A stretch of 29,091 nucleotides of DNA from a virus. Taxonomy: Duplodnaviria; Caudoviricetes. The position numbers and the translations under genes are program-made. This document shows, piece after piece, positions 1 to 29,091 of the stretch. Within the stretch, counting starts at the first letter, position 1. Every line of letters starts with the position of its first letter. A model generated the notes under the pieces. The model was given only the letters and a program-made list of their open reading frames with translations, was not told where the DNA came from and did no database searches. The DNA lies in the IMG/VR virus record IMGVR_UViG_3300030372_001012, positions 1 to 29,091 of that record; one strand, given 5' to 3'.

Positions 1-92
1 CAATTCGTAGAAGAAGAACTAGCAGAAAGAATAAGTGAAGCTGTCCGCAAGGGCGTAGACTTTGGTATGTCTTAATGATTAACTTACCTGAT
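1..92. repeat. Terminal direct repeat, copy 1 (circular overlap)
   Basis: Bases 1-92 (caattcgtag...ttacctgat) are identical to 29000-29091. The tape-measure ORF end and the ORF1 start read continuously across the junction. Confidence 0.97.
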
Positions 93-3000
93 AAAATAAA
101 AAATGACCTCTCAGGGAATCTAACCACCGCTGAATATCTTGTAGCGATAAAAACAGACCCAGTTATATATATCAGTACAACTAAGCAGATGTTCCAATCT
201 ACAGATGGTACTGAAGGATATGGTGGTAATTTATTACAAGATAGTGGATTTAATGCAAATAACATATGGGAACTTTCAGGAGATGCAATTATAGAAGATG
301 GGGTTGGTAAGTTTCTAGGGCTTGGTCAATATTCACATTTTAAGATTCCTAACTTACTAGAATTAGGAGAAGAATATAGAATAAAAATTAATTGTATTGA
401 AAAAGAAGAACCATCAACTATAAGAATAAGTCAATGGGAAGTAGCGGGTGACCCAACTTATGAGGTTGTCCCTGAGAATCAAACTGGAGTTTGGAGTAAA
501 ACTTTCATTCCTGATGTCACAGAGGATTTAAAAATATATGTAGGTGATGGAACTAGTAATTGGGATAAGTACGCAACTATAGATAATGTAATTTTGCAAA
601 AACTAGGAATACAACCAGTCTACTACGAGGACTTAGACCTTAAAGTATCTAATATAAAAGAGAAAATAGACCTAAAAACAAAGAAAATACAATTATCTAG
701 TATGAGCCTTAGTTTTAATAATTTCCCTGTAAATGATGTGCGTTTATCAGATAGAATGGGAAATGGTTTAGGCAAAGAGATTAGCGTATATTTAAAAACA
801 GCAAGTTGTGAGTCTATAGAAGATTGTGTTAAAGTTGCGGATTTAAAAATAAATAGATACAGCCACGATAAAAATACAGTAAAGATTGGTGCAGATGATA
901 AGTGGTTAGAGTCATTTTATATAGACTTACCAAGAACTTTACTAGAGAAAGATGTAAATACATTTGAAGCATACAATTTAAAGCCTGTGCCTATCTTGTA
1001 TGGTCATTTAGAAAACGCACCTGCACTTCCATACTATAGCGATTCAGAAGATTATTCATATTTAACTGATGGGGTCAAGGTTTTACCTGACTCATCTTAT
1101 TTAGGTGGAGGTTCTGAGATACAAGGTATAAAGCAATGGAATAGTGCAGACGGTAGTGGTGTCCGAAGGGATTTAGAGCAAATGGATGACCCTAATGTCC
1201 TTAAAATAAAATTAAGCGATTCGTTGTTAGCTAGTGTACCTATAAAGCCATATATAAACACAGTTGATGCTATAAAAGAACTACACAAGCACGCACAATA
1301 CCTTACTTTAGGTGACCATATTAAGATAAATATCCCAAGTGCAGACCCGACTGTAGAGTTTGGTGAATTTGATGATGACATAGGTTTAACAGGTTTGTGG
1401 TGTTCATCGCTATCAAAAATGACTAATAAAAAAATATCTGTATATACTATTGGAAGTATTGGAAATTGGATAGAGCACAATGATATTATTGCTGACGAAA
1501 TGACTATGAAAGGTATAACGACTGGTTATTCAGCTACTACTGAAAATATTCCTAATTGGTGGGAAGATTTACTAGGAATTCCTGATTGGAATGATGTTGC
1601 TTCCTTTTACAAGATTGGAATATTTGATTTAGAGTTTGAGCAAATTAGCGGAATGGATGTATATGAAAATGAGGTCGGAGATGAGCTTCCGACAGATGTG
1701 CAATTTTTAGGCAATGGTTATGTTGAGTGTTTTAACTATAATACTACTATTGAGGACATTGGTTTTTCCTTTTTTGCAAGTTTTGGTCTTTATGCTATAT
1801 ATTCACCATATCAATATGACCCACTCATGTCATCAATAAACAACAGAAGCTACTCACTTGCAACTCCAAGCAAATGGGATTTTACTGGTCTATTTGAATT
1901 GGATGTACTTGCACTTTCTAATTTAATCAATAGGAATGAATTTAAAGTTGGTGGCGTAGCTTCAGGTGAAACATCTTCCCCAAGAAACTACATATCAAGT
2001 TTTAATTCTCGTTTTTTAGGAGATGGTAATGAACCAAATACATTTCGCAGTAGGCAAGAAGGATTATATCAGATATTAAATTCAAATAATGTTGCATTAT
2101 ATTACACTTATCGTGAAGATACTTTTCCTTTGGGCATATTTCCAAGCAATGCGGAATCCACACCATCACACAGCGTTGATGTTAAAACTGATTGGTCTGA
2201 TGTTAAACTTAGAAAGTATTGGAAAAATAAAGACATATTTGAAAAAGATTTTTTTGTAAATGCTAAAGGTAGAGTAAATGGTACTCTAGGTAATTCTAAG
2301 CAAATAAATGCAGAAATAGCTGTTTGGTATGAAAGCATAGATGCTCCTGATGATTATACTACTCACGAGAACAAGCATCTTATAGAACTATATAAATCCT
2401 TGACAGACAGTAGTATGAAGTATAAAAATATTGGTGGGGAAGTTCATGAAATGGTTTTAAGGTCAAGAAATCCTGACGGAACTTACAATTATGCTTTTGA
2501 TTTTGATGTGAATAATTTTTATGCTACAACAGATATATCTAATAGTTCAGGATTTAATATAAATCCATACCCACACTTTGAATCAATAGGTAGTGTGGTG
2601 CATTACTACGGTTGGATTTTTGAAATAACCGCAAAAATATTTGGGGATTTTTATAGCGAAGTAGAATCAGGTCAAAATAATATGTATATGGGTGGCGTTG
2701 AATTAGGATATGCAAAAAAAAATACAATTAATGGAACATTAGTGGATTTTGGAGGCTTCACAAGAGAACCAGACGAAGATAGCGATGGAAATAAATTATT
2801 CAACGGTGTAAATAAGTCTTATTATTCAGCAGGTGATGCGTTAGCTACAATATCAGGATACACAAGGCTCGCTTGGTTTAAAGATGAAGAAGATGATGCA
2901 CCTAATCTACTAGAAAACCCTGAAGATATTATAGGTAATCTCATTAATACAGAGATGAACGCAGGTTCGGTTGTAATGCCTGCGCAAGAAACCAATATGA

Positions 3001-4364
3001 AGTTTGGATTCTCGATTAACGAGCAAGAAAGCTCTAAAGACATTATAGAGAATATATGCAGCCAATCTAATCTATTTTTCAGGTATAGTCCTAGAGATGG
3101 ACAAGCTATTATAGATACTATAAAGCGTTCTTATTCAAATGGCGATGTAGATAAAACTATTGCAACAGATAGAATACTTAAATATTCGTTCGGTAAAACA
3201 AAGATTGATGATTTGTGTTTTGGTGGATGCACAGTTAAGTGGGGATATGATTATGGAAAAGAAGAACTAGCAAACATTACAGAATCTAAAGCTGTGTCTA
3301 GTGATTTTATTGACCAATATCTAGCTGAGTACGGAGTAGAGGACTCAGAGAAATATAAATTAGAAATAGAAGCACCATACATAAACAATCTTGCAACTGC
3401 TGAAAAGTTTAGAGATTTTATGTTTCATTTTTACAAGAACACGCATCTTACAATTAAAGCAACGCTACCAATACAAGAGGGCATAGAATTAGAGGTCGGA
3501 GATATTATAGACTTTGATAATGATATAGGAGGTTTAAAGCCTTATGGAAGTTCTATATTGAATAAATATACTTTAATAGACCAAGACATTTATCCTTATT
3601 TTTTAATTACTAGCGTTTCTAAAACATTAGACAAGGTAGATATAGAAGTTATACAGTTGCATAATTTAATTGGTGTACCAATAGTAGAGGAAGATAATAT
3701 AGATGATGATACAGGTGATGATACAGGTGATGATGTTCAGCCTGACCCTCAAGCCCCAGTTGCACATTTTGAAGGATATGCTTATGACAACAATGGTGAG
3801 AGTGCTGCCTTTCTTTATACTTATGGTGGTTATATAGTTTTTGACCCCTCTACAAGCTATGACGATGATGGTGAAATAGTAGAGAACGAGTGGGTATTAA
3901 GTGTCAAAAAAGATGGAGTTGTGGTACAAAATGGTGATGAAGATTATCCTATTGAATTATTAGAGCAAGTAGAAAATCACAATCAATCAAGTTCACTTTT
4001 AGAGCCTTTAACAATAACTCCACTCCCACATCACGCAGGACTTTCTATTGGACTAGAATTAATAGTAACTGACGATGATGGTATGACTGGTTCTATTGGT
4101 GGAGGTCAAACAGCAATAATGATACTTGCAGGGCTAGACCCTGATGCTTTACCTAATGAAGATGAAGATTATGATTTTGTTGCAGGTGATGTCAATAATG
4201 ATGGAGTGATGGACATCCTAGACATCGTAGCAGTTACACAAAATGTTTTGGGAAATACGGAGTTTACAGAAGATGAAGAAAGAAGGGCTGATATAAATGG
4301 AGATGGAATAATAGATATTTTAGATATAATATTTATGATGAATATTGTAATGGGAGAAGATTAA
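75..4364 (+). CDS. Large tail-tip/hub/central-fibre protein with an inserted carbohydrate-binding-like domain, C-terminal PKD-like domain and dockerin-type duplicated Ca-binding domain
   Basis: 1429 aa, directly after the tape measure gene on the circle (TAATG overlap). Hub-like segment ...LEVGDIIDF...ITSVSK. PKD-like APVAHF...FDPSTSYDDDGEIV..EW...LIVTDDDG. C-terminal GDVNNDGVMDILDIV...RADINGDGIIDILDII. Confidence 0.8.
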   Translation: MINLPDKIKNDLSGNLTTAEYLVAIKTDPVIYISTTKQMFQSTDGTEGYGGNLLQDSGFNANNIWELSGDAIIEDGVGKFLGLGQYSHFKIPNLLELGEEYRIKINCIEKEEPSTIRISQWEVAGDPTYEVVPENQTGVWSKTFIPDVTEDLKIYVGDGTSNWDKYATIDNVILQKLGIQPVYYEDLDLKVSNIKEKIDLKTKKIQLSSMSLSFNNFPVNDVRLSDRMGNGLGKEISVYLKTASCESIEDCVKVADLKINRYSHDKNTVKIGADDKWLESFYIDLPRTLLEKDVNTFEAYNLKPVPILYGHLENAPALPYYSDSEDYSYLTDGVKVLPDSSYLGGGSEIQGIKQWNSADGSGVRRDLEQMDDPNVLKIKLSDSLLASVPIKPYINTVDAIKELHKHAQYLTLGDHIKINIPSADPTVEFGEFDDDIGLTGLWCSSLSKMTNKKISVYTIGSIGNWIEHNDIIADEMTMKGITTGYSATTENIPNWWEDLLGIPDWNDVASFYKIGIFDLEFEQISGMDVYENEVGDELPTDVQFLGNGYVECFNYNTTIEDIGFSFFASFGLYAIYSPYQYDPLMSSINNRSYSLATPSKWDFTGLFELDVLALSNLINRNEFKVGGVASGETSSPRNYISSFNSRFLGDGNEPNTFRSRQEGLYQILNSNNVALYYTYREDTFPLGIFPSNAESTPSHSVDVKTDWSDVKLRKYWKNKDIFEKDFFVNAKGRVNGTLGNSKQINAEIAVWYESIDAPDDYTTHENKHLIELYKSLTDSSMKYKNIGGEVHEMVLRSRNPDGTYNYAFDFDVNNFYATTDISNSSGFNINPYPHFESIGSVVHYYGWIFEITAKIFGDFYSEVESGQNNMYMGGVELGYAKKNTINGTLVDFGGFTREPDEDSDGNKLFNGVNKSYYSAGDALATISGYTRLAWFKDEEDDAPNLLENPEDIIGNLINTEMNAGSVVMPAQETNMKFGFSINEQESSKDIIENICSQSNLFFRYSPRDGQAIIDTIKRSYSNGDVDKTIATDRILKYSFGKTKIDDLCFGGCTVKWGYDYGKEELANITESKAVSSDFIDQYLAEYGVEDSEKYKLEIEAPYINNLATAEKFRDFMFHFYKNTHLTIKATLPIQEGIELEVGDIIDFDNDIGGLKPYGSSILNKYTLIDQDIYPYFLITSVSKTLDKVDIEVIQLHNLIGVPIVEEDNIDDDTGDDTGDDVQPDPQAPVAHFEGYAYDNNGESAAFLYTYGGYIVFDPSTSYDDDGEIVENEWVLSVKKDGVVVQNGDEDYPIELLEQVENHNQSSSLLEPLTITPLPHHAGLSIGLELIVTDDDGMTGSIGGGQTAIMILAGLDPDALPNEDEDYDFVAGDVNNDGVMDILDIVAVTQNVLGNTEFTEDEERRADINGDGIIDILDIIFMMNIVMGED
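3705..3734 (+). repeat. 12-bp tandem repeat (GATGATACAGGT x2.5) encoding an acidic linker DDTGDDTGDD
   Basis: Directly visible; separates the hub-like region from the PKD/dockerin region. Confidence 0.85.
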
Positions 4365-4365
4365 T

Positions 4366-4845
4366 ATGCCTGACATACAGCCACAAATTGACAAAGACTC
4401 TACATTGCAGCGTGTAATTTTAAGAATTACAAAAGATGGTATCGTTCTTGAGTCTGTAGGAAGGGTTGCTGTTTTAAAGATAGATTATAGCGGAGAATTA
4501 AAAGCAGATGTGGTAGGCAGAAATGTGGTTGGAGTAAATAGAGATACCATGATTATATGTTTCGTAGATAAAGTACATACTCCATTTATGAAAATTATAG
4601 GAAGGTATGAATTTAAAAGAGTAACAGCATATTCTTTTGATGGAAAAGCAAGAAATGTGACAATAATTTCAGAGGATGATAAAGTACAAACAATGAGAAC
4701 AGAGTGGGACACATCTGATAGTAAATATGAATATTTAAATTACGCTTATGATGGTAAAAGAGTAAGAAAAACTAGCGTAACATACTTTGATGGAAATAAA
4801 GAAGTTACAGTAAACGATAAAGGTAAAAGAATTAGGAGTAAATAA
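4366..4845 (+). CDS. Hypothetical beta-rich tail-associated protein (possible cohesin-like fold)
   Basis: 159 aa, starts after a 1-nt gap following the dockerin-bearing ORF; alternating hydrophobic beta-strand pattern. Confidence 0.6.
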   Translation: MPDIQPQIDKDSTLQRVILRITKDGIVLESVGRVAVLKIDYSGELKADVVGRNVVGVNRDTMIICFVDKVHTPFMKIIGRYEFKRVTAYSFDGKARNVTIISEDDKVQTMRTEWDTSDSKYEYLNYAYDGKRVRKTSVTYFDGNKEVTVNDKGKRIRSK

Positions 4846-6065
4846 TGGCTGACGAAAGTTATGGTTCAGTAGGGACACCAAGAATATATGTAGATTATGT
4901 GCAGTATGCGAAAGCCATTGGAATGGTTAAATTTTATTATGGTAAGCACTTCATGAATGTTGATGGGACTTATGCAGATGCGTGGGATTTTAATCCTACT
5001 AAGACTATTAAATATCAAGCACATGGAACTAGCGGCTATCCAAGAATTGGAGTGGTGTTCAACAACTCAGATATAGAGCCACCGCCAAACTTTTATTATC
5101 AAGGTGGTACTATCGCCCAATGGACAACACCCACAGCAGAGTCTACTAGAGATATGCAATTTAGAAACTTGCTTAGTACAATAAATTATGGCGGAGTTTT
5201 AAATCATGATTTGGGTACTTTTTTTGATAATGCTAATGGAGCAGGTACTCAAGCGTATAGAAGCATCTCGTTTGGAACAACATCAGGTCATGCAAACGAC
5301 ACGCAAATATTAGGTCAACTTGATAGCATTAATGATGTGGGTTGCACATTATTTAAACATAATTATTTTTCTCTAAGCAATTATGGGGAATATTCAGTAC
5401 AAGACCAACCAAGACTTTTTGAGGGGCTTTATTTGCAGTTAAAAAGTGCTGATTCTAATCAAGACAATTCATTTGGTGGCTCTAGCTTTCAACCAATTTT
5501 AAACTTAGGAGCATTAACAATAGGTCGCTCTTTCGACTTACCACACTCAGCTAACTTGTCACTTAATCAAACAATAAGTTATGATGGTGTACAAAGCAAA
5601 AGAACTATAGGTGGAAGTGATTTGACACAAGTTAATTATTTAAGACCTAAATGGGGTGATTTAGCACCTTGGACTAATGTAGACTTAGATACAACAACTG
5701 TAAATGACAACGATTTTAGCACCGCAGGATTTCAAGGTAGAAGAAGTTGGGACTTATCGTTTAGCTATATATCTAAAGAAGATATGTTCCCTCGTTCATA
5801 TTCAAATAATACAGCAGGGTACTATGATTATGATGACACTCTTGCTTTTGATGATGGAGATAACTCTACTGGACTGTACACAGACAATGTTGTAAATAAT
5901 TGGCTAAACCTAACTCTAGGTGGTCAGATACCATTTATCTTCCAACCTAACAAAGACAAGCCTACTGACTTTGCAATAGTAAAGATGGATAAGAACTCAT
6001 TACAGATTACACAACAAGCACCTATGCTTTATCAATTTAAGGTTAAGTTAGTAGAACAATTTTAA
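4845..6065 (+). CDS. Putative distal/minor tail protein (Dit/gpM-like C-terminal half)
   Basis: 406 aa at the end of the tail operon; C-terminal motifs such as GRRSWDLSFSYI...PFIFQP...YQFKVKLVEQF resemble distal tail proteins. Confidence 0.55.
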   Translation: MADESYGSVGTPRIYVDYVQYAKAIGMVKFYYGKHFMNVDGTYADAWDFNPTKTIKYQAHGTSGYPRIGVVFNNSDIEPPPNFYYQGGTIAQWTTPTAESTRDMQFRNLLSTINYGGVLNHDLGTFFDNANGAGTQAYRSISFGTTSGHANDTQILGQLDSINDVGCTLFKHNYFSLSNYGEYSVQDQPRLFEGLYLQLKSADSNQDNSFGGSSFQPILNLGALTIGRSFDLPHSANLSLNQTISYDGVQSKRTIGGSDLTQVNYLRPKWGDLAPWTNVDLDTTTVNDNDFSTAGFQGRRSWDLSFSYISKEDMFPRSYSNNTAGYYDYDDTLAFDDGDNSTGLYTDNVVNNWLNLTLGGQIPFIFQPNKDKPTDFAIVKMDKNSLQITQQAPMLYQFKVKLVEQF

Positions 6066-6104
6066 TTTCCCTCCGACTACCCTATCCGTGTAGTTCGGTA
6101 TAGC

Positions 6105-6145
6105 AAAAAAGAGCCTTTACTTTAAGTAGTAAGGGCTTTTTTTTT
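6105..6145 (+). terminator. Intrinsic terminator of the late/tail operon (possibly bidirectional)
   Basis: Stem AGCCTTTAC (6112-6120) / GTAAGGGCT (6129-6137) followed by a T-run, with an A-run upstream. Confidence 0.88.
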
Positions 6146-6199
6146 ATACTATTTGTATTCTAAAGTGGTAAAAAAATATTCAAATAAACAAAAAAACAT

Positions 6200-6235
6200 T
6201 TGGAATTGTCAATTATTATAGCGAAGTTATCTATG
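6200..6235 (+). promoter_or_regulatory. Putative early promoter
   Basis: A-rich upstream tract, then TTGGAA(6200)-17 bp-GAAGTT, or alternatively TTGTCA(6206)-16 bp-TATCTA. Lies between the terminator and the first early gene. Confidence 0.4.
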
Positions 6236-6265
6236 TCAGACAATAAAACAAAACAGGAGAGCAAA

Positions 6266-6442
6266 ATGAACATAAATGTAAGATGCACAAAATGTGGTAA
6301 CAAACCAAACCTTATGCCTAGATGGACAGGTCAGGAGTATTTTTATATAGGTGATTGCATTACCTGTAAAGACCCACACGCAGAGTTCGTAGGCGATAAT
6401 CCTGAAACATATGAAGGAGATGACTATGCTGACTTATCATAA
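6266..6442 (+). CDS. Small zinc-ribbon protein (58 aa)
   Basis: Start moved to ATG 6266 after RBS AGGAGAG; CTKC...CITC motif. Confidence 0.7.
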   Translation: MNINVRCTKCGNKPNLMPRWTGQEYFYIGDCITCKDPHAEFVGDNPETYEGDDYADLS

Positions 6443-6599
6443 GGAACAACTATATAAAAGATTAGACGAATTAGGATTTAGTGGTAATAAGATTACTGGC
6501 TTTTTTGTAGGTGATAGATTTGCTACAATTAGATTGAGTGGTGGATTTATAATAAAGCTAGAAATAGATAGCAATGAATATCAAATAATACAATCATAG
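6426..6599 (+). CDS. Hypothetical protein (57 aa)
   Basis: Start at ATG 6426 after AAGGAG; part of the early operon. Confidence 0.6.
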   Translation: MLTYHKEQLYKRLDELGFSGNKITGFFVGDRFATIRLSGGFIIKLEIDSNEYQIIQS

Positions 6600-6607
6600 G
6601 AGAGTGT

Positions 6608-6730
6608 ATGGAATTTTTAGACGAATTATATAAATGGGAGTTAATAATTACAGCAATAATGAAGTTTTCAGTAACACTTGCAATTTGGATTTGGGTGTAT
6701 GAAAATATGATAAATGGGGGGAGAAGATAA
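6608..6730 (+). CDS. Small membrane protein (40 aa, MEFLDELYKWELIITAIMKFSVTLAIWIWVYENMINGGRR), not in the ORF track
   Basis: RBS TAGGAGAG; hydrophobic segment; stop overlaps the next ATG (TAATG). Confidence 0.7.
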   Translation: MEFLDELYKWELIITAIMKFSVTLAIWIWVYENMINGGRR

Positions 6731-7215
6731 TGATACCTAAAAATGATTTACCTAAAACAGATATTAAGGGAAAAGATTATGTGTTAGTCAAAGATAGGGT
6801 AATAGAATTACATAATCAATGTGATAAGTTTAATTTAACTACCGAAATAATTAGTGATGATGACAAGAGGGTGGTGATGAAAACAACATTAGAGTTTGAT
6901 GGGTGTTTTTATACAGGGATTGCTAGTGAGTTGAAAAATCAGCATTGTGCTTATGAAAATTGTGAAACCTCATCTGTTGGGCGTTGTTTAGGCTTTTTTG
7001 GAATTGGAATCATTGAGAGTATTGCAAGTGCAGATGAGATGCGAAAGTTTCATAATAATAAATCTAATGATAAGCCTAAACCTGCATCAGAAAAGCAATT
7101 ATATCTTATAAAGCTAAAATGTGAGCAAAATGGAATTAATCCATCTCAATATTTAGAAGAAGAACTAACAATGCAACAAGCACGAGAAATTATAGAACAA
7201 TTAAAAGGAGAATAA
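6730..7215 (+). CDS. Single-strand annealing recombinase (Rad52/Sak-like)
   Basis: IKGKDYV..KDR, ENCETSSVGRCLGFFGIGI..SIASADEM and C-terminal ASEKQ motifs typical of phage SSAPs. Confidence 0.7.
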   Translation: MIPKNDLPKTDIKGKDYVLVKDRVIELHNQCDKFNLTTEIISDDDKRVVMKTTLEFDGCFYTGIASELKNQHCAYENCETSSVGRCLGFFGIGIIESIASADEMRKFHNNKSNDKPKPASEKQLYLIKLKCEQNGINPSQYLEEELTMQQAREIIEQLKGE

Positions 7216-8171
7216 TGTTAGTTTATAAAATTATTAACTTGAAAAACGACAAGGTTTATTTTTCTGCAACTAGCAAGAAGATTAATATCGCTTGGTCAAT
7301 ACAAAAGTCCGCAGCAAGGATGAACAGAAAAAAAATGAAATTAAAGGATGCTTATACAAGTAAGAGTCCGCTACACGAGGCATTAATTAATTATGGAGAG
7401 TGGAATTTTGACTATGAGGTTATTGCTCGTAATTTATCTAAAAAACAAGCATATAAATTAAAAGAGCATCTGATAAAAGAGCATAAATCAGACAATCCTA
7501 TATATGGATATAATTGCACAACTGGTGGGGAAAGCTATAAAATTAATAAGGAAACTATTAAAAAGCAGTCCGAATCCAATATGGGTAAAATTATGCCTGA
7601 ATCTTTTGTTGATATGATGAAAAAAAGAAAAGGGAAATTACATCCTTGCTACGGATATAAACATTCAAAAGAAACGAAAGAAAATATGAGGTTGGCTCAA
7701 TTAAATTCCGATTATGTTCATACACAAGAACATAAGAGAAAAATAGGTTTAGCTAGTAAAAAGGTTTGGTCTGATGAGAAGTTTAAACAAAAAATGTCAA
7801 AAAAGCGTAAAGAGATGGGGTTATGGAAGGGCAAAAACAATCCCATGTATGGAAAGAGCAGAAAAGGCAAAGACAATCCTATGTATGGTAGGATAGGAAA
7901 ATTAAATCCACAATATGGAAAAGTTCTTCCAAAAGAGCACTTTGATAAATTGCAAAAAGGCAGAATTGAATATCTTTCAAAAAGAAAATCCAAATTATTA
8001 GAAGATATAAAAAATAGAACAGAAAAAAAATGTAATAAATGTAATAAGACAAAACCATTAAATGAATATTATAAAAATTCAAGGACATTAGATTTTTTGT
8101 GTTATGTTTGTAAAAAATGTGATAAAAAAAGAAGGGTTATGTCTAGAAAACAAAAAAGGAGAGTAGTATGA
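7215..8171 (+). CDS. GIY-YIG homing-endonuclease-like protein with NUMOD3-type repeats and a C-terminal Zn finger (degenerate catalytic site)
   Basis: LVYKIINLKNDKVYFSAT...GYN; repeats HSKETKENMR and KGKNNPMYGK; C-terminal KKCNKC...CYVCKKC. Confidence 0.8.
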   Translation: MLVYKIINLKNDKVYFSATSKKINIAWSIQKSAARMNRKKMKLKDAYTSKSPLHEALINYGEWNFDYEVIARNLSKKQAYKLKEHLIKEHKSDNPIYGYNCTTGGESYKINKETIKKQSESNMGKIMPESFVDMMKKRKGKLHPCYGYKHSKETKENMRLAQLNSDYVHTQEHKRKIGLASKKVWSDEKFKQKMSKKRKEMGLWKGKNNPMYGKSRKGKDNPMYGRIGKLNPQYGKVLPKEHFDKLQKGRIEYLSKRKSKLLEDIKNRTEKKCNKCNKTKPLNEYYKNSRTLDFLCYVCKKCDKKRRVMSRKQKRRVV

Positions 8172-8422
8172 AAATAGATAAAATGACCAAAGGTAGTTGG
8201 GGTAAGATTAGAGCATATTTCAGCGTAGAGGTATCAGGTTTTACCATGAAGGGCTTTAAGCTAATAGAAGGAATGAATGGATTGTTTGCTGCACCTCCAT
8301 CACAAAAAGATGAAGATGGTAAATACAACAATACAGTATTCATAGAAAAAGAAACACTAAACACATTAACAAAGATGGCTATAAAAGAATATGGTGCTGA
8401 TAGCGGCACTATGCCTTTTTAA
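8168..8422 (+). CDS. SpoVG-family nucleic-acid binding protein
   Basis: KIRAYFSV...GFKLIEG.NGLFAAPPSQKDEDGKY matches the SpoVG-family pattern; ends in MPF. Confidence 0.8.
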   Translation: MKIDKMTKGSWGKIRAYFSVEVSGFTMKGFKLIEGMNGLFAAPPSQKDEDGKYNNTVFIEKETLNTLTKMAIKEYGADSGTMPF

Positions 8423-8423
8423 T

Positions 8424-9332
8424 ATGAATGTATTAAGCCTTTTTAATGGAATGAGTACAGGACATACCGCACTTGATAATGTTGGAATCAAGGTTGGTAA
8501 GTATTATTCATCTGAAATAAAACCTGCTGCAATAAAACTAACTCAACATCATTACCCTGATACTATTCAACTAGGAGATGTAACTAAGTGGAAAGAATGG
8601 GATATTGATTGGAAGTCAATAGATATGGTGTTGAGTGGTAGTCCGTGTCAAGATTTATCACAAGCAGGGAAGATAAGTCACAATCACCAAAAAGGATTGC
8701 AAGGCAATCGTAGTAGTCTATTTTGGGTTTTTGTGGACATTCTTAATCACATAAAGGAATTAAATCCTGATGTTTTGTTTCTTCAAGAAAATGTAGGTTC
8801 TGCACCTAAAAAAGATGTAGGAATTATGTCAAGAGCATTGGGTGTTTACCCTGCAAGAATCAACTCATCTTTGGTTACTGCTCAACTTAGAGATAGATAT
8901 TATTGGACAAATATAAGAACAAAAGAAGATGGTTTATTTGGAGATATTATATCTGATATACCACCACCAAAAAACAAGAAAATAGTTTTAAGTGATATAT
9001 TGGTTAGTGGTAGTGTGGACAGAGATAAACATACTTGTATAATGGAAGGATATATTAGAAAAAACATATTCAATATTACCCAAAAAGAATGGGAAGAATA
9101 CATACAAAAAAGACCAAAAGGTATGGTTACGATAATAACTGACAGTAATGGGTTGAGATTAGTAAATAAGATTGAAATGTGCAGATTGCAAGGATTCCAT
9201 GATAATTGGTGTGATATTTTAAGCTATAAAGAAGCAGGAAGTTTACTAGGAGATGGTTGGACATTACCAATAATAGAACACATATTTAAACACATAGGAG
9301 ATAATAATGAAAATCTACGAAGTAGCGTTTAA
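8424..9332 (+). CDS. DNA (cytosine-5) methyltransferase, orphan
   Basis: Start at ATG 8424 (MNVLSLF). Motif I LSLFNGM, IV GSPCQ, VI QENV, VIII QLRDRYYW, X LGDGW. Confidence 0.92.
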   Translation: MNVLSLFNGMSTGHTALDNVGIKVGKYYSSEIKPAAIKLTQHHYPDTIQLGDVTKWKEWDIDWKSIDMVLSGSPCQDLSQAGKISHNHQKGLQGNRSSLFWVFVDILNHIKELNPDVLFLQENVGSAPKKDVGIMSRALGVYPARINSSLVTAQLRDRYYWTNIRTKEDGLFGDIISDIPPPKNKKIVLSDILVSGSVDRDKHTCIMEGYIRKNIFNITQKEWEEYIQKRPKGMVTIITDSNGLRLVNKIEMCRLQGFHDNWCDILSYKEAGSLLGDGWTLPIIEHIFKHIGDNNENLRSSV

Positions 9333-9510
9333 AGACACAGAATCGTCAAGAACAAGAAAGAAAAGATACTTTTCAAATAGAACAGACCAAAATGGATTTA
9401 TTACAAGCCATATAGGTTCTTTATTCTCTTTTGAAAAAAAAGATTATAATATTGGTAGAAACAAATCAGACATAATTAAATTTTTAAATAAGGAAGATGA
9501 TAATGGCTAA
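9307..9510 (+). CDS. Hypothetical protein (67 aa)
   Basis: RBS AGGAG; overlaps neighbours in the operon. Confidence 0.65.
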   Translation: MKIYEVAFKDTESSRTRKKRYFSNRTDQNGFITSHIGSLFSFEKKDYNIGRNKSDIIKFLNKEDDNG

Positions 9511-9772
9511 AGAATCACAAAAAGACAAAGTTGTTAAGTGGCTAAAGTCAGGCAAAAGCCTAACACCACTTGAAGCATTACAAAATGGAATGGGTATGCG
9601 ATTGGGTGCAATTATACATACATTGCGGCACGAAGAAGAAATGGATATTGTTAATCTAAACAAGTCAGGGAAAGATAGGTTTGCTGAGTATAAACTAAAG
9701 CAAAAAGTTGAAAAACAGGAACAATCAACTTTAGATTTAGGAAATACAAGTAGATTTAAATATCCTGATTAA
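9503..9772 (+). CDS. Winged helix-turn-helix DNA-binding protein
   Basis: SLTPLEALQNGMGMRLGAIIHTLR motif typical of small phage HTH proteins; likely start ATG 9503. Confidence 0.75.
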   Translation: MAKESQKDKVVKWLKSGKSLTPLEALQNGMGMRLGAIIHTLRHEEEMDIVNLNKSGKDRFAEYKLKQKVEKQEQSTLDLGNTSRFKYPD

Positions 9773-9804
9773 TTATATTAAGTAGGTAAAAGGAGAGTCA
9801 AAAA

Positions 9805-10641
9805 ATGAGAAACAGAATACTACAAAAGACCTTTTGGACAAGTGAGTCAATACTTGAATTAGAGTTGTACGAGAGGTTGTTATTTCTAGGCATGACAAAT
9901 CACGCAGACGATGAAGGCATTATAAAAACATCACCAAAAGCACTAAAAGCAAAAGTGTTTCCTGCGGACAATATTAGCATTAATCAGATTCAAAAAGGAT
10001 TAGATAATATGCACAAATTAAGCCTAATAGAGTACAATGAAGATAGAACTCTTTGCAGGTTTGTAAATTGGACAGATTATCAAAAAATATCAAAACCGTA
10101 CCCATCTAAATTTAACTTTGTCGAGGAGAGCAAAAGCGATTCCGTGAATGGTTTGGGAATGGTTCAGGAACGTTCCGCCCCTAATAATAATAGTAATAGT
10201 AATAATAATAAGAAAAATAAAAATAAAGATAACTTGGAATTTGATGTGTGGTATGCTTTATATTCTCGTAAGATTGGAAAACCAAAAGCGGAGAAGGCAT
10301 TTAACCTTTGCTTACAGATATATGACTTAGAGGTAATAATGGATGGTACTCAGAAGTGGGTAGATTACTGGAATAACTCACATACAGAAAAAAGATATAT
10401 ACCACATCCAACTACATTCCTTAATCAGGAAAGGTTTGTAGATGAACCTGATGAGTTAGAGGTAGAAGTAGAATACAGGCTAGATAGTACAGGTTCATTC
10501 TATGTAGGATTCTGTGGTAAATGTAAGAAAAGTAATTTCTACAGGAAAGATGAATTGAAGCAAGATAGTAAATGCTGCAAGGCTAAGATACTACCAAGCA
10601 GAGATGTAAATTTAATACAAGATGTAAATGCAAAAGCATAA
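9805..10641 (+). CDS. Replication initiator / replisome organiser protein
   Basis: N-terminal RLLFLGMTNHADDEG winged helix; C-terminal FDVWY..Y.RKIGK..AEKAF and YIPHPTTFLNQERF motifs; Cys-rich tail. Confidence 0.85.
   Translation: MRNRILQKTFWTSESILELELYERLLFLGMTNHADDEGIIKTSPKALKAKVFPADNISINQIQKGLDNMHKLSLIEYNEDRTLCRFVNWTDYQKISKPYPSKFNFVEESKSDSVNGLGMVQERSAPNNNSNSNNNKKNKNKDNLEFDVWYALYSRKIGKPKAEKAFNLCLQIYDLEVIMDGTQKWVDYWNNSHTEKRYIPHPTTFLNQERFVDEPDELEVEVEYRLDSTGSFYVGFCGKCKKSNFYRKDELKQDSKCCKAKILPSRDVNLIQDVNAKA
10141..10230. promoter_or_regulatory. Putative replication origin: 11-bp iteron-like repeats plus AT-rich tract
   Basis: TCCGTGAATGG / TTTGGGAATGG / TTCAGGAACGT, then an (AAT/AGT)n AT-rich run, inside the initiator's linker region as in lambdoid origins. 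Confidence 0.55.
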
Positions 10642-10643
10642 AT

Positions 10644-10729
10644 TAAGGCGGCACTCTCACTCTCCTATGTCATTGTCTGACTCACAAAGACATACCTACA
10701 CTTACTTGCCGAATGAGGGTGCTGCTTTA
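10644..10729 (+). ncRNA. Putative structured small RNA / cis element with anti-Shine-Dalgarno segments
   Basis: 16-bp outer stem (10644-10659/10714-10729, three G-U pairs) enclosing an inner hairpin (10666-10694) and C/U-rich unpaired segments. Confidence 0.6.
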
Positions 10730-10980
10730 TGCTAGAGGTAGTAGGATATTATCTATGTTTTACTATTTTTATAATACAGCCTATTGAAGAAATACATAAT
10801 TGCAATAATCCAAATACGATAGGAAACTACCCACATATTTTTTGCGAGTGGAGTGATAAAGATTTTATAGAATATCCTGATGGAAAAAGAAGATTGCGAC
10901 CAAAGAGAAAGTTAGATAATGTTGTAAAAGCCTATTACAGAAAGAGGTATTATGAACGAAGGTATATGGAAAAGAATTAA
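10729..10980 (+). CDS. Hypothetical protein with N-terminal hydrophobic segment
   Basis: 83-aa ORF; its candidate RBS (GAGGG) lies in the 3' arm of the stem. Confidence 0.55.
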   Translation: MLEVVGYYLCFTIFIIQPIEEIHNCNNPNTIGNYPHIFCEWSDKDFIEYPDGKRRLRPKRKLDNVVKAYYRKRYYERRYMEKN

Positions 10981-11095
10981 ATATTGGAGAAGAAAGTACA
11001 AGGATAAGCCAAATGGCTATTTCGTGGCGATGATGATAGGCGAAGAATATGTAAGTGAGAAGTCAAAACAATCTCAGTCAAGGAGAGCAAAATGA
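10952..11095 (+). CDS. Small basic hypothetical protein (47 aa, MNEGIWKRIKYWRRKY...), not in the ORF track
   Basis: RBS GAGG; ATGA overlap with the next small ORF. Confidence 0.55.
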   Translation: MNEGIWKRIKYWRRKYKDKPNGYFVAMMIGEEYVSEKSKQSQSRRAK

Positions 11096-11190
11096 ACTAT
11101 GAAAAAATGATAGTGTGGTGGTGTATATTAATATTTGGTATATTATCTTGGTATGCAATATATAGAGCAGTAAGGACACTATTCTTTTGA
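11092..11190 (+). CDS. Small membrane protein (32 aa, MNYEKMIVWWCILIFGILSWYAIYRAVRTLFF), not in the ORF track
   Basis: Strong RBS AGGAGAG; single hydrophobic helix; TTGA overlap with rusA. Confidence 0.65.
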   Translation: MNYEKMIVWWCILIFGILSWYAIYRAVRTLFF

Positions 11191-11600
11191 TACAATTTAT
11201 TGTAAACGGACTACCAAGACCACAGCAAAGGCATAGAAGTAGAGGTAGATGGACATACGACCCATCAGCAGAAGAAAAGAAAGAGTTTGCCTTTCAGATA
11301 AAAAAAGATGCCCCAGTAAAGCCAATGACAGATGAACTAGATGTTCATATAAGTTTTGTATACAAGCGACCTAAAAAACATTATAGAGTTAAAGCAGGTA
11401 AGCTACTAAGAAAGCAAGAAGTTCCATTCTATAAGAAATCAAGACCTGACCTAGATAACCTAATCAAATTCTACCTAGATGCAATGCAAGGAATAGTATA
11501 TAAAGATGACTCACAGATAGTATCGCTAAATGCTCAAAAAGTGTATGGAAGTGAGAATATGGTACATATAAAAATATTCTATAATAAAAAATATTGTTAA
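11187..11600 (+). CDS. rusA: RusA-family Holliday junction resolvase
   Basis: P.PQQRHR, RPDLDNLIK...DAMQG..YKDDSQIV motifs. Confidence 0.92.
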   Translation: MIQFIVNGLPRPQQRHRSRGRWTYDPSAEEKKEFAFQIKKDAPVKPMTDELDVHISFVYKRPKKHYRVKAGKLLRKQEVPFYKKSRPDLDNLIKFYLDAMQGIVYKDDSQIVSLNAQKVYGSENMVHIKIFYNKKYC

Positions 11601-11623
11601 AGTCAAGGAAAAAGTTTTATAAT
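11594..11623 (+). promoter_or_regulatory. Putative sigma70-type promoter of the packaging/late operon
   Basis: TTGTTA (11594-11599), 18 bp, TATAAT (11618-11623), 6 nt before the TerS ATG. Confidence 0.55.
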
Positions 11624-11629
11624 TAGACT

Positions 11630-11944
11630 ATGGCTAGACCAAAAAAATATGATATTGATACAGAGCAGGTAGAATACTTAGCATCTATTGGTTGTACTAA
11701 TATAGAGATAGCAGATATGTACGGATGTAGTTCTGATTTACTTGAAAAGAGTTATTCGGAATTTATTACAAAAGGAAAGGCAAGTCTAAAAAAGAGATTA
11801 AGGAAAGCACAACTAGATGCAGCTTTGTCAGGCAATTCTACTATGTTAATATGGTTAGGTAAACAGATGCTAGGTCAAGTAGATAAGACAGAGATAGATG
11901 CAAATGTAAGACCAATAGAAGATATTGACTTTAATGGTATCTAA
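11630..11944 (+). CDS. terS: Terminase small subunit
   Basis: MARPKK, HTH (GCTNIEIADMYGCS), GNSTMLIWLGKQMLGQ; immediately upstream of TerL. Confidence 0.85.
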   Translation: MARPKKYDIDTEQVEYLASIGCTNIEIADMYGCSSDLLEKSYSEFITKGKASLKKRLRKAQLDAALSGNSTMLIWLGKQMLGQVDKTEIDANVRPIEDIDFNGI

Positions 11945-13238
11945 AAACATACAATTATACAAAGAAGATTACCTGCCCCATCAATGGGACTTTCTAACAA
12001 TACAGAAAAGAGAACCTAAGAAGAAACTAAATTTTTTATGTGCAGGAATGGGAAGCGGCAAGACCTATGTTTTCCATCACAAGTGCTTAATTAATCATGT
12101 CACGAAGAAAAATAACGAAGGTATAAGCAATGGATGGGTGATATACCCTACATTTTCTTTGGCTGAGGAGCTTTTCGTAGAACCAATGAAAGATATATTT
12201 GATAGGAATGGGATTAAATACACTTACAATGTTCAAAAGCATAGATTCCAAACAGCTTATGGTGTGATAAAGATATATCAACTACAGACTCCTCATAGAT
12301 TGATTGGGGCTAATTTGAACTGGGTGGGTATAGATGAGTTTGACCTTGAGTCGTGGAAGAATTGCGATATAGCATATAAGAAAGCTATTGGTAGATTAAG
12401 AGGGTCAGAAGATACAGAATTGTTTATAGTTTCTACACCTGAAGGTTTTGGATATTTACATCATGTCGCAGTTGAGAACGCAAACGATAACACTTATCTT
12501 GTAAAAGGTAAAACAACGGACAACCCATTTTTACCAAAAGGGTATGTAGATTTATTAGAAACAAGTTATGACGATACATTGTTAAAGGCTTATCGAGATG
12601 GCGAATTTGTCAACATAGGTGCGTTAAGCACTTACTATAATTTCAATAGATTAGGAGAAAATTCCAATGTACAAAAATGCGAATATGACCGTTCACTACC
12701 CATTTGTTTGGCGGTCGACTGGAATGTTGACCCCTTTTGTGTGTGCCTCATACAGCAGAAAAGGAACGGACAAGTGCAAGTGTTCGATGAGGTCATCCTC
12801 AGTCATCAAGGAGAAGGAGATTTAATCTCTAGTAGAATGTGTGCAACAGTCAAAGATATGTATCCTAATAGTACATACATTGCATATCCTGATGCGAGTG
12901 GAGCACAAAGACATACATCATCACAATTTTCGGATATAGACATATTAAAACAACACGGATTTATAGTTAAAGTAAGAAAGTCTAATCCTCCTGTAGTAAA
13001 TAGGGTAAACAGCGTAAATAGATTATTAGGCTCTACAAGGTTGGAGGGAAAACAACTTGTAATAGACCCCAAATGCAAAATGTTAATACAAGACCTCGAA
13101 AAGGTCTGTAATAAGCCAAATACTCGTGAGATTGACAAGAGCAATAAAATGCTCACTCATAGTAGCGATGCTTTGGGATATTTTTGCGAATGGGAGTATC
13201 CCATAATTAAACCAACATTAGGAGCAATAGAACGATGA
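11925..13238 (+). CDS. terL: Terminase large subunit
   Basis: Walker A AGMGSGKT, Walker B VGIDE, STPEG, nuclease DWN...HSSDALGY; alternative start ATG 11934. Confidence 0.95.
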   Translation: MTLMVSKNIQLYKEDYLPHQWDFLTIQKREPKKKLNFLCAGMGSGKTYVFHHKCLINHVTKKNNEGISNGWVIYPTFSLAEELFVEPMKDIFDRNGIKYTYNVQKHRFQTAYGVIKIYQLQTPHRLIGANLNWVGIDEFDLESWKNCDIAYKKAIGRLRGSEDTELFIVSTPEGFGYLHHVAVENANDNTYLVKGKTTDNPFLPKGYVDLLETSYDDTLLKAYRDGEFVNIGALSTYYNFNRLGENSNVQKCEYDRSLPICLAVDWNVDPFCVCLIQQKRNGQVQVFDEVILSHQGEGDLISSRMCATVKDMYPNSTYIAYPDASGAQRHTSSQFSDIDILKQHGFIVKVRKSNPPVVNRVNSVNRLLGSTRLEGKQLVIDPKCKMLIQDLEKVCNKPNTREIDKSNKMLTHSSDALGYFCEWEYPIIKPTLGAIER

Positions 13239-14581
13239 TACCCAATAACATAGGCGAGTTATTAGTCAGACAGAGTAAATATGATGCACAGCAGAACGAG
13301 AAGAATAGATGGCGTAAGGCTAGAATGGTAGCACGAAACTTCTATGATGGTCGTAATGAAGCATATACGAGGAAGTATTTCTCAGAAAGGCTACTTAACA
13401 AAGTTCCTATATCTAATGTAAATATTACTAAGCGTATTATAGATAGAATTAGCCTAGTGTATATGAAGCCGCCTGTTCGTGAGTATTCTAATGAGAATGT
13501 GCCTATGATGTTTGAAGAAAAAGACTTTAAGATGCAAAGAGCAGAGAGAATGACTAACCTGCTAGAGCATATACTTATAAAGCCCACATGGAGAGATGGC
13601 TTTATTGATTATGATATTATAATGGACTTTGAGCCTATATTTGGTGATGACCCATTAAGACCTATAGGATTCACATATCCATTGTCAATTAAATCATCTG
13701 TAATGGATGACACACCTGAACTGATGGCGTACTGGGATGCAGAGAATACATTCATCTTTGATGACAATGGTAAGATACAAGACGACCCTGATAATCCTGA
13801 ACACATCAATCCTTATGGCGTATTACCATTTGTAGAGTGTTTTAAGGGTGGGCGACCTGAGTATAGCTATATGGACACAACTCCTGCAAATGACTTAATT
13901 GCAACTAATTTAGAAGTAAATGTATCAGAAACAAATTCAAACGCAAATACTATGTTCCAATCATTTGGTTATATGTATGTAAATGGAAGCCAAATTGAAA
14001 AAGATACCCTTGAGGTAGGACAAGATAAGATTTCTTTCTTGGGTATAGATGGAACAATGAACATTGTGTCGCCACCAAATACTGTTGAAGCCCTCGCTAG
14101 TTCAATCGAACATTCTTACAAGCTACTTGCACAGAACTATCATCTCAATATATCATTCGTAGAGGGTACTGCTGCACAATCAGGGGTGGCGATAAAACTT
14201 AGAAACCAAGAACTTACAGATGCTAGAATATCTGATGTAATTAGATGGAAAGGCATAGAGGATAAGTTATTTGAAATAGAATCTATTATACTAGCAGTAG
14301 AAACTGGAACAAATGCAGGAGAACTGCTTAAAGTAGATTATGAAGAAAATGTAGAAATACTATCAGACGAAGAACAACGAGCCAAGTGGGATTGGGAATT
14401 GTCACACGGAATCATCGATGTCGCTGATATACTAATGCAAAAAGACCCTGACAGGTTTCCTGATAGGGAATCTGCACAGGACTACCTATTCGAACGAAGC
14501 AGTCAAGACCTTGCTGAACCTGATGAAGAAGACTCTCCACAAGGCTCGTTACTTGAAGCATTAACAAGACCAGTACAATAA
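13235..14581 (+). CDS. Portal protein (SPP1 gp6-like)
   Basis: 448 aa after TerL; NPYGVLPFV and QSGVAIK motifs. Confidence 0.88.
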   Translation: MIPNNIGELLVRQSKYDAQQNEKNRWRKARMVARNFYDGRNEAYTRKYFSERLLNKVPISNVNITKRIIDRISLVYMKPPVREYSNENVPMMFEEKDFKMQRAERMTNLLEHILIKPTWRDGFIDYDIIMDFEPIFGDDPLRPIGFTYPLSIKSSVMDDTPELMAYWDAENTFIFDDNGKIQDDPDNPEHINPYGVLPFVECFKGGRPEYSYMDTTPANDLIATNLEVNVSETNSNANTMFQSFGYMYVNGSQIEKDTLEVGQDKISFLGIDGTMNIVSPPNTVEALASSIEHSYKLLAQNYHLNISFVEGTAAQSGVAIKLRNQELTDARISDVIRWKGIEDKLFEIESIILAVETGTNAGELLKVDYEENVEILSDEEQRAKWDWELSHGIIDVADILMQKDPDRFPDRESAQDYLFERSSQDLAEPDEEDSPQGSLLEALTRPVQ

Positions 14582-14880
14582 TGGCTGAGTATCAAGGAAA
14601 AAAAGTAAGGTTGGATAAGCCAAGTAGAATACAGAAAGGCGAAGCAGGGTATGGTCGCAAGAAGTTTAAAGTGTATGTGAAAGATGGCGATAGAATTAAG
14701 AAAGTAATGTTTGGCGACCCCAACTTAACCATTAAAAGATTTTCAGATGAAAGACGAAGAAGTTTCAGAGCAAGGCATAAGTGCGATAGCAATAGACCTA
14801 AAGATAAAACTAAGGCTAGATATTGGTCTTGTAGATTTTGGGAATCACGCAAATCTGTAACGGAATTGTTGAATGGCTGA
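14581..14880 (+). CDS. Conserved basic phage protein (KKFKVYVK...FGDP...RSFRARHKC...ARYWSC family)
   Basis: Motif pattern recalled from widespread aquatic phage hypotheticals; function unknown. Confidence 0.7.
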   Translation: MAEYQGKKVRLDKPSRIQKGEAGYGRKKFKVYVKDGDRIKKVMFGDPNLTIKRFSDERRRSFRARHKCDSNRPKDKTKARYWSCRFWESRKSVTELLNG

Positions 14881-15589
14881 CCAGAACAAAATAGATAAAG
14901 TAGCAATAACAATAGCAAACCAAGTAGAATCACTCCAGTCAGAAATGGTGCGTGATTTACTTAAACTATCCAAAGATAAGCGTTTCCAATCCATAGAGGA
15001 CTTCTTATTCGCACTAGAACAGATTAATTTGGAGCAAGTTGTACGATTAAAGGCACAAAATATAATTAATGGATATACAGCCGCACATACACAAATACTT
15101 GCAGATATGACCTTATTTGCAGATATAACAGAAAGCACATTGCAATCCCTAACCAACTTTAGTACATCTAGCTTTGCAGATAGTCTAGGTAAGATGTCAG
15201 GCGTAATCAAATCTGAGATAGTTAAAGGTGTATTAGGTGAAGCAACTGATAGAGGTATATTACAAGCGATACAGCAACAAGCAGGACTATCTAACGCACA
15301 GATGCAGACACTTGTGACGACTGGTCTTAATGATTACTCTGCTAGTGTGGGTAAGGTTATGATAGATGAATCTCCTGCTAATACAAAGTTTAGATATGTA
15401 GGAGCACAAGACGATAGGACTAGGGATATATGTAGAGAATTGTGGGCAGCAGGTGAGATGACAGAAAGACAAATCAAGTCTAGGTTTGGTGCAGATGTGT
15501 TTATCAGTAGAGGTGGGTTTAATTGCAGACACCAATGGATGCCTGTACAAGCATCAACAAAGTCTAAGGATGTTAGAAAAGATGCTTGA
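14873..15589 (+). CDS. Minor head protein (SPP1 gp7 / Mu gpF-like)
   Basis: DDRTRDIC...GGFNCRHQW motif; position after the portal. Confidence 0.8.
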   Translation: MADQNKIDKVAITIANQVESLQSEMVRDLLKLSKDKRFQSIEDFLFALEQINLEQVVRLKAQNIINGYTAAHTQILADMTLFADITESTLQSLTNFSTSSFADSLGKMSGVIKSEIVKGVLGEATDRGILQAIQQQAGLSNAQMQTLVTTGLNDYSASVGKVMIDESPANTKFRYVGAQDDRTRDICRELWAAGEMTERQIKSRFGADVFISRGGFNCRHQWMPVQASTKSKDVRKDA

Positions 15590-16010
15590 TAAAAACTTCT
15601 TTAGAAGCCTATCCAATAGAATTAGAAAAGATTATGTAGAGCATATCTTTGAGAAAGGTAAAGATGTCTTTGGTAAAAGATATAAGCCATATAGCAAAGA
15701 ATATGGTGAAGCTAAAAGAGGTAATAAGATAAAAAGACAATCAGGTGCGTTTGCAAACAAGGTAACGCCTGTGCTTACTGGTGACTTTATGAATGATGCG
15801 AAACCTAGTCATACTAGGAACTCTGCATCGGTTAAGTTTGCATCACATGGTGGGAAGGTTAATCACTTAGCTAAGATGGGAAGGAAAGTTACAGACGACA
15901 GACAACCATTTCCTAAAGGCGTGATTAGTATGATTGAAAGAGAAGTAAAGAAGGAAGTTGATTCTAAGTTCCCTAAAAATAAAGTAGTTAGAATAAAACT
16001 TAAAAAATAA
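15582..16010 (+). CDS. Virion morphogenesis protein (Mu gpG-like), basic
   Basis: Likely start ATG 15582; YKPYS.EY...PVLTGDFM pattern and head-module position. Confidence 0.55.
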   Translation: MLDKNFFRSLSNRIRKDYVEHIFEKGKDVFGKRYKPYSKEYGEAKRGNKIKRQSGAFANKVTPVLTGDFMNDAKPSHTRNSASVKFASHGGKVNHLAKMGRKVTDDRQPFPKGVISMIEREVKKEVDSKFPKNKVVRIKLKK

Positions 16011-16022
16011 ATATTTTTTATA

Positions 16023-16068
16023 TTGACTTTTATACTTATTATATGTATGTAAATATTTAGTAATTTTG
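16023..16068 (+). promoter_or_regulatory. Possible promoter upstream of scaffold/capsid genes
   Basis: AT-rich intergenic gap with TTGACT (16023) and -10-like TATGTA/TAAATA; TAATTTTG at 16061. Confidence 0.35.
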
Positions 16069-16097
16069 TTAAATAACTCACAAAAGAGGAAATAAAA

Positions 16098-16679
16098 ATG
16101 TCAGAACAAAATACAGATACACCTATAGCTGATAACAACAGCGTAACAAATGACAGCACAAAAGCTGATACAAATGACAATAACATTCCAAAAGCTAGAC
16201 TAGATGAAGTAGTTGCTCAGCGACACAAGGTTGCGGAAGAAAGAGATTCTTTAAGGGCTGAACTAGATAAGATAAAAGCCAATCAAGAATCACAAAGGAA
16301 GCAAGAACTTGAAAAGCAAGGTGAATATAAGACACTACTAGAAGAACAGGGCAAAGAATTAGAGAAATATAAAGCTGATTCAAATGCGTGGAATGATTAC
16401 AAAACCAACAAAAGAGCATCATTAATGGAAAATATTACTAATGATGATGATAAACTAATTGCAGAAGATTTATCACTCGCCAAGTTGGAAAAGTTTGTGG
16501 GTAGGGTGACACAAACAAACGCAGTAGGCACTCCAAACCAAAGACCTGCAAACTCTACAAAGGGAACAGGACAATATGGTGGTTATAGTTCTTGGGCTGA
16601 ATATGCTCAGAAAGACCCACAGGGTGCTGAAAAGGCAATGAAAAACTTAGACAATAATTATGGATTTAAAACTTTTTAA
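16098..16679 (+). CDS. Capsid scaffolding protein
   Basis: IPKARLDEV motif, coiled-coil, immediately upstream of the capsid gene. Confidence 0.8.
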   Translation: MSEQNTDTPIADNNSVTNDSTKADTNDNNIPKARLDEVVAQRHKVAEERDSLRAELDKIKANQESQRKQELEKQGEYKTLLEEQGKELEKYKADSNAWNDYKTNKRASLMENITNDDDKLIAEDLSLAKLEKFVGRVTQTNAVGTPNQRPANSTKGTGQYGGYSSWAEYAQKDPQGAEKAMKNLDNNYGFKTF

Positions 16680-16694
16680 GGAGAGTTATAAACA

Positions 16695-17657
16695 ATGAAC
16701 AATTTATTAAACAATATACAAGGATGGGTGCATAGTGGCTATGCAGGTAATCATCTTATGGCTAATGAAACCGATTTAGGTGGAATGGCGGGTGAAGCGG
16801 CTCAGGTCGCAGGTGCGGCAGCTACATTGCAATTCAACAAAGCAGGTGTTTTTCCATCGTTAATTACACTTGGATTTGCACCACAGGGTTCAGCTAAAGT
16901 TGAATTTCCTGAGTGGGTAAAATTAGGTGTTGGCTCTGTAACAAATGCAGCAGTTGGTGCAGATGGTGACACAGTAGCTAATACAGAGTTCACATCAACA
17001 AGTCATACAATACCAGTAGAAAGAAACTCTATTGTGTTGTCTGTTAGTGATATGACAGTACATACATCATCAGGTGGTAACGCTATGGCTACATTTGGTG
17101 AGATTGCAGGAAATGCAGTTGCAGCAGAGTTTGACAATGAGTGTTGCAACCTATTAGACAACCTAGACAATTCAGTTGGTTCTGCTACTACATCATTGGC
17201 TTTTTCAACAATGATGCAGGGTGTAGCTTTATGTGAAGCTAACGATGCAATGCGACCATACGCAATGGTTGTGCATCCACAACAGTACTATGGAACATTT
17301 GGAATAACATCAGAAATTGGTGCTTTGGCTACTGAGCAATCAGTAGGAGCATTGAGTGGTGGAATGGTAGGCGACCAAATTAGAAGTGCAGGATTCGCTT
17401 CTGTACTTGGTGGCGTTTCAATCTACACATCACCACAGGTTGTTGATGGTGCAGATTCTAATGACAAAAAAGGTGGACTTTTTGCTAAGTCTGCTTTAGC
17501 AGCAGCAGTTAAAGATACTGGTGGCGGTAGTTTTATTAATGTAGAACTAGAAAGAAATGCCCCTGCATCTTCAACTTATGTCGTTGCAAATGGCTACTTT
17601 AGCGTTGCTGAATTAGTTGGTGAGCACGGATGCGTTATTCAAAGTGAAATAGCATAA
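16695..17657 (+). CDS. Major capsid protein (HK97 fold)
   Basis: 320 aa after the scaffold; VVHPQQY and GGVSIYTSPQV patterns; strong RBS; downstream hairpin. Confidence 0.88.
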   Translation: MNNLLNNIQGWVHSGYAGNHLMANETDLGGMAGEAAQVAGAAATLQFNKAGVFPSLITLGFAPQGSAKVEFPEWVKLGVGSVTNAAVGADGDTVANTEFTSTSHTIPVERNSIVLSVSDMTVHTSSGGNAMATFGEIAGNAVAAEFDNECCNLLDNLDNSVGSATTSLAFSTMMQGVALCEANDAMRPYAMVVHPQQYYGTFGITSEIGALATEQSVGALSGGMVGDQIRSAGFASVLGGVSIYTSPQVVDGADSNDKKGGLFAKSALAAAVKDTGGGSFINVELERNAPASSTYVVANGYFSVAELVGEHGCVIQSEIA

Positions 17658-17670
17658 GTAAAGTGATAAT

Positions 17671-17700
17671 GATTATGGGGTGTGAAAGCACCCCATAGTT
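17671..17700 (+). terminator. 13-bp hairpin with GAAA tetraloop after the capsid gene (attenuator or mRNA stabiliser)
   Basis: GATTATGGGGTGT-GAAA-GCACCCCATAGTT; no long U-tract. Confidence 0.6.
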
Positions 17701-17711
17701 ACAAGGAAACT

Positions 17712-17996
17712 ATGACACATATTATAAACAAAAAGAAACAATCATTCTCCGAGAAAAAGAATATAGGTGGGCACAAACTTGGTGGAGTAGATTTAAATCC
17801 AAATGACGACTTATTACTTTCTGCTGAAGGTGAGAAAGGGCAAGAAGCATATTACAAGGGCAAGAAGATGGATTATATGGATTATTACTCTGAATTAGAT
17901 GATAGAATACAAAAGAAGAAAAGAGGAAAGTCTATAACAAATTTAGGAGTATTTTCAGGAGTAAGTTTTGATGACAATGGTAATATAATTAAATAG
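17712..17996 (+). CDS. Hypothetical protein
   Basis: Start moved to ATG 17712 after AAGGA. Confidence 0.65.
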   Translation: MTHIINKKKQSFSEKKNIGGHKLGGVDLNPNDDLLLSAEGEKGQEAYYKGKKMDYMDYYSELDDRIQKKKRGKSITNLGVFSGVSFDDNGNIIK

Positions 17997-18004
17997 AGGT
18001 AACA

Positions 18005-18190
18005 ATGGCTAAAAAAGAAAAGAAAACAGAAAAACCAAAAGCTAAACCTAAGTCTATATCTAAAGATACTAAATATAAGATAACAAAGAAAAATGGTAAA
18101 ATTATGTACAGAGTAGGTTTAAGTGAATCTGAAATTAAAAGAACAACAGAATATCACGGAAATACAATAGAAATTATGGAGGGTGAATAA
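18005..18190 (+). CDS. Small Lys-rich hypothetical protein
   Basis: RBS GAGGT; TAATG overlap with the next gene. Confidence 0.65.
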   Translation: MAKKEKKTEKPKAKPKSISKDTKYKITKKNGKIMYRVGLSESEIKRTTEYHGNTIEIMEGE

Positions 18191-18693
18191 TGGGCAATAG
18201 TTTAAGTAATTACACAATTATAAGAGTCACACCTACATTAAGCACAGATGCTTATGCAGATGGAGATGTGTTGTTTACCGCTACAGAAATACCTAATGCT
18301 GTATTGGGTGACAGGGGTTGTTCCAAGTTGGTGAATTGCTTTGTTTTAGACCAAGCTAGACAAAGCTTTAGCTGTGATTTTGTTTTTACTGAAGAAAACA
18401 CAGCTTTGGGGACAATAAATGCAACAGCGGATATATCAGATGCTAATATGGAAGCCATTGGATTGTGCGGAGCATTAAGACACGAAAGTACTGTAGCTGC
18501 GTTAGGTGGTATTGACGGAGTTAGAATCAACAAACCATCTTCTTTGTCAGGCGTTGGAGAATCTACTGACCCTATGCTAATCCAAGCAAAGGCAGGAAGT
18601 ACGAGTGTGTTTGTTTCAGGTGTTATAACATCAGGGACTCCTACTTTCGCAGCAGATGACCTTGATATAATATTGCATATACAGTACAAGTAA
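18190..18693 (+). CDS. Putative virion structural/decoration protein
   Basis: Beta-rich 167 aa in the head region. Confidence 0.5.
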   Translation: MGNSLSNYTIIRVTPTLSTDAYADGDVLFTATEIPNAVLGDRGCSKLVNCFVLDQARQSFSCDFVFTEENTALGTINATADISDANMEAIGLCGALRHESTVAALGGIDGVRINKPSSLSGVGESTDPMLIQAKAGSTSVFVSGVITSGTPTFAADDLDIILHIQYK

Positions 18694-19095
18694 ATGCCTA
18701 GATTCGGCAAAAAGTCCAAAGAAAGATTAGCTACTTGCGATGCAAGACTACAAAAGGTATTTAATGAAGTTATCAAATTCGTGGATTGCTCAATACTCGA
18801 AGGGTACAGAGAAAAAGAAAGACAAAACCAATTATTTGACGAAGGCAAAACAAAAGTTATATACCCTAATGGTCGTCACAATAGTAATCCTAGTAGGGCT
18901 GTTGATGTTACACCTTATCCAGTAAATTGGAAAGACAGAGAAAGGCAGACATTGTTTGCAGGTTTTGTATTGGGTGTCGCTAATCAAATGGGAATTAAAC
19001 TCAGATGGGGTGGTGACTGGGATATGGACTTCGAGGTTATGGATAACAGGTTTGATGACTTTCCTCACTTTGAGTTGGATAAAAGCGAGAAGTAG
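18694..19095 (+). CDS. Endolysin, M15-family (L-Ala-D-Glu type) peptidase
   Basis: EGYR...RQ..LF, RH...AVD, WGGDW, DFPHFEL zinc-peptidase motifs. Confidence 0.9.
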   Translation: MPRFGKKSKERLATCDARLQKVFNEVIKFVDCSILEGYREKERQNQLFDEGKTKVIYPNGRHNSNPSRAVDVTPYPVNWKDRERQTLFAGFVLGVANQMGIKLRWGGDWDMDFEVMDNRFDDFPHFELDKSEK

Positions 19096-20315
19096 TGCTA
19101 GATGCACCTAATCCTCGTAAATTAGTATGTCCAAATTGTTATCATATAGGGCTCTCTAAACAGGGATTTAACGAAAAAGGTGTGCAACGATATGGTTGCA
19201 AAAGTTGTAGGCAGAAAACAATATTTCCAATACACGATGCAGATTTAGATGTAATAAGAGAAAATGTAAGGCTTTCAAAACAGAAGCAGAAAGCACAAGA
19301 CAGAAACAGAATATTCAACAAGTCATTTAGGGAACACGCTAGGATAGAAAATGCGGTTGAAGAATATAGTAAAGAATTAGTAACGCTTTTTGAAAATAAT
19401 CAGCTTAATAAGACCACTAATAGTTTTAAAGTAAATAGGGATGCAGTAGGCGTAATACAATTCTCAGATTTACACTTCAACGAACTCGTAAGTTTAGAGA
19501 ATAATAGGTATGACTTTAGTGTTGCATCAGCTAGAACAAGATTCTTTGTAAATAGGGCTAAAAGGTACTTTAAAACAGCAAATGTGAGTAATGTGGTGAT
19601 GGCTTTAACTGGTGACCTAATGAATAGTGATAGAAGATTGGATGAACTCTTAAATCAGGCAACAAACAGAGCACAAGCAACATTCTTAGGTGTAGATATA
19701 TTGCAACAAGCTATATTAGACTTGAATAAAGATTTCAATGTGACAGTTGCATCTATAGTTGGGAATGAGGGCAGAGCAAACAAGGAAATGGGTTGGAGTG
19801 ATATTATTGCTACAGACAATTACGATTATACAATATTCCAATGCCTTAGATTCTTATTTAGAGAAAGTGAGGTTGAGTTTGTGTTAGGTGACCCATCAGA
19901 ACTTGTTGTGAATGTTGCAGGTCAGAATCTACTGTTAATGCACGGACACGGTTCATTTAGAGGTAAGCTAGATACCGCAGTTAATCAGATAGCAGGTAGA
20001 TACTCACTAAAAGGAATAAAGATTGATTATGTTATCTTCGGGCACGTACATAGTGCGAGAGTTGGAGATAATTTTGGGCGTTCTAGTTCTATGGTTGGGG
20101 CGAATGATTATAGCGAAAAGGCTCTCAATCTCAACGGAAGGGCTAGTCAGAATTGCTACATATTTTATAGCAATGGGAATAGAGATGGGGTTAAAGTAGA
20201 TTTGCAAAATGTAGATTGCGAAGGATATAATATCGATAAATCACTTGCAGCATATAATGCTAAATCGCATAAAAAAAGAAGTACAAAAAGAACAATATTT
20301 GAGGTAGTAATATAG
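19095..20315 (+). CDS. Calcineurin-like metallophosphoesterase with N-terminal Zn ribbon
   Basis: CPNC...QRYGCKSC; FSDLH, GDLM, GNEG, HGH and GHVH motifs. Confidence 0.85.
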   Translation: MLDAPNPRKLVCPNCYHIGLSKQGFNEKGVQRYGCKSCRQKTIFPIHDADLDVIRENVRLSKQKQKAQDRNRIFNKSFREHARIENAVEEYSKELVTLFENNQLNKTTNSFKVNRDAVGVIQFSDLHFNELVSLENNRYDFSVASARTRFFVNRAKRYFKTANVSNVVMALTGDLMNSDRRLDELLNQATNRAQATFLGVDILQQAILDLNKDFNVTVASIVGNEGRANKEMGWSDIIATDNYDYTIFQCLRFLFRESEVEFVLGDPSELVVNVAGQNLLLMHGHGSFRGKLDTAVNQIAGRYSLKGIKIDYVIFGHVHSARVGDNFGRSSSMVGANDYSEKALNLNGRASQNCYIFYSNGNRDGVKVDLQNVDCEGYNIDKSLAAYNAKSHKKRSTKRTIFEVVI

Positions 20316-20612
20316 ATGGATATAATAGCGATACTAGAACAGTTTGGAGTACCAGTAGGAATGTGTATAGCGTTTGGGTATTTCATATTTAAACAAAATA
20401 AATGGATTCAAGACGATTTAAAGCGTGATTTAGATGATGCGAATGAAAGATTTGAAAAGATAGTGATTGGGTTAATCAATTCACAGAAACAGATGCAACT
20501 AGATATTAAAGACTCTAAAGCAAGTTATAGAGCAATAGTTGAGATACTGGCTTCTCTTAGTGGTAATGGACTCAAGGAGAAGTTTTTAAACAAAAGACAA
20601 GATAATTATTAA
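20316..20612 (+). CDS. Holin-like membrane protein
   Basis: N-terminal TM helix (FGVPVGMCIAFGYFIF) plus coiled-coil; in the lysis cassette. Confidence 0.6.
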   Translation: MDIIAILEQFGVPVGMCIAFGYFIFKQNKWIQDDLKRDLDDANERFEKIVIGLINSQKQMQLDIKDSKASYRAIVEILASLSGNGLKEKFLNKRQDNY

Positions 20613-20623
20613 AAGGAGATAAT

Positions 20624-20920
20624 ATGTTAGATACATTATTAGGAACTTTAGGTAGTAATTCAGGATTATTAGTAGGTGGCGGCTCATCAGCCATTGTTTT
20701 ATGGGTATTAAAGAAGATACCTAACGATAGTATTATTAGCGTTGTCGAAACAGCGTTTGAAAGTGTTGGTAGAGTGTGTACTCTAAATCTTAGCAAGTGG
20801 AAAGCAACGAAAAAGGTATGGAACTCTACCATCGAGCCATACTTCGTTGATTTAATTGATAATGTTTTCGGAAGTGCCGTTCGTGGACTTATCAAGGGAT
20901 TAAAGAGTGATAACAGCTAA
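20624..20920 (+). CDS. Hypothetical membrane-associated protein (lysis cassette)
   Basis: RBS AAGGAG; hydrophobic N-terminus. Confidence 0.55.
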   Translation: MLDTLLGTLGSNSGLLVGGGSSAIVLWVLKKIPNDSIISVVETAFESVGRVCTLNLSKWKATKKVWNSTIEPYFVDLIDNVFGSAVRGLIKGLKSDNS

Positions 20921-21086
20921 GATTATACAGAAAGTATTGCCTTTCATACTCAAAGAGATGTGGAGGGCAATTACTCCTGAATTAGCCCCATTGCGTAAGT
21001 ATGTCAATGAGCCTAATGAATTAGATAGAGAAGTAAAAGCATTAAGAAAGAAAGTAGCAAGATTAGAGAAAAGGTTGGATGGCTAA
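20907..21086 (+). CDS. Small coiled-coil protein (59 aa, ...KYVNEPNELDREVKALRKK...), not in the ORF track
   Basis: GTG start overlapping the upstream ORF; fills the gap and overlaps the next ATG. Confidence 0.55.
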   Translation: MITAKIIQKVLPFILKEMWRAITPELAPLRKYVNEPNELDREVKALRKKVARLEKRLDG

Positions 21087-21930
21087 AATACTACAATTAG
21101 ATAACGAACTTACATCAGACAGGAAGCCTATTAAGGTGGGTGGTAAATCTACTGGACTATTAGTGTCAGATGCTAATGTATATGTGGAAAATCAGCCAAC
21201 AGAGGACAATCATGTAGCAACCAAGAAGTATGTTGATGATAACGCAGGTGGTGGTAGCGTTGCACTTAATGATTTGACAGATGTTGCATATTCTAGTGGA
21301 GATTTAACAATATCTAGCTTAGATAAAGTTGTTGCAGATGATTTTGTAGTAGATAGCGGTGCAAGTATCACATTGGATTCTCATAATGGTAACTTTGTAG
21401 CAAGTAAAGCAGGGACAGAGTTTAGCGTTGCAAATAGTGCTTATGCAGGTATGATATTAGGTTATACAAGGATTCAAAACAATAATACTGGTAACAGTCA
21501 TGCTTTAATTACAATGGATGCTACTCTAACTGTATTACAAACAGTATCAGGGACTGATGTGTCGGTGACTTTTACTGCACCACCATCAGGAAATGTGGAG
21601 ATTCAAATGTTAGCATCCCTGTACGCATCATCTAAAACAATAGAACTTGCACTTTCTGATAGTTCTAGTTTTAGCGAGATAGATGAAACGCACACTTACG
21701 ATGCAGGTGCTCAAAGTTCAGATGAAACAGATGTTAATATGACTTCTATTTCATTTGCATTAACTGGATTAACAGCAGGGCAATCATATACTTACTATAT
21801 TGGAGGTGCTGAAACATCTTCAGGGACAGCATATTTTAGACATGGAAGATTTAGAACGACTGGTACGCACTATCCACCAATCATAGTTAAGGCAATCGCA
21901 TTGCCCTCAACCATCACAACAGGAGAGTAA
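21079..21930 (+). CDS. Fibre/collar-like virion protein
   Basis: PTEDNHVATKKYVDD and ALNDLTDV fibre motifs; Ser/Thr/Gly-rich. Confidence 0.6.
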   Translation: MAKILQLDNELTSDRKPIKVGGKSTGLLVSDANVYVENQPTEDNHVATKKYVDDNAGGGSVALNDLTDVAYSSGDLTISSLDKVVADDFVVDSGASITLDSHNGNFVASKAGTEFSVANSAYAGMILGYTRIQNNNTGNSHALITMDATLTVLQTVSGTDVSVTFTAPPSGNVEIQMLASLYASSKTIELALSDSSSFSEIDETHTYDAGAQSSDETDVNMTSISFALTGLTAGQSYTYYIGGAETSSGTAYFRHGRFRTTGTHYPPIIVKAIALPSTITTGE

Positions 21931-22712
21931 TGAGTTTATCAGGAAAAACATTAGCAAATACTTATAAAGACATATTACAAATAGACAATTCTAATAATGG
22001 CGTTCAAGCGGCATCTAAGAAGATAAAAGATGGTCAAGGCACAGAATCGTCATTGTCAATAGGTCAAAGGGCTACAAATGTTCAGCCTACAGTAAATACA
22101 ACATCTACATTTAAAGTAGAAGATGTAAGCGGTACGGATTTACTTGTAGTTGATTCAACGAATAGCAAGGTTTCTGCTCTTGGAAATTATATAAATACTC
22201 AATATGCTTATTTTGGTATAGGAAGGGCAAATGCTTTTGTTGATGATACACATCATGCTTTACCATTTGGGAATCAATATAGTTCATCTGATGCTTCGTA
22301 CCCACCTGCATTTGGTACTGGAACAGACCCTGCAACCACATTTACTACTTCTGAAGGTAATGGAACTAGAGCAAGTGACATAGTATCTTGCCTATGGTAT
22401 GTAACAGATGCAATATCAATAGATGCGGTTACAGGTATAGAGGGTGCAGATACAGCGACTGGAGATACTACTCGTATGCACTTATTTAGCTATGACTTTA
22501 CAAGTGGGGCAACAGCTTGTTTAACTAATGGAACTCTATTAGCACACAACAGCGATGTCACTAACGCAGGAAGTGAACAGCCATATCTATCTAGTTTTAC
22601 AGTAGATAGTGCATCAGTATCAGCAGGAAAAGTAATTTTAGCATTTTTCAAGTCAGATAGTATTAATTCTGACTACACATTAAACATTAAAGTAAAATAT
22701 CATTTGACGTAA
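21930..22712 (+). CDS. Virion structural / fibre-like protein
   Basis: S/T/G-rich beta protein in a run of structural genes. Confidence 0.55.
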   Translation: MSLSGKTLANTYKDILQIDNSNNGVQAASKKIKDGQGTESSLSIGQRATNVQPTVNTTSTFKVEDVSGTDLLVVDSTNSKVSALGNYINTQYAYFGIGRANAFVDDTHHALPFGNQYSSSDASYPPAFGTGTDPATTFTTSEGNGTRASDIVSCLWYVTDAISIDAVTGIEGADTATGDTTRMHLFSYDFTSGATACLTNGTLLAHNSDVTNAGSEQPYLSSFTVDSASVSAGKVILAFFKSDSINSDYTLNIKVKYHLT

Positions 22713-22723
22713 AGGAGTAAGAA

Positions 22724-24238
22724 ATGGCTTACAGAAGTGCAGTACGAAATACAACAGCAAGTGTAGGAAGTAGAGGAAGGACAAGTTTCACGAATCCTGT
22801 TGACAAGAAAACAAAATCAGTTAAGTATAGTGAAACAGATAATACTCTACTTTTAGATGTTACAGAAACTGATAGTGAAACAGCTTCTACATCATCACAA
22901 ATACAAGCTGTAAAGGTCAGAAATGATGGATATGTCCCTGCAAATGCTTTGTTTGCTTTTACTAAATACACAAGCGAATCAGACACTTCAGAAGCGGTTG
23001 AATATTTACAATTCTTGTTAAATCCTAGAGAGGAGATAACTTTACCTGCGACAAGAGCAATTATATCTACGCTAAATAGAGCATACGATGGTACTGCAAA
23101 AGATAGCCAAGCACCTGACTCGAATATGTATATAGCGGTTGATACCGTACCTGCTTCAGATGCACAATTACTTGCAGAAGCGTTAGATGGTACAGAAACA
23201 GGAGTAGATGTAGATGATGGTGACTTCTTTAGGGTTGGCGACTTGATTAGAGTAGAGAATGAAATTATGGAAGTAACTGGAATTTCGACTAACACTTTAA
23301 CAGTAATAAGAGGTACTCATGGTTCAGCGGCAGCATCACACTCAGACGATACTGCTATTAGATACCCATTCTTCAATGCTTACCACAATTTTGACAAATA
23401 CTCAGTATCGCAAACAGATGCTTTTGGTAGATTTAAAGCACATAACTTTTTTGGATATGGAAGGTCTGCATCAGGTGCGGCAGGTGTAACCGCAGGTAGT
23501 GTTGCGATACAATTCTACGAAGCAGGGTATCAAGGTATTGGTCTTGCAGATATTACATCAAATACAGAGTCAGGGCTTACAGCATCTACAGAATACGAGT
23601 TTGATATAACAGTAGATGGAGGAACAACATTTGATAATCTTTCATTTACGGTAGATTCATCAAACACAAAGTTTGGTGGCTCTAATGGAATTATTTCTAA
23701 AATACAAGCTGCACTAGACACTCAATATTACACAGCAGGAAACTTGTTTGAAAAGAAAGTTCATGTTGGGATTGAAGGTGGTGACTTAGTGTTTAGAAGC
23801 GGTTCGCATCTATCAACCTCAGCAATAGCACTAGGTGCAGGAAGTAGTGGAACAGCAGAGTTCTTTGGAACTGGTAGAATACCATCAGCACCTGCGGCAG
23901 CGACAGCAGTAGCGGCTAGATTATCAACAGAATCTACTTTTGACCCAGTAACAAATAGGTCTACATATAAAGAGATATTTATAAGAGATGATGGTAGAGG
24001 AAACTTAATTTGGAAAAATCAAGATTATGTAGGCACGATTAATTACGAAACTGGTGCGGTTGATTTTAGTATACCTGAAAAGCCAAACGCTGAATTTGTT
24101 GTAAGCCTTACATACTCAAGTCCGTTTAGTGGTAAGCAGAACTCATCGGATGCAGATAGAGCAAACTCATTAAAGCAAGTGCTTGGTAACACACCACAGC
24201 AGAAATGTGAAGCAGTTTTAACAATAGAAACATTTTAA
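22724..24238 (+). CDS. Virion structural protein (504 aa)
   Basis: Contains an EIMEVTGIS.NTLTVIRG..GS.AASH module and a DDGRGNL...VGTINYETG motif seen in phage structural proteins. Confidence 0.55.
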   Translation: MAYRSAVRNTTASVGSRGRTSFTNPVDKKTKSVKYSETDNTLLLDVTETDSETASTSSQIQAVKVRNDGYVPANALFAFTKYTSESDTSEAVEYLQFLLNPREEITLPATRAIISTLNRAYDGTAKDSQAPDSNMYIAVDTVPASDAQLLAEALDGTETGVDVDDGDFFRVGDLIRVENEIMEVTGISTNTLTVIRGTHGSAAASHSDDTAIRYPFFNAYHNFDKYSVSQTDAFGRFKAHNFFGYGRSASGAAGVTAGSVAIQFYEAGYQGIGLADITSNTESGLTASTEYEFDITVDGGTTFDNLSFTVDSSNTKFGGSNGIISKIQAALDTQYYTAGNLFEKKVHVGIEGGDLVFRSGSHLSTSAIALGAGSSGTAEFFGTGRIPSAPAAATAVAARLSTESTFDPVTNRSTYKEIFIRDDGRGNLIWKNQDYVGTINYETGAVDFSIPEKPNAEFVVSLTYSSPFSGKQNSSDADRANSLKQVLGNTPQQKCEAVLTIETF

Positions 24239-24248
24239 GGAGATAAAT

Positions 24249-24347
24249 ATGCCTAAAGGAAAAGGAACTTATGGTAGTAAATTAGGGCGACCTAAAACTA
24301 AATTTAAAACAAGAATTAGAGCGACAAAACCTAGAAAAAGGAAATAA
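24249..24347 (+). CDS. Tiny basic protein (32 aa, MPKGKGTYGSKLGRPKTKFKTRIRATKPRKRK), not in the ORF track
   Basis: RBS AAGGAG; MPKGKGTYG...GRP motif. Confidence 0.75.
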   Translation: MPKGKGTYGSKLGRPKTKFKTRIRATKPRKRK

Positions 24348-24350
24348 TAA

Positions 24351-25340
24351 ATGGCTACAGATTTTAAATATGCAAGTCAGTCTGATTTAAAAATGTATTA
24401 TCCTAATTTTTCAGACTATGATACTAAAAGGCAGATATTTAATTGGGCTACTACAGACACATCAAACCAATATCAAGCGTTTGACACAGGTAATATTGAC
24501 CAGTTATACTTTGATGGTATAGAAGGTACATCTGTTGGAGATTCTCCAAATGCTAATTATGAATACAACTATTCATCTAGTACAGATTCTGTGCAAGTAT
24601 TTATATCTACTGCAAATCCAAACGACATGGTTATAGAAGCAGGGACAGACAACGCTACATACTTTGACCAAATGTTAGTAAATGCTTCGATGGAGTTAAA
24701 CAATTTGCTAGATGGTAGATATGCTACCCCATTGCCTAAAGTTACCCAAATAGACCAAAATACAGCGTCAAATAGCCAATCTAAAGAGTATGATGCAATA
24801 ATAATCAAAATGACTTGCTATATCTGTGTTGCTAATATATTAAGGCAGAGTGAAAGGTTTGAAGAAGCTGATTATTATTATGGTCTTGTAACCAATGCAG
24901 ATAGAACTGGTATGGTTGATAGACTTAACGCAGGTGAGTTTAAGTTGTCTTATGAGGTAGATGCAAAAGATAGAGTCGGTAAAATTAACAATAAAAGCGT
25001 TTCAGGTAGTATGGATATAGTAGAAACAGCAGGTGAGTATGTAGGTGAGAAATATGACCTATTGAAGATAGAATGTACTGTTACAGGTGCGTATGGTGTA
25101 GGTAAAGTAAAAGTTCATTATTACGGAAGCGACAAGATATGGGGTAGTGAATCATCAGAAGAATTTGTAACTGGTGGGTTGCAACAATTATCAGGTCTAG
25201 GTGGACTGCTTGTAAGATTTCAGGGAGCAAGTATATCAGATGGTGATACTTGGGAAATAGAAGTAGCAAGTGCAGATAGAAAGATTACCAACGCATCCTC
25301 TAACGCAATAGAATTAACTAGACAAGGATATAGCTACTAA
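24351..25340 (+). CDS. Head-tail adaptor-like protein with extra domains
   Basis: YASQSDL...ASMELNNLLDGRYATPL adaptor-type motifs; precedes the tail genes. Confidence 0.55.
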   Translation: MATDFKYASQSDLKMYYPNFSDYDTKRQIFNWATTDTSNQYQAFDTGNIDQLYFDGIEGTSVGDSPNANYEYNYSSSTDSVQVFISTANPNDMVIEAGTDNATYFDQMLVNASMELNNLLDGRYATPLPKVTQIDQNTASNSQSKEYDAIIIKMTCYICVANILRQSERFEEADYYYGLVTNADRTGMVDRLNAGEFKLSYEVDAKDRVGKINNKSVSGSMDIVETAGEYVGEKYDLLKIECTVTGAYGVGKVKVHYYGSDKIWGSESSEEFVTGGLQQLSGLGGLLVRFQGASISDGDTWEIEVASADRKITNASSNAIELTRQGYSY

Positions 25341-25780
25341 TGGCTGTGACATTTGACGAAATATCGTACAAGTATATAGAAAAAGGATTAAAGACAATCA
25401 TCAATGATGAGTTTAAGAATGTATATGTGTCGCCTGTATTTACTATGCGAGGAAATGAATGTATCAGAATTGCTGTGGAATCAAGTGATAATGAGCAGAC
25501 TACTAACGCTTTTGAACGCAGAGTTTTTAATGTAATAGTAAGATATTATCAGAAAGCGGATTTGCGTAGTGAAAAAGTTTATGAGAATGTAAGAAGAAAA
25601 GCAGATAGATTGCGTAAGCATATTATAGACAACCAAACAGCTAACACTACATCTGCAAAATGGGTAGCGTTAGATATAGACACAATTAATTTCAATGTAA
25701 CAGACGAAGAAAATGAAGAACTTGATAATCTAAACATAACGGAGTTTTTATTATCAATAACACATCACAATCCGTTATAA
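25340..25780 (+). CDS. Tail terminator / tail completion protein
   Basis: 146 aa immediately upstream of the tail tube gene. Confidence 0.55.
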   Translation: MAVTFDEISYKYIEKGLKTIINDEFKNVYVSPVFTMRGNECIRIAVESSDNEQTTNAFERRVFNVIVRYYQKADLRSEKVYENVRRKADRLRKHIIDNQTANTTSAKWVALDIDTINFNVTDEENEELDNLNITEFLLSITHHNPL

Positions 25781-25793
25781 GGAGTAAGTAAAA

Positions 25794-26837
25794 ATGGCTC
25801 AAGCAACTAATTATTTCCCAAGTCAGAATGTGAGCGTATGGCTTGAGAAAGAAACAAAAGTGGGCAGAAGTCAAGACGATACTGTAGATAATGCAGGATT
25901 GAAAAAGCTACAGGTAACATCATTCACGATACCTGAAGCATCTGTACCATTAGAATTTTCATCAGCAAGAAGTGGACAATTCGTTACCACAGCAACGCAA
26001 GGACATCACTCACAAGGGACTAAATTGTGGACATTTGATACTGTGTTAAGAGGTACACCAACATCGGTATTACTAGCAACAGAAGCGGTATTTGAAGATG
26101 CTTCTAGTGAAGCTGCATTGAACAATAATTACGCATTTCCGACAGTATCATACAAGCACGACTCAACCACATCTCCTGCTACATTTAATCTAAGATTTAT
26201 AGATGCAGGTGCAGATGCGACTTTGCACAATGTAGTGCTTAGGGGCTGTGTTGGTACTGGCTTTACACTAACAGAAGATATTGGTAGTGAGGGCGGAGAA
26301 TTAGTCTGCACAATTAGTTGGGCTACGGCTTATATGCCTGATAATGTATCAGCACAAGCAGATGATGATATTGGAAGTGCAGAATATGACACAGGAACAC
26401 CAAAGAACATTAGAAGTTTAGCTTCAGGCTCAACTGGTATTAATGGTGGTGCATTGGAAGAACTTGTGATACAATCTTGGGAATTATCTGTACAAAGAAC
26501 AATAGAAAGAATACACTACGCAGACACAACAAATGGAAGCTATGAACCTTTTGGGTATGCAATGACTGGTGGTTTTGATGTTACTGGCTCAATGACAGTA
26601 ATTAGAAATGACGATGTACATGACCTAATAGATGGTGGCGAGTTTCACAATAGTACAGCAGTAGATATTAATATTGCAGAAGCATCTGATTTTGCAATAG
26701 CACTTGATAGGTGTCTATTAGGTGAAGCGACTATTGATAATGGTGGTGCAGTATTGACAAACACTATACCATTTACAGTAGTGGGAGCAGACGATATTTC
26801 ATCAGCAACTAAAATGTTAGGGATTACAATAGCATAA
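25794..26837 (+). CDS. Major tail tube protein
   Basis: 347 aa beta-rich; position before the frameshifted chaperones and tape measure. Confidence 0.78.
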   Translation: MAQATNYFPSQNVSVWLEKETKVGRSQDDTVDNAGLKKLQVTSFTIPEASVPLEFSSARSGQFVTTATQGHHSQGTKLWTFDTVLRGTPTSVLLATEAVFEDASSEAALNNNYAFPTVSYKHDSTTSPATFNLRFIDAGADATLHNVVLRGCVGTGFTLTEDIGSEGGELVCTISWATAYMPDNVSAQADDDIGSAEYDTGTPKNIRSLASGSTGINGGALEELVIQSWELSVQRTIERIHYADTTNGSYEPFGYAMTGGFDVTGSMTVIRNDDVHDLIDGGEFHNSTAVDINIAEASDFAIALDRCLLGEATIDNGGAVLTNTIPFTVVGADDISSATKMLGITIA

Positions 26838-27100
26838 TGAAAGCAACTATTACAGGGGAAAATAAGAAGAAAATCGAATTTGGGGTTAATGCACTTAATC
26901 TTGATGACAGAGGTGTGTTCAATAATACATATCACAAAGCAGAGTTGTCTGACCCTATGGATTGGACATCATTTGCTAAGTGTTGTTTATTAGGCACAGA
27001 CTTTGATGAAGAAAAGTTAAATGAATTGACTGACATAGAGATTATCTTAATTGCTAAAGAATGTTACTTAGTAATTAATAAAAAAAAAGTGAAGAAATAA
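26837..27100 (+). CDS. Tail assembly chaperone (lambda gpG analogue)
   Basis: Between tail tube and tape measure; ends in a slippery A9 run. Confidence 0.8.
   Translation: MKATITGENKKKIEFGVNALNLDDRGVFNNTYHKAELSDPMDWTSFAKCCLLGTDFDEEKLNELTDIEIILIAKECYLVINKKKVKK
27080..27088 (+). other. Programmed -1 ribosomal frameshift site (AAT AAA AAA AAA GTG)
   Basis: A9 run; the -1 frame is open (KKSEEIKLRLNVQISLNGLQ...) to 27504. Confidence 0.8.
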
Positions 27101-27504
27101 AACTTCGTCTTAATGTACAGATTTCATTGAACGGATTGCAGGGTAAGTATAGTTTACCACACGAGTTTCCTTACGATGCTATAAATCCAATGACTGTACG
27201 ACAACAAACATTTAATTCTATAGATGATGTGGATATGGTCTTAAATGAATGTTATGACAAATGTGTGGAGAAAGGGTTTAGTCGTTTGGGAGAAGCATTA
27301 TATCAGCAATCATTGTTCATAGTAAACGATGTATTGCTTTTAGATGAGGATATGCAAAATCTGATTAAGAAATATCAATTCTGTAAGAAGTTTAATGCTC
27401 CTCCATACCCATCCCTACAAGACACACCTGCAAACATAGTAGAATCGTTTATGATTATAGATGACGAGATAACACAATTCAGCACAAAGGAAAAGAATGG
27501 CTAA
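27088..27504 (+). CDS. Tail assembly chaperone C-terminal extension (gpT part of a gpGT fusion)
   Basis: -1 frame relative to the 26837 ORF; no clear RBS for the TTG at 27127. Confidence 0.75.
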   Translation, partial: SEEIKLRLNVQISLNGLQGKYSLPHEFPYDAINPMTVRQQTFNSIDDVDMVLNECYDKCVEKGFSRLGEALYQQSLFIVNDVLLLDEDMQNLIKKYQFCKKFNAPPYPSLQDTPANIVESFMIIDDEITQFSTKEKNG

Positions 27505-29074
27505 TAGAACTACATACGAAATACTCGCCAAAACAAAAGGCTTTAAAGATTCTGAAAAGCAGGTCAAAGGATTAAATGGTGCGTTAGGTGGATTAGCACA
27601 GAAAGCATTAGCTGTGGGCGGTGCATATTTTGGTGCTAGAGCATTACTAGATGGTGTGAACGCATCTATACAAGCATTTAGTCAGCAAGAGGTTGCAGAG
27701 AAAAAACTAGAACAAGCACTAGGTAGAACATCACAAGCGTTGTTAGACCAAGCGACTGCATTGCAAAATGTGACAACTTTTGGTGACGATGCTATAATTG
27801 CACAACAAGGATTTTTAGCATCTATTGGTATGACTGAAGAACAAATAAAAGACATATTACCAGTAGCAGCAGATTTAGCGGCAGCAACTGGAATGACACT
27901 TGAATCAGCAGTTAGGAATACAGCTAAAACATTTAGTGGTCTTGCAGGTGAACTTGGAGAACTAGTACCTCAGTTGCGTGATTTATCTCCTGAAGCAATG
28001 AAGGCAGGAGAAGCAGTTACTGTTATGGCTGATTTATTTAAAGGTCAAGCTATTGTTCAATCCCAATCATTAGAAGGAATGACGATAAGAGTGCAAAATG
28101 CTATGGGCGATATGGCTCAAGAAATAGGTAGATTTTTAGCACCTGCTGTAAGAGGTTTAGCTGATGAATTTTTAAGAATGTCAGGGAACTCAACAGAGGT
28201 TGAAGATATTTTGCATGATTTGGTAAGTGTGCAACAACAGATAAGGATAGCAGAGTTAGAACTTGAAGCAGGTATGAGAGGTTCTAATCAAGCAAGAATA
28301 GATAGTCTTAAATCAAGAGAAAATGAACTGCAGATACTTGCTAGAAAAGCAGGATTAAATGCAGAAGAAATTGATGGATTTACTGATACTCTTGATATGT
28401 TAAGTATGGATGAAGAAGCGAGGATTAGACTTAACGCACTTATGGAACAAGGTGTTATTCAAAAATTAGACCTTGCAAATGCGACAAGCATTGAAAATAT
28501 GTTGTATACAGAGCAGGGAACTATAATATCAGATTTAACAGAAGAACAATTAAAAGCATTTAAGAAAAGACAAAGATTGGCTAAAATATCTGAAAAAGTG
28601 GTTGTAATGTCAAATAGTAATATTTTGGGTAGTTTTGCAACACTTAATGAAGCTGTTGCAGGAAATGCACAAGTGACTAAGGGCTTGACTATGGCTCAAG
28701 CGTTAGCAGACACATACGCAGGTGCAAATAGTGCATTAAGAGAAGGTACTGGTATTACAAAATTTATACAAGCCGCAGCAATTATAGCACAAGGACTTGC
28801 TAATGTTAAAAGAATAGATAGTGCATATAAAAAACAAGGTGCACAATATGGTTTTGAAGGTATGGTAGATGAGCCTACTCAGTTCACAGTCGGTGAGGGC
28901 GGAGCAGCAGAGTATGTATCTGTACAACCAATGGAAGGTGTAAACAATGCAGGTGGTGGCGGAATAAATATAAACATCTCAGGCAATGTAATGTCAGAAC
29001 AATTCGTAGAAGAAGAACTAGCAGAAAGAATAAGTGAAGCTGTCCGCAAGGGCGTAGACTTTGGTATGTCTTAA
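27497..29074 (+). CDS. Tape measure protein (525 aa)
   Basis: Ala/Leu/Gln-rich helical protein with TTFGDD..I..Q..L and VGEGGAAEYV motifs; follows the chaperones. Confidence 0.9.
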   Translation: MANRTTYEILAKTKGFKDSEKQVKGLNGALGGLAQKALAVGGAYFGARALLDGVNASIQAFSQQEVAEKKLEQALGRTSQALLDQATALQNVTTFGDDAIIAQQGFLASIGMTEEQIKDILPVAADLAAATGMTLESAVRNTAKTFSGLAGELGELVPQLRDLSPEAMKAGEAVTVMADLFKGQAIVQSQSLEGMTIRVQNAMGDMAQEIGRFLAPAVRGLADEFLRMSGNSTEVEDILHDLVSVQQQIRIAELELEAGMRGSNQARIDSLKSRENELQILARKAGLNAEEIDGFTDTLDMLSMDEEARIRLNALMEQGVIQKLDLANATSIENMLYTEQGTIISDLTEEQLKAFKKRQRLAKISEKVVVMSNSNILGSFATLNEAVAGNAQVTKGLTMAQALADTYAGANSALREGTGITKFIQAAAIIAQGLANVKRIDSAYKKQGAQYGFEGMVDEPTQFTVGEGGAAEYVSVQPMEGVNNAGGGGININISGNVMSEQFVEEELAERISEAVRKGVDFGMS

Positions 29075-29091
29075 TGATTAACTTACCTGAT
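29000..29091. repeat. Terminal direct repeat, copy 2 (circular overlap)
   Basis: Identical to 1-92. Confidence 0.97.

Follow-up and report, generated by a model that had tools for sequence, protein, structure and literature searches.

A stem-closed RNA element behind the replication gene in an uncultured marine phage group: a candidate antisense small RNA whose seeds change together with early and rep leaders

Small phages that depend on the host polymerase and carry no recognisable repressor must still turn their early genes off, and the locus described here raises the question of how this is done, for which it may hold a compact RNA answer. The window, i.e., the whole 29,091-nt stretch analysed, is a complete, circular phage genome of ~29.0 kb, whose termini overlap by 92 nt and whose virus record has direct terminal repeats. 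All annotated genes lie on the + strand; from 6266 onwards, the early region comprises, in this order, a homing endonuclease, a SpoVG-like gene, a DNA methylase, a winged-HTH gene, rep and RusA, and leads on to the terminase. Behind rep, a first-pass annotation of the sequence had proposed a structured RNA that is antisense to the translation-initiation regions of several phage genes, in the manner of the C4 and CI RNAs of P1/P7 and P4, in a phage with no clear protein repressor. The features of the locus are as follows:

6105-6144: intrinsic terminator that closes the structural operon
6200-6228, + strand: predicted early promoter (-35-like element at 6200-05, 17-nt spacer, weak -10 at 6223-28)
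6266-6442, + strand: first early gene
9805-10641, + strand: rep, replication initiation gene (PHROG 270, E 8.7e-25)
10644-10729, + strand: stem-closed RNA element, candidate antisense small RNA (fold z -5.2, covariation, G-U stems)
10729-10980, + strand: downstream 83-aa ORF, with an SD-like stretch (10715-19) and a start codon in or at the 3' arm of the stem

The claim that a protein regulator is lacking was overstated, since ORF 9497-9772, directly before rep, encodes a winged-HTH protein with an HTH_39 match above Pfam's curated cut-off. This protein and the SpoVG-like protein (8168-8422) are the only candidate regulators; SpoVG proteins are nucleic-acid binders, and the one encoded here could assist the RNA. 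Neither a tyrosine integrase nor an HTH_3 protein was found in any of the five near-complete genomes searched, with both searches being positive in 14/14 control genomes, which leaves the suggested immunity role unsupported. Likewise, a PHROGs scan of 25 proteins gave no match to an antirepressor. A hairpin with a T run behind it at 8390-8413, between the SpoVG-like gene and the methylase, is possibly an internal early terminator, which could gate the transcription that reaches rep and the element.

The element proved to be built as described, with all of the annotated coordinates being correct: the outer stem (10644-59/10714-29) has 16 bp, of which three are G-U, and it encloses an inner hairpin with a 7-nt loop. 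The + strand folds at -30 kcal/mol (z -5.2), a stability equalled by none of 200 shuffles, and the - strand at -26.5 (z -3.0), equalled by 1/200. In the window, the element begins 2 nt past the rep stop; neither a conserved promoter nor a conserved terminator of its own was found, and no tRNA was called. Three segments of its interior are relevant for pairing:

10660-10671, + strand: 5' anti-Shine-Dalgarno segment with extension, partly unpaired in the ensemble (matches the SD regions at 6255, 6595, 9292, 9791 and 11081)
10672-10683, + strand: specificity seed, consisting of the upper 5' arm and the loop of the inner hairpin (loop 10677-83 unpaired)
10693-10712, + strand: 3' unpaired strand, mostly unpaired, of which 7 nt pair with the rep leader

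The 10/10 match of the seed to 6235-44 is its sole copy on either strand, apart from the element itself, and lineage-specific equivalents of the seed occur in relatives. The 3' strand has a counterpart in the L039-L076 lineage that pairs more extensively with the rep leader. Within this one genome, the four claimed complementarities exist at their annotated positions, and a further one had been overlooked (9292-9301):

6235-6261, + strand: main target, leader of the first early gene (10/10 at the seed site, 6235-44, and 7/7 at the SD, 6255-61)
6595-6606, + strand: possible secondary target, RBS of the 40-aa gene at 6608 (12/12; equal binding in 36/100 shuffles)
9292-9301, + strand: possible secondary target, RBS of the gene at 9307 (10/10; equal binding in 0/100 plain and 21/100 anti-SD-fixed shuffles)
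9782-9798, + strand: second target, rep translation-initiation region (7/7 and 8/8, paired on both sides of the inner hairpin)
11051-11087, + strand: doubtful secondary target, leader of the 32-aa gene at 11092 (7/7 at 11051 and 7/7 at 11081; equal binding in 13/100 plain and 46/100 anti-SD-fixed shuffles)

Taken by themselves, these matches are marginal. A 12-nt antisense match somewhere was found for 13% of 1000 shuffled 86-mers, which places the 12/12 match, on its own, within chance, and as many 10-mer matches as observed were found for 4%. With the search limited to positions -45 to -20 of the first early gene, a 10-nt match was obtained in only 2/1000 shuffles, and this leader ranks first in that interval among the 42 called gene leaders of the genome. 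Net binding energy beat 100 dinucleotide shuffles in one of the 13 early leaders tested, that of 9307; binding was as good in 6/100 shuffles for 6266 and in 16/100 for 9805, the counts for 6608 and 11092 being those listed above, and with the anti-SD fixed no early leader fell below 17/100. In these per-gene energy tests, shuffles lack the inner hairpin and bind more freely. Pairing energies no better than those of shuffled controls had been named in the first-pass annotation as speaking against its proposal, and, with 12/13 leaders showing no advantage, this is nearly what a single genome gives. The site at 11051/11081 does not stand out from chance, and the register proposed for it is broken in the 97%-identical L037, although a shifted register survives. 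A 9-nt match at 18702 was rejected as an endolysin target, being missing in G003 and G004, both of which have the same 3' segment.

Relatives were drawn from viral and metagenome collections, and many of them bear Tara names. Terminases of cultured phages reached at most 33% identity among the best 15 of 900 records listed, and a GTDB scan for the host gave only partial matches at 14 loci and no prophage relative. The 1429-aa large tail-region ORF carries a dockerin type I domain at its C-terminal end (4182-4346); Marinimicrobia were named in 1/34 longer homologues with a dockerin domain, too weak a basis for naming a host.

Of the 66 distinct sequences located behind rep-like C-termini, the stem filter let 23 through, the window among them. 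The element directly follows the rep stop in 21/23 rep contexts with the family C-terminal tail, while in the remaining two, as well as in L019, it stands behind an inserted gene. A ~200-aa mobile gene was seen between rep and the element in L043 (8899-9516), L019 (6559-7161) and G008; in L043, its leader matches the element over 9 nt, as does that of the first early gene. Element length varies between 62 and 104 nt, with one or two inner hairpins and outer stems of 13-21 bp. The longest stem with G-U pairs allowed exceeded the longest with A-C pairs allowed in 23/23 variants, a comparison that is not blind, given that variants were chosen for G-U-allowed stems, and one which indicates that the molecule acts as RNA on the + strand. 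In an alignment of nine sequences, both sides had changed in 8/24 pairs, and 95.6% of the cells pair, with slid registers pairing at 38-48%. On all five measures, 0/500 column shuffles matched the observed covariation.

A model built from these nine sequences gave six matches in 39 sources and missed both shorter variants and those of a sister lineage, and the limits of the family were therefore set by position and architecture. A scan with a 14-base pattern returned mostly chance matches, and two pattern scans found an enclosing stem at 16/139 loci, one of them spurious (L203). No clear early-leader match was found at distant loci with stems near rep (L081, L098, L109, L118, L124 and L125, and further L028, L031, L033 and L059). 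In a more distant phage, a stem-closed element (L058, 8647-8702) has an interior that matches the SD-AUG spacer of three genes over 11, 9 and 7 nt.

The distance between the stem and the first base of the rep stop is 2-9 nt, a position that could be read as that of an element acting only in cis, be it a processing stem or a coupling switch that hides the downstream RBS until the ribosome ending rep opens it. In 10/18 distinct contexts, the 3' arm indeed contains an SD-like stretch with an adjacent start codon. However, this arrangement is missing in the other 8/18, and a cis-only element gives no account of an interior that tracks leaders 4-6 kb away, as described below; we regard it as improbable on its own, with a cis function as a second or side role being plausible.

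Element interiors differ completely between lineages. In every lineage, complementarity to a site located ~25-45 nt before the first early gene is present in a loop or in a stretch left unpaired. Across 11 genomes, the longest exact matches within the SD-free interval from -45 to -20 were 10 (window), 8, 10, 7, 11, 6, 7, 7, 10, 12 and 6 nt. In 7/11 genomes, at most 11/1000 shuffles equalled the match to the first leader, and this leader ranked first of all called leaders in 9/11. The two misses, G005 and L019, have 6-nt exact matches upstream of the SD, equalled by 185 and 226 of 1000 shuffles, and reach 10 bp if one or two G-U pairs are counted. When elements and leaders were permuted among eight lineages, a selection made by eye that includes the related G005 and L074 and is not fully independent, the true pairing with the first early leader was the best of 40,320; own matches were 10, 8, 10, 11, 6, 7, 7 and 10 nt (mean 8.6), and those of foreign elements had a mean of 4.7 and a maximum of 7. 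The corresponding value for the rep leader was 7 of 40,320. In a permutation of binding energies among seven lineages, values of 3 (first early leader) and 4 (rep leader) of 5040 were obtained; a late-gene control gave 2420 of 5040, and other early leaders, with 662 and 222 of 5040, showed weak lineage specificity.

Changes on a finer scale follow the same line. L072, L076 and G004, which belong to one lineage, differ at single loop positions, and their leaders have changed to match; departures within the duplexes of close pairs are G-U compatible (G003, G005, L019). The rep leader of G001 gave no match (4 nt). The cognate element was the single best binder in only 4/7 lineages, and the window RNA outbinds the own RNAs of G005 and L074 on the first leaders of those phages. 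Segment 10660-10712 of the window has perfect matches of 14, 11 and 10 nt to leaders in G005 (16712), L074 (5069) and G004 (25081), which are longer than the matches of the window element to its own equivalents; they may reflect mosaic ancestry or the repression of co-infecting relatives.

A sister lineage (L036, L084, L085, L087, L161, L171, L174, L175, L177 and L178), which was found later and played no part in forming the idea, differs in both stem and seed, and the leaders of its first early gene and of its rep are at or near the top rank. At most 16/1000 shuffles reached the match in 5/6 leader tests, and rep leaders ranked first in L161, L171, L174, L175 and L178; the misses were the rep interval of L084 and the rep leader of L173, with 5 nt only in the interval tested. 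As the nine-sequence model misses this lineage, it appears related by position and logic, with homology not implied.

Seeds and targets thus change together, and the first early leader and the rep leader, two of the four targets initially put forward, covary with the RNA. Judged by sequence, 6235-61 and the rep leader are the two supported targets, with the other proposed sites appearing weak. The notion of a structured + strand antisense RNA with a C4/CI-like mode is strongly supported by this covariation across lineages. Words shared in this way might otherwise be DNA operators for a phage protein, e.g., the winged-HTH protein of 9497-9772, placed at promoters and inverted behind rep; besides the HTH_39 match mentioned above, 6234-42 forms a short inverted repeat and the sites adjoin promoters. 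It is on orientation that operators fail: the match is always antisense, and the same permutation test in the sense orientation gave no signal (11,497 and 20,311 of 40,320). Furthermore, the matches are located in RNA loops enclosed by G-U-rich stems, and several distinct segments each match a different part of the leaders, all of which makes operators very improbable.

In the window and in G001, G002, G003, G004, L072, L074 and L076, the same leader is also covered by a second segment of the RNA, at the SD or the SD-AUG spacer and in most lineages 15-25 nt downstream of the seed site. This covering of the initiation region, seen in 8/11 genomes, is why we prefer repression to activation and infer that the regulation is repressive. 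Some bacterial small RNAs protect transcript 5' ends, and pairing at the best-supported site, which lies at the predicted 5' terminus, could by such protection stabilise or activate early transcripts. We give little credence to stabilisation, however, given that an RNA lying on the SD or the SD-AUG spacer, as in these eight genomes, would block initiation.

The placing of the seed sites relative to the early promoter is informative in a further respect. In a set of 17 sites, several of them near-duplicates, and with a promoter pattern defined once the sequences had been inspected (TTG-led -35, 16-18-nt spacer, -10-like hexamer), the seed site followed a promoter-like element by 4-12 nt in 16 cases and by 4-6 nt in 11, with five sites starting 8-12 nt past the -10 element. 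The same pattern precedes 5/260 other gene leaders. A first gene is expected to have a promoter anyway, and the informative part is the tight spacing, which places the seed site at about +1. The seed site in the leader is likely, to judge from this spacing, to be the 5' end of the early transcript. In the window, whose early transcript is predicted to start near 6235, the unpaired loop 10677-81 faces 6235-39, the predicted first five bases. L072 (and also G006) has ~400 nt without a called gene between two promoter-like elements (1830-2230), with a seed-site copy after each of them and the seed word of the sister lineage inside; this stretch is possibly a further non-coding RNA. An antisense promoter over the rep RBS (- strand, 9801-9772), matching 11/12 positions of the sigma-70 consensus in the window, was rejected as a family feature, its -35 being absent in the six other lineages compared.

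With the seed site so close to the promoter, the same pairing could act on transcription by capturing either the 5' end of the nascent RNA or, in the open promoter, the non-template strand, with premature termination or blocked initiation as the result. The 11/17 sites located 4-6 nt after a -10-like element lie at or just before the expected +1, the second site copy in L072 follows a promoter-like element with no gene directly behind, and termination is the mode of action described for P4 CI (PMC4825925). The second segment downstream of the seed site in most lineages, however, fits a message target, the G-U-compatible departures fit RNA-RNA pairing, and five sites begin 8-12 nt past the -10 element. 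We therefore consider action on transcription unlikely.

The reading that we hold to be probable is that of a conserved + strand stem enclosing lineage-specific seeds, which serves as a trans-acting antisense small RNA for the delayed shut-off of early and rep leaders. The RNA would be made only after early transcription has passed ~4.4 kb from the early promoter and through rep, and it would be freed from the long message, probably by cleavage at the 13-21-bp stem. Loop 10677-81 would then kiss the predicted first five bases of new early transcripts, whose free 5' end would let the message thread into the stem-closed loop; pairing would next open the upper hairpin, extending the duplex to 10 bp. 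The second segment would mask the SD or the SD-AUG spacer and keep ribosomes from loading, which would be likely to entail loss of the polycistronic message downstream, and pairing with the rep leader would limit Rep. The outcome would be an early-to-late timer combined with replication feedback, in a phage without a detected integrase or classical repressor. The targets would be unusual, namely the bases with which the phage's own early transcript is predicted to begin, and a rep leader located upstream of the RNA's own gene. Natural compensatory variants make direct tests of such a mechanism possible with short reporter constructs.

The nearest comparison is with C4 of P1/P7 (RF01695), a stem-closed RNA of ~77 nt processed from a longer transcript, in which one loop binds upstream for specificity and another occludes the RBS, and in which seed differences set related phages apart (PMC5320573, PMC12197685). 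The element resembles C4 in having a seed at -36 to -25 and an SD/spacer segment in 8/11 lineage-level genomes. However, the RF01695 model gave no match at E up to 10 in 5/5 genomes, Rfam 15 showed no family at the gathering threshold in the window or in 11 related loci, and the proposed look for c4 and CI in Rfam yielded nothing at the element in a scan of the window at E up to 5. Whereas C4 sits in an immI-type operon, targets an antirepressor message and belongs to temperate phages, the element is flanked by rep and an unannotated ORF, its supported targets, the first early leader and rep, lie 0.9-4.4 kb upstream, and no integrase or HTH_3 repressor was found in 5/5 genomes. C4 also has three stem-loops and an RNase P cut at GGW; element variants have one or two inner hairpins and no conserved GGW start. 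Both c4 and RNase P are discussed in PMC8546580 and PMC11143913, and C4-related motifs in PMC2864571 and PMC5737381.

CI of P4 derives by processing from the early transcript, with which it also pairs, and blocks the expression of replication genes (PMC4825925). The rep-leader complementarity that covaries here is comparable, with repression being predicted. In contrast, CI pairs with sequences on either side of it, seqA upstream and seqC downstream, whereas both supported targets of the element lie upstream and its downstream candidate at 11051 is unsupported; moreover, CI causes termination in lysogens. The element lies after rep. A third parallel is offered by the SAS of Cluster K mycobacteriophages, phage-specific RBS words at non-structural genes that have been proposed as sites for RNA or protein (PMC3203893). 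Phage-specific words at the RBS are common to both, but the SAS is repeated before many genes, and in the passages of that paper describing it no partner is named, whereas here two leaders are accompanied by a covarying candidate RNA. Plasmid copy-number antisense RNAs of the CopA and RNAIII type are counter-transcripts encoded opposite the rep leader. The element is similar in that loop-initiated pairing would limit Rep and seed variants would define incompatibility groups, and different in being encoded downstream on the same strand and only partly complementary.

With no model match, another locus and other targets, the element is not a member of C4 or CI. Its sequences point to an uncatalogued phage RNA family of the C4/CI kind with unusually clear covariation between RNA and target, which would carry this logic beyond the temperate phages of enterobacteria into an uncultured marine group without sign of integration. 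The lineage-specific seeds could divide co-infecting relatives into exclusion groups, which is the effect of C4 variants in P1/P7.

No paper on this element was among the literature matches listed; Fremin 2023 (PMC10690425) reports more than 10 thousand viral candidate RNAs, and the motif may be listed in the supplements to its main text. In metatranscriptomes, one run of one study covers part of the region (share 0.26), with contigs that span the rep 3' end and genes further downstream; one contig has a fold-back at 10655/10719, positions that are neighbouring partners in the stem, while a second one stops at 10650. Such a fold-back and end fit a stable stem or a cut in the stem, and were not used as support because they come from contigs of a single study whose library may contain DNA. 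In two other metatranscriptome runs, no contig over the element was found.

A second conserved non-coding element (6066-6144) lies right behind the last tail gene and consists of a 12-nt pyrimidine word, a variable hairpin and a terminator. In 6/6 complete genomes, the word is complementary to one site in the terminase large-subunit gene (13040-51 here), and it varies G/A opposite an invariant U. By its sequence, it is a candidate late antisense RNA against terminase. We would rate as rather speculative a scheme in which the whole programme is a relay of two self-made RNAs without a repressor, with the rep-side RNA recognising early promoters by the bases transcribed first and shutting them transcriptionally, through pairing with either the nascent 5' end or the strand exposed in the open promoter, and the 6066-6144 RNA then silencing the terminase message via the 12-nt match at 13040-51. 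At the terminase site, 26 distinct segments with Leu-Glu-Gly all use the same three codons, which have genome frequencies of 0.17, 0.29 and 0.34, and six segments are without the tripeptide.
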